64,000 nt of DNA from Phycisphaeraceae bacterium (GTDB lineage Bacteria > Planctomycetota > Phycisphaerae > Phycisphaerales > Phycisphaeraceae): the NCBI GenBank assembly GCA_963674705.1, contig OY771506.1, positions 3,904,001 through 3,968,000 on the forward strand. The letters are read 5' to 3'. Shown here in pieces: positions 1 to 64,000 of this stretch. Both the position numbers and the translations under genes were made by a program. Under the pieces are notes generated by a model, which was not told the origin of the DNA, did not search any database, and was given only the letters and a program-made list of their open reading frames with translations. Every line of letters starts with the position of its first letter. The stretch's first letter is position 1.

Positions 1-3000
1 GGGCCGTCCTCAAGGATGGGGATGGCCGCGTCGTTACCGGCCCCGAGCGCTCGGCGAAGCAGGTGATCCACCGGCTGGCCGGATGCTGGCGCTATTGGGG
101 CGAGACCCATGGTTATTTTGATACCGAAGAAGATGCTCAGGCGTTCTACGACGAAATGAGCCACATGCTTCTTCACCAGATGGCGGCGCCGAACAGCCCG
201 CAATGGTTCAACACCGGGCTGAATTGGGCGTACGGGATCAACGGTCCGGCACAGGGCCACTACTACACCGATCCCACAACAGGCGTGACGCGGCCGTCGG
301 AAGATGCCTACACGCACCCACAGCCGCACGCCTGTTTTATTCAATCAGTTCAGGACGACCTTGTCAGCCCCGGCGGGATCATGGACTTGTGGGTCCGCGA
401 GGCGCGCCTGTTTAAGTACGGCTCGGGGACCGGAACTAACTTCTCCAAGCTCCGAGGAGAGTGCGAACCGCTATCTGGCGGGGGAAAGAGTTCCGGTCTC
501 ATGAGCTGGCTCAAGATCGGGGACCGTGCCGCCGGCGCCATCAAATCCGGCGGCACGACCCGCCGGGCTGCCAAGATGGTCTGTCTGGACCTGGATCACC
601 CGGACGTCGAAGAGTTCGTCAGTTGGAAGGTGCGTGAAGAGATCAAGGTTGCCGCCCTGGTCGAAGGCATGAAGCATCTGCCCGATGAGCAGAAGGCCGC
701 CGCGCAAGACCTGGGTCTGAAACTCGATTACGACTTCAACGGCGAAGCCTACTACACCGTCAGCGGGCAGAACTCGAACAACTCCGTCCGCATCCCCAAC
801 AGCTTCTTCAACGCATTGGACGCCGACGGTCAGTGGGACCTGACCTGCCGAACCAGCGGCGACGTCGCCAAGAGCATCAACGCCCGCACCCTGTGGGACA
901 AGATCGGTTACGCGGCGTGGCGCTGTGCCGACCCGGGCGTGCAGTACGACACAACCATCAACGAATGGCACACCTGCCCCGACTCCGGCCGGATCAACGC
1001 GTCCAACCCGTGCAGCGAATACATGTTCCTGGACAACACGGCCTGCAACCTAGCGTCGCTGAATATGCTCAAGTTCTACGACGCCCGCCGCAGGACGTTT
1101 GACTGGGCCGGCTTCGAGCACGCTGTGAACATCTGGACCATCGTGCTGGAAATCAGCGTGCTGATGGCGCAGTTCCCCTCGAAGGAGATCGCGGAACTCA
1201 GCTACCAGTTCCGCACGCTGGGTCTGGGCTTTGCCAACCTTGGCGCGATGCTGATGCAGGCGGGTATCCCGTACGACTCGGACCGCGGCCGTGCGATCTG
1301 CGGCACGCTCAGCGCCATCATGACCGGTCGCAGCTACACGACCAGCGCCGAGATGGCCGAGCAGCTTGGTGCCTTCCCCGGCTTCCAGAAGAACCGCAAG
1401 CACATGCTCCGCGTGATCCGCAACCACCGCCGTGCTGCCTACGGCGTGCCGCGAGACCTGGAACTGACCGACAACACCGACCTCGGTGATTACGAAAGCC
1501 TGGCCATCAAGCCCGTGCCGATCAACGCCAATGCCATCGAGTCCGGCGAACCGCATATCGGCCACCTCGCCAACGGTACGGAACTGATCGACCGCGCACG
1601 CATCGTCTGGGACAGCGCCCTGAAACTCGGAAACGAGCACGGCTTCCGCAACGCTCAGACAACAGTCATCGCGCCCACCGGTACGATCGGCCTGCTCATG
1701 GATTGCGACACGACCGGCGTCGAGCCCGACTTCGCCTTGGTCAAGTTCAAGAAGCTTGCCGGCGGCGGGTACTTCAAGATCGCCAACCAGTCGCTCAAAC
1801 CCGCACTCGAATCGCTCGGGTACGACAAGGACCAGGTCCGCGACATTATCGTCTACGTCATGGGTGCATTAACGCTCGACGTCCCCGATGCCGAACGCAG
1901 GAAGGGCACGTAACTTCCAAGAGCAAGAGCTTCGCCAAGTTCCTCAAGGGTAAGGGCTTGCTCGAAGAAGACCTGCAGAAGATCGTCGATGCACTGCCGA
2001 CCGTGTTCGAATTATCGCACGCGTTCAACGCCTGGACACTCGGCGCCGAAGCCATCGAACGCCTGGACATGACCGAAGAAGCAAACGAGCCCGGTTTCGA
2101 CCTGCTCAAGGCACTCGGCCTGAACAAGCAACAGGTCACCGCGCTCAACGCAGTCATCTGCGGCACGCAGACAGTCGAGGACGCTCCGCACCTTAAGGAC
2201 GAGCACCTGCCCGTCTTCGATTGTGCCAGCACCTGCGGCCCGAACGGCGAACGCTACATTGCACCGCAAGGCCACATCAAGATGATGTCTGCCGCTCAGC
2301 CGTTCATCTCCGGCGCGATCAGCAAGACCATCAACATGCCCAACAGCGCAAGCGAACAGGGACATCAAGGACGCTTACCGCCAGAGTTGGGAACTTGGCC
2401 TCAAGGCCAATGCCCTGTACCGAGACGGCTGCAAGCTCAGCCAAGTCCTCTCGAACAAGGCCGATGAAGATGACGGTGTCGAAGATGAAGAAGCTATCGA
2501 AGCCGCCCAGGAAGAAGTCGCCGAAGAAGTCGCCGCAGTCGCAGACGAAGTTTCGGCTGAGCCCGCTTCAGCGGGCGGCTCCTCTGCCCAAGACCGCAAA
2601 CCCATCGAGAAGATCGTCGAGCGCATCGTCGAACGCCCCCCTGCGTCGCCGCCTGCCCGACACACGAATGGGTAAGACACACAAGTTCAATGTCGCCGGC
2701 CACGAGGGCTACCTCACCGTCGGCCTCTACGAAGACGGCACTCCGGGCGAGTTGTTCATCACCATGGCCAAGGAAGGTTCGACCATCGGTGGCCTGATGG
2801 ACTCACTCGGTACCGCGATCAGCGTCGCCCTGCAATACGGCGTGCCGGTCGAATCGCTGGTCAATAAGTTCACACATCAGCGTTTCGAGCCCGCCGGTAT
2901 CACGCACAAACCCCGAGATCCCGTTTGCCAAGAGCCTGGTTGACTACATCTTCCGTTGGCTGGGTATGGAATTCGTCCCGGGTTACCGTGCCGCCAACGC

Positions 3001-3327
3001 CCCGGCCCGCAGCAAGCCGCAGACGGAGACCAAGCAATCCGAACCAGCGCCGGCCGACTCCGGCAACGGTAATGGCAACGGTAGCCGCACCACCAAGCCG
3101 GTCGTGCAAACCAAGCCCGCGCCGATTGGGCGCAACCGAACCGGTTGTCGTTGGCAATGCTGTTCTGGCCCAGAGCAGCATGGATATGCAACGATCGGCT
3201 CTGACCACCGCCATGAGTCAGATGCAGGCCGACGCCCCGGCGTGCGACGCGTGCGGCACCATCACCGTCCGCAACGGCACCTGCTACAAGTGCCTCAACT
3301 GTGGCGCTTCAATGGGTTGCCAGCTAA
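1..3327 (+). CDS. nrdJ: Class II (adenosylcobalamin-dependent) ribonucleotide reductase with C-terminal TSCPD and Zn-ribbon domains; 5'-partial, apparent frameshifts
   Basis: Motifs [79 protein letters not shown] and CYKCLNCG. The frame is open to the window edge. The pieces join into one protein after removing single bases at about 1885, 1900, 2360, 2640, 2909, 3129 and 3321, giving the end MGCS* at 3327. Confidence 0.93.
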
Positions 3328-3423
3328 GTAGTGGCTAGTGACTGGACAAATTGAACATACAACATTGAACATCATTAACACGGAGACCTGACGACAACCT
3401 TAATCCCAACACCGCCCGTACCA

Positions 3424-3549
3424 GGAAGGAAGGGGCCAATGTGGTACGCCGAGCATCCATCTCAATGATGCAAGGCGAAACGGACTGAATTCGGCCGTCG
3501 TAGGATGCGAACCCGCATTGCGGCATGGCCGACCACGACTCTTCCTTCT
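3424..3549 (+). ncRNA. Candidate rod-shaped structured RNA (6S-like geometry, unconfirmed)
   Basis: Nested complementary blocks GGAAGGAAGGG/CTCTTCCTTCT, GTGGT/ACCAC, GCCG/CGGC, GCATCC/GGATGC and GCGA..CGG/CCG.TCGT, followed by a terminator. Confidence 0.3.
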
Positions 3550-3556
3550 CCCTCCT

Positions 3557-3595
3557 CCCCCTCGAGCCCCCCACCACTCGAGGGGGATCTTTTTG
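3557..3595 (+). terminator. Intrinsic terminator
   Basis: CCCCCTCGAG-N10-CTCGAGGGGG stem followed by ATCTTTTT. Confidence 0.65.
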
Positions 3596-3701
3596 CGCCC
3601 CTATAGCCCGACCATCCTGGTCGGGTTGTCTTTGTTTGCGGATTCGATGCGTGTATCCAAAACCAATTGCATTATTACAACGATTCGCATCATTTATGAC
3701 C

Positions 3702-3776
3702 GTCATACCCGCGCACGCGGGTATCCACGCGCTCAATGAATCCCTGTACGTGGATGCCCGCCTTCGCGGGGATGAC
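3702..3776. repeat. Paired palindromic miniature repeat (GTCAT.CCCGC...GCGGG.ATGAC type)
   Basis: GTCATACCCGCGCACGCGGGTATCCACG and the inverted copy CGTGGATGCCCGCCTTCGCGGGGATGAC. Confidence 0.75.
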
Positions 3777-4002
3777 ACAGAAATGGGAGGGGATTAACGA
3801 TACCTACCACTTCACCATGAATCCCACACTGCCACGCAAGGCTGCCGCCATCACGCCATCATTGGAATTGCTCTACGTTAACCCAAAGCTACACTATATT
3901 TATGCACTTATGCGGGCAGGTTAATCACCCGATAATACCATTACTCGTTAGAATACACGCAATAGCCGTTGGTTTAATTGTTACTGATCCGGTGATGAGT
4001 TC

Positions 4003-5001
4003 ATGCCGAACGTCAGAGAGATCGCCAAGCAGGCCGGGGTTTCCATCGCGACCGTTTCGCGCGTGCTCAATAATCATCCGTCCGTAAGCGACGCCGTCAG
4101 AGAGCGCGTCCTCGCTGCCGCCAACAGCAAGCGATACGTGCCCACGGTCGGCAAACGTGAGACGCTGAACATCGCTTACGTCTTCACCGGTGATACCTCC
4201 ATCGGTTCACCGTTCGACGCGGCCGTGCTCGAAGGCGTCTACGTCGGGCTGACCGACACTAACCTCAACCTCATCATCATCGACCTGCGTCGCTCGCGCA
4301 GAAGCGGTGAGACCTATTCCCAGATGTTCCAGCGTCTGGGGGTTCGCGGTGCGTTATTACGAACAACCAGCGGTAGCCGAAATATCTGCGAGAAGATCGC
4401 CGAACAAGGATTCCCCGCAGTCGTGATTGGCGACCGCTTCGAGAATCCCAACGTCATCAGTGTTTACTGCGAATCACGCGAAGCCAGCCGGGAGGCTGTC
4501 AGTCACCTGATCGGCCTGGGGCATCGGCGTATCGCCATCTGCGTCAACGTCGTGGAAGACTCCGACCACACCGAACGTCTGATGGGCTACCAGCAAGCCA
4601 TGCACGACTACGGCCTGGAAGTTGATGAAAAGCTCATTATGCGTATCCCCGCCTACGGCCCCGGTGGCGGGCAGGTGATCCGTCGACTCGCGACAACCAT
4701 GGACAGGCCGACTGCGATCTATATCACCGACCCCGTCACCGCGATCGGCGCGATGAACGAAACGAAAAAGCTGGGCATCAACGTACCGCAGGAGCTTTCG
4801 ATCGTGGGGTTTGATGATGCGGAGATGCGTTACATGGCCTGGCCGACCATGACCGCGGTCTGTCAGAACGCCTACGAGCTTGGCCACGAAGCGTGCAAAT
4901 CACTGTGCCGCCTGCTTGACGGTGATCAGGACCCGAACACCGCCAAACCAGCCGCCTGGTTTGAGGTTCACGATTCCACCGGGCACATCAACGATATGTA
5001 G
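4003..5001 (+). CDS. LacI-family transcriptional regulator
   Basis: N-terminal VREIAKQAGVSIATVSRVLN HTH; sugar-binding domain with GHRRIA and VPQELSIVGFDD. Confidence 0.95.
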   Translation: MPNVREIAKQAGVSIATVSRVLNNHPSVSDAVRERVLAAANSKRYVPTVGKRETLNIAYVFTGDTSIGSPFDAAVLEGVYVGLTDTNLNLIIIDLRRSRRSGETYSQMFQRLGVRGALLRTTSGSRNICEKIAEQGFPAVVIGDRFENPNVISVYCESREASREAVSHLIGLGHRRIAICVNVVEDSDHTERLMGYQQAMHDYGLEVDEKLIMRIPAYGPGGGQVIRRLATTMDRPTAIYITDPVTAIGAMNETKKLGINVPQELSIVGFDDAEMRYMAWPTMTAVCQNAYELGHEACKSLCRLLDGDQDPNTAKPAAWFEVHDSTGHINDM

Positions 5002-5018
5002 CGAACAGTCGCTAACAT

Positions 5019-7331
5019 GTGTCTATGTCCGATCGGTTACGAGACAAGCAAAACACGATCCCACGGACGCAGCCGACGCTGAACGATCGGCTGATCGAGT
5101 TGTCAGCCTTGCTGTTGCTGATCCCGGTGCTGCTGCCTTTGCTGGTGGTGTTTTCCCCCTCGCTCTATCTGGAATCGGATCCGAGGCAAACCGCGGAAGT
5201 GGCGAACATCACGATCAGCTTCGGCCCGACCGGGTCCATGTGGCTGGCGTCGGCATCCTTGCTGATATCCGCATTTATCCTGTGGGTGACGGTCAAAGCG
5301 GGGGGGCGCTTGCGTGTGTTTTCATGCGTGCTTGTTGCAGCGGGGATCGTGCCGTGCCTCTTGCATCTGAGTGAGCACTTTAACAGCATGCTGCACGGTA
5401 GCGCATGGATCGCCGCCGCTTCACTGGGCCTGGCTGCTCTGCACATAGCACAATTCGACCGGGCCAAACGCATTATTGTTACCGCGTTGATTGCGATCAG
5501 TTTCCCCTTGTTCTTGCAGGCTGCCTGGTATGTCTATGTCGAGCATCCTCAAACAATCGAATCCTTCCGCGCAAACCTGGATGAGAACCTGATCCGCCGT
5601 GGATTATCGCCCGGTTCACCCGAGGCGGCGAAGTACATGACACGTCTGGAAGGTAATGATGTCATCGGCGCGATCGGGATGTCCAACGTCTACGGCTCAC
5701 TCGTCGCAGCCATCACAATGATCACATTGATCTCACTCGTCGGTGCTTGGCGTAAGCATACGGCCAAAGGTCGACTTGTTGGCATAGCTGTTCTGTTGCT
5801 GTTGAGCCTGTGGACACTGAAGCTGACCCAATCCAAGGGGGCTGTGCTGGCACTGGTTGCGGCGGTGGGATTGGCGATCTTCACGCTTGGTGTAGTGAGG
5901 TTCAAACTCAAACCACGCGTACTTTTGCCGATTGCCTGCATCGCATTGGTACTGGCGGGCAGCGCGGCTGTTATCGTCCGAGGATCACTCGGGCCGCCCA
6001 AAGATGCGACCGGCGAACGCAGCCTATTGTTCCGTTATCACTATTGGCAAGGTGCGGTACGCATACTCGCCGAGCAGCCTTCACGCATCCTGCTCGGCGC
6101 GGGACCCGGTGAATTCAAGAGCCTTTACGACTCGGTCCGCAACCCGATCAGCCCGGAAGTTGTATCCAGTACGCACAACGTGTTCGTCGATTACACCGTG
6201 ATGCTTGGTCTGGGCGGGCTGTTGTGGGGAGTATTGCTGCTCGTTTGGCTCTGGCAGACAGGTGTATCTCTGAGCAATCAATCGTCTGAGTCAGTTCAGA
6301 CCGAGCGAGGTCCACCCGCGTTTAAGCCGATCGTCCTGTATGGTGTACTTGCTGCTATCGTGTTCCTGACACAATACGCTGTCCAGTTCCCCGGCTTGTA
6401 TGCCGAGACCGCGATCCTCTGGCTGATCGGCGTGATCGGCTTCGTCGCCTTGTCCGTCTATGTCATACTGCCGGCAATTGATAAGGGCGACCGCTGCATC
6501 AACGCGGGGACTGTGTTCGCGGCCGTTTTGTTATTGCTCCACGCACAGATCGAAATGACCTTCTTCTGGGATAGCGCATCCGCTTTCGTCTGGATCATCA
6601 TCGCCCTGGCGGCAGGTAACGCAGAGTCATCTAGGCCGGTGTCGGATAGACCCAAGTGGATCAGGTATATACCGGCCGGCTGCGTGTTAGTGCTATGTTT
6701 CATCTTCACCATCGCCTTCACCTCGCCTACTGCCAGACAGCAACAGCACCTGCGTCAGGCAAGCGAAGCATTGATACAGGCTCAGAATCCGATGGTGGCG
6801 ATCCAGGAACTCGACCAGGCAGCGGCCATCATCCCCAATGACCCGACCACCACGCGCTGGCGCATCTCATTGAGGCAGGATATGGCCTACGCCTACGCTC
6901 AATCTTTCGCCGATCAATCGCTGCAGATTCAAGCGATCCTCGCACAGGCACTGCAGATCAACCTCAACGCTCAGCAAGCGGGACTCTCGCAACTGACCTG
7001 CGCACGCCAGCGAGGCCAACTCTCGATCGGCGCCTACCAGATCACAAGCGATGAAACCTGGTTGATCGAGGCCGAGAAAGCATTCAAGCTCGCCGCCCAA
7101 CTCAGTCCCAACGGCTTAAACGACCATCTCCGCCTCGCCGACACCCAATGGCAACTCGGTGACACTGAATCCGCCAGGCAGAGCTACAAGCGTGCATTAG
7201 CGATCAGCGATAACTACTACCTCGACCCCGACACGCAACTGACCAACGAAGAGCACGATCGGATCACAGGGCGCATCGCCGATACTGCTGCATCACATCC
7301 AACAACCACACCGATTAATTCTGCACCGTAA
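5019..7331 (+). CDS. O-antigen ligase (Wzy_C)-like polytopic membrane protein with C-terminal TPR region
   Basis: Many TM helices; motifs TQSKGA, R..YW, GAGPGEF and STHN; helical TPR-like C-terminus. Confidence 0.8.
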   Translation: MSMSDRLRDKQNTIPRTQPTLNDRLIELSALLLLIPVLLPLLVVFSPSLYLESDPRQTAEVANITISFGPTGSMWLASASLLISAFILWVTVKAGGRLRVFSCVLVAAGIVPCLLHLSEHFNSMLHGSAWIAAASLGLAALHIAQFDRAKRIIVTALIAISFPLFLQAAWYVYVEHPQTIESFRANLDENLIRRGLSPGSPEAAKYMTRLEGNDVIGAIGMSNVYGSLVAAITMITLISLVGAWRKHTAKGRLVGIAVLLLLSLWTLKLTQSKGAVLALVAAVGLAIFTLGVVRFKLKPRVLLPIACIALVLAGSAAVIVRGSLGPPKDATGERSLLFRYHYWQGAVRILAEQPSRILLGAGPGEFKSLYDSVRNPISPEVVSSTHNVFVDYTVMLGLGGLLWGVLLLVWLWQTGVSLSNQSSESVQTERGPPAFKPIVLYGVLAAIVFLTQYAVQFPGLYAETAILWLIGVIGFVALSVYVILPAIDKGDRCINAGTVFAAVLLLLHAQIEMTFFWDSASAFVWIIIALAAGNAESSRPVSDRPKWIRYIPAGCVLVLCFIFTIAFTSPTARQQQHLRQASEALIQAQNPMVAIQELDQAAAIIPNDPTTTRWRISLRQDMAYAYAQSFADQSLQIQAILAQALQINLNAQQAGLSQLTCARQRGQLSIGAYQITSDETWLIEAEKAFKLAAQLSPNGLNDHLRLADTQWQLGDTESARQSYKRALAISDNYYLDPDTQLTNEEHDRITGRIADTAASHPTTTPINSAP

Positions 7332-8214
7332 CGACGAGAGCCGGAGCATGAATGTCGGATAAAATGAACGCTCGGATTCTTTCTGCTTCCTCAAGCGACT
7401 GAGGCACTATGAATATGGAAGAACCTGAGCCTGAGACATGCACGGGCATCTCCAGACGCCTCTGATAAACGTCAAGTAATTCCCGCAGCAAGGGCGCTAC
7501 CTTGAATGCTGGTTCCGCCAGGTCGTTGAACGGCGCGTCCGCAACGAACATCTTTTGCTTTGCCAGGTTCCAAACACGTTGCGTGTCGACTTCTGCTGAA
7601 GGTTGCAGCTTATCGAAACAGTGGTAAACCTCAGCGGTAGAACACTTCACGGGCAGCGTACACAACACCAGATAGATCGGTTGCGGCAACGGCGCAGGCT
7701 CGATCATCTCACCAAACCCGCTTACGACCGCAGAGTTTGTGCCCAGTTGGGCCATGACCTGGAAGCCTACATCGCTGCCCAGTTGCATGGCCAGATCGGT
7801 CAGTGTGGCTTGATCGAGACCAAGTGAGAACAAGCGGTTCAATCCGACGAGTATTGCTGCTGAATCACTGGAACCACCACCTAATCCCGCATAGGCCGGT
7901 ATGCGCTTCTCCAGCAGCATCTCAATCGGGAGCGTTCGCCCAACATGCTGCTGCATCAATGTGTGAGCGCGATATGCAAGGTCCTTTTCCAACGGCCAGT
8001 CGATCGCGATGGATGCAGGCGCATCCTTAGCTTCACGGATCGTAAAGGAGGAAGATTCACCATCCGCTTTGCTCAGCGTCATCGTGTCACCGAAGTCGGT
8101 TGCGACCATCCAACTGCACAGCGGGTGCAACCCGGACTGCGGATCGGGCGAACCAACAGACAGCGCCAGGTTGACCTTGGCGGGGCAGAATAGGTTGAGT
8201 GTGTCGTCGGGCAT
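7315..8214 (-). CDS. ispE: 4-diphosphocytidyl-2-C-methyl-D-erythritol kinase
   Basis: PAKVNLAL, KRIPAYAGLGGGSSD, LGSDV, NDLA and SGSGS. Start placed at ATG 8214 (MPDD). Confidence 0.93.
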   Translation of the reverse strand: MPDDTLNLFCPAKVNLALSVGSPDPQSGLHPLCSWMVATDFGDTMTLSKADGESSSFTIREAKDAPASIAIDWPLEKDLAYRAHTLMQQHVGRTLPIEMLLEKRIPAYAGLGGGSSDSAAILVGLNRLFSLGLDQATLTDLAMQLGSDVGFQVMAQLGTNSAVVSGFGEMIEPAPLPQPIYLVLCTLPVKCSTAEVYHCFDKLQPSAEVDTQRVWNLAKQKMFVADAPFNDLAEPAFKVAPLLRELLDVYQRRLEMPVHVSGSGSSIFIVPQSLEEAERIRAFILSDIHAPALVVTVQN

Positions 8215-8224
8215 ACGGGTTAGT

Positions 8225-8893
8225 TTACCCGTCGTTGCTCGCGATGGCTGTGGTTTCCGGTGCGCCGGGGCCGACCTCACCGAGCATGATGCGCCCGTGC
8301 AGGTGAGACCAGAAGCGTTCGGCCTTGCGGCGGTCGCCCATCTTCACCGACCACGCGTCGATGATCTTCGCCACGATCGGCGGTAAGCCCGGCACACTAT
8401 CACGCTTGCCGACGCTTGCCAGCCAGAACATGAGGCGATATTGCTCGGGCTCATCGGCCGCTGCGTGTGCGTAGAGTGCCGCGGAGCGTTCGGCCGAGAC
8501 CTCGGCGACCTGCGCCACCGGCTCGAAGCGTGCCTGTGTCACCGCGTCCAGCAGCGAGCGTTTGTCTTCGAAGTACCGGTAGATCGAACCGACCGCGCAG
8601 TTAAGCTGCTTGGCGATTCGGCGGATGGTCGTGCCGTCGTAGCCATCCTCCGCCAGGCAGATTGCTGTGGCGTGCAGGATCTGTGCCCGGCTGAGCTGGG
8701 TCTGCGGGGCCTTGGCGGGCTTGGGCACGAGCCGACGTGTCGTGATATCCACCGCTGACGATGCGGCATCGACCGCGCGGTCGAACTTCGGGCCGATATC
8801 ATCGCTTGCGGTGGTTGTGGGTATATTGCCCGGCGCGGGGGCCACGGGCGTATGGGACGGGGACAGGGTTGTTCCATCAACATTTGTGTTCAA
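8225..8893 (-). CDS. TetR/AcrR-family regulator
   Basis: GYDGTTIRRIAKQLNCAVGSIYRYFEDK HTH; AAGGAGG RBS before a TTG start. Confidence 0.88.
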   Translation of the reverse strand: MNTNVDGTTLSPSHTPVAPAPGNIPTTTASDDIGPKFDRAVDAASSAVDITTRRLVPKPAKAPQTQLSRAQILHATAICLAEDGYDGTTIRRIAKQLNCAVGSIYRYFEDKRSLLDAVTQARFEPVAQVAEVSAERSAALYAHAAADEPEQYRLMFWLASVGKRDSVPGLPPIVAKIIDAWSVKMGDRRKAERFWSHLHGRIMLGEVGPGAPETTAIASNDG

Positions 8894-8961
8894 GGTTCAC
8901 CTCCTTGTGAACAGGTGTAGTGTGGGCAATGATCGCCGAGGTGTCAAGAGCAAGGTTCACC
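8891..8961. promoter_or_regulatory. Putative TetR operator sites in the divergent tetR/pcm intergenic region
   Basis: Direct repeat CAAGGTTCACC at 8891-8901 and 8951-8961; palindrome GTTCAC-N6-GTGAAC at 8895-8912 over the RBS; TTGACA on the minus strand at 8942-8947. Confidence 0.45.
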
Positions 8962-9014
8962 ATCGGACCCCCAGAGGTGGTTATCATGTATAGATCAAGC
9001 CAGAAAAGGGGGTT

Positions 9015-9671
9015 GTGGCGATGGCTGATGTGAAGGCCGCTGTTGAACAAATGGTGCAAAACCAGCTCGAAGCCCGCGGCATCCGCAGCACCGCCGTGCT
9101 GAACGCCATGCGAAGCGTGCCTAGGCACCTGTTTGTCCCGGATGTCTCCATCCGCAAGGCCTACGGCGACCACGCCCTGCCCACCACCGCCGGGCAGACC
9201 ATCAGCCAACCCTATATCGTGGCCCTGATGAGCGAGTTGCTGGATGTCCAGCCGGGTATGAAGGTGCTGGAGATCGGCACGGGCAGCGGCTACCAGACGG
9301 CGATCCTTGTCAGCATGGGTGCCACCGTCATCACGATCGAACGCTACCCCGAGTTGATGGACCACGCCAAGGCCATTCTGGCGGAGGTCTGCCCCGCAGC
9401 GCCGATCCGTATGCTGTTGGCTGATGGCACGCTGGGGTATCCAGCCGACGCCCCATACGACCGCATCCTCGTCACCGCCGCGGCGCCCCACGTGCCCGCA
9501 GCCTACAAGGACCAGCTCGCAGACCTCGGCAGGATCGTGATACCGCTGGGCGATCGATACACCCAGATGCTGACGGTGATCGAACGCAGGCAAGGCATGT
9601 TGCTGGAGACGGATAGCGTGCCTTGCCGATTCGTGCCGTTGGTGGGTGAGGATGGGTGGGGGCTGGATTGA
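9015..9671 (+). CDS. pcm: Protein-L-isoaspartate O-methyltransferase
   Basis: VPRHLFV, GQTISQPY, VLEIGTGSGYQTA, APYDRILVTAA and FVPLVG. Confidence 0.96.
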   Translation: MAMADVKAAVEQMVQNQLEARGIRSTAVLNAMRSVPRHLFVPDVSIRKAYGDHALPTTAGQTISQPYIVALMSELLDVQPGMKVLEIGTGSGYQTAILVSMGATVITIERYPELMDHAKAILAEVCPAAPIRMLLADGTLGYPADAPYDRILVTAAAPHVPAAYKDQLADLGRIVIPLGDRYTQMLTVIERRQGMLLETDSVPCRFVPLVGEDGWGLD

Positions 9672-9693
9672 TGTGTGATTTGATCAAAGACAA

Positions 9694-9785
9694 TTAGCCA
9701 CAGATGAACACAGATTCGGATTGAATCAAAAGGCATGAACTTATCAGTTTCTTATCTGTGTTCATCAGAGTTCATCTGTGGCTAA
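9694..9785. repeat. Inverted repeat built of 10-bp CACAGATGAA units
   Basis: TTAGCCACAGATGAACACAGAT ... ATCTGTGTTCATCAGAGTTCATCTGTGGCTAA. Confidence 0.8.
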
Positions 9786-9841
9786 ATATCAAAAAACGCG
9801 CAGGTTGATTCCTAAGCCAAGGCGCGGGAGAGTACGCCACC

Positions 9842-10528
9842 ATGGACAGGAACCTTCTTTACGGCATGTTTGTGGCTTTGTTCGCGGTGCTGGACCCGAT
9901 CGGGAATCTGCCGATCTTTGTGGACTATACGGGATCGATGCGCCGCGGCGTGCAGGTCGCGACGTCGGTGCTGATCTCCGGCGTGATTTTCATCGGGTTA
10001 GCTGTATTTCTACTGTTCGGGCAGGGGGTACTGCACTTTTTCGGGATATCGCTACCCGCGTTCCAGATCGCCGGTGGGATCGTTCTGCTGCTGATGGGTT
10101 TGAAGATGATCACCGGCAAGACACGCAGCACAGAGATCAAGGAACGGACCGAAAAGAAGAACTTTCGCACGGGCTTATTCTCGGCGTTCGACGAGGCAGG
10201 CGCACACCTCAAGGATTTTATTGTTCCGCTGGGCGTTCCTCTATTCATCGGCCCCGGTTCGCTGAGCACGGTTGTTTTGTATTCGGCCAAGTCAGATGGC
10301 AGCATTGAGATGACTTTCGCGATGCTTGGCGTGCTGCTACTTCTGAGCATCATCACCTGCGTGATCCTGTCCACATCCATGATCGTCTCCCGCGTGCTGG
10401 GCATCCACGGCCTGGAAATCGCAACAAGGATTCTCGGCTTACTGATCGCGGCGATCGGGGTACAGTTCTTCTTAAATGGGTTGGCGGCGGTGACGACGGT
10501 GTTTAATGAAGGGGCACTGGTTAGCTAG
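9842..10528 (+). CDS. MarC-family membrane protein
   Basis: LDPIGNLPIF, FGISLPAFQIAGG, VPLGVPLFIGPGSLS and RILGLLIAAIGVQ. Confidence 0.93.
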   Translation: MDRNLLYGMFVALFAVLDPIGNLPIFVDYTGSMRRGVQVATSVLISGVIFIGLAVFLLFGQGVLHFFGISLPAFQIAGGIVLLLMGLKMITGKTRSTEIKERTEKKNFRTGLFSAFDEAGAHLKDFIVPLGVPLFIGPGSLSTVVLYSAKSDGSIEMTFAMLGVLLLLSIITCVILSTSMIVSRVLGIHGLEIATRILGLLIAAIGVQFFLNGLAAVTTVFNEGALVS

Positions 10529-10809
10529 CAGTAGTAGTTCGGTGTGGCCACCGAGACTGAATAAAGTAAACGCATGCATCCCATCATCGATTTATCGCAC
10601 AGCTTCATTAAAAATTTGATGTGACTTGCTGAAGTGCTCAATATTTCCTCTGAGGAATCCCCCATTTTATGATAGCGTCGGATTATTGAATCAGTTTTGT
10701 ATTGAATGGGCGACGGTGTGTCGATACAATACATCTAATGCTTTTTATCTCCGGAGAGATTCACGGGGCATATATGTTTTAGCAAAAACAAACGGAAGGG
10801 AGAAAGAAC

Positions 10810-11499
10810 GTGCTACAAACTCGTATTCTTATCGTCATGGCCGCGATTTTCAGCGTGATGTCTTTGGCCAATGCACCGGTCAAGGCTGCACCACTGCTTA
10901 TACTTGATAAATTCGCCACACCGCAGAGCGGTATCGGTGCGGTCACGAGTACCGCTGGGGACATCCTGGGCGGTGAGCGGGAGATTCTAAGTACAGGTAA
11001 TCCACCGGCGGTTATATCCCGAGGAGAGTTGGACTGGTTTGACCACTCTTATTACTTGTACGGGGTTAGTGGCCCACTGACCATGCGTTGGGATGGGGTT
11101 GACGACGCCGGACTTGGGGGAGTCGACCTGACAGTGGGAGGACTCGCGGATGCACTATGTTTCCGTATCAATAAGTCCAGTGGCTCGATGTTTGCGGAGT
11201 TCACAATTAAGACGACCCAAGGGGTCACTATCAAAAGTATTTGGGGATCATATGTAATTATGTTTCCCGAAACCGAAACAACGATCAATCATATGTTTCC
11301 ACTGTACTACTTTACCTTATTTCAAGAAGACGACTTTGAATTGAACAGCGTGGAAAGTATCGAATTTCGGTTTTGGAGCAACACGTTACTGGAAGAGGCA
11401 GGGATCAATATCGAAAGCATCTATCTCGTGCCTGAACCGGCAAGCATGCTTTTGCTGGGGATTGGACTGGGTGTGATTGGATTGCGTCGGCGCAGATGA
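10810..11499 (+). CDS. PEP-CTERM exosortase-target surface protein
   Basis: Signal peptide; C-terminal VPEPASMLLLGIGLGVIGLRRRR; AT-richer than its flanks. Confidence 0.9.
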   Translation: MLQTRILIVMAAIFSVMSLANAPVKAAPLLILDKFATPQSGIGAVTSTAGDILGGEREILSTGNPPAVISRGELDWFDHSYYLYGVSGPLTMRWDGVDDAGLGGVDLTVGGLADALCFRINKSSGSMFAEFTIKTTQGVTIKSIWGSYVIMFPETETTINHMFPLYYFTLFQEDDFELNSVESIEFRFWSNTLLEEAGINIESIYLVPEPASMLLLGIGLGVIGLRRRR

Positions 11500-11549
11500 A
11501 TCGAGTCATTGATTTAATTGCAGATGAACAATCAGGGATAACATCAAAC

Positions 11550-11578
11550 AAAAGCCCCCGGTCAAACGGGGGCTTTTT
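11550..11578. terminator. Bidirectional intrinsic terminator
   Basis: AAAAGCCCCCG-GTCAAA-CGGGGGCTTTTT between convergent genes. Confidence 0.85.
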
Positions 11579-11698
11579 GTTTGGTATTGTTATTCACAGG
11601 TGTTAAGCGCATCGAGAAAGCACACTTTGCCCAGCGGCACAAAGTAAGGCACCCATACATCAAGCGTGTTGTGTATGCATTGGCCCGGTGGGCCAATG

Positions 11699-11724
11699 GG
11701 TGGAATGAATTCCACCGCTAAACG
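11699..11724. repeat. REP-like palindrome with GCTAAACG foot
   Basis: GGTGGAATGAATTCCACC-GCTAAACG; homologous to 15107-15132. Confidence 0.7.
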
Positions 11725-11761
11725 TTGGGAGATGGGGAGTGTGTGGTGGTTATTGGGTGGG

Positions 11762-13114
11762 TTAGTTGTTGTTCAGGCGTTCGCAGGTCATGCGGTTTTG
11801 GTAGGTACCGGGGGCGTGGCCTACGGCGTCCCAGCCTCGGCCGACGGAGGTGCCGGCGAGGGTGATCCAGATGCCGGCTTGGGAGTCGGGGCGGTTATTA
11901 AAGAGTGTGAATTCGATGGCGTTTTCGGGCAGGCGCCAGCCGGCGGTGGGGGAGGGTTGGGTGCTGGCTTGGGCGGCGAAGTCTTCCAAGGTGATTCGGC
12001 CGACGGGGGTGTCGTTGTTGTAGAGGGTGATGGTGAGTGGTTCGTCGCGCTTAAGTGGGCCTTGGGCGAGTTGTTTGAATGGGCCTTTTTCGCCGGAGGA
12101 TGCTTCGACGACGCGGAAGGTGTTGTTGGCGGCGAGGTAGGCCAGTCGAGCGGGTTGACCCGTGGGGTATTCTGAGTAAGTGACTTCGATGCGGTCGTGC
12201 GGGCATGGGGAGAAGGACAGGAACAGACGTTCATGACCCTGAATGTTCAATGTGCAGTAAGAATTCAGGTGGGAGTAGATGGGGGATGAGAGGTACGTGT
12301 TTGCTTCGAGTTTGAGGATATTGTCGGTGGGCGGGTCGATGCTTAAGGTTCCCCATTGCGACCAGCCGAAGTATGTCGGCGAGTTAGCGTCAGGCAGTTT
12401 CCAGTTACTTAGCCATGGTGTGCGTGGCGATCGAGCGTATACCGGTGCGAAGATTGTCCAGCAACGGTCGGGCGAACGGCTGATGAATTGAAGCATGGGT
12501 TCGATGCCGACCAATACCGGGCCGTAGTGGATGGTGATGTTGCCATGCTGTGGGGAGAGTGCGGCGAAGTCGGCAAGGCGGATGACGTTGGGTGGGTCTT
12601 CGGTGAGTCCTTCGACGGGTTGTGGCTGTGTATTTGATGAGATGGGGTGTGTTGCTGGGGCGGCCCCGCGTTGAGATAGAGGCAAGAGGATTCCGAGCAG
12701 CAAACCTGCGGCGATCCCGGCGGATGTGGCGACGCGGTGCTTTCCGCATTTACGGTAGGAGAACCAACCGACGCAAAGCAGTAAGAAGCCGAACAGGATT
12801 GCCGGTATGGCTGGACGTCGGCCGCTGATGGGGAAGATGATCGCGCCAGCAATCGCGGCAGTGAAGTAGGTGGCGGCCATACCGGTCATGATGAAGCGTG
12901 CCAACGCGATGCGGTGTTTGCTGATGCTGTAGAGCCCAGCGATGCAGAGGGCGATGATGATCCATGGCAAGACCTGGTTCGCCCAGAAACGCGGGTGGGT
13001 GAAGGCGAAGCCGTGCGGCATGAACCACCAGCCAAAAGCTGCGGCGACGAGATGAGCGCAGAGAATGACTTTCCAGATAAAGAGCCAGCGGAGTTTGGGG
13101 GATGTGTCGGGCAA
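11762..13114 (-). CDS. Hypothetical membrane protein (about 5 N-terminal TM helices plus soluble domain)
   Basis: 450-aa ORF with hydrophobic N-terminal segments; no family recognised. Confidence 0.75.
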   Translation of the reverse strand: MPDTSPKLRWLFIWKVILCAHLVAAAFGWWFMPHGFAFTHPRFWANQVLPWIIIALCIAGLYSISKHRIALARFIMTGMAATYFTAAIAGAIIFPISGRRPAIPAILFGFLLLCVGWFSYRKCGKHRVATSAGIAAGLLLGILLPLSQRGAAPATHPISSNTQPQPVEGLTEDPPNVIRLADFAALSPQHGNITIHYGPVLVGIEPMLQFISRSPDRCWTIFAPVYARSPRTPWLSNWKLPDANSPTYFGWSQWGTLSIDPPTDNILKLEANTYLSSPIYSHLNSYCTLNIQGHERLFLSFSPCPHDRIEVTYSEYPTGQPARLAYLAANNTFRVVEASSGEKGPFKQLAQGPLKRDEPLTITLYNNDTPVGRITLEDFAAQASTQPSPTAGWRLPENAIEFTLFNNRPDSQAGIWITLAGTSVGRGWDAVGHAPGTYQNRMTCERLNNN

Positions 13115-13200
13115 GGGGTAGTTCCCGGATTGTGAAAGACCTTATCTGTTGTATGTTCAATATCATCGGGTGGATCGAGAATATTACAATTGAATGCTAA

Positions 13201-13230
13201 AAAGAAAACCCCCGGCAAGCCGGGGGCTAA
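13201..13230 (-). terminator. Terminator / REP-like hairpin downstream of ilvD
   Basis: A-tract, then CCCCCGG-CAAG-CCGGGGG, then CTAA. Confidence 0.7.
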
Positions 13231-13256
13231 GAATTTGTGTGGATGTGGCTGGCTAC

Positions 13257-14963
13257 TTATTCGTCGGTCACGCAGCCTTCGCTGGCGGACTTGACGTTTT
13301 TGATGTACTTCCAGAGGGTGCCGCGGTTGGCTTTGTAGGGTGGTTTTTTCCAGGCGGCTTTGCGTTTGGCGAGTTCGTCATCCGAGACTTCGATCTCGAT
13401 GGTGTTCTTCTCGGCGTCGATGGTGAGGGTATCGCCATCTTTGACGAGTGCGATGGGGCCGCCTTCCTGTGCTTCGGGGGTGACGTGGCCGATGATGAAG
13501 CCGTGCGAGCCGCCGGAGAATCGGCCGTCGGTCATGAGTGCGACGTCTTTACCGAGGCCCGCGCCCATGATGGCGCTGGTGGGGGTGAGCATTTCGGGCA
13601 TGCCTGGGCCGCCGGTCGGGCCTTCGTATCGGATGACGATGACATCGCCCTTGCCGATCTTGCCGTCTTCGAGGCCCTTGAGCATGTCCTCTTCGGAGTC
13701 GTAGACACGAGCCGGGCCGGAGAATTTCAAACCTTCCTTGCCGGTGATCTTGGCGACGGCGCCGGTGGGGGCGAGGTTGCCGGTGAGGATGCGGATGTGG
13801 CCCGAAGATTTAAGGGGCTTATCCAGTGGGGCGACGACCTGCTGGCCTTCTTTCAGGTCGGGCACGTTGGCGAGGTTTTCTTTGATGGTTTTGCCGGTGA
13901 CGGTTAACTGGTCGCCGTCGATCATGCCGGCCTCCAGAAGCATCTTCATCACTGCGGGGATGCCACCGATGGTGTGGATGTCTTCCATGACGTACCTGCC
14001 GGAGGGCTTGAGGTCTGACAGCAGCGGCGTCTTGTCGGAAACCTTCTGGAAGTCCTGGATGTCGAGCTTGATGTCGAAAGCGCGAGCGATGGCGAGCAGG
14101 TGCAGGACCATGTTGGTGGAGCCGCCGAGCGCGGTGGCTGTAACCATGGCGTTTTCAAGGCTGGCGCGTGTGAGGATGTCGCGCGGCTTGAGGTCCATTT
14201 CGAGGAGTTTGTAGATCATCTTGCCGGCGGCAACGCACTCATCTGCTTTATCTTTCGAGACGGCGGGGTTGGAAGCGCTGTAAGGCAGTGACAGGCCCAT
14301 CGCTTCGATTGCGGTCGCCATGGTGTTTGCGGTGTACATGCCGCCACAGGCGCCGGCACCGGGGCAAGACTTGCGGACGATTTCCTCGCGCTGCGCTTCG
14401 GTGATCTTGCCTGCGAGGGATTCGCCGTAAGATTGGAAGGCGGAGACGACGTCGCGTGGTGTTTCTTCGTCGAGGTGGTCTTTATCGAGGAAACTCGTGC
14501 AGCCGGGCTTGATGGTGCCGCCGTAGACCATGATGGATGGACGGTTGAGCCGACCCATGGCGATGATGCAGCCGGGCATATTCTTATCGCAGCCGGGCAG
14601 GGCGACGAGCGCGTCGTACCATTGCGCGCCCATGATGGTTTCGATGGAATCGGCGATGAGGTCGCGTGACTGGAGCGAGAAGCTCATGCCATCGGTGCCC
14701 ATCGAGATACCATCGCTGACGCCAATGGTGTTGAAACGCATGCCGACCATGTTCGCTTGGGTGACGCCTTTCTTGACGTATTCAGCGAGCTCGAGCAGGT
14801 GCATGTTGCAGGGGTTGCCTTCGTACCAGACGCTGGCGATGCCGACCTGAGGCTTTTTCATATCGTCATCGGTCATGCCGGTGGCGTAGAGCATGGCCTG
14901 GCTTGCGCCCTGGCTCTTGGGTTCGGTGACGCGGGAGGAGTACTTATTGAGTTTTGCGGTCAT
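13257..14963 (-). CDS. ilvD: Dihydroxy-acid dehydratase
   Basis: [51 protein letters not shown] and TDGRFSG. Start at ATG 14963 (MTAKLNKYS). Confidence 0.97.
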
Positions 14964-15106
14964 GGTTGTTGTCCCAAATAATGCGGTTAGTTTAGCCGGG
15001 CATTGTAACAAACGTGGCGAGGGGTGGATTGAGTGTGCGGTTGGGGATTGAGAGGGGGTTGCAGGGGGAAGGGATGCGTTGGTGGGATTGTCCCTGCGGA
15101 ACAAAT

Positions 15107-15132
15107 GGCGGAACAAGTTCCGCCGCTAAACG
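15107..15132. repeat. REP-like palindrome with GCTAAACG foot
   Basis: GGCGGAACAAGTTCCGCC-GCTAAACG. Confidence 0.7.
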
Positions 15133-15178
15133 GGGGGAATGTATGTCAGGAAAAGCTCGGACTTCAGTTAAACCAGTG

Positions 15179-15649
15179 TCAGGACGCACGCTGGCTTATG
15201 ACTTCGCCACATTCAGGGCATGTCGTACTCTCATCCGGGCAGCCACGCAGGTCGTACCCGCAGTTCCCACAGGAGAGTGACAAGCCTTGATCGGTCAGAT
15301 CCATGAGGATCGAACGGATGCGCCGCCGAACGATCAATCGGTAGACTAACACTCCTACGGCCGGACCCGAAATCGCAACGGCGGCAAGGAACATTAATAC
15401 CAAGTATAGAAATTCTCGCGTATCGTGACCGCTGATCACACTGGTTGGGATGAGGTCCAAAATAGGATCAAATGCTACTAAGGCGATGCCAAAGCTGATT
15501 GGCCAGATTACGATTGTTGCACCCACTGCTATCCAGATCGCCCGTGATGCACGTGCGCAGTCATGCCAGACACGCTTGCGCACTTGGCGATCCAACGCTT
15601 TCAGTTCATTGATCCTGTTCCACGGATGAAAGATCGTTGAAAGCATCAA
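15179..15649 (-). CDS. 2-TM membrane protein with C-terminal CxxCGYDLRG..CPECG Zn ribbon
   Basis: Two hydrophobic helices followed by CGNCGYDLRGCPDESTTCPECGEVI. Confidence 0.8.
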   Translation of the reverse strand: MMLSTIFHPWNRINELKALDRQVRKRVWHDCARASRAIWIAVGATIVIWPISFGIALVAFDPILDLIPTSVISGHDTREFLYLVLMFLAAVAISGPAVGVLVYRLIVRRRIRSILMDLTDQGLSLSCGNCGYDLRGCPDESTTCPECGEVISQRAS

Positions 15650-15669
15650 GTACCTGAGTGTGTAAGCCT

Positions 15670-16836
15670 CTAAACGGAGAAGGAGTGACGCATCAATGCC
15701 TGGTAGACATCGGCGCCGTGGTTTAGTTGGTCGATGCTGATGTATTCGTCGCGGGTGTGGGCGCGGTCGATTTCGCCGGGACCGAGTACGATGGTGGGCA
15801 GGCCGGCGTTGGAATAGTGGCTGGCGTGGGTGGCGTAGGGGGCGCCGATGGCGAGAGTCGGTAACTCTTGTGACTGGAGCACTTCTTTGACAACGCCCAA
15901 AAACTTCTCACCGCCGGTCGGCAGTAGCGGGGGGTGTGACACGCCAACGTCGACGGCGTATTCCATATCAGGCTCGTCGGCACGGACGGAATCCAGCACT
16001 TCGATGAAAGTAGGGAGCACAGTCTTGTAGTCTTCACCCGGCACGACGCGACGGTCGATGTCGATGACACATTTATCGGGGATGATGTTCGGGGCGGTGC
16101 CACCACGGATCATGTTGACGCTGCACGCGGCGTGGCCGGTCAGTTCGTGTTCGTAAGTCAAACTCGGTATGTATTGCGACTCGATGGCGAAAAGCAGTTT
16201 GAGCATCATGGTGATCGCGCTACGGCCTTCGTGGGGAACGGAGGAATGCGCCGCCGTGCCATGAGTCGTGACTTTCCATCGGATCAGGCCGTTGTGAGCG
16301 ATGATGGGGCGAAGTTCGGTCGGTTCGCCGACGATGACGCCCTTGGGGGTGATGCCGAGTTTGGGGTAGTCGTTTTTCAGGAAGGAGACGACGCCGTGCA
16401 TACCGGCTTCTTCATCGACGCCGAAGAAGAGGGCGATGTTGTTCGGGCTGGCGCCGGCTTCTACGTATTGTTTCAAGGCCCAGAGCATGGCCGCGCCGGT
16501 GCCTTTGGTATCGCAAGCGCCCCGACCATAGAGTCGGTTGTTGCGGATATCACCGCCCAACGGATCGATGGACATATTCTCAATGGCGACGGTGTCCATG
16601 TGGCTATCGAACAGAAGCCAAGGCGCGTTATCGCTGATCTTATGTGTGACGATCAGTTGATCGGCCCGGCCTTTTAGCGGCAGCCGTTTTGTGGAGAGGT
16701 TGAATCGTTTGGCTGTTTTTTCGAGATACTCGCAGAGTTCGAGTTCGGCATCGGGTCGGCCGGAAATGCTGCTGTTGACGCTGTTGATGCGGACCATCGC
16801 CTGCAATAGCTCAGTCACGTTCGATGGAGCTGCCAT
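15670..16836 (-). CDS. M20 family metallohydrolase (ArgE/DapE-like deacylase)
   Basis: SHMDTV, YGRGACDTKG, DEE, VGEPT, HSS and GPG...AH...E. Confidence 0.92.
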   Translation of the reverse strand: MAAPSNVTELLQAMVRINSVNSSISGRPDAELELCEYLEKTAKRFNLSTKRLPLKGRADQLIVTHKISDNAPWLLFDSHMDTVAIENMSIDPLGGDIRNNRLYGRGACDTKGTGAAMLWALKQYVEAGASPNNIALFFGVDEEAGMHGVVSFLKNDYPKLGITPKGVIVGEPTELRPIIAHNGLIRWKVTTHGTAAHSSVPHEGRSAITMMLKLLFAIESQYIPSLTYEHELTGHAACSVNMIRGGTAPNIIPDKCVIDIDRRVVPGEDYKTVLPTFIEVLDSVRADEPDMEYAVDVGVSHPPLLPTGGEKFLGVVKEVLQSQELPTLAIGAPYATHASHYSNAGLPTIVLGPGEIDRAHTRDEYISIDQLNHGADVYQALMRHSFSV

Positions 16837-16837
16837 C

Positions 16838-17509
16838 TTAGAAACGCCTCCGGGTTGGGTTCAGCAGCAGGTTGTCGTGGCCGGGCACGATGACGTCGGC
16901 GATCTCGATCGCTTCCATGAAGCTTTCCTGTGCCTGGTTCACATCATAGGCACCACGAAGCACGCGGCCCTGCTCGAGGTGCTCAGCGGTAGCGACGGCA
17001 TCCCCGGCGATCAGCGTGGTCGCATTGGGGTGGCTGAGCAATAACCCGCAGCAGCCGGGGGTGAAGCCGGGCAGCGGAAAGATATCTACCTGCTTGGCGA
17101 TTTTGTCCGGCGCGGGCTGGCACTTCTTCATTACAGCGATATCTTGCTCGATAAGCTTGCGTGTATCTTCGTCCTGTTCCTGCTTCAGTTGCTCGATCAG
17201 CAAAGTGCCGACCTGTTCGCGTTCGGCTTCAGCGATGAGCCAACGGGCTTTGGAGAATCCGGTGATACCCCAGCGGTGTGCCGGGCGGAAGCAGGTCAGG
17301 AAGACGTCGGTGATATCTTCAGGCCCCAGGCCGCAGCGCTCAGCAAGGCGGGCGATGATGACCTGCGGGGGCAGGCCGGGATCGACGAGGATGGTTTTAT
17401 CTTCGCTGCGCACGAGCGTGGTGGTCGCGTGGGGCGTCCGGGCGGAACCCTGGCGGTCCCAGAGTTCGTGAACGCTTAGTGCGCCGATGCTGATGATGCG
17501 GTAGTCCAT
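16838..17509 (-). CDS. Metallo-beta-lactamase-fold protein with atypical metal motif
   Basis: ILVDPG, DVFLTCFRPAH (in place of THxHxDH), PGFTPG, IAGDA and IVPGHD. Confidence 0.8.
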   Translation of the reverse strand: MDYRIISIGALSVHELWDRQGSARTPHATTTLVRSEDKTILVDPGLPPQVIIARLAERCGLGPEDITDVFLTCFRPAHRWGITGFSKARWLIAEAEREQVGTLLIEQLKQEQDEDTRKLIEQDIAVMKKCQPAPDKIAKQVDIFPLPGFTPGCCGLLLSHPNATTLIAGDAVATAEHLEQGRVLRGAYDVNQAQESFMEAIEIADVIVPGHDNLLLNPTRRRF

Positions 17510-17612
17510 GGGGGGATGGTCAATGTTCGATGGTCAAAGTTCAATCTGGAAGATACCCGGACCTTCGCTGCGCTCAGGACCGGCGTTGGGGATGGGTGCT
17601 GATCCCCAGCCC

Positions 17613-18158
17613 CTACTCTTTAAAGTGGTCGACGTGGAGCCAGGGGAGTTTGCCGCCGTGATCGCGTTTTTTCTGTTTCATCATTTCGATGACCAGCGGT
17701 GGGAGCATGCGGTGCAGGCGGTCGATGTCGCCACCGGCAGCGATCTGCTTGATCAGCGTGGAGCTGGCGAAGGCGTGTGCGTCGCCTGTCATGGTGAAGA
17801 CGGTTTCGACATCCGCGATCGCACGGTTAGTCAGAGCTAGCTGGAACTCGAAGTTCAGGTCGGTGACGTTACGCAGGCCTCGCAGGACGGCGGTCGCGCC
17901 GATTTCCCGGGCGTAGTCGACGGTCAGACCCTGGTAGCAACTGACGGTGACATGGTCGTCGCACTGCTCACGGAGGAGTGTTTCGATCATTTGTTTTCGC
18001 TCTTCTGTACTGAATAGCTCGACCTTGGCGGGGTTGTGCCCGATGGCGACGATCAACTGGTCAAACAGCTTCTGGCCCCGTCTGATCACGTCCAGATGGC
18101 CGTTGGTGATCGGATCGAAGGTGCCGGGGAAGAGCCCGATTTTCGGCTTATCGTTCAT
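17613..18158 (-). CDS. coaD: Phosphopantetheine adenylyltransferase
   Basis: FPGTFDPITNGHLDVI, LRGLR...D..FE and SSTLIK. Confidence 0.96.
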   Translation of the reverse strand: MNDKPKIGLFPGTFDPITNGHLDVIRRGQKLFDQLIVAIGHNPAKVELFSTEERKQMIETLLREQCDDHVTVSCYQGLTVDYAREIGATAVLRGLRNVTDLNFEFQLALTNRAIADVETVFTMTGDAHAFASSTLIKQIAAGGDIDRLHRMLPPLVIEMMKQKKRDHGGKLPWLHVDHFKE

Positions 18159-18275
18159 GTAAGGGAGTATATCAGCGTATGCAGGCCGATAGCCAATATG
18201 AGCGGGTTACCCAGCCCTCACAACCGTACCGTATCCGGACAGTGACAGGATATTTCAATCCAATCGGTGGACAGA

Positions 18276-18450
18276 TCTCCGGTTGAATTGGAGACTTCGG
18301 GTGTTGCTGATGCGGGTATGGCTAAACAACGCCAATCCGAGCAACTCGGTCTGAAGTGGCGTGAGTTCGCCGCCACTGCAGACCGGTTAAACCAGATAGC
18401 CCTGGATCGGGTCTCGTACCGGTTTGCCTCCCCGGTCGAGACCTTTTTTT
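18276..18450 (+). ncRNA. Candidate multi-hairpin small RNA ending in a strong terminator
   Basis: Five consecutive hairpins (18276-94, 18303-45, 18347-85, 18392-405, 18410-43) followed by T7, on the strand opposite both flanking genes. Confidence 0.4.
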
Positions 18451-18525
18451 ATGCGCTGCGCGAGGGTCCAGGGGTCTGGGTTCGGGGGTCGAGGGAACGC
18501 AACGGTGTCGGCATCGTTGTTGGTG

Positions 18526-19551
18526 TTACTCGAAGACAGGATCAAGCTCGGGCGCCCCGCCGGGGAATTCGGCGAAGAAGACTTCGCGAAATCCATCGGG
18601 ATTGAACTCCCAGTGCCAGGGCTCGTGCTGGAAGGGGTACCAGCCGAAGGCGTCGCCGCGGAGGTGCAGCCACTTGTGGACCGGGGAGTAGCGCATCGCC
18701 ACGACATAAGACATCGGGCGGGTCGTGATATCGAAGACGCCGTCACCGTCGGGCTTAGGCAGCTCAAAGTCGACGGCCAAACCAAGTGAGTGTGCTGAGA
18801 AACTGGCAACGGCGAAGCTGTTGCCCTGCCTAGAGGCGTTGGCACGGGCCTTCTCAGGATCACGATGGGCGGACTTGATCTTCAGTGTCACACCGTCGGC
18901 CGCGGCGGCTTCGCGCATTTTGACGTAGGCGTCCGCAGCGAATCGGTTGAGCTTCCAATCGGGTTCACCGGGCACCGGTTGCCACTGGGCTAGTATGTAG
19001 GTCCAGACTTCGTCGTTCATGTAGTCCTTGCGGATGACGGCGGTGCGGGATCGGTTGGCACGCCGCTCGGGGCGGACGATATCCAAAGCGTCGACCATGA
19101 TGTCGGCCATGTCTTCGTTCGGGCCCTCGGGGCCGCCGGGGTAGTCGTCGTCTTGCCAGTCGAACTTGCTGAAGTGGACCTTGAGCTCGTAATTGAGCAG
19201 GTCGAGCGAGGAAGTCGACGGATCGTGGATGAAGTCCAGTTCGAGCGCATCAATCAGTGCCTGATGAGCATCTGGGACATCTGCCACAAGCATGCGGTCA
19301 AAGGCGTCCGAGATCGCCTTCGAGTCTTCCCGATGGTGCAGACGTTCGTAGATGTAGTCGGGTGTTAGACGTGTAAGGTGCCGCGAGTTGTACGCGACGT
19401 GCTCGATGAGCCTGTCGGACCGGCTGCCACTGTTAAAGACGGCGGGGACTGGCTCGGTTGCGCATTGCGTCGACGTGCTGGATGCTGTGGAGCAGGCTGA
19501 AGCAAGTAGCGGGAGGATGAGGAGCAACAGGGCGTTGGTGATTCGGATCAT
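18526..19551 (-). CDS. M15B (VanY-like) D-Ala-D-Ala carboxypeptidase-family lipoprotein
   Basis: Lipobox LASAC; SAHR, SAHSLGLAVD and EPWHW. Confidence 0.88.
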   Translation of the reverse strand: MIRITNALLLLILPLLASACSTASSTSTQCATEPVPAVFNSGSRSDRLIEHVAYNSRHLTRLTPDYIYERLHHREDSKAISDAFDRMLVADVPDAHQALIDALELDFIHDPSTSSLDLLNYELKVHFSKFDWQDDDYPGGPEGPNEDMADIMVDALDIVRPERRANRSRTAVIRKDYMNDEVWTYILAQWQPVPGEPDWKLNRFAADAYVKMREAAAADGVTLKIKSAHRDPEKARANASRQGNSFAVASFSAHSLGLAVDFELPKPDGDGVFDITTRPMSYVVAMRYSPVHKWLHLRGDAFGWYPFQHEPWHWEFNPDGFREVFFAEFPGGAPELDPVFE

Positions 19552-19640
19552 GGGTGATTTTCACTAACTAAATAGGGGATTTGAATCTGAGGCGGATCGA
19601 AGAATATATGAGGTATGGCCTTTACTATCCTCACCTCTAT

Positions 19641-20192
19641 TTACCTAGGCTTGCTATCGTGCGTTTTGCTTTTCCCATACATCTTGTAGAAGGAATCCCG
19701 CATACCAACCTGCAATTGATTGCCGTTGGGTCGCCTGTATACGACAATGACTTCTATGGTGCTGCCAACAGGGTACACTTGATCTCCCGGCTTTGTCTCT
19801 ACATCTTCGGGAAGATTTACCACTTCAAGAAATGCCAGCTCTCCCGATGGCATTTTGACCCAATGGTGCATGTAGATGTGGCCCATCACAACGGCATCGG
19901 TCACGTCACCAGGACTGTACCCCTTGCTTTTGCCGAATCTCTTAAAGCAGGAATCCAACATGCTGACTTGTAGTTGTTTGGCGTCTCTGTGCCATCCTAC
20001 AACGATTACTTCGACGCAGTACCCAGGATGATGTGCTTGATTAGTCAGTTGTTGCAATACATCTTCAGGGATAGATCGCACATCAAGCCTGGCTTTGGTA
20101 ACAGTAGACAATGTAACTTCATAGTGGTCTTGATCGCGGCCAGTCACAGATCCATGGACTACATCTCCCGGATTGAATTGTGTCGGTTTCAT
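19641..20192 (-). CDS. Protein with two divergent S1-like domains
   Basis: Internal duplication PGDVVHGSVTG..VEVIVV..QLQVSM..FKRFGKSK / PGDVTDAVVMG..IEVIVV..QLQVGM..YKMYGKSK. Confidence 0.65.
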   Translation of the reverse strand: MKPTQFNPGDVVHGSVTGRDQDHYEVTLSTVTKARLDVRSIPEDVLQQLTNQAHHPGYCVEVIVVGWHRDAKQLQVSMLDSCFKRFGKSKGYSPGDVTDAVVMGHIYMHHWVKMPSGELAFLEVVNLPEDVETKPGDQVYPVGSTIEVIVVYRRPNGNQLQVGMRDSFYKMYGKSKTHDSKPR

Positions 20193-20320
20193 ACGATGTA
20201 TTATGACAGTTTAGAAGTCGTTTCGCGTCAAACCCAAAAGCGTCATCGGCTACTCGACTACCGATTCGGTGTTGAGGGCGGTGTGCGGGCGAGGTCCTTT
20301 ACCCGTTACATTCAGGGGCA

Positions 20321-20346
20321 TGGATCCCTGCTTACGCAGGCATGAC
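20321..20346. repeat. Single copy of the TGGAT.CC.GC...GC.GG.ATGAC palindrome
   Basis: TGGATCCCTGCTTACGCAGGCATGAC; matches the right half of 3702-3776. Confidence 0.6.
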
Positions 20347-20450
20347 GTTAGAAGAAACGTCAATTGTTCTGAGCCGTAAGTCACTGTCACGGCAAGCGTT
20401 CTGACGCGGGATGTGCCACTGATACTTATTTGCGGCTGGGGTAGACTCAC

Positions 20451-20479
20451 TTGACATGGCGGCGGTTATCCACTGTAAT
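20451..20479 (+). promoter_or_regulatory. Sigma-70-type promoter for rpsD
   Basis: TTGACA-N17-TGTAAT. Confidence 0.65.
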
Positions 20480-20590
20480 ACTTGGCTCGAAACAGCAGGA
20501 CCGCAGTGGTTCTGCACTTCCTGGCAGCCGCGGAGCCGTAGTCACGGCCGAGTACCAAGAGGCGTCCCGGTAACTCGGGATGGAATTACG

Positions 20591-21190
20591 ATGGCCAACT
20601 ATACAGGCCCGAAGGTCAAATTGTCTCGTCGCGTCGGCGTCCCCATCGCTGACATCCCCAAGCACACCGCCAAGCGTCAGCTCAATCCCCCCGGCATGCA
20701 TGGGTTCCGCGGCCGTCGTCTGCGTGACTTCGGTATCCGCCTCAATGAAAAGCAGAAGCTGCGTTACCACTACAACGTGCTCGAAAAGCAGTTCCGTGGC
20801 TACATGGCCAAAGCCTCGACCATGAAGGGTAACACCGGTGAGGTGATGCTGAAGCTGCTGGAAACACGTCTGGACAACGTGATCCGCCGCATGGGCTGGG
20901 GCCGAACGATCTGGGCCTCGCGTCAACTGGTCGGCCACGGCCACGTGCTGGTCAACGGCCGCAAGACGGATATCGCCAGCTACCGCGTGAAGGTCGGCGA
21001 TGAGATCACCCTCAAGCCGAAGATCCAGAAGGTCGTCCGCGAGAACATGGAAACCATGCCCGGCCACAACGTCCCCGGCTGGCTGATGTTCGACCCCTCG
21101 ACGCTGACCGCCAAGGTCACCGCCGAACCGACCATCGAAGAAATCCCCTTCGACGTCAACATGAACCTGATCGTCGAATTCTATCGCTGA
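20591..21190 (+). CDS. rpsD: 30S ribosomal protein S4
   Basis: MANYTGPKVKLSRR, PPGMHG, LNEKQKLR, LETRLDNV and RQLVGHGH. Confidence 0.98.
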   Translation: MANYTGPKVKLSRRVGVPIADIPKHTAKRQLNPPGMHGFRGRRLRDFGIRLNEKQKLRYHYNVLEKQFRGYMAKASTMKGNTGEVMLKLLETRLDNVIRRMGWGRTIWASRQLVGHGHVLVNGRKTDIASYRVKVGDEITLKPKIQKVVRENMETMPGHNVPGWLMFDPSTLTAKVTAEPTIEEIPFDVNMNLIVEFYR

Positions 21191-21217
21191 TTCAGCGCGA
21201 TTTATCGAGATGCCCCG

Positions 21218-21249
21218 AAGCCCATGGATTGCCATCCATGGGCTTTTTT
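21218..21249 (+). terminator. Intrinsic terminator of rpsD
   Basis: AAGCCCATGGAT-TGCC-ATCCATGGGCTT followed by a T-tract. Confidence 0.85.
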
Positions 21250-21305
21250 AATGCTCATCCGAACCTATGGTAAAATCTACATTTCAAACTTACGGGGATT
21301 TAATT

Positions 21306-23009
21306 ATGAATCGCATTTACTTCGTCTTCGCATTTGTCTCACTGGCACTCTCGTCAGCCACGGTATCAGCCAGGAATTGGGAGGATCAAACGCGCCAACT
21401 GATGGGGCATGTAATAGTGTCAGATTATGACAGTGCGTTGGGGGCCGCCCACCTAGCTTTGGAAGCCGCTAAGCAGGAATTGGGACCCGAACATCCCAAC
21501 ACGGCAAGGGCGATGAATAATCTGGGCTGGGTCTATCTACAACTTGATCGGTTAGAGGACGCTCGGATGGTATTGGACCAAGCGATTCAAATTTGGGACG
21601 CCTCGCCGGATTTCGAACATGCCGATCTTGCCATTGCTCTTGACAATCTCGCCAGATGCCACAAACGGCTGGGCAATGACTTATGGATGATACATTTGAA
21701 TAGGCGGACGTTGGAAGAACGGTCTCTCTCAGACAGTGAGTCTTACGATAATCTTGAGCGTGTTCCTGAGATATCACTGGGTACCCAAATATTGGGTGAA
21801 GTGGAAGCTGAGCCGTTTACTGTGGCGGTTCGAAAGGCAATCCTGAAGGAGGATGACAAGCAATACGAGGTGGGCATTCAGTTGTGTGACTTGGCTTATT
21901 CATACATGAAACACCACCAATACGAGTATGCCGAGCAGTTACTGAACAAATCCGAAGAGGTTTTAGAGCAGACCTTAGGCCCCAACGACAGTCGAAATGT
22001 CCGTACTATCCTTGGTCTAGCCGGAATACGTGGGAAGTCGGGTGACCTTGCAGCGGTAGAACAATTGTATGTCAAGGCCTTGAATATACTCGAACAATCA
22101 CCGAGTAAGGATATCGATCAAGTGGTACAAATTCATTGGGGATTGCGCGGTCTGTACAAGCGCACGAACCAGTCGGAGTTGACTGACTATATCAGCGACA
22201 GGGTCCAGCTAGTGGCCGATATTGAAGCGGGACGAAAACCCAAAACCACACCTCTCGATCAAGTTGAGATCAAGATGATACGAGCGGATGGTACTTCCCG
22301 CTTCGATGAGCCAGAGATTCAGATGTTGGTGGCCGACGAGTATTTGAGGCAAGCGGTGTCCGCAGATCTTCTCCGTGATTACGTACTGGCTGAATCCCGC
22401 TACCGGGTTGTTTTGGACCTTCGTACTAAGGCTCTTGGGCCGAAGCACCCGCAGGTTGCTGAAACACACAGGCGGATCGCAGATCTCTACATGGCCGTAG
22501 GTCTCTATGGGTTAGCTGAAGTTCACTACGAACGCGCGCTTGCGATCCGTGAGACCGTGATGGAGCCGAATAACCCGAATCTTGGTCTTATCAAGAGTAG
22601 CTTGGCCGAGCTGCATATGGTACGCAGTCAAGTCGAGCGCGTACCAAGCGAAGAACAGCAACACATAGAATTGGAGGCCAAAGAACACGCGCCTAAGACA
22701 GACATGAACACCACGGTGAAACCAACTCGTAGACTATCTGGTTGGGACTCGGAAACTGAGGCCGAATGGCACCGTCTGAATGCCGAGTTTGATAAGTCAT
22801 TCATGGCTCAGGATTATATTTCTGCAGGCGTCATTGCTGGCAGAGCCCTTTGGTGGGCCAAACACCACGTCGGCCCCCGCCATCTTGATACCGCCTTGTC
22901 TTACGAACGTATTGAGCAAATTTTAAGGGCCATGGGTAGGGATAAAGAGGCGGAAATTTACGCTAAGTCCGCTGAGAAGGTACGAGAACGGGTCCGTGAT
23001 ACTAACTGA
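21306..23009 (+). CDS. Secreted TPR protein (kinesin-light-chain-type repeats)
   Basis: Signal peptide MNRIYF..SA; repeated LGPxHP..A...NNL/ERALAIRE units. Confidence 0.85.
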   Translation: MNRIYFVFAFVSLALSSATVSARNWEDQTRQLMGHVIVSDYDSALGAAHLALEAAKQELGPEHPNTARAMNNLGWVYLQLDRLEDARMVLDQAIQIWDASPDFEHADLAIALDNLARCHKRLGNDLWMIHLNRRTLEERSLSDSESYDNLERVPEISLGTQILGEVEAEPFTVAVRKAILKEDDKQYEVGIQLCDLAYSYMKHHQYEYAEQLLNKSEEVLEQTLGPNDSRNVRTILGLAGIRGKSGDLAAVEQLYVKALNILEQSPSKDIDQVVQIHWGLRGLYKRTNQSELTDYISDRVQLVADIEAGRKPKTTPLDQVEIKMIRADGTSRFDEPEIQMLVADEYLRQAVSADLLRDYVLAESRYRVVLDLRTKALGPKHPQVAETHRRIADLYMAVGLYGLAEVHYERALAIRETVMEPNNPNLGLIKSSLAELHMVRSQVERVPSEEQQHIELEAKEHAPKTDMNTTVKPTRRLSGWDSETEAEWHRLNAEFDKSFMAQDYISAGVIAGRALWWAKHHVGPRHLDTALSYERIEQILRAMGRDKEAEIYAKSAEKVRERVRDTN

Positions 23010-23125
23010 CCTTGCTCATTTGCCACAAACCCCATGATCGGCCATGATGCTTGTATGCATCCATAACCCACTCTTGGGATGTGAGATGCAACAGGTACCT
23101 CATAACGACTAACGGAGCACCCCAC

Positions 23126-23911
23126 ATGGGTCTGATGGACGGCAAGAAGGGCATCGTTTTCGGGATCGCGAACGACCGCAGTTATGCGACCTATATCACC
23201 AAGAGCCTTTTGGAGCACGGTGCGACGTGCGGGTTTACGCATCTGCCGGACGCCAAGGGCAAGATGGAGCGGCGGTGCCGGATGGCGGTCGAGGAACTGG
23301 GCGTGACAGACCCGTGGCTGGCACCGTGCGATGCATCCAAGGATGAGGACCTGGACGCGGTATTCGAGAAAATCGAAAAGGACTTCGGGACGATCGACTT
23401 TATCGTGCATTCGATCGCCTTTGCCGACCGGGATTTCTTGAAGATCGGCAACTTCTATAAAACGACCCGCGAGGCTTATCTGCAGGCGGTGGATATCAGT
23501 GCGTACACGCTGCTGGCGATGGGCCAGCGAGCGGTCAAGGTCATGCCCAACGGTGGCTCGATGCTGGCGATGAGCTACTACGGCGGCGAGAAGGTTGTGC
23601 CGGGCTACAACGTCATGGGTGTGGCGAAGGCTGCCTTGGAGCATACCGCCAAGTACCTGGCCTACGATCTGGGCGAGAAGAACATCCGTGTGAACACCAT
23701 CAGCGGCGGGCCGCTGAAGACGCTTGCGGCCTCCGCGGTGGGCGGGATCAGCGAGATGTTCGACCATCAGGAACGTAAAGCCGCTTTAAAGCGGAACATA
23801 ACGGGCGAAGAGGTCGGCAACACGGCAGTCTATCTGCTCAGCGAGATGTCCAGCGGGGTAACCGGTGAGAACATCCACGTGGACGCAGGTTTTAGTATCG
23901 TCGGGCTCTAA
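23126..23911 (+). CDS. fabI: Enoyl-ACP reductase
   Basis: GIANDRS, VHSIAFA, YNVMGVAKAALE and ISGGPLKTLAA; RBS GGAG before ATG 23126. Confidence 0.96.
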   Translation: MGLMDGKKGIVFGIANDRSYATYITKSLLEHGATCGFTHLPDAKGKMERRCRMAVEELGVTDPWLAPCDASKDEDLDAVFEKIEKDFGTIDFIVHSIAFADRDFLKIGNFYKTTREAYLQAVDISAYTLLAMGQRAVKVMPNGGSMLAMSYYGGEKVVPGYNVMGVAKAALEHTAKYLAYDLGEKNIRVNTISGGPLKTLAASAVGGISEMFDHQERKAALKRNITGEEVGNTAVYLLSEMSSGVTGENIHVDAGFSIVGL

Positions 23912-24044
23912 ACCGATACCAATAAACAGGTCAACCGCATCGCACGGGTTTAGCCAAGTACGGCCCGGCGCGTGGTGGCTCGCATGTCGACAAGGCGTCG
24001 ACTTGCCCGTGAAACCATGCTCCTTAAGGCACGGAGGCTTAGCC

Positions 24045-25013
24045 ATGCCCATCCGATTTCGTTGTCAGGACTGTCGCTCCCGCGTGAAGGTTCCCGAGGG
24101 GACCCAGGGCAAACAGGTGAAGTGCCCGCGCTGCGGCAGGATTCAGTCCGTCCCCCGTCATGAGAGCCATCAGAATGCTGTGAGCCAGACAAACAGTCTG
24201 GAGGTGCATACCTGCGTCGGCTCGATCCACCGGGCGCCCAAGCGCAAGGAAACGCTGGTCGGTGCGGGTGTGAGTGATGACCGCCATGCGTTCTCAGGCG
24301 GCGGGGCTCCGGGCGGTAGTGGCTTGGATATCCCGACGCACGATGTTCTGGAAACCGAGCATGGCAAGGCCAACGGCAAGCAGATGTCCCGCAAGGAGCG
24401 TCGGCGTCGGGCGGCGTTAGCGCGTCAAGCCCAGCGTGAACGTGAAGAGATGGCTGCTCGTGAAGAGGCTGCCAAGGAAGACCAAGCCATCGCTGAATGT
24501 AGAAAGCAGGTCGAGGACATTTTTGCCTCGGCTCGGAATAAGGACTTTACCCGCGAGGATGTCGAGTCGGAGGTTGAGCAGACTGTCGTAAAGACCACCG
24601 CTGCAGCTCCGGTAGAGGCGCCGAAGCCTATCACGTTATGCGGCTCCAAGCGTATTGCCAAGACTGCCGAAGCAGTCGAACCCGTTGAAAAGACCGTCGA
24701 GAAAGTCGAGAAGCCCGAGCCTGTGCGTACGGCCAAGATGCAAGCCCCAGCCAAGCAAGAGGGCTGGACTATCGACTTCACGAATGAGGCTTATCCGTTC
24801 CTGCGGATCATCCCGTGGGTGTTGCGTATCACCGCGCTGATGCTGATCGGTCCGGCGTTCAAGATCATGCTCGTTGCCGATGCCAGCGGATTCAGCGGCG
24901 TGGTCTGCATGCTGATCCTCTTTGCCGGCTTGTCGATGGTCGTTGTGACCTGGACGGTAGGCGAGATCGCCAACGCGGTCAGGGATATCGCTCTGAAGAA
25001 AGCTGCAGGATAG
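24045..25013 (+). CDS. N-terminal Zn-ribbon protein with charged linker and two C-terminal TM helices
   Basis: MPIRFRCQDC...GKQVKCPRC; RBS GGAGG. Confidence 0.75.
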   Translation: MPIRFRCQDCRSRVKVPEGTQGKQVKCPRCGRIQSVPRHESHQNAVSQTNSLEVHTCVGSIHRAPKRKETLVGAGVSDDRHAFSGGGAPGGSGLDIPTHDVLETEHGKANGKQMSRKERRRRAALARQAQREREEMAAREEAAKEDQAIAECRKQVEDIFASARNKDFTREDVESEVEQTVVKTTAAAPVEAPKPITLCGSKRIAKTAEAVEPVEKTVEKVEKPEPVRTAKMQAPAKQEGWTIDFTNEAYPFLRIIPWVLRITALMLIGPAFKIMLVADASGFSGVVCMLILFAGLSMVVVTWTVGEIANAVRDIALKKAAG

Positions 25014-25029
25014 CGGGGGGTAATCTTAA

Positions 25030-25104
25030 TTAGCCACGAAAAGGCGCAGAAGACACAGAAGGGCCTCGCCAATGAGCACCTTTTGTGTCTTCTGTGCTTT
25101 TGGG
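25030..25104. repeat. Inverted repeat built of about 9-bp CACAGAAGA units
   Basis: TTAGCCACGAAAAGGCGCAGAAGACACAGAAGG ... CCTTTTGTGTCTTCTGTGCTTTTGGG. Confidence 0.65.
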
Positions 25105-25137
25105 ATTGATGTATTGATTCAACTATGATGGGGTTGA

Positions 25138-27054
25138 ATGAGTAAAGCTAACGAACAACCAAAGGCAGATGTTGTTGCAACCCGAGGGGTGTGGTGGGTG
25201 CCTGTCTGCCTGGTCATTGCTGGCACGCTTGTTTATCTCAATACGCTGGGCAATCCGTTTGTCTTTGACTCCGTCGCGTGGATCGTCGGCAAGGATCGTG
25301 TGCATAGTCTGTCGAACATCGGCGGGATGCTGAGCCAGAGCAATCGGCCGGTGCTGGAGATTACGCTGGCGATCAACTACACGCTGGGTGGAGAGAATCC
25401 TGCCGGGTATCACTTGTTCAACCTGGCTGTGCACGTGCTGGCGGGACTCGTGCTTTACGGGCTGGTTCGTCGGACGATCCACTTACCGTACTTCAGCGAG
25501 GCTCTCAGAGCGAGAGCAAACTGGCTGGCGGGAGCGGTGGCGCTGATCTGGCTGGTGCATCCGCTGAACACGCAGAGTGTGACGTACGTGATCCAGCGAG
25601 GCGAATCTCTGATGGGATTGTGTTACCTTCTGACGCTGTACTGCTTCGTACGATACGCGACCGGCGGTGGGAAGCTTTACGCGGTATTTGCTGTACTCGC
25701 CTGCTGGATCGGCGTGGGGTGTAAGGAAGTGATCGCTACGGCTCCGCTTGTCGTGCTGATATATGACTTCACGTTCATCCGAGATTCTATCCAGCAAACG
25801 TTGCGCAAGCGTTGGGCGATCTATCTCGGCCTGTTCGCCATGTGGTTGCCGCTCGCGGTGATCCTTGTGCGCGGATTGGGTGGAGACGATGCATCTGCGG
25901 GGCTGGCGTTGGAAGGCAAGTTGCTTTCTCGCTGGACCTATCTATTAACGCAGCCGGGCGTGATCCTGGAGGTGTACCTGCGAAAAGCGTTCTGGCCTTC
26001 TCCGCTGGTATTAGATTACATGTGGCCACCTGCTATCCCGCAAGACACGCCCAGCGATCAGGTGATGCATCTGTTTATCAGCCGCGTCCTGTTTCAGGGG
26101 TTGATCGTGACGGGATTGTTCTTCACCGCTGTCATAGGTGTCATCCGCAAGACGTGGTGGGGATTTGTCCTGGCCTGCTTCTTCCTGATCCTCGCGCCGA
26201 CCTCCAGCATCATGCCGATCGCCGACCTTGCGGTTGAGCACAGGATGTATCTGCCGTTGATCTGTGTGGTGCTCATTGTTGTCGTTATGGTAGATCAGTT
26301 AATCCGCCGTGCATCGCCGCAGATGGCGTGGAAGCTGGAAGCGCTCTTGGTTAGTGTGGTTGTAATCGTGCTGGGGCTGCAGACTTTTGTTCGCAACGTG
26401 GATTATCGCAGCAATGTCGCTGTATGGGACGCGACCGTTATCGCCCGGCCAAATAATCCACGTGCCTGGCACAACCTCGGTTCAGCACTGAATGACAGCG
26501 GTGAACCTGACCAGGCGATGTTCTGTTATGAAAAGGTGCTTGAGCTTGTTCCCCAATACCATGAGGCACAGTTCGGCATCGGCGGGATATGGCTGGACCG
26601 AGGCAACATGGATAAAGCTATCGAGCGATTTTCTGCCGCGGTCGAACTCAAGCCGGACGACGCTTCGTACCAGGCGCACCTTGGTCAGGCGTACATGTTG
26701 AATCAGCAATTCGACAAAGCGGAACAGTGCCTTGAAAAAGCCATCGAACTGGACCCACAGTATGCCAGGGCATATGAAAGCATGGGGCTACTGAGTCTTG
26801 CGCGTCAGGATATTGATGGGGCGATCGATGCCTTCCGCAAGGCTGTAGAAGTTGATCCTGAACAGATGGCCTCGCGTCGGAATCTTGCAGCAGCCTTGAA
26901 TGACGCGGGGCAGACCGCAGAGGCAATCCAGGTGCTTAATGAGGCGATCGACTATGCCCAAAGCACACATAAACCGGAAGCTCTCATTGCCGACCTCATG
27001 AATCGCCGCAGTCGTTATCAAGGTTTAACCTCGCCAGCACCTGTTGGGCCGTGA
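25138..27054 (+). CDS. TMTC-like (GT-C) membrane glycosyltransferase with TPR repeats
   Basis: RP, YHLFNLAVH, VHPLNTQSVTY..QR.E, KE, WPSPLVLDY and EHRMYLP, followed by TPRs. Confidence 0.87.
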   Translation: MSKANEQPKADVVATRGVWWVPVCLVIAGTLVYLNTLGNPFVFDSVAWIVGKDRVHSLSNIGGMLSQSNRPVLEITLAINYTLGGENPAGYHLFNLAVHVLAGLVLYGLVRRTIHLPYFSEALRARANWLAGAVALIWLVHPLNTQSVTYVIQRGESLMGLCYLLTLYCFVRYATGGGKLYAVFAVLACWIGVGCKEVIATAPLVVLIYDFTFIRDSIQQTLRKRWAIYLGLFAMWLPLAVILVRGLGGDDASAGLALEGKLLSRWTYLLTQPGVILEVYLRKAFWPSPLVLDYMWPPAIPQDTPSDQVMHLFISRVLFQGLIVTGLFFTAVIGVIRKTWWGFVLACFFLILAPTSSIMPIADLAVEHRMYLPLICVVLIVVVMVDQLIRRASPQMAWKLEALLVSVVVIVLGLQTFVRNVDYRSNVAVWDATVIARPNNPRAWHNLGSALNDSGEPDQAMFCYEKVLELVPQYHEAQFGIGGIWLDRGNMDKAIERFSAAVELKPDDASYQAHLGQAYMLNQQFDKAEQCLEKAIELDPQYARAYESMGLLSLARQDIDGAIDAFRKAVEVDPEQMASRRNLAAALNDAGQTAEAIQVLNEAIDYAQSTHKPEALIADLMNRRSRYQGLTSPAPVGP

Positions 27055-28165
27055 TGCGGACAAGCTGAGGTTCTGATTCGTCGGCCGCTATTTCGTTGAT
27101 ACGCTTGAGCAAAACAGGATCGCATTCATCTGCTAAAACGTTACCCAATGCGATCAGCGCGTTGCGTTTGAGCATGTCGAGTTTGATGCGTTTGAGGGCT
27201 GAGCCTTGAAATACTGCCTGGCGATCATCTTCGTTCCAATCGAGGATATCTGTCAGGCTTAATCCCGGGGCCGGGGGGCGTGGGGTGTGGTCGGGGTGAA
27301 GAGGGAGGTCGCTAAACCGCAAGCGGCTTGATGCACTTAATTCTTTCTCCTGCTCTCCTTTCTCCTGTTCACCTGCTCTATTATGCGGGCACACTTCCTG
27401 GCAGACGTCGCAACCTCCTATCCAGTTATCCATCATGGCCTGCAGGGAAGGGGCTATCTCACTGCGGTGTTCGATGGTCAGGTAGCTGATGCAGCGTGAC
27501 GCGTCGATCGAACGCGGACCATCCCGGCTGATGCACTGAGTGGGGCAGGCGTCGATACAGCGTGTGCAGGTGCCGCAATGGTCGGTGGGGGGGACTGTCG
27601 GATCGGGATACTCGGCCTCTTCGGAGGTCTGGAGTTTCAGTGTGGTGACGATCGTACCGAGCAGGAAGTATGAGCCGAAGCGGGGGTGGATGAGCAGCGT
27701 GTGTTTGCCGATCCAGCCCAAACCTGCTTTTGCTGCTACTTCACGTTCCAGAATCGGTGCGGTGTCGACCGTTGAGCGGAACTGTTCGTTTGGGTATTGC
27801 CCTGCCAGCACATCGGCCAGCTTGTGCAGCCGCTTTTTCATGGTCTTGTGATAGTCTTTGCCGAAGGCGTAGCGTGCGATACGGCCGTGGGGTGCGGGGC
27901 CTGCGGGTGGTTGTGTTGCCAATTCAGAGTGTTTATCCGCGACGCAGATGATAGAACGTGCGCCATCCAGAAGATTGCCCGGGTCTAACCGCACATCGAG
28001 ATGGTTGGCGAGGTAATGCATCTCACCGTGTTTGTCGGCCGCCAGCCATTCTCGCACGTGCTGCTCATGCTCGGTCTTTGCCGCTTCACAAACACCCACC
28101 AGCGCGAAACCGAGTTCACGTGCATGCTGGATGATCTGTTGTGTCGTGACCGCAGGTTTATTCAT
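26996..28165 (-). CDS. queG: Epoxyqueuosine reductase
   Basis: IARYA.GKDYH, VDTAPILER, GLGWIGK, CGTCTRCIDACPT, CISYLTIE and GCDVCQEVCP. Confidence 0.96.
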   Translation of the reverse strand: MNKPAVTTQQIIQHARELGFALVGVCEAAKTEHEQHVREWLAADKHGEMHYLANHLDVRLDPGNLLDGARSIICVADKHSELATQPPAGPAPHGRIARYAFGKDYHKTMKKRLHKLADVLAGQYPNEQFRSTVDTAPILEREVAAKAGLGWIGKHTLLIHPRFGSYFLLGTIVTTLKLQTSEEAEYPDPTVPPTDHCGTCTRCIDACPTQCISRDGPRSIDASRCISYLTIEHRSEIAPSLQAMMDNWIGGCDVCQEVCPHNRAGEQEKGEQEKELSASSRLRFSDLPLHPDHTPRPPAPGLSLTDILDWNEDDRQAVFQGSALKRIKLDMLKRNALIALGNVLADECDPVLLKRINEIAADESEPQLVRITAQQVLARLNLDNDCGDS

Positions 28166-28177
28166 GCAGGCAACCGC

Positions 28178-29572
28178 TTAAATCGATTGATACTTGTCAT
28201 GATAGTAGCGGAACTGGTGATAAGACAGACCGAGCAATCGCGCGGCTTCGGCCTTGTTGCCATCGGCCTGCTGCATGGCGTTTTGGATCAGGCTTTTACT
28301 GAGCGCATCGACCTGCCCGGTGAATGAACCATGCAATACGTTTGCGTCCGGCGACTGAAGGATGCCGAAGTCCTGTGGCGTGATCTCATTGGTCGTATCG
28401 CGATAAGCCGCTCGTTCGATGATGTTTTTCAATTCACGCACGTTACCGGGGAAGGGGTATTGCCGAAGTGTATCCAGAGCCGCTTTCGAGAGCTTTTTGC
28501 CTTTGAAGGCAGGTATTTCCATCGCGAACTGATATAGAAAATGGTTCGACAGCGTTTCGATATCACCCTTGCGCTCACGTAACGGCGGGACTTCAATCAA
28601 TTCAAATGAAAGCCTGTCGTAAAGATCGCTCAGGAAGTTGCCGTTGCGGATCAGTTGCTGCACATCACAGTTTGTTGCGGCGATGATGCGGGCGCTGGTT
28701 TTCAGCTCTTCGTGTCCACCCACCCTGCTGAAAGTGCCGTACTCCACCACCCGCAGGATCTTCTGCTGGAAGGTCAACGGCATGTTGCCGATTTCATCGA
28801 GGAAAAGTGTGCCCCCGTCCGCCAGTTCAAATTTGCCTTGCCGTGTGGCGTCTGCGCCGGTGAACGCGCCACGCTCGTGGCCGAACAATTCACTTTCCAG
28901 TAAGGCTTCGGGAAACGCGGCGCAGTTGACGGTGACGATCGGACGATTCGCCGGCCCGGCACTGAAGTGGATCGCACGGGCGACCAGTTCCTTACCCGTA
29001 CCACGTTCACCAACGATCAGAACCGGGCGGGGCACCTTCGCAACACGCTGGATCTGATCGATGACCGCCGTCATCTGCGGCGATCGGCCGATCAATTGGA
29101 ACCGGGCCTGCATGTCGTGGCGGAGCTGTGCATTCAGAGCATCCAACGCACGGTTGCGTTCGATAACGGAGAACAGGTTTTTGAGTTTGCCCAGAACGGT
29201 GGTGATGCGTTTTTCCAGTTGATCACCGCGTACAAGGAAGTCGGTAGCCCCTGCCGAGACGGCCTCCTGTGCAGAACCGACATCGCCGGCATCCGCGACC
29301 GCGAGGATCGGCACGTTCGAGTCCAACTCCCGTACGCGCTGGATCAGATCGAGCCCGCGGGTTTTGCCGTCGCCGTGGTCGACATGCACGAGTACAAGTC
29401 GGCGTTGATCCGGCTCCTTGAGATGCCGCTTTAGCGCCTGCTGTGTACGGACCACACGCACGTTGCAGCCTAAAGGGGTGTTGGCCTCCACCGCTTCGAT
29501 CAGGTCCCCCAAGCCATCGTCGGCGGGTTCCACGATGTAAACGTTTTGCAGCACAACCAGAGCATACAGCAT
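28178..29572 (-). CDS. Sigma-54 enhancer-binding protein with PspF-like AAA+/HTH and N-terminal degenerate receiver
   Basis: GERGTGKE, GAFTGA, ILRVVEYG, DLYDRL and HTH AARLLGLSYHQFRY; the receiver lacks the canonical Asp, Thr and Lys. Confidence 0.92.
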   Translation of the reverse strand: MLYALVVLQNVYIVEPADDGLGDLIEAVEANTPLGCNVRVVRTQQALKRHLKEPDQRRLVLVHVDHGDGKTRGLDLIQRVRELDSNVPILAVADAGDVGSAQEAVSAGATDFLVRGDQLEKRITTVLGKLKNLFSVIERNRALDALNAQLRHDMQARFQLIGRSPQMTAVIDQIQRVAKVPRPVLIVGERGTGKELVARAIHFSAGPANRPIVTVNCAAFPEALLESELFGHERGAFTGADATRQGKFELADGGTLFLDEIGNMPLTFQQKILRVVEYGTFSRVGGHEELKTSARIIAATNCDVQQLIRNGNFLSDLYDRLSFELIEVPPLRERKGDIETLSNHFLYQFAMEIPAFKGKKLSKAALDTLRQYPFPGNVRELKNIIERAAYRDTTNEITPQDFGILQSPDANVLHGSFTGQVDALSKSLIQNAMQQADGNKAEAARLLGLSYHQFRYYHDKYQSI

Positions 29573-29574
29573 AT

Positions 29575-29610
29575 GTGAGAATTTTCACCATACCTGATGA
29601 GAATTATCAT
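29575..29610. promoter_or_regulatory. Putative tandem upstream activator sites (UAS)
   Basis: Near-palindromes GTGAGAATTTTCAC (29575-88) and ATGAGAATTATCAT (29597-610), 22 bp apart. Confidence 0.6.
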
Positions 29611-29673
29611 ATTCTTGAAGACTTTCATATTCATTATTTCAGTCATATCAACAGAATACGAAATTTCGTTCAT

Positions 29674-29689
29674 CGGCATGGTGCTTGCC
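29674..29689 (+). promoter_or_regulatory. Sigma-54 (-24/-12) promoter
   Basis: CGGCAT-GGTGC-TTGC, with exact GG-N10-GC spacing. Confidence 0.8.
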
Positions 29690-29744
29690 AATGCTCCTCC
29701 CGTGCGGCTGTGATGCCGCAGGCAAGAAGCGAAAGGAGTCTGCC

Positions 29745-30086
29745 ATGAATACGAAGTCTTCCGCCAAGTTACTCGGACGCCGCCTTTTGTGGGGTGTCGT
29801 GGTGTGGGGTGTGCTGACCATCCTGATATTGGGTGGCGAGAACTGGCTGAACCAGGTGTATCTGCCACAGCAGTCGGCAGCGTTGGGTGTTTCACAACTA
29901 CCCCCCAGTGATGCGTCGGCCAACGCGCTACGCGGTTTTGAATGGCTCAAAGGTGTGGTGTCCTCAGGCACGCATGTGTTGATCTTCATCCTGGCGTGGT
30001 TGTTCTGGGGCATGACGACGTTCCGACTGCTGATCGCACCTGCCGAGACACAAAAGAAACAAACAACATTGTCGGTGGATGAGTGA
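29745..30086 (+). CDS. Small 2-TM membrane protein, first gene of the sigma-54 operon
   Basis: RBS AAGGAG; two hydrophobic segments. Confidence 0.8.
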   Translation: MNTKSSAKLLGRRLLWGVVVWGVLTILILGGENWLNQVYLPQQSAALGVSQLPPSDASANALRGFEWLKGVVSSGTHVLIFILAWLFWGMTTFRLLIAPAETQKKQTTLSVDE

Positions 30087-30129
30087 GGCCGGGCATTCAT
30101 CAAATACAGGATTGAAAGGAGACATTGCT

Positions 30130-31221
30130 ATGAAAGCCAAGCTGACCATTTTTGTCGTTGTCCTGCTGCTCATCTGTGCGCCACTGGTTCGCTGCCGTCC
30201 TTACGACAAGCCGGAGTTTATGGAGATAGACACCTCCGAGACAGGCTTCCTGATCGCGCTGGAGGGCGACACGGGCAACCAGATGTCGTTTGATTCCGAG
30301 AGCTACCTGGAACAGCGAAAGGTTGCAGCCAAACGTGTACAGATCCCGCACCGCTGGGTGCAGAAAGGCAGGCTGTGGTTTGATGGCGACTGGATCGACA
30401 CGGTGCGTCTGGTGACGGTGGACCGTTCCCCGGTGACGCGCGAGTGGACCGCTGAATCCACCAGCGGTACATCCGACCGTAACGAGGCGATCTGGATCGA
30501 GAGCAAGGATTCGGTCGGCTTCTCGGTCGGATTCAACTGCACCGCCTTCATCGAGGAAGAGAACACCGCACGGTTCCTGTACATGTATCGCAGCAAATCG
30601 CTGTCGCAGATGATGGATACTGAGATCCGCGCCCGTATCCAGGCCAAGGCGGCGGAGGTGGCGGCGAAGTACGACCTGGACGAGTTGCGGTCCCACAAAC
30701 AGGAAATCATAGATGCGGTCCGTGTAGATGTGGTCGACTTCTTTGCTCAGCGTGGGATCACGATCACGACGATCGGCATGTTCGGTGGTTTCACGTACCA
30801 GAATCCCGACATCCAGCAGGCCATCGACCAGACGTTCGTGGCCCAGCAGTTGAAGGTGGTCAACGCTGCGAAGCTGGATGCCCAGGCCAAGGAAAACCAG
30901 CGGATAGAACTGGAAGCTGAGGGGATGGCCAACCGCGCCCGCAAGATCGCCAAGGGTGAAGCCGATGCCGTGCGTGAATTGGCGGCGGCAACGCGAGAGG
31001 CCCAGTCTGACCCGCTGTTTATGCAACTGAAGATGCTGGAGGTTGAGCAGATGCGGATCGAGCAGTGGGACGGTGCCTACCCGACCTACATGATGACACT
31101 CGGTAGTGCTGAAAAGTCGCCCACAGGCTTGATGTTGCATGTTCCAACGATCGCTTCGGGTGTGATTTCCGGCGTTGCATCCGGCGTTGCCACGGGAGCG
31201 GTCACCGAGATCAAACACTGA
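30130..31221 (+). CDS. SPFH/Band-7 domain membrane protein
   Basis: N-terminal anchor; IESKDSVGFSV, L...K.EI, RGITIT, NPDIQQAID, an A/E coiled coil and IEQWDG.YP; RBS AAAGGAG. Confidence 0.82.
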   Translation: MKAKLTIFVVVLLLICAPLVRCRPYDKPEFMEIDTSETGFLIALEGDTGNQMSFDSESYLEQRKVAAKRVQIPHRWVQKGRLWFDGDWIDTVRLVTVDRSPVTREWTAESTSGTSDRNEAIWIESKDSVGFSVGFNCTAFIEEENTARFLYMYRSKSLSQMMDTEIRARIQAKAAEVAAKYDLDELRSHKQEIIDAVRVDVVDFFAQRGITITTIGMFGGFTYQNPDIQQAIDQTFVAQQLKVVNAAKLDAQAKENQRIELEAEGMANRARKIAKGEADAVRELAAATREAQSDPLFMQLKMLEVEQMRIEQWDGAYPTYMMTLGSAEKSPTGLMLHVPTIASGVISGVASGVATGAVTEIKH

Positions 31222-31253
31222 TATGAGCGGCGGCCGAGGGCGTCGCAACCAGA

Positions 31254-31284
31254 AGCGGCCGCGTCGGGCATCGGCGCGGCCGCT
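31254..31284 (+). terminator. GC-rich hairpin after the SPFH gene
   Basis: AGCGGCCGCGTCG-GGCAT-CGGCGCGGCCGCT followed by AT-rich sequence. Confidence 0.5.
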
Positions 31285-31513
31285 ATATTAAGATTCTTAT
31301 AGCTTTTAACATCTCATTCAAACAAGGGTTTAATCCTGTCAGTCCCGGCCTTGCCCTCAAGTACCCGTATTGGCCCATCCTACGGTTGGTTATTACAATC
31401 CCAAGTCTAGAGAGGCGGCCCCAAAGGAATCCCACCGGATACCTCCCGGAACCACGGAATCCTTCCGGATTACCCGCGTTAACACGACAGGCTATTTAGA
31501 GGCCCATCGACCG

Positions 31514-32794
31514 ATGCCCTACGACCTGAAGCCCATCGACCTGGATGTCGAAACCACGCCTTACCTCAAGCCTGAGGAACAGACAGGCGACCGCTGGACG
31601 CTTAACTTCGGGCCCCAGCACCCTTCGACGCATACCACCCTCCGTCTTGTCATGGAACTGGACGGCGAACGTGTCGCGCGGGTGACGCCCCATATCGGGT
31701 ACCTTCACTCCGGCTTTGAGAAGCTTGGTGAAGCACTGGATTACAACCAGTATGTCACCATCGTCAGCCGGATGAACTATATCTCGCCGATCAGCAATGA
31801 CATTGCCTGGCACACGGCAGTCGAGAAGCTGTTTGATATCGATCTAACGCCTCGATGCAAGGTCGTCCGCACGATCCTTGCTGAACTCGGACGCATTCAG
31901 GACCACCTGCTGTGCATCGGTGCGGCGGCGATCGATCTGGGCGCGTTCACCGGCTTCCTTTATGGGTTCAACCAGCGTGAGCGCATTTACGACATCATGG
32001 ACTTCATCTCAGGCCAGCGGTTCCATCCGGACTACACCCGCGTCGGCGGGACCATGATGGAACTGCCTGACGAGGCAATGTTCAAAAAGATGGTCAAGAA
32101 CTTCATCTTCGATCAGCTTCCACCGGCGATAAACGACATCCGCACGCTGCTGACGAATAACCGCATCTTCCGCGAACGGACCGAAGGTATCGGGACGATC
32201 ACGCATGATGAAGCGGTCGCCTGGAGTCTGTCAGGCCCAGTGGCACGAGCGGCAGGGGTACGAAGGGATCTGCGTAAGGATGAGCCTTACCTGTGCTATG
32301 CCGACAACTGGGACGGCATGGGCGCGAAGCCTGTGGAGTTCAAAGTCCCGATCGCGACGACCGGCGACGTGTTCGCCCGCTACCTGGTGCGTCTGGAAGA
32401 GGTCGAGCAGTCGGTCTCGATCATTAAGCAACTCATCGACAACATCCCGGGCGGGCCGATGAATGTGGATTCGGACGGCAAGGCGATCAAGCCCAGCAAG
32501 GCCGAAGTGTATGGCTCGATCGAAGGATTGATTCAGCACTTTGAACTGGTCATGACCAATCGCGGCTGGGAAGCGCCGATTGCGGAGGTGTATGCAGCGA
32601 ACGAAACCGCCAACGGCGAGCTGGGCTTCTACATCGTCAGTGATGGTGGGCCGAGGCCGTGGCGTGCCCGTTGCCGGCCGCCGAGTTACATCAACTACCA
32701 GGTGTTCGCCAAGATGATGGAAGGGCACCTGATTGCGGATGCCGTGGCGATCCTGGGCAGCTTGAACATCATCGCGGCGGAACTGGATCGTTAA
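31514..32794 (+). CDS. nuoD: NADH-quinone oxidoreductase subunit D
   Basis: NFGPQHPSTH..LRL, IGYLHSGFEK, RKDEPY, GELG and ELDR end. Confidence 0.96.
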   Translation: MPYDLKPIDLDVETTPYLKPEEQTGDRWTLNFGPQHPSTHTTLRLVMELDGERVARVTPHIGYLHSGFEKLGEALDYNQYVTIVSRMNYISPISNDIAWHTAVEKLFDIDLTPRCKVVRTILAELGRIQDHLLCIGAAAIDLGAFTGFLYGFNQRERIYDIMDFISGQRFHPDYTRVGGTMMELPDEAMFKKMVKNFIFDQLPPAINDIRTLLTNNRIFRERTEGIGTITHDEAVAWSLSGPVARAAGVRRDLRKDEPYLCYADNWDGMGAKPVEFKVPIATTGDVFARYLVRLEEVEQSVSIIKQLIDNIPGGPMNVDSDGKAIKPSKAEVYGSIEGLIQHFELVMTNRGWEAPIAEVYAANETANGELGFYIVSDGGPRPWRARCRPPSYINYQVFAKMMEGHLIADAVAILGSLNIIAAELDR

Positions 32795-32850
32795 CCGATT
32801 CGTGAACTGTTCCGGCGATACCATCGCCGGCTTTGTAATGGGAAAGAACC

Positions 32851-33375
32851 ATGGCCTGGATTGCCAAAAACTCGGCGACGATGCAGATCGATCGACGGGA
32901 TCAGCCTTACCTGACTGACGACCTGAAGCAGCAACTGGAGTCTGAGATCCTGCCACGTTATGACACGCGTCAGGCGGCGACGATGCCCGCACTGCACCTC
33001 GTGCAGGACACGCACGGCTGGCTACCGCACCAGGCGATCGAAGAGATCGCCGACTTCCTCGGGCTGACCTCTAGCCAGGTCATGGATACCGCAACATTCT
33101 ACGAAGAATACTGGCTCAAACCACACGGCAAGTACGTGATCTGGGTCTGCCAGTCGCTGAGCTGTGAATTGATGGGTCAACAGGAACTGGTCGCCAAGCT
33201 CGAGGCACATCTGGGGATCAAGGTTGGTGAGACGACCGATGATGGCAGGTTCACGCTGATGGATGTCGAATGCCTCGGCAGTTGTGGCACGGCACCGTGT
33301 GCACTGGTCAACCACGATCTGCACGAAAACATTAACGCGGACAACTTCAAGCGCGTGCTGGATGCATTGGAGTAG
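32851..33375 (+). CDS. nuoE: NADH-quinone oxidoreductase subunit E
   Basis: ATFY, CQSLSC and ECLGSC (2Fe-2S ligands). Confidence 0.95.
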   Translation: MAWIAKNSATMQIDRRDQPYLTDDLKQQLESEILPRYDTRQAATMPALHLVQDTHGWLPHQAIEEIADFLGLTSSQVMDTATFYEEYWLKPHGKYVIWVCQSLSCELMGQQELVAKLEAHLGIKVGETTDDGRFTLMDVECLGSCGTAPCALVNHDLHENINADNFKRVLDALE

Positions 33376-33378
33376 TCG

Positions 33379-33564
33379 ATGGGCTGGTTCACCCGGCTGT
33401 GCCGGAACACGGGCCTGATGGTCCACCACATTGCCAAGCCCGCGAAGGGTGAGAAGCATGTAGTGAGACACGAGACCGAAGAAAAGCAGGTCAACGAAAA
33501 CGTGACCCTGCGACGAACCACGATCGAAGAGATTGAGGTCAGGAAAGATAATGCGAGAGAGTGA
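33379..33564 (+). CDS. Small hypothetical protein inside the nuo operon
   Basis: Starts 3 nt after the nuoE stop; GGAG RBS; genome-like codon usage. Confidence 0.65.
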   Translation: MGWFTRLCRNTGLMVHHIAKPAKGEKHVVRHETEEKQVNENVTLRRTTIEEIEVRKDNARE

Positions 33565-33612
33565 GTTAGAGCAATACTTGGTTGTTGATCAAGAAAACCC
33601 GGGAACAATCTT

Positions 33613-33828
33613 ATGCTCCAACTCGCCTTTGTTCAGATCGGTGATACTGAATTTGTACTGTTACTCGGCTTTGGGGGTATTATCGTAACGCTGGGCGTGA
33701 TGATTCTCTGGTTAAAGGCACTCGTTAAAACGATTGATTCCCAAAACGAACTCACACGCAGATTGATGAATGAACTTGTAAAAGCCTCCAGCAACAAGCC
33801 AGACGATGCGGAAAACGCACGGAAGTAA
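33613..33828 (+). CDS. Small single-TM hypothetical protein inside the nuo operon
   Basis: One hydrophobic helix; ends 6 nt before nuoF; AT-richer. Confidence 0.6.
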   Translation: MLQLAFVQIGDTEFVLLLGFGGIIVTLGVMILWLKALVKTIDSQNELTRRLMNELVKASSNKPDDAENARK

Positions 33829-33834
33829 GAAGCA

Positions 33835-35208
33835 ATGACGACCCTGAAAGAACCCGTCCTGACCAAGCGCATCCCGACCCACCCGTGGGGTGATCCGGCC
33901 GACCGGAAAGTCGTGACGTATGACGAGTACGTGAAGACCGGCGGATACAAGGGGCTGGAGAACGCGCTGGGGATGGACCCGAAGGATGTGGTCGACCTGG
34001 TGAAGTCGGCCGAGGTACGTGGCCGCGGCGGTGCGGGTTTCCCGGCGGGGATGAAGTGGAGCTTCCTGCCGCCGGAGGATGGTGGGCGTCGTTACCTGAC
34101 GATCAACTCCGACGAGTCCGAGCCCGGTACGTTCAAAGACCGGCTGCTGATCGACTTCGATCCCCACATCATCATAGAAGGCATCGCCATCTGCATGCAC
34201 GCCTGCCGGCTGGATACGGCGTACTTCTACATCCGTGGTGAATATCATCATCAGCGAGAAGTCTTCGAGGCAGCGATCAAGGAAGCCTACGAAAACAAGG
34301 TACTCGGACCCGATTCCCGTCTGGGCAAGATCAACGACCGCTGGCCCGATCTGTTCCTGCATCGTGGCGCCGGTGCGTACGTGTGCGGCGAAGAGACGGC
34401 ATTGCTGGAATCGCTGGAAGGCAAGCGTGGTTGGCCTCGCATCAAGCCGCCATTCCCCGCGGTCGCCGGTGCGTTCGGTCGGCCGACGATTATCAATAAC
34501 GTCGAGACACTTGCGATCTGCACGCCGATCCTCGAACGCGGTGCGGACGGACCGAAGTGGTTCCAGTCGATGGGCACGCAACGGCCGGAAGGCGCGCCGC
34601 CACATGTCCCTGCCAGCTTCGGCCCGAAGCTGTTCGGCGTGTCGGGGCACGTGAACCGGCCCGGCGTCTACGAAGAAGAGTTGGGCATCACGCTCAAGGA
34701 TCTGATCGAAGGGCTCTGTCAAGGCATGCGTGGCGGTAAGAAGTTCAAATCCGCTATCCCCGGCGGCATCTCCACGGGCGTTCTCAGCACCGATGATTAC
34801 GAAGTCAAACTCGACTTTGATATCACCAAGTACGACACACTCGGACTCGGTACTGCGGGCGTCATGGTTATGGATGAAGACGTCTCCATGGTTGCTGTAG
34901 CCCGCAATATCGCAAGATTTTTCAGCCACGAATCCTGTGGCCAGTGCACGCCTTGCCGTGAGGGCACAAAGTGGATGTACAAGATGCTCGACCGCATCGA
35001 GGCCGGTGACGGCACGACCCACGACCTGGACCTGCTGCTGGAAATCGCCGGCTCGATGGGGGCGCTACCCTCCGGCCGTGGCGCCACGATCTGCGGCCTC
35101 GCCGACGGAGCGAACTGGGCGATCCGAACGATCGTAAACAAGTTCTGGCACGAATTCGAGGCGAAGGTCAGCAAGACGCATCTGGTGTCGCTGGCGGTCG
35201 TGAGTTGA
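33835..35208 (+). CDS. nuoF: NADH-quinone oxidoreductase subunit F
   Basis: RGRGGAGFP, DESEPGTFKDR, GAGAYVCGEETAL, ESCGQCTPCREG and TIC. Confidence 0.97.
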   Translation: MTTLKEPVLTKRIPTHPWGDPADRKVVTYDEYVKTGGYKGLENALGMDPKDVVDLVKSAEVRGRGGAGFPAGMKWSFLPPEDGGRRYLTINSDESEPGTFKDRLLIDFDPHIIIEGIAICMHACRLDTAYFYIRGEYHHQREVFEAAIKEAYENKVLGPDSRLGKINDRWPDLFLHRGAGAYVCGEETALLESLEGKRGWPRIKPPFPAVAGAFGRPTIINNVETLAICTPILERGADGPKWFQSMGTQRPEGAPPHVPASFGPKLFGVSGHVNRPGVYEEELGITLKDLIEGLCQGMRGGKKFKSAIPGGISTGVLSTDDYEVKLDFDITKYDTLGLGTAGVMVMDEDVSMVAVARNIARFFSHESCGQCTPCREGTKWMYKMLDRIEAGDGTTHDLDLLLEIAGSMGALPSGRGATICGLADGANWAIRTIVNKFWHEFEAKVSKTHLVSLAVVS

Positions 35209-35321
35209 AATGTTCAGTGTTCGATAGGCAATGTTCAACCTGGATATAGCAAAAATTCCGGTTGATAATTGGAGTTTGGACTTTTCACATCCATAACACC
35301 CCGGCCTGCTATGATATCCAT

Positions 35322-35879
35322 ATGGACTCCCTCCAAGGCAAGCTGCTTTTAGCCGCGCCGGCGATGCAGGACCCGAACTTTGCACGTTCGGTGGTGCTGA
35401 TCGTTCGTCACGATGGAGACGGAGCGTTGGGCCTGGTGCTGAATCGGCCGACGGGGGCAATGGTGCGTGAGGCGATTTCGGATGAGAGTGGCTTCAAGTG
35501 CAGGACTGATGCGGTGCTGCTGCGGGGCGGACCTTGTGATGGACCTTTGATGGTCCTGCACGCTGATGAAGAGTTAGCCCAGGAGACGGTGCTGCCGGGC
35601 GTGTACTTCACGGTCGAGAGTGACCTGGTGCAGGAACTGCTTGGTAGTGAAGCGGAGGCGGTTCGGTTTTTCCACGGATACGCAGGTTGGGCGCCGGGGC
35701 AATTGGATGCCGAGTATGAGGCGGGGGGCTGGCTGCCATTAGAAGCGACGGTCGATAACGTGTTCGAGCCGGACATGGATACCGAGTCGTGGTCTGTCTT
35801 GATCAAGCAGCGTGGCCGGGAGGAGTTGAAGAATCAGATCAATCCCGATCTGATCCCACCGGACCCGTCGATGAACTAA
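35322..35879 (+). CDS. YqgE/AlgH family protein
   Basis: LLLAAPAMQDPNFARSVV, GLVLNRP, GGP and GYAGWAPGQL..E...W. Confidence 0.93.
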   Translation: MDSLQGKLLLAAPAMQDPNFARSVVLIVRHDGDGALGLVLNRPTGAMVREAISDESGFKCRTDAVLLRGGPCDGPLMVLHADEELAQETVLPGVYFTVESDLVQELLGSEAEAVRFFHGYAGWAPGQLDAEYEAGGWLPLEATVDNVFEPDMDTESWSVLIKQRGREELKNQINPDLIPPDPSMN

Positions 35880-35898
35880 TCAACGTGCAAATAAATCT

Positions 35899-35969
35899 GT
35901 TTAGCGGGCGATCGCAGAACGCCGTGCAGAGTATTTGCATACGAGCGGATCTACGACCCGCTGCTAAAC
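35899..35969. repeat. Inverted pair of degenerate REP-like palindromes with GTTTAGC/GCTAAAC feet
   Basis: GTTTAGC-GGGCG..CGCC ... AGCGG..CCGCT-GCTAAAC. Confidence 0.55.
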
Positions 35970-35979
35970 TGTCAGAACC

Positions 35980-37101
35980 ATGAGTGAAGATACATCACCA
36001 CACCTGGACGCGATTCCTACGGTTTGCAGCTTGATCGAGGATGGAATCAAGGCCGGCCGGCATCTGGGGGCACAAGTTTATGCATCGATCGATGGCAAAA
36101 CCGTCGCGGACGGTGGGATCGGATTAGCTCGACGCAATACGCCATTAACCAGCGATTCGATACCAATCTGGATGAGTGCGACCAAGCCGGTTACTGCGAT
36201 AGCATTAGCTCAGCAGTGGGAATTAGGCCGAATCGATCTGGATCGGCCTGTCGCCGATGAGATACCGGACTTTGCGCAGGGCGGCAAAGAGAAGATCACC
36301 CCTCGCCACCTGCTGACGCACACGGGTGGCTTTCGCGCTTCACGATTTCGTTCGCCTGATGATGACTGGGACAAGATTATCCGTCTGATCTGCCAGACGC
36401 CGATCGAGCACGGGTGGGTGCCCGGCGAGCGAGCGGGTTACCACATCCATTCGAGCTGGTTCATCATTGGCGAGCTGGTACGCCTCGCATCGGGCTTGGC
36501 TTATCGGGACTATGTGCGTGAGCAGATCTTGTTGCCGTTGAAGATGCAGGATTCCTGGATCGGCATGTCGCAGGAGTTTTATCAGGCTAATCGCAAGCGT
36601 ATCTGTGCGATGCCGAACATGGTGTCGAATCCTCCGACCCCGAGCGGTTTTGACACTGAGCGCTGGTGTATGGACTGTCGGCCGGGTGGTAGCGGTTATG
36701 GGCCCGTACGTGAACTGGTACGGTTCTACGAGATGATGCTCAACGGCGGAGAACTGGTTGGCGTTCGCATCATTGAGCCGGAGACTGTCGAGTTATTTAC
36801 AGATCGTCACCGGGAGAATATGCACGATCGAAGCTTCAACCACACCATCGACTGGGGGCTGGGCTTCACTATCAACTCGATTCATTACGGGGAATCCGAG
36901 CAGTTGCCTTACGGCTTCGGGCCTCACGCTTCACGGAACACGTTCGGTCATGCCGGTTATCAGTCTTCGATTGCGTTTGCGGACCCGGAACACAGGCTTG
37001 CTGCAGGCATCATATTCAACGGCATGCCGGGCGACCCGGCCCATCAGAAACGTGCTCATCAGGTGCTCGGCGCGTTATATACCGATCTGGGGCTGGTTTA
37101 A
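35980..37101 (+). CDS. Serine hydrolase, beta-lactamase class C/EstB family
   Basis: SATK (SxxK), HLLTHTGG, PGE..GYH and FGHAG. Confidence 0.92.
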   Translation: MSEDTSPHLDAIPTVCSLIEDGIKAGRHLGAQVYASIDGKTVADGGIGLARRNTPLTSDSIPIWMSATKPVTAIALAQQWELGRIDLDRPVADEIPDFAQGGKEKITPRHLLTHTGGFRASRFRSPDDDWDKIIRLICQTPIEHGWVPGERAGYHIHSSWFIIGELVRLASGLAYRDYVREQILLPLKMQDSWIGMSQEFYQANRKRICAMPNMVSNPPTPSGFDTERWCMDCRPGGSGYGPVRELVRFYEMMLNGGELVGVRIIEPETVELFTDRHRENMHDRSFNHTIDWGLGFTINSIHYGESEQLPYGFGPHASRNTFGHAGYQSSIAFADPEHRLAAGIIFNGMPGDPAHQKRAHQVLGALYTDLGLV

Positions 37102-37105
37102 CGAA

Positions 37106-37312
37106 TCAGATAGGCACGTGTCGCGGCCCGGAAGGGCCATGATGGATACGCTGCACGGCCTCAGCGGTCAGGCTCATGAGCGTCTGCTCGTCCAGTTCGT
37201 TGATCAGTTGCTTGAGTTGGCGGTTAAGCGGGCGGTTTTGCCAGCGGTTGAATCCCGGCAGGTCTGAGATGAGGCGGTTAGCTGAAACATCCGTGTATGG
37301 GCGTGAATCCAT
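37106..37312 (-). CDS. Small hypothetical protein
   Basis: ATG preceded by AAGGA; fills the gap between two + genes. Confidence 0.45.
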   Translation of the reverse strand: MDSRPYTDVSANRLISDLPGFNRWQNRPLNRQLKQLINELDEQTLMSLTAEAVQRIHHGPSGPRHVPI

Positions 37313-37541
37313 CGGTGCCGATTCCTTTCTTAACTTGTCCCCTCCGCCCCGTTGTCGTTGGCCCCGTCTGTCCAAACACAATGATCGGCCCGTGATCTGT
37401 CGGGCTTAATCATGACACGAAGAATAAGTGAAACATCGCATCCATCTTGTCAATGTGCGTACGATTCGCGTATGCTTGTATAGTATTTGCGTATCAATAA
37501 AGACTTGAATTTAAAGGGAAAATGACGAGAGGTCGTGGGGT

Positions 37542-37973
37542 ATGAAAAGGCAAAGCATGAACCGGTCTATTGTGTATGGGCTACTTTTTATTTTATTCGG
37601 TGCTTATATCACCGGCTGCGAACCCAAGCCAAAGATTACGGATAAGAATGTTGAAGTGATTGATGATGTACAGGTTGCAGAGATGATCCAGAACAACGAC
37701 AAGCTTTTGATCATCGATACACGTCCGGATTACCGGTATCGCCTGGGGCACCTGCCCGGTGCGATCAATATCCCATTGCCTGAACTTGAACCAGATGACA
37801 GCCGGATCACGCCTGATAAGCACATTGTGGTCTATGGCGACGGCCCGCGCAACACGCTATCGCATGCGGCAGCGAAGAAACTCCTGACATCCAGTAAGTT
37901 AGTGGTTTACGACTTCCGCGGCGGCTACGAGTTATGGACCAAGAATGGGCGGGAAACCGTGGCGGGGTATTGA
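37542..37973 (+). CDS. Rhodanese-like lipoprotein (active-site Cys absent)
   Basis: Lipobox ITGC; IIDTR, GHLPGAINIP, VVYGDG and GG...W. Confidence 0.85.
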   Translation: MKRQSMNRSIVYGLLFILFGAYITGCEPKPKITDKNVEVIDDVQVAEMIQNNDKLLIIDTRPDYRYRLGHLPGAINIPLPELEPDDSRITPDKHIVVYGDGPRNTLSHAAAKKLLTSSKLVVYDFRGGYELWTKNGRETVAGY

Positions 37974-37980
37974 TGATCAG

Positions 37981-38619
37981 CTAAGCGGCACGGATACGAA
38001 AGGGCGGTCGCGGCTGCTCTGGTTTGTCCGCGTCAACCTCAACCGCTTCTTCGATCGTTTCTTGTTCCGACTTCTCGGGCCATAGCCCGGCGATCAAGCA
38101 TATGATCGCAACCGCCAACAGGGCGTAGCGGCTAGGTCCACTCGTTATGCGTGTCATACGGGTATTGATCGGACGCAAGGGCTGGATGTCTTGGCCAACG
38201 ACCGGTAAAGGCGATGCCAGCCATGACTCAATTACTGCATCGTTTCCGGAGAAAGTTGGATCGTTAACTGTTACGTAGTTCGAACCTTGTACGCCTCCTG
38301 CAGGAGCGGATGCCAGCCACAGTCCGTCCATCAGCTTCTTATCAGCCGGTTTGTAGCGAAGGTGCGTGAACGCCAGACGTTCCAGCAGTGCCGGGTCATC
38401 AGATTCCAAAGCATCATAAAAGGCGGCGTAACGCTCACGTTGGGTCTGCATGCTCTCGGCTTGCAGTTTGAGCATGTCGCGTTGCCAGACCATCTCCCGC
38501 CAGCTTAGCCATTCGGGCGTGATCAGCGTCATCCCAAGCAAAATCAGTCCACCCAGCAGAGGTAACCACCCGGCCAGGGTGGAGAGCAATGTCTCAAGCG
38601 GATGTGGGCGCAACGACAT
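37981..38619 (-). CDS. Hypothetical membrane protein (TM, coiled coil, TM)
   Basis: Two hydrophobic helices with a heptad-like region ending DP.LLERLA. Confidence 0.75.
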   Translation of the reverse strand: MSLRPHPLETLLSTLAGWLPLLGGLILLGMTLITPEWLSWREMVWQRDMLKLQAESMQTQRERYAAFYDALESDDPALLERLAFTHLRYKPADKKLMDGLWLASAPAGGVQGSNYVTVNDPTFSGNDAVIESWLASPLPVVGQDIQPLRPINTRMTRITSGPSRYALLAVAIICLIAGLWPEKSEQETIEEAVEVDADKPEQPRPPFRIRAA

Positions 38620-38832
38620 AAGCTAGTTATCGGCCGACCGGCATCTCTGGCAGTAGAAACAAACGATGTTCGCTACAGATCGAAAGCCAGCAATGCGCAA
38701 AAGACTTCATTAGTAGACTTGTTACTGACAACTTTTTGATTCACAAACACTTATTTACGTCATGCCGGACACCAAAACTCAAGCCTAATGAGATATACTC
38801 CGCATGTCACTTGAACATGGAGGCTATTCGGG

Positions 38833-40212
38833 ATGGCAAACGAAACCAGACGCGATTTTTTAAAACTTGCCGGCAGTCTTTCTGCCGGTGTCTTACTCGG
38901 GACAACTGGTTGTGCGAGCAGTTCCAAACCATTCGGGAAAATGCCCAAAGCTTCAGGCGGATCAGCGGTAGCTCTGACAGGCCAGCCGCTGGATACCGTT
39001 CGGGTCGGCATGATCGGTGTCGGTGACCGGGGCTCACAGCACATCCTCAAGCTTGTGCAGATCAAGCATGTGGAGATTGTTGCCCTCGCTGATCCCTATG
39101 TCTCCGCCGCCAAGAAGAATCAGATAATCTGCACCGAGCACGGGCATACCGCTCCGGACCTCTATACCAACGGGGAGCATGATTACAAACGCATGCTAGA
39201 ACGGGACGACATCGACGCTGTGTGGATATCCACGCCTTGGCGGTGGCATTGCCCTCAGGGGGTTGACGTCATGCTTGCGGGCAAGCACGCCTTCATCGAG
39301 GTGCCTATGGCTCTGACGATCGATGAACTTTGGAAGCTGGTCGATACCTGCGAGAAGACAGGTCAGCACTGCATGATGATGGAGAACGTCAACTTCGGCC
39401 GGGATGAGCTGCTCGCGCTGAACCTCTGTCGGCATGGCGTGCTCGGTGAGTTGACGCACGGTGAGGCAGCGTACATACATGACCTGCGCTACCAGATGAA
39501 AGATATCGACCACGATACCGGTTCCTGGCGTACCGCGTATCACACCAAGGAAAACGGCAACCTTTATCCGACCCACGGCCTTGGACCGGTCGCCCAGTAC
39601 ATGAATGTTGACCGAACTGATGACCGTTTCCATTCGATTGTGTCCATGAGTAGCCCCGCGCTAGGTCGGCAAAAGTTCGCTGAAGCAAACTTCCCGCCGG
39701 AGCATCCGAGGCGCAAGGCTAAATACATCAGCGGCGATATGAGTACGAGCATCATCAAGACGCATCTCGGCAGAACAATTATGGTGCAGTGGGACACAGC
39801 AACACCCCGGCCATACTCACGCCATAACCTGATCCAGGGGACGAACGGCATATTTGCCGGCTTCCCGACACGACTGGCCGTCGAAGGACGCGGCAGTTAT
39901 CACCACTGGACGCAGGGCGATGAGTTGAAGGAAGTTTACGAGGAGTACGAGCACCCGCTCTGGAAACGCATGGGCGAAGAGGCCGAGCGCGTCGGTGGGC
40001 ATGGCGGGATGGACTTCATTATGAACAGCCGGATCGTCGAGTGCCTGCGTAACGGCGAGCCGATGGATCAGAATGTGTATGAAGGTGCGAGCTGGTCATC
40101 AGTGCGGCCGCTTAGCGAGTGGTCGGTCGCCCATGGCGGGGCACCAATTATGTTCCCCGACTTTACGCGGGGCAAGTGGAAGAGCACGATGCCATTGGGA
40201 ATCGTTAGCTGA
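38833..40212 (+). CDS. GH109 NAD+-dependent alpha-N-acetylgalactosaminidase-like (Gfo/Idh/MocA), Tat-exported
   Basis: TRRDFLK Tat signal; GVGDRG, EVP, MENV, YIH, YPTHGLGP, GGHGGMD and PDFTRG. Confidence 0.92.
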   Translation: MANETRRDFLKLAGSLSAGVLLGTTGCASSSKPFGKMPKASGGSAVALTGQPLDTVRVGMIGVGDRGSQHILKLVQIKHVEIVALADPYVSAAKKNQIICTEHGHTAPDLYTNGEHDYKRMLERDDIDAVWISTPWRWHCPQGVDVMLAGKHAFIEVPMALTIDELWKLVDTCEKTGQHCMMMENVNFGRDELLALNLCRHGVLGELTHGEAAYIHDLRYQMKDIDHDTGSWRTAYHTKENGNLYPTHGLGPVAQYMNVDRTDDRFHSIVSMSSPALGRQKFAEANFPPEHPRRKAKYISGDMSTSIIKTHLGRTIMVQWDTATPRPYSRHNLIQGTNGIFAGFPTRLAVEGRGSYHHWTQGDELKEVYEEYEHPLWKRMGEEAERVGGHGGMDFIMNSRIVECLRNGEPMDQNVYEGASWSSVRPLSEWSVAHGGAPIMFPDFTRGKWKSTMPLGIVS

Positions 40213-40240
40213 CGATATCTTTCAAAGTATGCGCCATAGC

Positions 40241-40269
40241 AAAAGAAAAACCCCGGTGATGACCGGGGT
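40241..40269 (-). terminator. Intrinsic terminator
   Basis: ACCCCGGT-GATG-ACCGGGGT with an A-tract on its left. Confidence 0.75.
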
Positions 40270-40319
40270 CTGGGGGGCATTCAGCCTGTGGTGGCAGGCT
40301 GATTGGTGGTATGTTTTTT

Positions 40320-41273
40320 TTAAAGATCAAGCTCGTTTTTGGCTGGCGGCGGTGGGGGAGGCGGGCCGTCATCCTGGCCACGCCGATTCCCTCGTGGGCC
40401 CTCGCCACGTCCTCGGCGATCGCCACGGTTTTCCTCACGGAACTTACGCATCTGCTCGATGTTCTTATCAAGCTGGGCCTGCTGTTCTTCGTTGAGGATT
40501 TCTTTCACCGCTTCGATCTTCTCATCGCGTGTCTTGTCGGAGCGGACGATATCACGTAATTGTTCCTTCTGTTCATCACTCAGGTTCAGGTTGCCGAACA
40601 GTCCGCCACCCGGGCCACGGCGTTGGGCGTCACGCGGCGGGCCGTCACCATCCGGCCCCATACCTTCACCTCGAGGTGGCCTATTGCCATCTGGGCCCAT
40701 CCCTTCACCCGGAGGCGGGCCATCGGGGCGACCTTCACGCATCTGCTCCATACGCTCACGTAACTTCGCGATCCGCTCGTCAAAAGTTGTTTGCTGTTCT
40801 TCGGTCAGCAGGGTACGGATCTGGTCATGTGTGGCGTCGGGCTTAGGCGCCGAATCCATCAACGCATGTACCTTCTCACGCAGGGCATCCATGGCTTCCT
40901 GATCGCCGCGTGCTTCTCGCATCTGCTCCCGAATCGCATCGAACTCTTCCTTGTGTTCTTCGTGCCAGGCGCGGCGTTCTTCGGCATGCGCCTTCATGAT
41001 CTCGCCGATCTGTGCCTTCTGTTCGTCTGTCAATTCCATCCCGGCAAACAGGCGTTTGAGAATTGCGCCGGGGTCACGTTGACCACGCATACCGCGTTCG
41101 CCCGCATCACCACCACGACGTGGGCCACGTTCGCCGTCGACCTGTTTACGCATAGGCCGATCGCCGTCCGGGGGGCCGTCATCTGCAGGTTGAGCAAGTG
41201 CGTATCCGCCACTTATTGCCAGCACGGAAGCAAGAATGAGTGTCCCGCCTTTGCTGTGTGTGTATCTGAACAT
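40320..41273 (-). CDS. Spy/CpxP-like (LTxxQ) periplasmic protein
   Basis: Signal peptide; LTDEQ, LTEEQ, LSDEQ and LNEEQ repeats with G/P/R-rich linkers. Confidence 0.85.
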   Translation of the reverse strand: MFRYTHSKGGTLILASVLAISGGYALAQPADDGPPDGDRPMRKQVDGERGPRRGGDAGERGMRGQRDPGAILKRLFAGMELTDEQKAQIGEIMKAHAEERRAWHEEHKEEFDAIREQMREARGDQEAMDALREKVHALMDSAPKPDATHDQIRTLLTEEQQTTFDERIAKLRERMEQMREGRPDGPPPGEGMGPDGNRPPRGEGMGPDGDGPPRDAQRRGPGGGLFGNLNLSDEQKEQLRDIVRSDKTRDEKIEAVKEILNEEQQAQLDKNIEQMRKFREENRGDRRGRGEGPRGNRRGQDDGPPPPPPPAKNELDL

Positions 41274-41460
41274 AATCTATTCCTTTCCAAGGTTGTGATG
41301 CTCTGTCTTAGTGCCCCAGTCAGGGGCTTCATACGGCATAACGGCCATACAAGCCCGTTATTGCATTCTTGTTTCATCTCATTGGTCTGTCGGCCTGACT
41401 GGCCTTATGATTGGCAAATTCACCCCGTGAAAACCTTATCGGTAATTTGGAGAAGTAACC

Positions 41461-42312
41461 ATGGCTAAGTCACCCCCGTCACAAAACGCACAATCCCAAC
41501 CACCGGCGCAATTACCCGGCGTAGACCGAATTATCGCTGTGGGGGCCGGTAAGGGGGGCGTAGGCAAGTCCACTATTTCAGTCAATCTCGCGGTCGGACT
41601 CGCACGGGCAGGGGCAAAAGTTGGAATCCTCGACGGTGATATCTACGGCCCGAGCCTGCCGACCATGCTCGGGATCAAAGGCCAGCAACCGCGTGCAGAC
41701 TGTAATGTGCTGATCCCTTTCGATGTCCACGGCTTGGAAGCGATGACGCTCGGTGCTCTGGTCGAAGAAGAAAAACCCTTGATCTGGCGCGGCCCCATGG
41801 CCCACGGGGCGTTCCAGCAGATCGCAACCCAAACACGCTGGGATAATCTGGATTACCTGATCATCGACCTGCCGCCGGGTACGGGTGATGTGCCGTTAAC
41901 CATGAGCCAGTTGTTGCCGCTGACCGGTGCGGTCGTCGTCTGTACGCCACAGAAGGTGGCACAGGATGATGCACGGCGAGCGGTGCGAATGTTCCAGGCG
42001 CTGGGCGTCGAGGTGCTTGGCGTCGTTGAAAACATGAGCTACTTCATCGGCGACGACGGCAAGGAATACGACATCTTCGGCAAGGGCGGCGCCGAAGCGA
42101 TGGCCGCGCAGATGGGCTTGCCTTCACTCGGCGCAATCCCGATCAACATGGCTCTGCGTCACAACTGCGATGCCGGTGACCCGACCGCAAACTTCACCGC
42201 GGGCGACAAACTAACTGAAGAGTTGGAAATGTTGGTTAAGAAGTTCAGCGAGCGTGTGGAAGAGCACATCGCCTCCGGCGGCACCGAGCAGCCGACGATT
42301 ACGGTGTCCTGA
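41461..42312 (+). CDS. mrp: Mrp/ApbC/NBP35 Fe-S cluster carrier ATPase
   Basis: GKGGVGKST, DIYGPS, WRGPM, DLPPGTGD and ENMS; the C-terminal CxxC is absent (SYFIGDDG). Confidence 0.93.
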   Translation: MAKSPPSQNAQSQPPAQLPGVDRIIAVGAGKGGVGKSTISVNLAVGLARAGAKVGILDGDIYGPSLPTMLGIKGQQPRADCNVLIPFDVHGLEAMTLGALVEEEKPLIWRGPMAHGAFQQIATQTRWDNLDYLIIDLPPGTGDVPLTMSQLLPLTGAVVVCTPQKVAQDDARRAVRMFQALGVEVLGVVENMSYFIGDDGKEYDIFGKGGAEAMAAQMGLPSLGAIPINMALRHNCDAGDPTANFTAGDKLTEELEMLVKKFSERVEEHIASGGTEQPTITVS

Positions 42313-42334
42313 CAACGGTCATTACAAGGGATCT

Positions 42335-42401
42335 ACACAGATAAACACAGATGAAGAAATAGGCTTATTGTCCTATGCCATTCATTTGTGTTCATCTCTG
42401 T
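42335..42401. repeat. Inverted repeat of 10-bp ACACAGAT units
   Basis: ACACAGATAAACACAGATGAA ... TTCATTTGTGTTCATCTCTGT; same family as 9694-9785. Confidence 0.7.
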
Positions 42402-42428
42402 TTTAAATTTCTATGTGATTCTGCAGCA

Positions 42429-42977
42429 TCACCGATTCCACGGCATCTTGGCAAGGACCACGCTCATGCCGCACCAGTCGGTGATGCCGGCGAAGATCAG
42501 GCCGCAGCCGACGAAGCCGCAGATCGCATAGAACCACGGATTGACCAGTGTACCGAGCAGCACGCCGGTTAATACGAATGCGCCAGCTCCAATACGGACC
42601 TGTCGATCCAATGGTATCACGTTCTTTTCGTGAATAATGGGCAGGCCTGCTTCTTCACAGGCTTTGGTGCCGCCCTCAACACAGATCGCGTTCACACCGG
42701 CTTTGATCAGCAGTTCACAAGCGTTCTTGGCGCGTGCTCCACTGTGGCAGATGACATACAACGGCCTGTCATTACCGTCTGGTTGGAGTTCTTGTGCTGA
42801 ATGAATACTCAACTTATCCAGCGGGAAATTCCGCGCGATGCTTACACGCTTGCCGCGGTACTCTCTGGGTGTACGGACATCGATCAGGTTAATCGAGCCG
42901 TCTTTTTCAATCTTGATTTTCAGGTCGGTTGGGGCAATCGTTTGCACCTTGGTGGGTGCGGACATCTTTGTGGTCAT
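42429..42977 (-). CDS. YgaP-like rhodanese + DUF2892 membrane sulfurtransferase
   Basis: IDVRTP.EY, ICHSGAR, L.RQV, GL.FAG.T.WCGM and MPWN. Confidence 0.92.
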   Translation of the reverse strand: MTTKMSAPTKVQTIAPTDLKIKIEKDGSINLIDVRTPREYRGKRVSIARNFPLDKLSIHSAQELQPDGNDRPLYVICHSGARAKNACELLIKAGVNAICVEGGTKACEEAGLPIIHEKNVIPLDRQVRIGAGAFVLTGVLLGTLVNPWFYAICGFVGCGLIFAGITDWCGMSVVLAKMPWNR

Positions 42978-42982
42978 AGGTA

Positions 42983-44674
42983 CTACTTATCCTGGGTACG
43001 AAGTTGTTTGGCAGCTAGCGCGTGTACGCGCATGAACACACCGCCTGTCATATTGGAAACGTCTTTGAATCCGTGCTGCATCAGCATGCGGCAGGCAACA
43101 TACGAGCGTGGCCCGGTTGCACAGGTCACGATAGTTGGCTTGGATGGGTCCAGTTCACCGATCCGTTGACGCAGTTCATCGACCGGTATATGGATTACAC
43201 CATTGGCTTCCGGTACAGGTTTACGATTCACTTCCGGTGCGGTTCGTACATCGAGAATCTGCTTACCGTTAAGATCTGCATCCGGTGCGGCGAATTTAAC
43301 GAGGCCATCGAGTATGTTGCATGCGGTGAAGGCCGCCATATGCACCGGGTCCTTGGCTGCACCAAAAGGCGGGGCGTAGGTCAGGTCCAGGCCAGTCAGG
43401 TCACGTACGGTTGCGCCGAACTGCATCGCAGTCGCGATCACATCGATTCGTTTATCGATGCCCTCCGCGCCGACAGCCTGCGCGCCGAGCACTTTGCCTG
43501 TTCCGGGTTCAAAGATCAGTTTCAAGACCATCTGCATCGCGCCGGGGTAATAGCCGACGTGATGGTTTGCCAGAATCGTTACGCTTTCTGCCTTCTGACC
43601 GAGTCTGTCAGCCATCTTTTCGGATAAGCCTGTACTGCCAGCAGCCAGACCGAAGACACGCGCGATGGCGGTGCCTTGAACCGGAGCCCAGCTATCCGCC
43701 GAACCGCTTGCCGCGTGCTGGCCCGCCAGTCGACCGGCGCGGTTTGCCGGGCCTGCCAACGGGACGCGCATGGATCTACCCGCCGGGCCGTAAACGTACT
43801 CTGCCGCATCACCGACCGCGTAGATATCCGGATCATCGGTCTTGCCATCCGCATCAACCGCTATCCCGCCGGTCTCGCCTAGAGACAAGTCGGCATCTTT
43901 AGCAAGCTGTACATTCGGGCGAACGCCGACACCGAGAATCACGAGGTCCGTCTCAACGACCGCACCACTATTAAGAACAACAGCCTCAGCCTTGCCCTCA
44001 CTGACGCGGATATCATTGATCCCATCACCCAGATGCAGAGCGATCTTGTGGGCTTCCAGTTCTTCCTTCAAGAGGTGCGCCATCTCCGCATCCAGCGGCG
44101 GCAGCACCTGGTCGGCCAGTTCGACCAGTGTTGTCTCGATACCAAGACCATGGAACTGCTCGACCATTTCCAGGCCGATGAAGCCGGCGCCGATCACGAC
44201 CGCACGTTGGGGTTTCTGAACATCCAGGTAATCCTTGATGCGGTCCGTGCCTTCAACGTTGCGGACGGTAAACACATTAGCCGCGCCCGCCCCGCCGATG
44301 GGAGGGATGATCGGCGAGGCGCCGGGCGCGAGGATCAACTTGTCATACGCCAACTCATACGTTTCCCCGGACCGATGATTGAGCACTGTGACCACTTTCC
44401 CGGGGCGGTCGATCGCGGTGACTTCGGAGCGCGTACGCACATCGATGTTGAATCGTTCAGCGAACAACTCCGGCTTGGCGACCAGCAATTTGTCACGCTT
44501 GACGATTTCGCCGCCCAGGTAGTAGGGCAGACCGCAGTTGGCGAAGGATACGTCCCGGTCCTTCTCCAGCATGATAATCTGTGCGTTTTCATTCATGCGC
44601 CTGGCGCGGGTCGCAGCCGAGGCTCCGCCTGCGACACCGCCGACGATCACAATACGTACTACTTCACTACTCAA
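42983..44674 (-). CDS. CoA-disulfide/persulfide reductase with rhodanese domain (CoADR-RHD/Npsr-like)
   Basis: GGVAGGAS, SFANCGLPY, GAGFIGLE, YAPPF and C-terminal CATGPRS. Confidence 0.93.
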   Translation of the reverse strand: MSSEVVRIVIVGGVAGGASAATRARRMNENAQIIMLEKDRDVSFANCGLPYYLGGEIVKRDKLLVAKPELFAERFNIDVRTRSEVTAIDRPGKVVTVLNHRSGETYELAYDKLILAPGASPIIPPIGGAGAANVFTVRNVEGTDRIKDYLDVQKPQRAVVIGAGFIGLEMVEQFHGLGIETTLVELADQVLPPLDAEMAHLLKEELEAHKIALHLGDGINDIRVSEGKAEAVVLNSGAVVETDLVILGVGVRPNVQLAKDADLSLGETGGIAVDADGKTDDPDIYAVGDAAEYVYGPAGRSMRVPLAGPANRAGRLAGQHAASGSADSWAPVQGTAIARVFGLAAGSTGLSEKMADRLGQKAESVTILANHHVGYYPGAMQMVLKLIFEPGTGKVLGAQAVGAEGIDKRIDVIATAMQFGATVRDLTGLDLTYAPPFGAAKDPVHMAAFTACNILDGLVKFAAPDADLNGKQILDVRTAPEVNRKPVPEANGVIHIPVDELRQRIGELDPSKPTIVTCATGPRSYVACRMLMQHGFKDVSNMTGGVFMRVHALAAKQLRTQDK

Positions 44675-45276
44675 GCCGTACCTCCGGTCAATTTAGTTTC
44701 TTTGGGCGCGCTGGAGTCCGTCCGTTTGGCGCCTGATTCAAGTAAGAAAAAGATGACACCCGCAATGATAGCCAGCCCGAGGATGAACCACCAAGGCGAA
44801 ATGCCCGTTACGTCCGCAAAAGTCACCTTGCCTTGGTCCGCCACCTTCAGGAAACCATCTTTGATGTAGGGGTAGACCTCGGCATAAATCCCGGCGCCGA
44901 CAACCATTCCAAACAGGCCCGGCCAGGCATGCCGCGAACCATCACCCAGCGCCGCGACTCCCGTCCCCGGGCAGTAGCCCAGAATCGCCATACCCACGCC
45001 AAAGATCAACCCGCCCACGATGTTGGCAAGTAGCGTAGCGTTCTTGATGTGCAGGCCGGTCGGCTCAAGCATACCCAGTTGCAGCATGCCCCAGATGCCG
45101 ATCGCGCCAACGATGATGGCGGTCAGCATGGTCTTGAGCACGGTGAAGTCCTTCATCAGGAATTGCCCGATGATGACGTTGTACCGCGTCACACCACCAC
45201 GCTGTAGAAGCAGCCCGAATACCAGGCCGGTGACAAGCCCGGCAATCAACATCGAACCAGAATCAAAGCTCCACAT
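44671..45276 (-). CDS. YeeE/YedE-family sulfur transport membrane protein
   Basis: FGLLLQR, DFTVLK and GGLIFGVG..ILGYCPGT. Confidence 0.9.
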   Translation of the reverse strand: MWSFDSGSMLIAGLVTGLVFGLLLQRGGVTRYNVIIGQFLMKDFTVLKTMLTAIIVGAIGIWGMLQLGMLEPTGLHIKNATLLANIVGGLIFGVGMAILGYCPGTGVAALGDGSRHAWPGLFGMVVGAGIYAEVYPYIKDGFLKVADQGKVTFADVTGISPWWFILGLAIIAGVIFFLLESGAKRTDSSAPKETKLTGGTA

Positions 45277-45859
45277 GATCGCGTCCTTTCATACCGAATA
45301 ATGCGAATGCCGTGACGACGCCCGATGCAAACATCGCAAAGAAGAAGGTCCATGAACCCACTGTTAGCTGCAGCCCGCCGGAGATGCCGTGCCCTGAAGT
45401 GCAACCGCCCGCCATACGTGCGCCGAACAGTAGCAGCACGCCACCGATAAACGCCGCGATATACCGCTTCATCTTACTGGGCCCAAACCGAGCCGCCCAG
45501 ATACTCGGCACATGCTCAACAAACTTATCCCTTGCCAGCAGCTTCGATCCAACCAACGCGCCGCCGACCAGTCCGATCACCAGCATGAACTGCCAGTCGA
45601 ACATGTTCTTCTTAGGCGGGGCAAAGTACTTGGCGTAATAAGCATTGGATTCGACATGCTCCGGCGCGACGATACCCGTCACGCAGCCGGAGATATGGGC
45701 CATGGTCGTGCTGGTACCCAGCGCTTTACCCATGCCATAGAACGTGACCCAACTGAGTACACCGATCAATGCCCCGACAAGGTAGGGGCTCCATCGTTTT
45801 CGTCCGAGTAATGTGCACGCAATCGGGCAGGATTGTTCCTGGTCTGCTTGCATTTTCAT
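45263..45859 (-). CDS. YeeE/YedE-family sulfur transport membrane protein
   Basis: WSPY..GALIG and FGARMAGGCTSGHGISG. Confidence 0.92.
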   Translation of the reverse strand: MKMQADQEQSCPIACTLLGRKRWSPYLVGALIGVLSWVTFYGMGKALGTSTTMAHISGCVTGIVAPEHVESNAYYAKYFAPPKKNMFDWQFMLVIGLVGGALVGSKLLARDKFVEHVPSIWAARFGPSKMKRYIAAFIGGVLLLFGARMAGGCTSGHGISGGLQLTVGSWTFFFAMFASGVVTAFALFGMKGRDHVEL

Positions 45860-45952
45860 GCTCCGTAAGGGGTAGGGGATAGTCTTGTAGGACGATCCGA
45901 GGCAGCACGAATACTCGCCGTAGGATCGCGTTGTATATCAGCAGGCCTTGGC

Positions 45953-46264
45953 CTATTCGGCATTACACCTGTGTCTGTGGATACATTGGATCACGTTGAT
46001 CGCATTGGGATTGTCCACCCGGTAATAAGCCGTGCGTCCTTCGCGCTCGACATCGAGGATGCCATGGGCCCGCATGTGGTTCAGATGTTGACTGACCGCG
46101 CTCGGCGCAAGGTCGACCGCTTCGGCCAACTCCCCGACGCTCAGGCGTCCACCCATCAACAGCTCAACAAACTTCAGCCGATGCGGGTGCGCCAGCACAC
46201 GCAGCACGCGTGCGGATTCCTCAAGCATCTCAATATCCAACGGCGGTTTGATCGCTTGGCTCAT
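45953..46264 (-). CDS. ArsR/SmtB-family regulator
   Basis: LAHPHRL, SVGEL, SAVSQHL and REGRTAYY. Confidence 0.93.
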   Translation of the reverse strand: MSQAIKPPLDIEMLEESARVLRVLAHPHRLKFVELLMGGRLSVGELAEAVDLAPSAVSQHLNHMRAHGILDVEREGRTAYYRVDNPNAINVIQCIHRHRCNAE

Positions 46265-46270
46265 AGTGTC

Positions 46271-46298
46271 AATATATCAATGGATTATGATATGTCAA
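46271..46298 (-). promoter_or_regulatory. Sigma-70 promoter overlapped by an ArsR-type operator; probably leaderless
   Basis: TTGACA-N16-TATATT ending 6 nt before the ATG; palindrome ATATCA-N8-TGATAT at 46274-46293. Confidence 0.7.
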
Positions 46299-46345
46299 GG
46301 TGTGGATTGGGGAAATATAACAAGGAGGGGCGTATCTATATGATA

Positions 46346-46852
46346 TTACTTGGCTTGCGCAGATGTCAGATTAATAGGCTCGCCACATTCTGGGCAGGTT
46401 GCGGCATCGCTTCTACCTCGTAAGTTATAGCCACAGCTATAACAATCACCAAGCCTGGGTTTCCTGGTCAATCTAAAAGCGATGTGAGTCAGAGGTAAGG
46501 CTATGAGCAATAGCAGTAGGATCCAAGATGGAAACGTGGTTTCCCACTCATATTGATCCGCTTCCCAGTCAAAATGCCACCAACCTGATTTGTATCCATC
46601 TGCCATCGTTTCTGAAATTGGCCTGATGTAAAAGCATCCTGTTGGTATGCGTCCCAGATCGCTGTCCACAACCGTTACCAAGCCAGGTGACATTTCAAGC
46701 ATGTGGTAGCCAATCGGTGACTTGTGTATGAAAATATTCAGTTGATAGAAGTAGGACGTGACCCAAAGTGCGAAGCAAACGGCTATACATAAACTGCTAA
46801 TACATAAAGCTACTGAGCGCCCTCGGCCATGTTCCTTCAGCACCCGTCTCAT
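46346..46852 (-). CDS. 2-TM membrane protein with C-terminal Zn ribbon (array member 3)
   Basis: ATGA overlap with the upstream stop; CYSCGYNLRG...CPECGEPI. Confidence 0.8.
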   Translation of the reverse strand: MRRVLKEHGRGRSVALCISSLCIAVCFALWVTSYFYQLNIFIHKSPIGYHMLEMSPGLVTVVDSDLGRIPTGCFYIRPISETMADGYKSGWWHFDWEADQYEWETTFPSWILLLLLIALPLTHIAFRLTRKPRLGDCYSCGYNLRGRSDAATCPECGEPINLTSAQAK

Positions 46853-47307
46853 ATCACTTCCCCGCACTCCGGGCAGGTTGTAGACTCTTTGCTGCCACGC
46901 AGGTCGTAGCCGCATTCGTTGCAACAGCCAGTATTAATTGTATATGACCGTCTGTAAAGCAAAGCAAAAATCGGCCAGATACTTGATACCACCACGAAAA
47001 TCCACAGCGGAATAACATTGATCAAAACCCCGCCCGCATCTATGAAATCAAACCATCCGAAGACTCTTGATGGCGTAAGCCCTGCGATACTGAAGTGGAA
47101 GTGCATGCTCTTGTATGTCTCTCCGGCATTCGCAAAAACAACACACAGTTGCCCATGATTTAATTCAATCGCGATGCCCGGATAGTAGATCACGGTGTAC
47201 GAAACCAGAGATAACAGCCATATCCCGTGAACGAATACTGCAAACAGTGACGTTATGATGAGAACGCACCGAAAGACCGATCCGGTACTTCTCGGCTGAT
47301 ATCTCAT
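46849..47307 (-). CDS. 2-TM membrane protein with C-terminal Zn ribbon (array member 2)
   Basis: ATGA overlap; CNECGYDLRG...CPECGEVI. Confidence 0.8.
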   Translation of the reverse strand: MRYQPRSTGSVFRCVLIITSLFAVFVHGIWLLSLVSYTVIYYPGIAIELNHGQLCVVFANAGETYKSMHFHFSIAGLTPSRVFGWFDFIDAGGVLINVIPLWIFVVVSSIWPIFALLYRRSYTINTGCCNECGYDLRGSKESTTCPECGEVI

Positions 47308-47630
47308 ATCACCTCGCCACACTCCGGGCACTCCAGCTTCGACAAGCCCTTGAGGATATAGCCGCACTGCCTGCAGCGGCATTCGCGATCGTACTTCGGC
47401 CGCAGTATGAATATGAATGCGAGCACGCTCGTCGCACAGGTCAGGGCGGTCATGGGGATGCCGATCAGGCCTATTCTTATCAACTGCATCCACCAGAATC
47501 CCGGAGGCAGAGGGGCGTTCGCGACCTTGAGTTGGATAAACATAAGCAGATTACTGAACGCGACGCCCACCACCGTGCCGCATGCCACCGCGATCAGGAA
47601 CCGGCCGACGCCGCGTCTGGTTATCTGCAT
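47304..47630 (-). CDS. 2-TM membrane protein with C-terminal Zn ribbon (array member 1)
   Basis: GGAG RBS; CRQCGYILKG...CPECGEVI. Confidence 0.8.
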   Translation of the reverse strand: MQITRRGVGRFLIAVACGTVVGVAFSNLLMFIQLKVANAPLPPGFWWMQLIRIGLIGIPMTALTCATSVLAFIFILRPKYDRECRCRQCGYILKGLSKLECPECGEVI

Positions 47631-47764
47631 GTCGCTCCAATCAACAGGAATAGATCATATCGTCTGCCTAAGACATACCCGGATGCCCATACGTAGCCTC
47701 CGGCATGAGGTTCATCATGATTCCGGCGATTCAAGCCGTCAAGATATGTGGTCCAGACCACCCA

Positions 47765-47794
47765 TTGCATACCCCCGGGCCAATCGCCTATACT
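47765..47794 (+). promoter_or_regulatory. Sigma-70 promoter for the tRNA
   Basis: TTGCAT-N18-TATACT. Confidence 0.6.
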
Positions 47795-47807
47795 TTCCTA
47801 ATTGGCC

Positions 47808-47891
47808 GGCCGCGTGCCCGAGTGGACTAAGGGGGCTGATTGCAAATCAGCTAGGCTTCGCCTGTCGTGGGTTCGAATCCCACCGCGGCCT
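47808..47891 (+). tRNA. tRNA-Cys(GCA) with long variable arm; CCA not encoded
   Basis: Acceptor GGCCGCG/CGCGGCC plus U73; anticodon arm GCTGA-TTGCAAA-TCAGC; V region TAGGCTTCGCCTGTC; T arm GTGGG-TTCGAAT-CCCAC. Confidence 0.93.
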
Positions 47892-47895
47892 TTTC

Positions 47896-47923
47896 GACCC
47901 GCTTTCATAGCGGGTCTTTTTTT
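47896..47923 (+). terminator. Intrinsic terminator after the tRNA
   Basis: GACCCGCT-TTCAT-AGCGGGTC followed by T7. Confidence 0.9.
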
Positions 47924-47932
47924 GTCGTGTGT

Positions 47933-49528
47933 CTACTCGCCCGCCAGCCTCATGAGTTCGGTTTCGACCGCGTCAAACATGTAGCCGATCATCAGGGCCC
48001 GGCGGTTCGGGCGGATCATGCCGGCGTAGACATCTTCATATTCGGCGTGCAGTGCCTGCATGTCTTTCAGGATGGCGTTGACTCGGTTGCGATCTGCCTC
48101 GGGAGAGTAGCCATCCGTACGGCTTTGCAGGATCACCTCGACTGCCTGGGCGCGGTTAATGAGGTTGCGTGCCGCCAATTCCCAAAGCCTGAGTACCTCA
48201 TCACCTTTCGTCGTGTCCTGGCGAAGCGTCCGGAATAGTTCAAGGCTTTGCGTATAGTCCTGGGCACACTTCTGCGCCCGCATGATTTCGATGTCTAATC
48301 TGTCTGCCTCGATCATTTTTACGATGGCATTTTCGATATGGTCCTTACTGACAGGCAAGCAGGCCTTATCGTATCCGAGCGAGCGCGAATTGCTGAATTG
48401 GCAAAGGCCGGCCAGCCCATCGGCGGCTTTCCAGAATCGGTCGTCCTGTAAGCCATAGGCATCATTCACATACCACGCTCGGAAGTCGCTCAATGACTTG
48501 CCGGGGTTGCGCGACTGGTAGCCGAAGGCGGCGATCTGGGCGTGCTGCAATTCCCAGGGATGCAGGTGCATAGACCAGCTTGTCAGCACCGAGCCGCTTA
48601 ACCCGGGAGTCTGCATGCCTTTTTCGGCTGAGTCCCATGCGTTCCACAGGTGCAGTTCATGACGTGGTGCAAAGACATTGTCGCCGAAGCTGCTCGACCC
48701 GGGGCAGGTGACGGTGGCAAATCCCTTGTCAGCCAGGAAGTCAGCCGAGTAGAACGTCTCGGGGTCGACACCCGGCGCGTCGCCGTTGGGGAACAGGTAC
48801 TTGCCGAAGAGTTCCAGGGTTTCAGGGTTGAGTTGATCCCGCGTGCGTAAGCCGCGGTCGTCGCCCCAAATAAACACCTTGCCGTTGCCTCGCCAGATGT
48901 CGTACATCCAGTCGAACAGCATGATGTCCCGCGACAGTTCATCGATCGCCTCGTGGTGGTGCAGCACCATGTCTGCCCAGATGATCGGCGTGACGCCTCG
49001 CTCAAGCAATGGCTCTGAGACCGCGTTGATGTGCCGCATGAATATCTGCGACACGTTCAGGCCTTCCTTGTTCCATTCGCTTTGCTGGATGAAGTCGAGC
49101 TCCCGTGCTTCGTCGGCGCCGATATGAAAGTACTTGACATCCCCAAACAGGTCCATGTACTCGGCGATCCAGGCGTGGATAAGCGGGACCACCTCCGGGT
49201 GGAACGGGTTGTACTGCGAGGTATTCTCCGGATTGGCACGCAGGTGCTTGTATTTGTCGTATTGAAGCAGGTATTCGACATGCCCCAGCGTCTGGAGCAG
49301 CGGGATGTGTTCAAGCCCGAGCCCACGCGCATGTTCCAGAACCTCACGGAATTCTTCTTTGCTTAACGCATCGGGCTGGCTCGCTTCTGGTGCGGTCTCC
49401 CATACGACACTGTCCTCCATCTCCCAGACGATCGTGTTGTAGCCCATGCCCGCGAGTTCGGTCAGCCAGGCCTTGAGGTAGTCGGCCTTGTATAAGGCCA
49501 TGTTCATGTCGATGTGGAAACCAATCAT
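47933..49528 (-). CDS. GH20-family glycoside hydrolase (hexosaminidase-like), no signal peptide
   Basis: GFHID, IPLLQTLGH.EY, FHIGADE, IIWADM and DWMY. Confidence 0.85.
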   Translation of the reverse strand: MIGFHIDMNMALYKADYLKAWLTELAGMGYNTIVWEMEDSVVWETAPEASQPDALSKEEFREVLEHARGLGLEHIPLLQTLGHVEYLLQYDKYKHLRANPENTSQYNPFHPEVVPLIHAWIAEYMDLFGDVKYFHIGADEARELDFIQQSEWNKEGLNVSQIFMRHINAVSEPLLERGVTPIIWADMVLHHHEAIDELSRDIMLFDWMYDIWRGNGKVFIWGDDRGLRTRDQLNPETLELFGKYLFPNGDAPGVDPETFYSADFLADKGFATVTCPGSSSFGDNVFAPRHELHLWNAWDSAEKGMQTPGLSGSVLTSWSMHLHPWELQHAQIAAFGYQSRNPGKSLSDFRAWYVNDAYGLQDDRFWKAADGLAGLCQFSNSRSLGYDKACLPVSKDHIENAIVKMIEADRLDIEIMRAQKCAQDYTQSLELFRTLRQDTTKGDEVLRLWELAARNLINRAQAVEVILQSRTDGYSPEADRNRVNAILKDMQALHAEYEDVYAGMIRPNRRALMIGYMFDAVETELMRLAGE

Positions 49529-49778
49529 GTGTTACTCCGATGTACCTTCAGCCCCAGCTTTGTAGTCGTCACTGCACGCAACAGTACCAATGCGGCAGAT
49601 GACTTGCATTGGGACTTGAACCAATCTTAATGGTAGTCGAAATGCCTAGCGAACATCAGGTACTAGAGAACGAGGGCATTTGGCTATTCACTCACCCCAA
49701 TAAAAGACTTAACCCCCACGCCAGTAACGAACGTGAGGGCTAAGTGCGTACCACGCAAAGTTAAATAGGCCTCGTCGG

Positions 49779-50852
49779 TCAACTCACCGTCTGGCAGAGT
49801 TGGTCCTGGGCCTGCATGTAGACAAGCTCGTGTAACGGCTTGTCGCAAACGATCAGGGCAGGCTCGCAATTGGTTGCTTTTCGCAACTGATCGCTGAGCC
49901 ATTTGCCCAGATCGCGGGTATAGATCGAGCCTCGGCCGCAGAAGACGATGGCGTCGAGTCCGCTCATCGCCGCCACGGCTGCGCCGCATTGACGCATGAG
50001 CTGGTATTGGAATATCTCACGGGCTGACTTGATCGATTCATTGGCATCATCAAGCACGGCTTCCCACGTGACGGGTTGGCCGATCAGACCGAGCATGCCG
50101 CTTTCCTGGCCCAGGCAGCGGTTGATGCGGTCGGCGCCCCAACCTTGTGTGCGTGCCAGTTCGAGGACGATGCCGGGGTCGATATCGCCGCAGGCTGTCA
50201 GGCCGCACAGCCCTTCGAGTGGCGTCATGCCGCTGCTGATCATCACGGGCTTGTTCGCGATGGTCGCAGCTAGCTCGGGTCGTGGTTCGAGGCAGATTGA
50301 GATGATCTTGCCATCTGCTTTGCCGATCTGATCCGATGCCATTCGGCAGGCGTAGTCGTGATAGATGCCGTGGAACCCGCAGCGACGGGCCCGCAATTGC
50401 TGCGACAGCTTGAAGTCGATCGCATAATGGACTTCGTGCTCGGGCAGCGGCTTGTAGAAGCTAGACTTCGAAACCACGACTACAGGCGCATCCTGTGCGA
50501 CCTGCATGCATGCGCGGATCAGTCCGACCGAGCGAGGCAGGTGCAGGGGGGCTGCGGGGATAAGCGATTCAAGTTTCTCTAGTAATGCCTGATCCGCGAT
50601 CATCGGGCCGCCCACAGCGTCCGCACTATACGGCACGCACACGACGTAACCGGTGTCCTGCGGCTCCCAATGCGGGCGATTGTCCTGCTGTTCGATAGCG
50701 CGGATGATCCTGCCGAAGTCGCTGTCGTCGGCGGGGGCGTGCAACGTGCCGCTTACGACGGGCTTGCTCAATTCCGCATCGAACATCGCGTATTCAATCG
50801 TCTTGGCGGCCGGGATGAGAACTACTGTATTCATGGATCGATCTTTCTTCAC
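49779..50852 (-). CDS. Degenerate acetate-kinase-like protein
   Basis: Retains APLH.P, GFHGIYH, MTPLEGL, GDIDPG and ESG..G; lacks NxGSSS, HRxVHGG, FDTxFH and HLG. Confidence 0.8.
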   Translation of the reverse strand: MKKDRSMNTVVLIPAAKTIEYAMFDAELSKPVVSGTLHAPADDSDFGRIIRAIEQQDNRPHWEPQDTGYVVCVPYSADAVGGPMIADQALLEKLESLIPAAPLHLPRSVGLIRACMQVAQDAPVVVVSKSSFYKPLPEHEVHYAIDFKLSQQLRARRCGFHGIYHDYACRMASDQIGKADGKIISICLEPRPELAATIANKPVMISSGMTPLEGLCGLTACGDIDPGIVLELARTQGWGADRINRCLGQESGMLGLIGQPVTWEAVLDDANESIKSAREIFQYQLMRQCGAAVAAMSGLDAIVFCGRGSIYTRDLGKWLSDQLRKATNCEPALIVCDKPLHELVYMQAQDQLCQTVS

Positions 50853-52049
50853 TCAGACTGCTACGGAATCAACGGTCCGCCACGCCATTCTTGCAAGGGC
50901 CAGCTCTTCGTCCGTATGGATGACCCAGATTCTTACGGGGCTGTCGTCTGTCGCGATGTCGGCAGGCAGTTCGCCCGGATTGTTATTACGCTCAAGGTCC
51001 AGCTTGACACCAAAGCATTCCATCTCGCGGCAAGCCATCTCGCGCACCACCGGCACGGTTTCGCCAAGCGTATCCGTGAAGATGATCGTGTCGGCATTCC
51101 CGACGACCGTCAGGAACGCGCCGAGATACTTCCGCAAACGCCAGGTCGAGACACGCAGCGCCAGATCCGGCTCATCTTGCCTGGCATCATCACCGAGCAG
51201 GTCACGCAGGTCGGCAGAAGCTTGAGTCATGCCGAGGATGCCGCTGTTTTTATTGAGTAATTTTTCGGTCTTGTTGAAGTCGCCGTCCGCCTGGTGGATC
51301 AGGCGCAAGACCAGGCCGGGATCGATGTCGCCGCTGCGTGTGCTCATGACCAAGCCTTGCAGCGGGGTCAGGCCCATCGTGTTGTCTACGGAATGCCCAT
51401 CACGGATCGCACACAGGCTTGCGCCGCCGGAACCAAGGTGGCAGCTTACCGCGTTGAGTTGATCGAGCGGCTTACCAATCAGCCTCGCTGCTTCGGTGGC
51501 GACATACTCATGGCTGATGCCGTGGAATCCGTATTTGCGGATACCCATCTGCTCGGTCAACTCACGCGGAAGCGCGTAGGAGGATGCGTACTCAGGGATC
51601 GACGCATGAAAAGCCGTGTCGAACACACAGATCTGCGCCAGATCGGGTAACTGCTCACGACAGATCTTCAGCATCGTGATAGCAGGGGGGTTATGAATCG
51701 GAGCCAGGTGCTGGATCGCTTCGAGTTCGACGACGATCTGATCGTCAACGATTTCAGGTTCTTTGAAACGCGTCCCGCCGTGCACGATCCGGTGCGAGAC
51801 CACATCGGGGCGAGTGGACTTATCGCTCTGCAGTACTTCTAGAATCGCAGCGAGTGCGGGGGCGTATTCATACGAATCCAGCGTGGTGGTCGTAGTTTTA
51901 CCATTGGCGTGATGGACGAACTCAGGCGGTTGGGCGGTAGGGGCTCCGATGCGTCGTGCTTCGCCGTGGCAAAGTACGACTTCATCAGGCATCTGCCGGA
52001 TACTGTACTTCAGCGACGAACTACCGGCATTTAAAGACAACACATTCAT
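50853..52049 (-). CDS. ackA: Acetate/propionate kinase
   Basis: NAGSSSLKY, HRIVHGG, APIHNP, FDTAFH, YGFHGISH, CHLGSG, MGLTPLQG..MSTRSGDIDP and TDEE; RBS GGAGG before ATG 52049. Confidence 0.93.
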   Translation of the reverse strand: MNVLSLNAGSSSLKYSIRQMPDEVVLCHGEARRIGAPTAQPPEFVHHANGKTTTTTLDSYEYAPALAAILEVLQSDKSTRPDVVSHRIVHGGTRFKEPEIVDDQIVVELEAIQHLAPIHNPPAITMLKICREQLPDLAQICVFDTAFHASIPEYASSYALPRELTEQMGIRKYGFHGISHEYVATEAARLIGKPLDQLNAVSCHLGSGGASLCAIRDGHSVDNTMGLTPLQGLVMSTRSGDIDPGLVLRLIHQADGDFNKTEKLLNKNSGILGMTQASADLRDLLGDDARQDEPDLALRVSTWRLRKYLGAFLTVVGNADTIIFTDTLGETVPVVREMACREMECFGVKLDLERNNNPGELPADIATDDSPVRIWVIHTDEELALARMAWRTVDSVAV

Positions 52050-52119
52050 GGCCAAACTACCTCCAAGGGCCGCCAAGCAGCCGCATCACTCCAGGTACTG
52101 TCACATCAAGGGTATTGAT

Positions 52120-53334
52120 TCAGATCTCGTCGGATGTCCAGCCGAACACAGGCACGCCGATCAGGCTATGGATGATGGCGGACAGGCCGTACATCGCCTT
52201 TTCGATATTACCGGTCAGCACGTACTCACCCGGGCTATGGATCACTTGCTCATCACCCGGGCCGTAACCGATCGTCGGGATCATGAACTCATTGGCGAAC
52301 ACACCGCCTGCGGTACCCGTGCCGAACATGCCTAATTGCCAACGGTCGACAGGGGCTGGCGCCCCTGCCGCGTCGAGGGCGCGACGCGATTGCTCGACCA
52401 GTTGGCTATTGGGGTCTGTGTTCCAGGCGTTGACCACGCGATGCACCGGTGTCACACGGCCGGTGAAGTGGGGCAATCGCTTCTGGGCAATACCAACATT
52501 AACCGTCACGTGTCCAGCATCTGTAACCAGTTGCTTGACCTCATGTCGCAGGTTTTCAAGGAACTGCTCGGGCTGCACAGCAATGGGCAGACGCTCATTA
52601 ATAACCACCGTAGCCGAATCCTTTTCGAACTTGGGCGGGTGCACTTCAAAGCAGCCGAAACCGATACGGCTGTTATCACGAGCCGATTTAGCGCTCAGCC
52701 CGTTGTAGACAAACATCGCCGCGTCCCGGACCTGCTCCCTGTCTGCGCCTTCGACCCGTACTTCGACCTGCATCCAGCCGTCGTGGCCGCAATACAGACC
52801 CAGGTCGGTCGGCTCAGCGAGTATCACAAAATCAGGAGACAGGCCGGCGGCTGGGAGGGTGTGTTTCATCAGGTGGCGCACACCGACGCTGTCTCCTAAT
52901 TCTTCTGCCGTCGTAGCTGCAAAAATCAGGTTGCCACGTAGAGGAAGCATGCTGCGCTTCAACAGCTTCACCGCATACAGACAAGCGGCGATGCCGGATT
53001 TGCAGTCACTGGCGCCCGGACCATACAGGCGATCTTCTTTGATAGAGCCCGGCTCAAGCAGGTCCTGCGCCGTGTCTTCCGCCAACTCGGCGGTATCCAT
53101 ATGAGCGTTCAACATCAGCGTGGGCGAATCTTCGCGGCCGCGCAGAATGCCGACGACGTTCCCAAGCTCATCACGAAGCACTTTATCAAAGCCGACCGCT
53201 TGCATCTGTTGGGCAACCAGGTCAGCAACTTCTTTTTCATCGCCACTGGTGCTGGGGATCTGAACGAGTTGTTGCGTTAGCCGCACTGCTTCTGCTTTGA
53301 GCAGTTGGTTCTTACTTTCAAGGATGCTGTACAT
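52120..53334 (-). CDS. M20 metallohydrolase, YgeY-like
   Basis: AHMDT, LYGPGASDCK, AEE, AEPT and IPTIGYGPGDE...H...E; RBS AGGAGG. Confidence 0.88.
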   Translation of the reverse strand: MYSILESKNQLLKAEAVRLTQQLVQIPSTSGDEKEVADLVAQQMQAVGFDKVLRDELGNVVGILRGREDSPTLMLNAHMDTAELAEDTAQDLLEPGSIKEDRLYGPGASDCKSGIAACLYAVKLLKRSMLPLRGNLIFAATTAEELGDSVGVRHLMKHTLPAAGLSPDFVILAEPTDLGLYCGHDGWMQVEVRVEGADREQVRDAAMFVYNGLSAKSARDNSRIGFGCFEVHPPKFEKDSATVVINERLPIAVQPEQFLENLRHEVKQLVTDAGHVTVNVGIAQKRLPHFTGRVTPVHRVVNAWNTDPNSQLVEQSRRALDAAGAPAPVDRWQLGMFGTGTAGGVFANEFMIPTIGYGPGDEQVIHSPGEYVLTGNIEKAMYGLSAIIHSLIGVPVFGWTSDEI

Positions 53335-53397
53335 CGCATGCCTCCTGACATTACGTCTGGGTGTGAATGATTAGTTGCGAACAACCGCATCACACAT

Positions 53398-53413
53398 TGC
53401 GAAATGCATGCCA
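53398..53413 (-). promoter_or_regulatory. Sigma-54 promoter for the M20-ackA operon
   Basis: TGGCATGCATTTCGCA on the minus strand (GG-N10-GC). Confidence 0.75.
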
Positions 53414-53778
53414 AAGAAGTGGCATAGTAGTCAAGCCAAATGGGTCAAAATGGGGTGCTGTGAGTGTGATAACCACGAAAATCAACCGTTTGACCGCCTC
53501 TGGCATCAGTCTGTTCGAGCATAGACTCGCGTTTTGCATTGCATGGTTAATCGATTCGGTTTATTGGACTATCATCCCGGGCGGGCAAGCTCTCAATCGC
53601 ACGGTTGAGATAATCCAAAATCTTCATAACCACGCTTAAACAACCAAGATGTGCACAATTGAAGCTGGATGTTTGCTGGTCACACACACAAAGGGGTGCG
53701 TCAAATCCGCAAGGGTTCCGGCATTAAACCGGGTCAATAATTATCGCCTATGATACGAAATCAAGCCTGAACCACCAT

Positions 53779-53840
53779 GGCAAAATGCCCGATACTCGCA
53801 AAATGAAAGACTAGATGGTGGATCCATCGCAAAATGCGAT
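53779..53840. promoter_or_regulatory. Cluster of putative activator binding sites (GCA-AAA-TGC)
   Basis: GGCAAAATGCC 53779-89, TCGCAAAATGAAA 53796-808 and ATCGCAAAATGCGAT 53826-40; a related site lies at 53527-38. Confidence 0.65.
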
Positions 53841-53843
53841 ATA

Positions 53844-55292
53844 ATGCTGGTCAGGACAACCCAGCCAAGATCGGGATTCATGACCATGACAGGACCCTGT
53901 GACCACGCATCTACGGGCTCAAGATCGGACGATACGTTCGTTAAACCCCTAATCTGCCGAATGATAATGGATTCGGTGGCTGCCGGTATCTTTACTGTGG
54001 ACCTGGATTGGAATATCACCTTCTTCAATCGCGAGGCCGAGCGTATCACCGGGATCAGTAGTGACGAGGCCATGGGCCAATACTGGGCGGATGTCGTCCA
54101 CGCCAGCGATGCGGAGGAAGATTGTGCCCTCAAACACTCCCTGAGGACCGGCGAACCCGTCATCAACCGCGCGATCTACCTGATCGACAAAAAGGGCCAG
54201 CGCATCCCTGTCAGCATCACCACCGCGGTTCTGCGGGATGAGCAAGATAAGGTGATTGGCTGCGTCGAGTCTTTCCGTGACCTGAGCCGGGTGGAGGAAC
54301 TGCAGAAGCGTCTGCTTTCTCAATACACCTACGAAGACATCATCGGCCGAAGTGCATCTATGCGGAAGGTCTTCGAGCTATTGCCGGTCGTTGCCGAGAG
54401 TGACAGCACCGCCTTGATCGAAGGTGCAAGCGGCACAGGTAAAGAACTGGTCGCCCGTGCGATCCACAACCTCTCTTCACGAAGCAAAAAGCCGTTCGTC
54501 GCGATCAACTGCGGCGCACTGCCGGACACGTTGCTTGAGTCCGAGCTGTTTGGCTACAAGAAAGGTGCATTCACCGGTGCCGACAGAGATAAGCCCGGTC
54601 GATTCGCCCTAGCCGAGGGTGGCACGATTTTTCTCGATGAAATTGCTGATATTTCCCCAGCAATGCAGACACGTATGCTGCGTGTGCTGCAGGAGCGCGT
54701 CTACGAAGTTTTAGGCTCGGTGACCCCGGTCAAGTCCAATGTGCGTATCGTCGTCGCAAGCAACCAGAGCCTGAACAAGCTTGTCCAGGAAGGAAAATTC
54801 CGAGAGGACCTGTTTTATCGTGTCAATGTCATCCGTATCGAATTGCCGCCATTACGTGATCGACGCGTCGATATTCCGTTACTGATTGACCACTTCCTTC
54901 ACCGATTCAATCGTCTTAAAGGCAAGGATATCCACGGCGTATCGCCCGGCGCGATGTCTGTGCTGATGAGCCACGATTACCCCGGCAACGTGCGTGAGCT
55001 TGAGAACATCGTGGAGCACGCTTTCGTGCTATGTTCCAGCGGGATGATCCAGTCACGGCACCTGCCTCCCTGGCTCGAAGGGGTCACCCCGTCCGCGATC
55101 AACCAGGACGTGCTCGGCCGGATGACATTGGAACAGATCGAAAAGATGGCTATTACCGACGCCTTACGTCGGCAGAAGGGCAACCGACACGCCGCGGCAC
55201 GGGAACTCGGTATCCACCCCAGCACGCTGTTCCGCAAGATCAAATCGCTGCAGATCGACCTGCCCGACCGCGATGGGCGGAATAATAACTAG
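53844..55292 (+). CDS. PAS-domain sigma-54 enhancer-binding protein (OrpR-like); start uncertain
   Basis: PAS FNREAERITG; GASGTGKE, GAFTGA, FREDLFYR, PGNVRELEN and a Fis HTH. Confidence 0.93.
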   Translation: MLVRTTQPRSGFMTMTGPCDHASTGSRSDDTFVKPLICRMIMDSVAAGIFTVDLDWNITFFNREAERITGISSDEAMGQYWADVVHASDAEEDCALKHSLRTGEPVINRAIYLIDKKGQRIPVSITTAVLRDEQDKVIGCVESFRDLSRVEELQKRLLSQYTYEDIIGRSASMRKVFELLPVVAESDSTALIEGASGTGKELVARAIHNLSSRSKKPFVAINCGALPDTLLESELFGYKKGAFTGADRDKPGRFALAEGGTIFLDEIADISPAMQTRMLRVLQERVYEVLGSVTPVKSNVRIVVASNQSLNKLVQEGKFREDLFYRVNVIRIELPPLRDRRVDIPLLIDHFLHRFNRLKGKDIHGVSPGAMSVLMSHDYPGNVRELENIVEHAFVLCSSGMIQSRHLPPWLEGVTPSAINQDVLGRMTLEQIEKMAITDALRRQKGNRHAAARELGIHPSTLFRKIKSLQIDLPDRDGRNNN

Positions 55293-55318
55293 GGTGTGAC
55301 CATCGTAAATCGCAAGTT

Positions 55319-55334
55319 TGGCATGCACTTCGCA
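55319..55334 (+). promoter_or_regulatory. Sigma-54 promoter for the NifX-like gene
   Basis: TGGCATGCACTTCGCA; 15/16 identical to 53398-53413. Confidence 0.75.
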
Positions 55335-55347
55335 TCAAGAAAAGTGT

Positions 55348-55653
55348 ATGAAAATTGCGATCAACAGCAGTGACGGCCGCGTCTGCCCGGTCTTCGGGAG
55401 CAGCCGTGCATTTCTCGTCGTCGATCTCGTGGACGGGCAGGAGGTCTCGAGGCAAACTTACGACCAGATCGGTGAGTCCGTTGCCCAGCAGATACTCTGG
55501 CTCGAAAAAAATGAAATAGACGTCGTGATCTGTGGTGCAATCATGAACAGTATGACCGAAATGCTGCGTGCCGCCGGAATCGGTGTGCTGGACCGCGTCC
55601 GCGGCTCAGTCGACGTTGTGCTTCAACAATACCGCACTCAGACCATAATATAA
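55348..55653 (+). CDS. NifB/NifX-family (FeMo-cofactor-binding/ORP-like) protein
   Basis: MKIAI....GRV.PVF.....F.V and IDVVICGAI......L...GI.V. Confidence 0.88.
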   Translation: MKIAINSSDGRVCPVFGSSRAFLVVDLVDGQEVSRQTYDQIGESVAQQILWLEKNEIDVVICGAIMNSMTEMLRAAGIGVLDRVRGSVDVVLQQYRTQTII

Positions 55654-55827
55654 AGAAGAAAAACATATCTTCTGATGACCGATCCTGCTGTGTAAGTCTG
55701 GTCAATCATTCAATTTATCCGACTCGCCGGTTGACTTTACCCCATCAGCCTGCCATATCATTGCATCCACGGCGACTAATCCATAAATTCAACGCATGAC
55801 ACGTATGCCCACAAGCATGGGAAGACA

Positions 55828-56307
55828 ATGTTCGACTGGCTAAGCAACAGTAATGTCTGGTGGTACCTGACAGGTGTCTCGATCGTCACCTTCCTGATCA
55901 GCATCATTCTGCTACCGATCCTCGCAGCACGTATCCCGGTCGATTACTTCGAGCGTGAGGTGCGCCCGCCCAGCCGGTTCGCAGCCCTTCACCCGGTCTT
56001 GCGCATCTTCTTCATAATCTTGAAAAACACCTTTGGGGGTCTGCTCTTCCTGGCGGGTGTCGCGATGCTGGTGCTGCCCGGCAACGGCATACTTGCGATC
56101 GCCATTGCGCTTCTGATGATGGACCTGCCTGGTAAGTACAAAATCGAACGCTGGATGATCATGCGCGCCCCGGTCCGGAAATGCATCGGCTGGGTGCGGC
56201 AGAAAGCCGGACGTCCGCCGTTAATCATCCCGGATGATCTCATGCAACGCCCAAAACCCAGGACCGAATCCCTTGCCAGAGGGCGCGCAACCAGCCCGGC
56301 AAGTTGA
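55828..56307 (+). CDS. PGPGW-like membrane protein (paralog 1)
   Basis: RIPVDYF, KN..G, AMLVLPGNG, DLPGKY and W.RQKAGRPP. Confidence 0.8.
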   Translation: MFDWLSNSNVWWYLTGVSIVTFLISIILLPILAARIPVDYFEREVRPPSRFAALHPVLRIFFIILKNTFGGLLFLAGVAMLVLPGNGILAIAIALLMMDLPGKYKIERWMIMRAPVRKCIGWVRQKAGRPPLIIPDDLMQRPKPRTESLARGRATSPAS

Positions 56308-56342
56308 CCAATCACCATATGCATCAATAATCCGGGGCATCT

Positions 56343-56768
56343 ATGCCAGACTGGTTTACCGAATACGAAACGCTTTTCTGGTGGTTGACCGCCGTGTCGG
56401 CTGTCTTGTTCATCCTCACGTTGATCGCAACACCGATGCTTATCGCTCGGATACCGGAAGATTATTTTTCGAAAGAGGATCGCCCAGCAAGCCAGTTTGC
56501 GAAATTACATCCTGCATGGCGCATCTTCCTGATGGTCATTAAAAACATCCTGGGGGTGATACTCGTGATCGCTGGCCTGGCCATGCTGTTATTGCCAGGC
56601 CAAGGTCTGCTGACGCTGCTTCTTGCACTGATCCTGCTGGATATTCCCGGCAAATATCGCTTCCAACGCTGGCTGGTCTCACGCCCACGCGTCAGCAAGT
56701 CGGTTAACTGGATCCGTCAACGTGCGGGCCGACCACCGCTAATATTAACCGCCCAGTCACCCGCATAA
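56343..56768 (+). CDS. PGPGW-like membrane protein (paralog 2)
   Basis: RIPEDYF, KNILG, AMLLLPGQG, DIPGKY and WIRQRAGRPP. Confidence 0.82.
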   Translation: MPDWFTEYETLFWWLTAVSAVLFILTLIATPMLIARIPEDYFSKEDRPASQFAKLHPAWRIFLMVIKNILGVILVIAGLAMLLLPGQGLLTLLLALILLDIPGKYRFQRWLVSRPRVSKSVNWIRQRAGRPPLILTAQSPA

Positions 56769-56836
56769 CAGCAATACGATCACGGCAGACCTGGCTGACA
56801 TATTATGATGCTGGTCGATCATCAGGAGGCTTTGCC

Positions 56837-57088
56837 ATGGGTGACATCACCAGTCCGACGCTGCTCTACATCAAGGGGGGCTTGTTCCTATTGCTGGGTA
56901 TTCTGGCGGTAGGAGGGATGTTATTCATGTTCCCTGACCTGCGCCTCGCAGCTTTGCTGGCGATCGCGATCTGGGCGTTCTGCCGGGCGTACTACTTCAT
57001 CTTCTACGTGATTCAGCAATACGTCGATCCGAGCTACAAATTCGCCGGCCTGATCGACTTTGCGCGATATGTATTGCGTCGCCGTTAA
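56837..57088 (+). CDS. Small hypothetical membrane protein
   Basis: RBS AGGAGG; hydrophobic; WAFCRAYYF.FYVI..YVDP.YKFAGL. Confidence 0.8.
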   Translation: MGDITSPTLLYIKGGLFLLLGILAVGGMLFMFPDLRLAALLAIAIWAFCRAYYFIFYVIQQYVDPSYKFAGLIDFARYVLRRR

Positions 57089-57954
57089 AAGTCAGATGGT
57101 TTTTCCAGGCTGATCTGCCCGAGCTTGCCACCACGCAACTCGCGCAAGACTAATTCACCAGCACGAGAGTGATCCACTTCACCGCCGCCGATCAGACAGC
57201 CGCGTTTCTTGCCGATCGTTTCGAGCAGATGCAACGGCTCATCTTCCGGTTCGCCAAGCTTGTAGCGTTCGCGTAGCGCTTCAGGGTATTGCTTCGCGAG
57301 ATACCGTAGCGCGATTAACGCCACCTCGGCGTAATCCACTACCGTATCCTTGATCGCGCCGCTGACCGCGAGTTTGTCGCCGACGCCCGGATCGTCAAAC
57401 TTGGGCCAAAGGATGCCGGGGGTATCCACCAGTACGATCCCGCCCTGCAGTTTGACTTCCTGACGCCCCTTGGTGACCGCAGGTTCATCCCCGACCTTCG
57501 CCACCCGTTTCCCACGCAGCGCATTGATGAGGGTGGACTTGCCCACGTTCGGAATCCCCACGATCATCACGCGGATCGGTTTGCCATGCTTTGGCATCCG
57601 CACCACCGATTTGCGGATCAGGTTAGGCAATCGTTTGACGCTCTTGTTATCGCGCACATCCAGTGCCAGTGTTTTCACACCACGTACTGTCTCGAAGTAC
57701 TCCCGCCAGGTTTTGGTGATCTCGGGATCCGCCAGGTCTGACTTAGTCAGCAGCGTAATACAAGGTACATCGCCGTGCACTCCGTTTTCGCCTTTACCGG
57801 GGATATTCCTCCGCAACTCATCCAGCAGGGGATTGCTAGAGGACATCGGCAGCCGCGCATCAAGCAGCTCGATCACCACGTCGCAAGTCGGCATCAACGC
57901 CTCAAGCGATTGGCGGGTTTTATGCATGTGGCCGGGGAACCAGTTGATCGTCAT
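57085..57954 (-). CDS. rbgA: Ribosome biogenesis GTPase RbgA/YlqF
   Basis: INWFPGHM, DARLP.SS.NP, TKSDL, GIPNVGKSTLIN and DTPGILWP. Confidence 0.96.
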   Translation of the reverse strand: MTINWFPGHMHKTRQSLEALMPTCDVVIELLDARLPMSSSNPLLDELRRNIPGKGENGVHGDVPCITLLTKSDLADPEITKTWREYFETVRGVKTLALDVRDNKSVKRLPNLIRKSVVRMPKHGKPIRVMIVGIPNVGKSTLINALRGKRVAKVGDEPAVTKGRQEVKLQGGIVLVDTPGILWPKFDDPGVGDKLAVSGAIKDTVVDYAEVALIALRYLAKQYPEALRERYKLGEPEDEPLHLLETIGKKRGCLIGGGEVDHSRAGELVLRELRGGKLGQISLEKPSDF

Positions 57955-58039
57955 ACGGATAATCTACCAGCTACCGCGATTTGTGTTGACCGGATACTCA
58001 AATACGACGCAAAATACACATCGGGCTATAATCTCCGCC

Positions 58040-59230
58040 ATGAAGAAACTGCTGCTTATCGTGCCATTGGCCCTGATGCTGGTTCTTGTCCTTACGCCGA
58101 TCGCTCGCTGTGCTGATCCGGTCGACGACAGCCGGTCTGCTGACGATATCCGCCAAAGCGTCAGGACGATGGAGGCGGAACTCGTGAAAATCAGGCAATC
58201 GCTGCGCGAGCTTGAGGCTCAAGCCCGTCAAGGCGATGAATCGCTTCCCACCAGACTTACGAAAGATCAGATCGAAGTCTGTGAAAAGCTGAAGATCGAT
58301 CAAGATCAACTTCTAGGATTGTTGCGTAAACCACTGTATGAATTCAGTGAATCGGAAGTTGATCTGTACCTGCGTTATCTCCAGAAGTTCATGCCCAAGC
58401 TGTCCGATCGCGTCAGGCACCTGGCACGAAAGAACATCGGCCAGCCTTACGATATCTACCTGCTCGGTGAGATGCCTTTCGAGCATTACGATCCCCAGCC
58501 GATCTACTGCCTGACCAAGAGCGACTGCCTCGTGTTCTGCGAGCATACCTATGCCATGGCCCTGACCGACAGTTGGCCACGCTTTATCCGCATGCTCCAG
58601 CGCATCCGCTATGCCGACGGCCAGATCGGCGTCGCGACACGCAACCACTACACCGAAGCCGACTGGAATCCCAATAACAACTGGCTCGTTCGTGACATGA
58701 CCGAGGACCTCGCCAAACAGCACGGGGTCAAGTTCAAGCAGAAGATCAACCGCTCAAAATTCCTGCGTGGCCGATACAACCTTGAAACCGACATCCCGGT
58801 CGAAGAGCGTGTTGATACATATCTGCCTTACGAATACATCGATCAGGCCAAGTCGCACCTGCGTGACGGCGACTTCGTCAACATCGTCCGCGGCGTCGTG
58901 CCCAAGTCTGACAACAACGCCAAACCCGGCAGCATGGAGGATATCTTCGGCGGTAGCGCCTGGGTCGGCCACACCGGCATGATCGTGATTGACGAAGACG
59001 GCGAAGTCCATCTCATCCACTCCACACAGCCCCAGGTCCGTGAAGAACCGATCGACGAGTACATTGCCCGGTCCACGGAAAACAACGCAGAACGCGACGC
59101 CGCCGGCAAAGCACGCTTGCTAGGCTTTAAGTTCCTGCGTCTTCAGAATAATCCACTGGATAATCTCCAACGCATTGACGGGCGTGATGCCCCGAAAGTC
59201 ACCTTGCCCGAAGGCGGCTTGTTGCGTTGA
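58040..59230 (+). CDS. DUF1460 (NlpC/P60-type N-acetylmuramoyl amidase-like) exported protein
   Basis: Signal peptide at 58040; G.PY, DCLVFCE, IRY..G, RNHY...W, HTG and IHS. Confidence 0.85.
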   Translation: MKKLLLIVPLALMLVLVLTPIARCADPVDDSRSADDIRQSVRTMEAELVKIRQSLRELEAQARQGDESLPTRLTKDQIEVCEKLKIDQDQLLGLLRKPLYEFSESEVDLYLRYLQKFMPKLSDRVRHLARKNIGQPYDIYLLGEMPFEHYDPQPIYCLTKSDCLVFCEHTYAMALTDSWPRFIRMLQRIRYADGQIGVATRNHYTEADWNPNNNWLVRDMTEDLAKQHGVKFKQKINRSKFLRGRYNLETDIPVEERVDTYLPYEYIDQAKSHLRDGDFVNIVRGVVPKSDNNAKPGSMEDIFGGSAWVGHTGMIVIDEDGEVHLIHSTQPQVREEPIDEYIARSTENNAERDAAGKARLLGFKFLRLQNNPLDNLQRIDGRDAPKVTLPEGGLLR

Positions 59231-59275
59231 CGATTTTTAAAATGCACGCACGATCAGCAGGCTCTGGTTCCGACA

Positions 59276-59308
59276 CCCTCTCACCGCAGGAGAGGGCCGG
59301 GCTGAGGG
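59276..59308. repeat. CCCTCTC..GAGAGGG..GG.TGAGGG miniature repeat
   Basis: CCCTCTC-ACCGCAG-GAGAGGG-CCGGGCTGAGGG between convergent genes. Confidence 0.6.
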
Positions 59309-59345
59309 CCGGCTTCCTCGTGTGTAATGATTGATAAAAACCAAC

Positions 59346-60008
59346 TCACACTACTCGCCGTCGTGTCAGTATCACCAGCAACCCAATCACCCCCAATCCT
59401 GCCGGCTCAGGCACAGAACTAACTTCTGAAGGCGGGGTACCCGCGTTCCAATTGTTCAGAACAATATCCAGATCGTCCAAGCCGACATAACCGTCTCCGC
59501 TCGGATCAGCAATGATTTGAGCATTGGGTACAGATTTATTCCAATTATTGAGGATGATGTCCAGATCGTTCAATCCAACGAAAGAGTCACCATCTAAATC
59601 GCCCGGCAGGAGGAACTCCCCCGAGCCGAAGTTGGCACTGAAGTCGACACACCAGACGGCAATCCCGTTGTAATCATCGAATACTTCGCCGTTCGGCAGA
59701 TCGTAAAACAGGGGGCCCTGCGTGCCGTCATATGCCGTACCCGTAAGAATCGGCAGGATGCCTAAACCATTGACATAGGCAGAGGCATGGTTTACCGCAC
59801 CGAGATAGAAGTACACCGCGGGGCCAAGGCCGTCGTATGTGAAGTTGTCAACTCTGAATGTATCTTCGTCCACAACGGTGACCGTCCCGCTGACGTTGTG
59901 GAAACGCGTGCTTAATTCCGCCACCGCCCCGGTTACCGCCGCATCAACCCGCTGACTGACTAACAACACAACCAACAGTATCCCTACCCATAGTTTGCGC
60001 TTCTTCAT
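59346..60008 (-). CDS. DM13-domain protein with dockerin-like repeats and PEP-CTERM
   Basis: Signal peptide MKKRK..; HNVSGTV, FTYDG.GP..YFY, IAVWC..F..NFG; two GD.DGD..VGL.DLDI.LNNWN repeats; VPEP-TM-RRR. Confidence 0.88.
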   Translation of the reverse strand: MKKRKLWVGILLVVLLVSQRVDAAVTGAVAELSTRFHNVSGTVTVVDEDTFRVDNFTYDGLGPAVYFYLGAVNHASAYVNGLGILPILTGTAYDGTQGPLFYDLPNGEVFDDYNGIAVWCVDFSANFGSGEFLLPGDLDGDSFVGLNDLDIILNNWNKSVPNAQIIADPSGDGYVGLDDLDIVLNNWNAGTPPSEVSSVPEPAGLGVIGLLVILTRRRVV

Positions 60009-60306
60009 GATTCCCGCCTTTTTAATGTGGACTCGTTCAATGTGCCTTTCCGATCGTATGGATTCCCCTGTAAGAGCAAGCGTTTTGTGTGCATTTAACA
60101 ATCTGATATTGGCCTGAAACGATAAAGAACTCACGTTTCCAGGCCTGCAATATCTACACCATACATATGCACTATCACTCAATGCCCGGTTTTATTCAGT
60201 CGAATTCATCAAACGAAGAAAAACATCCGTTGCTTAGAGCACTCGGGAATCATCAACTTCATACCAATGTGTATATTGATGTACAAAAGAGATGATAGAG
60301 AAGTAC

Positions 60307-60804
60307 TTACATCACAGATTTAGTCATAAAGACATCATCGATCTCAAACTCACCGATCTGGCGATGAATTGTCCCGGCATGCTCGAAGCCCATACGCTCA
60401 TAGGCCGCGATCGCATCGCTGTTGCCGGGGTAGACAGTCAACACAATATCGCCAAGCCCCGCTCCCCGCGTCCTTTCTTCCACAAACGCTAACGCCTGTC
60501 GTGCAAACCCTCGTCCGCGATAAGCTTTGAGGATGTACAACTTACTTAACAGCATGCGAGATGGGTCTTTCTCCTCGCAAAACGCAACGTACCCAACCGG
60601 GCTGTCATGACCATCAGGCTGAATCAGGTAATAATGATAACCTTGCCTGATCTGCTCACGCACCGCATACGCACTCTGCAATCGCTCGAGGATATGTTCC
60701 ACCGTCTCGCGGCCTATCAGTGGCGTAAAGTGACGCAGCCAGATCTTCCTTGCGAGTCTGGCAACCGTATCGATCTGTCTAGGCGTTTCTACAAGCTCAA
60801 ACAT
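60307..60804 (-). CDS. GNAT-family acetyltransferase
   Basis: LSKLYI...YRGRG.A, LTV...N..AIAAYERMGF. Confidence 0.92.
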   Translation of the reverse strand: MFELVETPRQIDTVARLARKIWLRHFTPLIGRETVEHILERLQSAYAVREQIRQGYHYYLIQPDGHDSPVGYVAFCEEKDPSRMLLSKLYILKAYRGRGFARQALAFVEERTRGAGLGDIVLTVYPGNSDAIAAYERMGFEHAGTIHRQIGEFEIDDVFMTKSVM

Positions 60805-60820
60805 GATTAAACATCAAGCG

Positions 60821-61897
60821 TTATAGGCTCAGAACATTGTGACGACGGCAAATACCGATGATCTGATCGATCGGCAACTCGGGCACGCTGTGCCCATCAC
60901 GGCCGGTCGTCGTCGTAGCCATGAATAGAGAATTAAACACGGCCTCTTCCGTTGCCTCAACGACCGCTTTAAATAGCGGGCTCATCCTGCTGTTCGGCAC
61001 AACTGCAACGGCTGGATCGAGTTTGTCATCATGTGTCGGCACACGGAAGCCGGTTGAAAAGGCGATCGCATAATCCCCCGAACCATTGGACATATACGAT
61101 CCTGTCCGCCCAAGCCCCAGCATGGTTCGTGCCGCCATGCGTTTGAGGTTGCGTGCACAAAGCGGCGCATCTGTAGCGACGATGATCATGCATGATCCGT
61201 CCGCTGAGGCCGGTGTCTTAGTGCGTTCCAGTTCACGCCCGACAGGCGCCCCAAGCAGCGTCATGTCTCCGCCGTAGTTCGTCTGAATGAGTACACCGAT
61301 GGTGTAACCGCCATCGGCTTCACTGAGTTTGCGTGACGAGGTGCCGATACCGCCTTTGTAGCTGAAACAAACGGTCCCCGTCCCAGCACCGACACAACCC
61401 TCTTGAATCGACCCGCTTTTGGCATCCTTGATTGCTGCCAATACATCCTCAACAGTCACACGCAGCATGCGGATATCATTCAGATACCCGTCGTTCGTTT
61501 CGCCAACAAGCGCATTGACCGACCGCACCTTTTCATTGCCCGGCAAATCAAGCGTGTATCGGATCAACGCTTCCATACCAGTAGACACGCTCAGCGTGCT
61601 CGTCAAGACGATGGGGGTTTCCAGCGTCCCCAGCTCTTCGACTTGTGTCGAACCCGCCAGTTTGCCGAAGCCGTTGCCGACGAACACCGCCGCGGGCACT
61701 TTCTTGCGATAGAGATTCCCATCATGTGGCAGAATCGCGGTGACGCCCGTGCGGATACGATCGCCCTCGATCAGCGTCCGGTGCCCGACTTTCACACCCG
61801 CCACATCCGTGATTGCATTCAAAGGCCCGGTCGGCACCGTTCCGAATCGCAGGCCGTAGGATCGTGCTCGTTGACGTGTGTTGGTTTCCGACGGCAT
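60821..61897 (-). CDS. DmpA/P1-family (S58) aminopeptidase
   Basis: NAITDVAGVKVGH, NGFGK..G..QVEELG.LETPI.LT, GAGTG, KGGIGTSSR, DG/SC cleavage site and NGSGDYAIAFST. Confidence 0.93.
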   Translation of the reverse strand: MPSETNTRQRARSYGLRFGTVPTGPLNAITDVAGVKVGHRTLIEGDRIRTGVTAILPHDGNLYRKKVPAAVFVGNGFGKLAGSTQVEELGTLETPIVLTSTLSVSTGMEALIRYTLDLPGNEKVRSVNALVGETNDGYLNDIRMLRVTVEDVLAAIKDAKSGSIQEGCVGAGTGTVCFSYKGGIGTSSRKLSEADGGYTIGVLIQTNYGGDMTLLGAPVGRELERTKTPASADGSCMIIVATDAPLCARNLKRMAARTMLGLGRTGSYMSNGSGDYAIAFSTGFRVPTHDDKLDPAVAVVPNSRMSPLFKAVVEATEEAVFNSLFMATTTTGRDGHSVPELPIDQIIGICRRHNVLSL

Positions 61898-62042
61898 TGA
61901 TTACTCTCCGGTACCAGGATCGTACATCATACAACGCTCGCCGAGTTTGACAGCTTGACCGCGAGCCCCCAAAGTGACGCACGATATTCATGTAATCGCA
62001 TCAGAGAGGAACCAGCACTCGCTTGTTCCGGAGAAAACTTAG

Positions 62043-63500
62043 ATGGCATTTGCAATCGGTCCGATCCTGCTGCTTGGGCTGCTGATCTCCTGGCTTGTAG
62101 CGACGATCACCCTGATCGTCCTCGGCTTCCGCGGTAAAGCCCAATGGTCCAGCCCGTACTGCATCGCCTGCAAATACGACCTGCGAGGCCGCGTCCCCGA
62201 AGACACGGTAACTTGCCCGGAATGCGGTGCCGACCTGACTCGCCCAAAGACGGTCGGTTTCGTCAGGCAAGGCAAACGCCCCATGCTGATCGTGTTTGGC
62301 GTGATCGTATTCATCCTGCCGTTTCTACTCTCGATCATTGCCTGGTTCTTCCTGTCCAGCACCCGTCCTATGGGGCCTTCCATACTCGCCAGTCAATCCA
62401 ACAGCACCGTTCTGACAAACGCACAAAGGAATATCAACCAGCCCTGGGCTTGGAACGAATTAGCCAAACGTATCACCAACGGCACGCTCACCGCCGCGGA
62501 ATCCGAACAGGCCCTCAATGACCTGACCGCGTACATCAAGGTGCAATATCCCACCGGCATGGATTCACCCCTCTCATGGCAGGACGGTTTCCTGAAAGCC
62601 GGATACCAGGCAGGCCACTTCAGCGACAAGGCCCTGACGGACTTCGCATTGGCCTACTACGGCGCAAAACCCACAATCCTCGGCATCCCAAGATTACCGC
62701 ACGATCAAACCCGTCTCTCTTTCAACGTGGAATTCGGCAACCACTGGGCACTTACCAACCATGGCGGCATCCCTGTCGAGCTTTTCTGGGTGATCGAGCG
62801 CGTTGAGATAGATGGCAATCCCGTCAAACTGGATAGCACAAACTCAACATCGAATAATCGTAATGTTTCCGTCGATGTCACATCACTAGCGCCCGGCGAA
62901 CATGAGCTGAAAGTTCAACTCAGCGCCGCGCTCATCGATGTTTCCAGCAACAATCCACTGGTGCCGCATCCGGACACCAAGAATCGCTGGCCCAACGCGA
63001 TGCATAGCTGGACCGCTACTGCGGATGCAAAATTGATCAAACTTTCGGAGAAAGACCAACCGGTGTCCTTGTCCACCGATCCCTCTCTAGCGCCGGGCCC
63101 TGATGACATCACGGTCAATTACATCCTGGCCCAGCCTGAGGGGAACCGATTGCACCTCAGCCTGGAATTAAAGGTTAAAGATGAATATATCGGAGCACTG
63201 AGCTGCGATGTTTCCCTGATGTTAAACGAGCAGGAACTCAAGCTGAGCCACATGATGTACATCGCAAGCGGGAGCGGCCGATCGTATGGCAATATGCGGC
63301 AAAATCTATACATCGATGGCCTGGACCCACAGATCAAGACCGCCGACGTCATCCTGACGCCCAATCCCCGCTACGTATATAGCCGCACCAACATCGAAGC
63401 GATCTGGGGCAAACCGATCACGATCAAGGATGTGCCGATCTACCGATATGACCTGCAGGAACAGGCTACCGATGATCCCGATCTGCCGACTCAAGATTAG
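62043..63500 (+). CDS. Membrane protein: TM, Zn ribbon (CIACKYDLRG..CPECG), TM, large soluble domain
   Basis: 485-aa ORF with a GGAG RBS; the motif lies between two hydrophobic helices. Confidence 0.82.
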   Translation: MAFAIGPILLLGLLISWLVATITLIVLGFRGKAQWSSPYCIACKYDLRGRVPEDTVTCPECGADLTRPKTVGFVRQGKRPMLIVFGVIVFILPFLLSIIAWFFLSSTRPMGPSILASQSNSTVLTNAQRNINQPWAWNELAKRITNGTLTAAESEQALNDLTAYIKVQYPTGMDSPLSWQDGFLKAGYQAGHFSDKALTDFALAYYGAKPTILGIPRLPHDQTRLSFNVEFGNHWALTNHGGIPVELFWVIERVEIDGNPVKLDSTNSTSNNRNVSVDVTSLAPGEHELKVQLSAALIDVSSNNPLVPHPDTKNRWPNAMHSWTATADAKLIKLSEKDQPVSLSTDPSLAPGPDDITVNYILAQPEGNRLHLSLELKVKDEYIGALSCDVSLMLNEQELKLSHMMYIASGSGRSYGNMRQNLYIDGLDPQIKTADVILTPNPRYVYSRTNIEAIWGKPITIKDVPIYRYDLQEQATDDPDLPTQD

Positions 63501-63583
63501 TCTGTTGTTTATCACAATAGGCTGACATATTTCAGCACAGACTACGTCCACCCTCATATCGCCACGTTGCTATCATCTACCCC

Positions 63584-64000
63584 ATGCTCGATACCACGCT
63601 GTTAATCACGTTTTCGGTCCTGCTGCTGCTGGTCAACGCGGTGGGGGTGGTGCTGGTATTGCTCCAGCTTCCCGGCACGTGGCTGATGCTCGCGGCGACG
63701 GCTTTGATGGCGTGGTGGCGGTGGGATGGGCAGCTCTTTACCGTCTGGTGCCTGGGCACGCTCGTTGTCCTCGCGATCATCGGGGAGATCGTGGAGTTCA
63801 TGGGCTCGGCCGTGGGGGCGGCCAAGGAGAAGTCCTCCAAGCGAGCGATCGTGCTGTCGATCGTCGGTGGTGTGGGGGGGGCGTTAGTCGGCACAATCGC
63901 ACTGGCATTTATTCCCATCATCGGCACGCTCATCGGCGCGGTGGTCGGCAGCGGTGTGATGTCCATGCTCGGCGATCTCTGGGCCGGCCGGGAGCCGGAA
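63584..64000 (+). CDS. DUF456-family membrane protein (3'-partial)
   Basis: Open from ATG 63584 to the window edge: LPGTWL, GEIVEF, SKRA and IPIIGTLIGA. Confidence 0.8.
   Translation, partial: MLDTTLLITFSVLLLLVNAVGVVLVLLQLPGTWLMLAATALMAWWRWDGQLFTVWCLGTLVVLAIIGEIVEFMGSAVGAAKEKSSKRAIVLSIVGGVGGALVGTIALAFIPIIGTLIGAVVGSGVMSMLGDLWAGREPE

Follow-up and report, generated by a model that had tools for sequence, protein, structure and literature searches.

The window, by which we mean the whole 64,000-nt stretch of DNA that was analysed, contains a single tRNA gene, on whose position and strand ARAGORN and Rfam agree (Table 1). ARAGORN calls it tRNA-Cys(GCA), and Rfam RF00005 matches it over the full model with 56.5 bits and an insertion in the variable region. 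On the opposite strand the gene is preceded by three tandem ORFs with alike C-x2-C-G-Y...C-P-E-C-G zinc-ribbon tails, all without a Pfam match; similar ORFs adjoin the tRNA gene in genus relatives. A glycoside hydrolase gene converges on the gene from the other side.

Table 1. Features at and around the tRNA-Cys gene, in window coordinates
Feature	Position	Strand	Evidence
three tandem ORFs (192, 214 and 108 aa)	46346..47630	-	
weak -35-like hexamer TTGCAT, 3/6 match, 18 nt before the -10	47765..47770	+	sequence; under scan threshold
-10-like hexamer TATACT, 13 nt before the tRNA	47789..47794	+	sequence; similar hexamers upstream in genus relatives
tRNA-Cys(GCA), 84 nt, 7/5 cloverleaf, CCA not encoded	47808..47891	+	ARAGORN, Rfam, folding
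anticodon GCA	47842..47844	+	sequence, ARAGORN; same in contigs of 3 studies
15-nt variable region, Tyr-type register	47852..47866	+	sequence, folding, register analysis
discriminator U73	47891..47891	+	sequence; U in 77/77 distinct long-armed genes
intrinsic-terminator-like hairpin (8 bp; 47896-47916) and T run	47896..47924	+	terminator scan, 0.3 expected
GH20-family glycoside hydrolase gene, oriented toward the tRNA terminator	47933..49528	-	

An extra hairpin arm in bacterial tRNAs is the textbook preserve of leucine, serine and tyrosine tRNAs. The window tRNA has a 7-bp acceptor stem, a 5-bp T-stem and a 3-bp D-stem with G13/A22, and its sequence provides G1-C72, G15-C48 and G26/U44. Its variable region consists of U44, a 4-bp stem, a 3-nt loop and then G, U and C48, and a U44-G wobble can lengthen the stem. 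Folding for minimum energy yields a cloverleaf that includes the variable-arm stem (z -2.49; of 200 shuffled sequences, 3 are as stable). At 15 nt the variable region lies outside the 4-5 nt of class I and has the length (at least 10 nt) and the stem-loop of class II. The anticodon and U73 are those of tRNA-Cys, and the GUA anticodon and A73 of bacterial tRNA-Tyr are absent. An earlier note on this DNA had described an 84-nt gene with a 7/5 fold, GCA and U73, the Cys identity elements on a class II shape with a Tyr-type arm; ARAGORN, Rfam, the sequence itself, folding and the register analysis below bear out each of these points.

That note had also allowed that reads might show GTA. Contigs of four runs from three studies span the gene, and the best contig of each shows no difference in the tRNA, although one of the four runs, X1, may be the source of the window DNA. 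Because the contigs from three studies all read GCA and two relatives (G004 and G009) carry the identical 84 nt, a sequencing error at the anticodon is ruled out. One contig of run X3 aligns to 47600-47894 and then, about 1.65 kb further on, to 47879-48100, and both run X6 and G004 diverge directly after the tRNA gene. This gives the 3' end of the gene (47879-47894) the look of an insertion site bearing a short duplication, the arm not included; exact searches with 16-25 nt for a 3' piece of the gene displaced to another part of the genome found none.

The earlier note credited the gene with its own promoter and terminator. The terminator was recovered by the scan; the consensus promoter scan called no promoter for the window tRNA, in which the -35 matches at just 3 of 6 positions, and what stands is a putative -10 hexamer. 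Such hexamers occur no more than 60 nt upstream of 18 of the 48 non-array tRNA calls of the genome, compared with 3.6% of random 60-mers.

ARAGORN reports 79 tRNA genes in this Phycisphaeraceae genome, including normal tRNA-Tyr and tRNA-Sec; a second tRNA-SeC call (C1:708446) was dismissed as unlike a tRNA. No tRNA-Cys other than the window gene, a member of the dispersed housekeeping set, lies outside a tRNA array. A second, short-armed tRNA-Cys sits inside a 30-gene array at C1:622-635 kb, so that both genes the earlier note had proposed to look for, a class I tRNA-Cys and a normal tRNA-Tyr, are present. This array (G000:C1:622407-634804, minus strand) holds short-armed tRNA-Cys, tRNA-Leu(CAG) and tRNA-Leu(CAA), plus tRNA-Ile(UAU). 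The array tRNA-Cys could share the decoding work in this genome. A loose pattern, its rows judged by eye, was run on five single-contig relatives; in all five the long-armed gene is the sole tRNA-Cys-like match, and it must therefore serve UGU and UGC there.

Altered decoding of UGY, which the earlier note considered conceivable, is not what codon use indicates. In columns of RpoC and the RpoB C-terminus conserved in at least 90% of short-armed genomes, UGY codons occupy cysteine columns in 414 of 418 cases in 35 long-arm genomes and in 416 of 423 in 36 short-arm genomes, a test on two proteins that detects reassignment and not low-level mischarging. UGY is used at 1 of 831 tyrosine and 0 of 1151 serine positions. 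Judged by these columns, UGU and UGC are read as cysteine and reassignment is excluded.

The adapted CysRS suggested by the same note found no support either. One CysRS exceeds the cut-off in this genome, a protein of 486 aa that matches solved CysRS structures; the Pfam scan found its catalytic domain and no extra domain, and CysRS lengths overlap between long- and short-arm genomes. Across 45 CysRS from the order, 18 from long-arm and 27 from short-arm genomes after two incomplete sequences were left out, no column is linked to the arm: the best is equalled by 49 of 200 label shuffles, which ignore kinship, and the comparison would miss an old change common to the whole order. In one of the order's genomes, G050, cysS is interrupted in the assembly (L464, G050:C52:115366-116951; two frames, one TGA).

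To place the descent of the tRNA body we compared 65 core positions, excluding the anticodon, the variable region and base 73, across 77 distinct long-armed genes, a set without L162, an array gene from outside Phycisphaerales. In this core the window gene is 6 differences away from the closest short tRNA-Cys found outside the order and 11 away from the closest of 33 tRNA-Tyr. Scored against short-armed tRNA-Cys from outside the order, the core profile is Cys-like for 75 of the 77 genes, and the nearest neighbour is a tRNA-Cys for 74 and a tRNA-Tyr for 3. On this comparison the body descends from short-armed tRNA-Cys, not from tRNA-Tyr.

These results bear directly on the alloacceptor shift put forward in the earlier note, by which a duplicated tRNA-Tyr would have acquired GCA for GUA and U73 for A73 and replaced the old tRNA-Cys, the short forms then representing arm loss. 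A general resemblance to tRNA-Tyr (the 3-bp D-stem, G13, the arm geometry) and the three genes with a tRNA-Tyr as nearest neighbour speak for such a shift. However, short-armed tRNA-Cys from other orders of Phycisphaerae have this same D-stem and also share the acceptor stem, anticodon arm and T-arm, and at the diagnostic positions 3, 32 and 70 long-armed genes follow tRNA-Cys in 84, 100 and 84% of cases. Because the core groups with tRNA-Cys and the Tyr-looking D-stem occurs in the short tRNA-Cys of other orders, a whole-gene shift is unsupported; the core comparison appears largely to refute it, and we regard it as highly improbable. A tRNA-Tyr source for the arm alone may still apply. Some long-armed genes have a Tyr-like G3-C70, and because of these and the three nearest neighbours, exchange with tRNA-Tyr may occur. 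We had also considered C10-G25/G13 in the D-stem as a Tyr-derived mark that would date the arm to the root of the order, and dropped it on finding the same D-stem in short-armed tRNA-Cys of other orders.

The arm itself is a structured element. Phycisphaerales tRNA-Cys arms are 12-18 nt long, and 40 of the 45 distinct ones form at least 2 Watson-Crick pairs in the Tyr register (offset 2, with one base before the stem and three after it). Pairing averages 3.1 bp, against a mean of 0.39 for shuffled arms and 0.69 in the best of 500 shuffles, and G-C, A-U and U-A replace one another at the same arm pair. Because the arm is kept with such compensatory changes, it is not fully neutral once present. 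In the Ser register (offset 0) none of the 45 forms 3 bp. As controls, 37 of 37 tRNA-Tyr fall at offset 2, 15 of 17 tRNA-Leu at offset 1 and 6 of 12 tRNA-Ser at offset 0, with none of the latter at offset 2; the four non-array tRNA-Ser of the genome have 6-8-bp stems at offset 0. Phage tRNA-Cys are at offset 2 in 45 of 98 cases.

The register shared with all 37 tRNA-Tyr arms raises the question of whether the arm was copied from tRNA-Tyr into tRNA-Cys by recombination between similar flanks, once or repeatedly. One of the 45 arms equals a Phycisphaerae tRNA-Tyr arm and 7 more lie within 2 nt of one, the two genes stand in tandem in G032, and the two-state model described below favours gains and losses together. 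Yet the Tyr register arises unaided when any hairpin takes the place of the second base in the ancestral 5-nt loop, GNRA-capped 3-bp stems span a small sequence space, Cys and Tyr arms of the same genome do not match (by eye, in the 14 genomes with both), and no gain is seen outside the order, where tRNA-Tyr is equally similar. We hold this chimeric origin to be a tentative possibility of some weight, somewhat short of probable; it is compatible with an ordinary tRNA-Cys function. In the tandem of G032 (L292, G032:C24:127664-127851) a short-armed tRNA-Cys lies directly upstream of the tRNA-Tyr at a spacing of 30 nt.

The earlier note also offered a lineage-specific form of tRNA-Cys, and the survey of relatives agrees with it. 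A pattern run over 151 Phycisphaerales genomes matched 150; among the 142 for which the housekeeping gene was listed, 51 have the long and 91 the short form. By family, again among matches listed, the long arm is found in 32 of 42 genomes of the window's own family, 17 of 41 in f2 (including one, G123, that is unpublished), 1 of 41 in f3, 0 of 11 in f4, 0 of 6 in f5 and 1 of 1 in f6. In Phycisphaerae outside the order, tRNA-Cys was matched in 60 of 65 genomes with no long arm among the 60. A phylum-wide sample outside the order gave tRNA-Cys-like rows in 97 of 133 genomes, 34 having no match and 2 chance rows only, and by eye none of the 97 is long-armed; one genome, G236, is in both samples. 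Within the phylum, the long arm is thus confined to the order Phycisphaerales among the genomes sampled.

We placed the arm state on a FastTree phylogeny of RpoC and the RpoB C-terminus from 71 genomes (35 long, 36 short), comprising G000 and 70 of 80 searched, with 10 omitted for split or missing genes; the sample is hand-chosen and enriched for short-armed members of the window's own family. At least 17 changes are required, a number that 3 of 1000 label shuffles also reach; a single gain entails 21 losses, and gains alone 23 events. A two-state model that ignores the many short-armed outgroups gives lnL -46.3 for gains and losses, -51.9 for a near-single gain and -58.3 for gains only. Of ten pairs of long- and short-armed sisters fetched, five (G156/G052, G122/G050, G062/G047, G117/G105 and G128/G158) have common flanking proteins on one or both sides, and the other five have none in common at the cut-off used. 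The tRNA-Cys genes of G156 and G052 are identical outside the variable region. The gene switches in place, repeatedly, between armed and unarmed states.

Such a patchy distribution might also be produced by phages or tRNA arrays, if a long-armed gene from these sources had spread among Phycisphaerales by gene replacement. Viral contigs often carry long-armed tRNA-Cys (the 119 matches listed include 111 of 80-93 nt), and one phage copy, L061, resembles the Phycisphaerales type. However, long- and short-armed sister genes occupy the same locus and share clade-specific body bases, nearly all phage copies among the matches listed have unrelated bodies, and L061 is as easily a copy derived from a host. 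We consider a phage source unlikely. The cultured Enterobacter phage PG7 has an annotated tRNA-Cys whose arm, 13 nt long, is likewise at the Tyr register. Like the viral scan, a scan of GTDB species selects for long arms and so yields no frequencies. The 119 matches it listed comprise 67 long-armed genes of the Phycisphaerales type, 21 long-armed tRNA-Cys unrelated to these, 17 of them situated among at least 4 tRNAs, and 31 that were dropped (24 other, mostly archaeal intron-containing, and 7 non-tRNA). In one record, from Halobacteriovorax marinus, a tRNA-Cys of 82 nt whose variable region spans 13 nt stands alone, outside any tRNA cluster (L207, ~1490-1570), and may be an independent housekeeping long-armed tRNA-Cys. 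Seven others (L155, L165, L187, L196, L217, L226 and L241) form a recurring long-armed family in tRNA clusters, mostly in Burkholderiales-type records, with C1-G72, a deviation from the usual first pair of CysRS substrates.

Taken together, these observations indicate that the window gene is very probably an ordinary housekeeping tRNA-Cys with an extra arm, charged by the single ordinary CysRS and reading UGU and UGC. Class I synthetases bind tRNA away from the variable-loop side, and the orientation of the arm separates Ser, Leu and Tyr tRNAs. CysRS would read the anticodon and U73 and tolerate the arm, and C35 and U73 would keep off TyrRS and LeuRS. The shortness of the arm (2-5 bp) and its placement in the Tyr rather than the Ser register likely exclude SerRS. 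PMC9976931 names GCA and U73 as major CysRS determinants and A73 and U35 as those for tyrosine, and describes serine identity as resting on the arm. As to history, the arm may be a nearly neutral add-on that first arose within the order, either as a hairpin put in for the base that follows U44 in the 5-nt loop or as a segment copied from tRNA-Tyr; since then it would have undergone many losses and possibly also regains or lateral transfer.

It could be argued instead that SerRS, attracted by the long arm and U73, or TyrRS charges this tRNA part-time, resulting in ambiguous UGY decoding or in a route from serine to cysteine on the tRNA. PMC5389517 describes the combination of a long arm with G73 or U73 as a signature for SerRS, and selA is present in the genome, where selA and selB are single and both stand beside tRNA-Sec. 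However, the arm is short and outside the Ser register, CysRS is present, neither SepRS nor SepCysS was found over the cut-off in the genome, and the codon counts given above keep UGY at cysteine columns. Part-time charging is accordingly very unlikely in our view, and we give equally little credence to its extension, that some UGY codons receive serine or tyrosine, for example under cysteine shortage, with the ambiguity switched by gains and losses of the arm.

The window tRNA shares GCA, U73, G1-C72, the 7/5 cloverleaf and a 3-bp D-stem with the canonical class I tRNA-Cys of E. coli and other Phycisphaerae, and its body is nearly identical to that of short-armed orthologues, some of them at the same locus. 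What sets the long-armed form apart is a stemmed arm of 12-18 nt in place of a 4-5-nt loop, and the window tRNA has G15-C48 where that of E. coli has G15-G48 (PMC9976931). Bacterial tRNA-Tyr is similar in arm length (13-14 nt is typical), its 3-bp GNRA-type stem and its register; long-armed tRNA-Cys differs from it in C35, U32, U73 and mostly C3-G70.

A further known counterpart is the selC* tRNA-Cys of Mukai et al. (PMC5389517), likewise natural, bacterial and long-armed with U73 and GCA, and shown to be cysteinylated. However, selC* is a tRNA-Sec-like extra gene with an 8/4 fold, often accompanied by selB* and cysS* (PMC5389517), whereas the window tRNA is a 7/5 housekeeping copy in a genome with single selB and cysS over the cut-off; the supplement of that paper has no match to Phycisphaer- or Planctomyc-. 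Nematode nev-tRNAs also combine a long arm with a class I anticodon, yet those described are minor, Leu-derived and mischarged with leucine (PMC3333845, PMC4033280), and the window tRNA is a Cys-derived main decoder with no sign of recoding. In the literature searched, with subscription journals and tRNA databases outside its scope, a bacterial tRNA-Cys combining a 7/5 fold with a long arm was nowhere described; tRNA databases surely carry such genes annotated as plain tRNA-Cys.

We thus regard the gene as real and conserved, at odds with the class division of the textbooks, and most likely ordinary in what it does. Within genera, an essential tRNA-Cys alternates between the class I and class II shapes, and no accompanying change is visible in its synthetase. 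Natural pairs such as G156/G052 make the arm's cost or benefit directly testable, along with the response of CysRS, SerRS and TyrRS to it, and they bear on the possible gain or loss of the arm in bacterial tRNA-Tyr itself. Isotype calls based on length or models can mislabel long-armed tRNA-Cys, a warning for annotation, and a natural class II Cys scaffold is on offer.

The mirror case, again a bacterial tRNA changing class, is the type I tRNA-Leu(CAA) of Streptomyces coelicolor, in which the arm was lost and LeuRS needed an adapted domain (PMC6614811). By contrast, the tRNA-Cys of Phycisphaerales would have gained an arm, and no arm-linked change in CysRS was found. A mirror anomaly is also present in the window's own genome, whose housekeeping tRNA-Leu(UAA) is short-armed at 73 nt (G000:C1:4149863-4149935, minus strand); the same gene is short in 10 of 13 genomes of the family and in one f5 genome, and long in the order's other matches.
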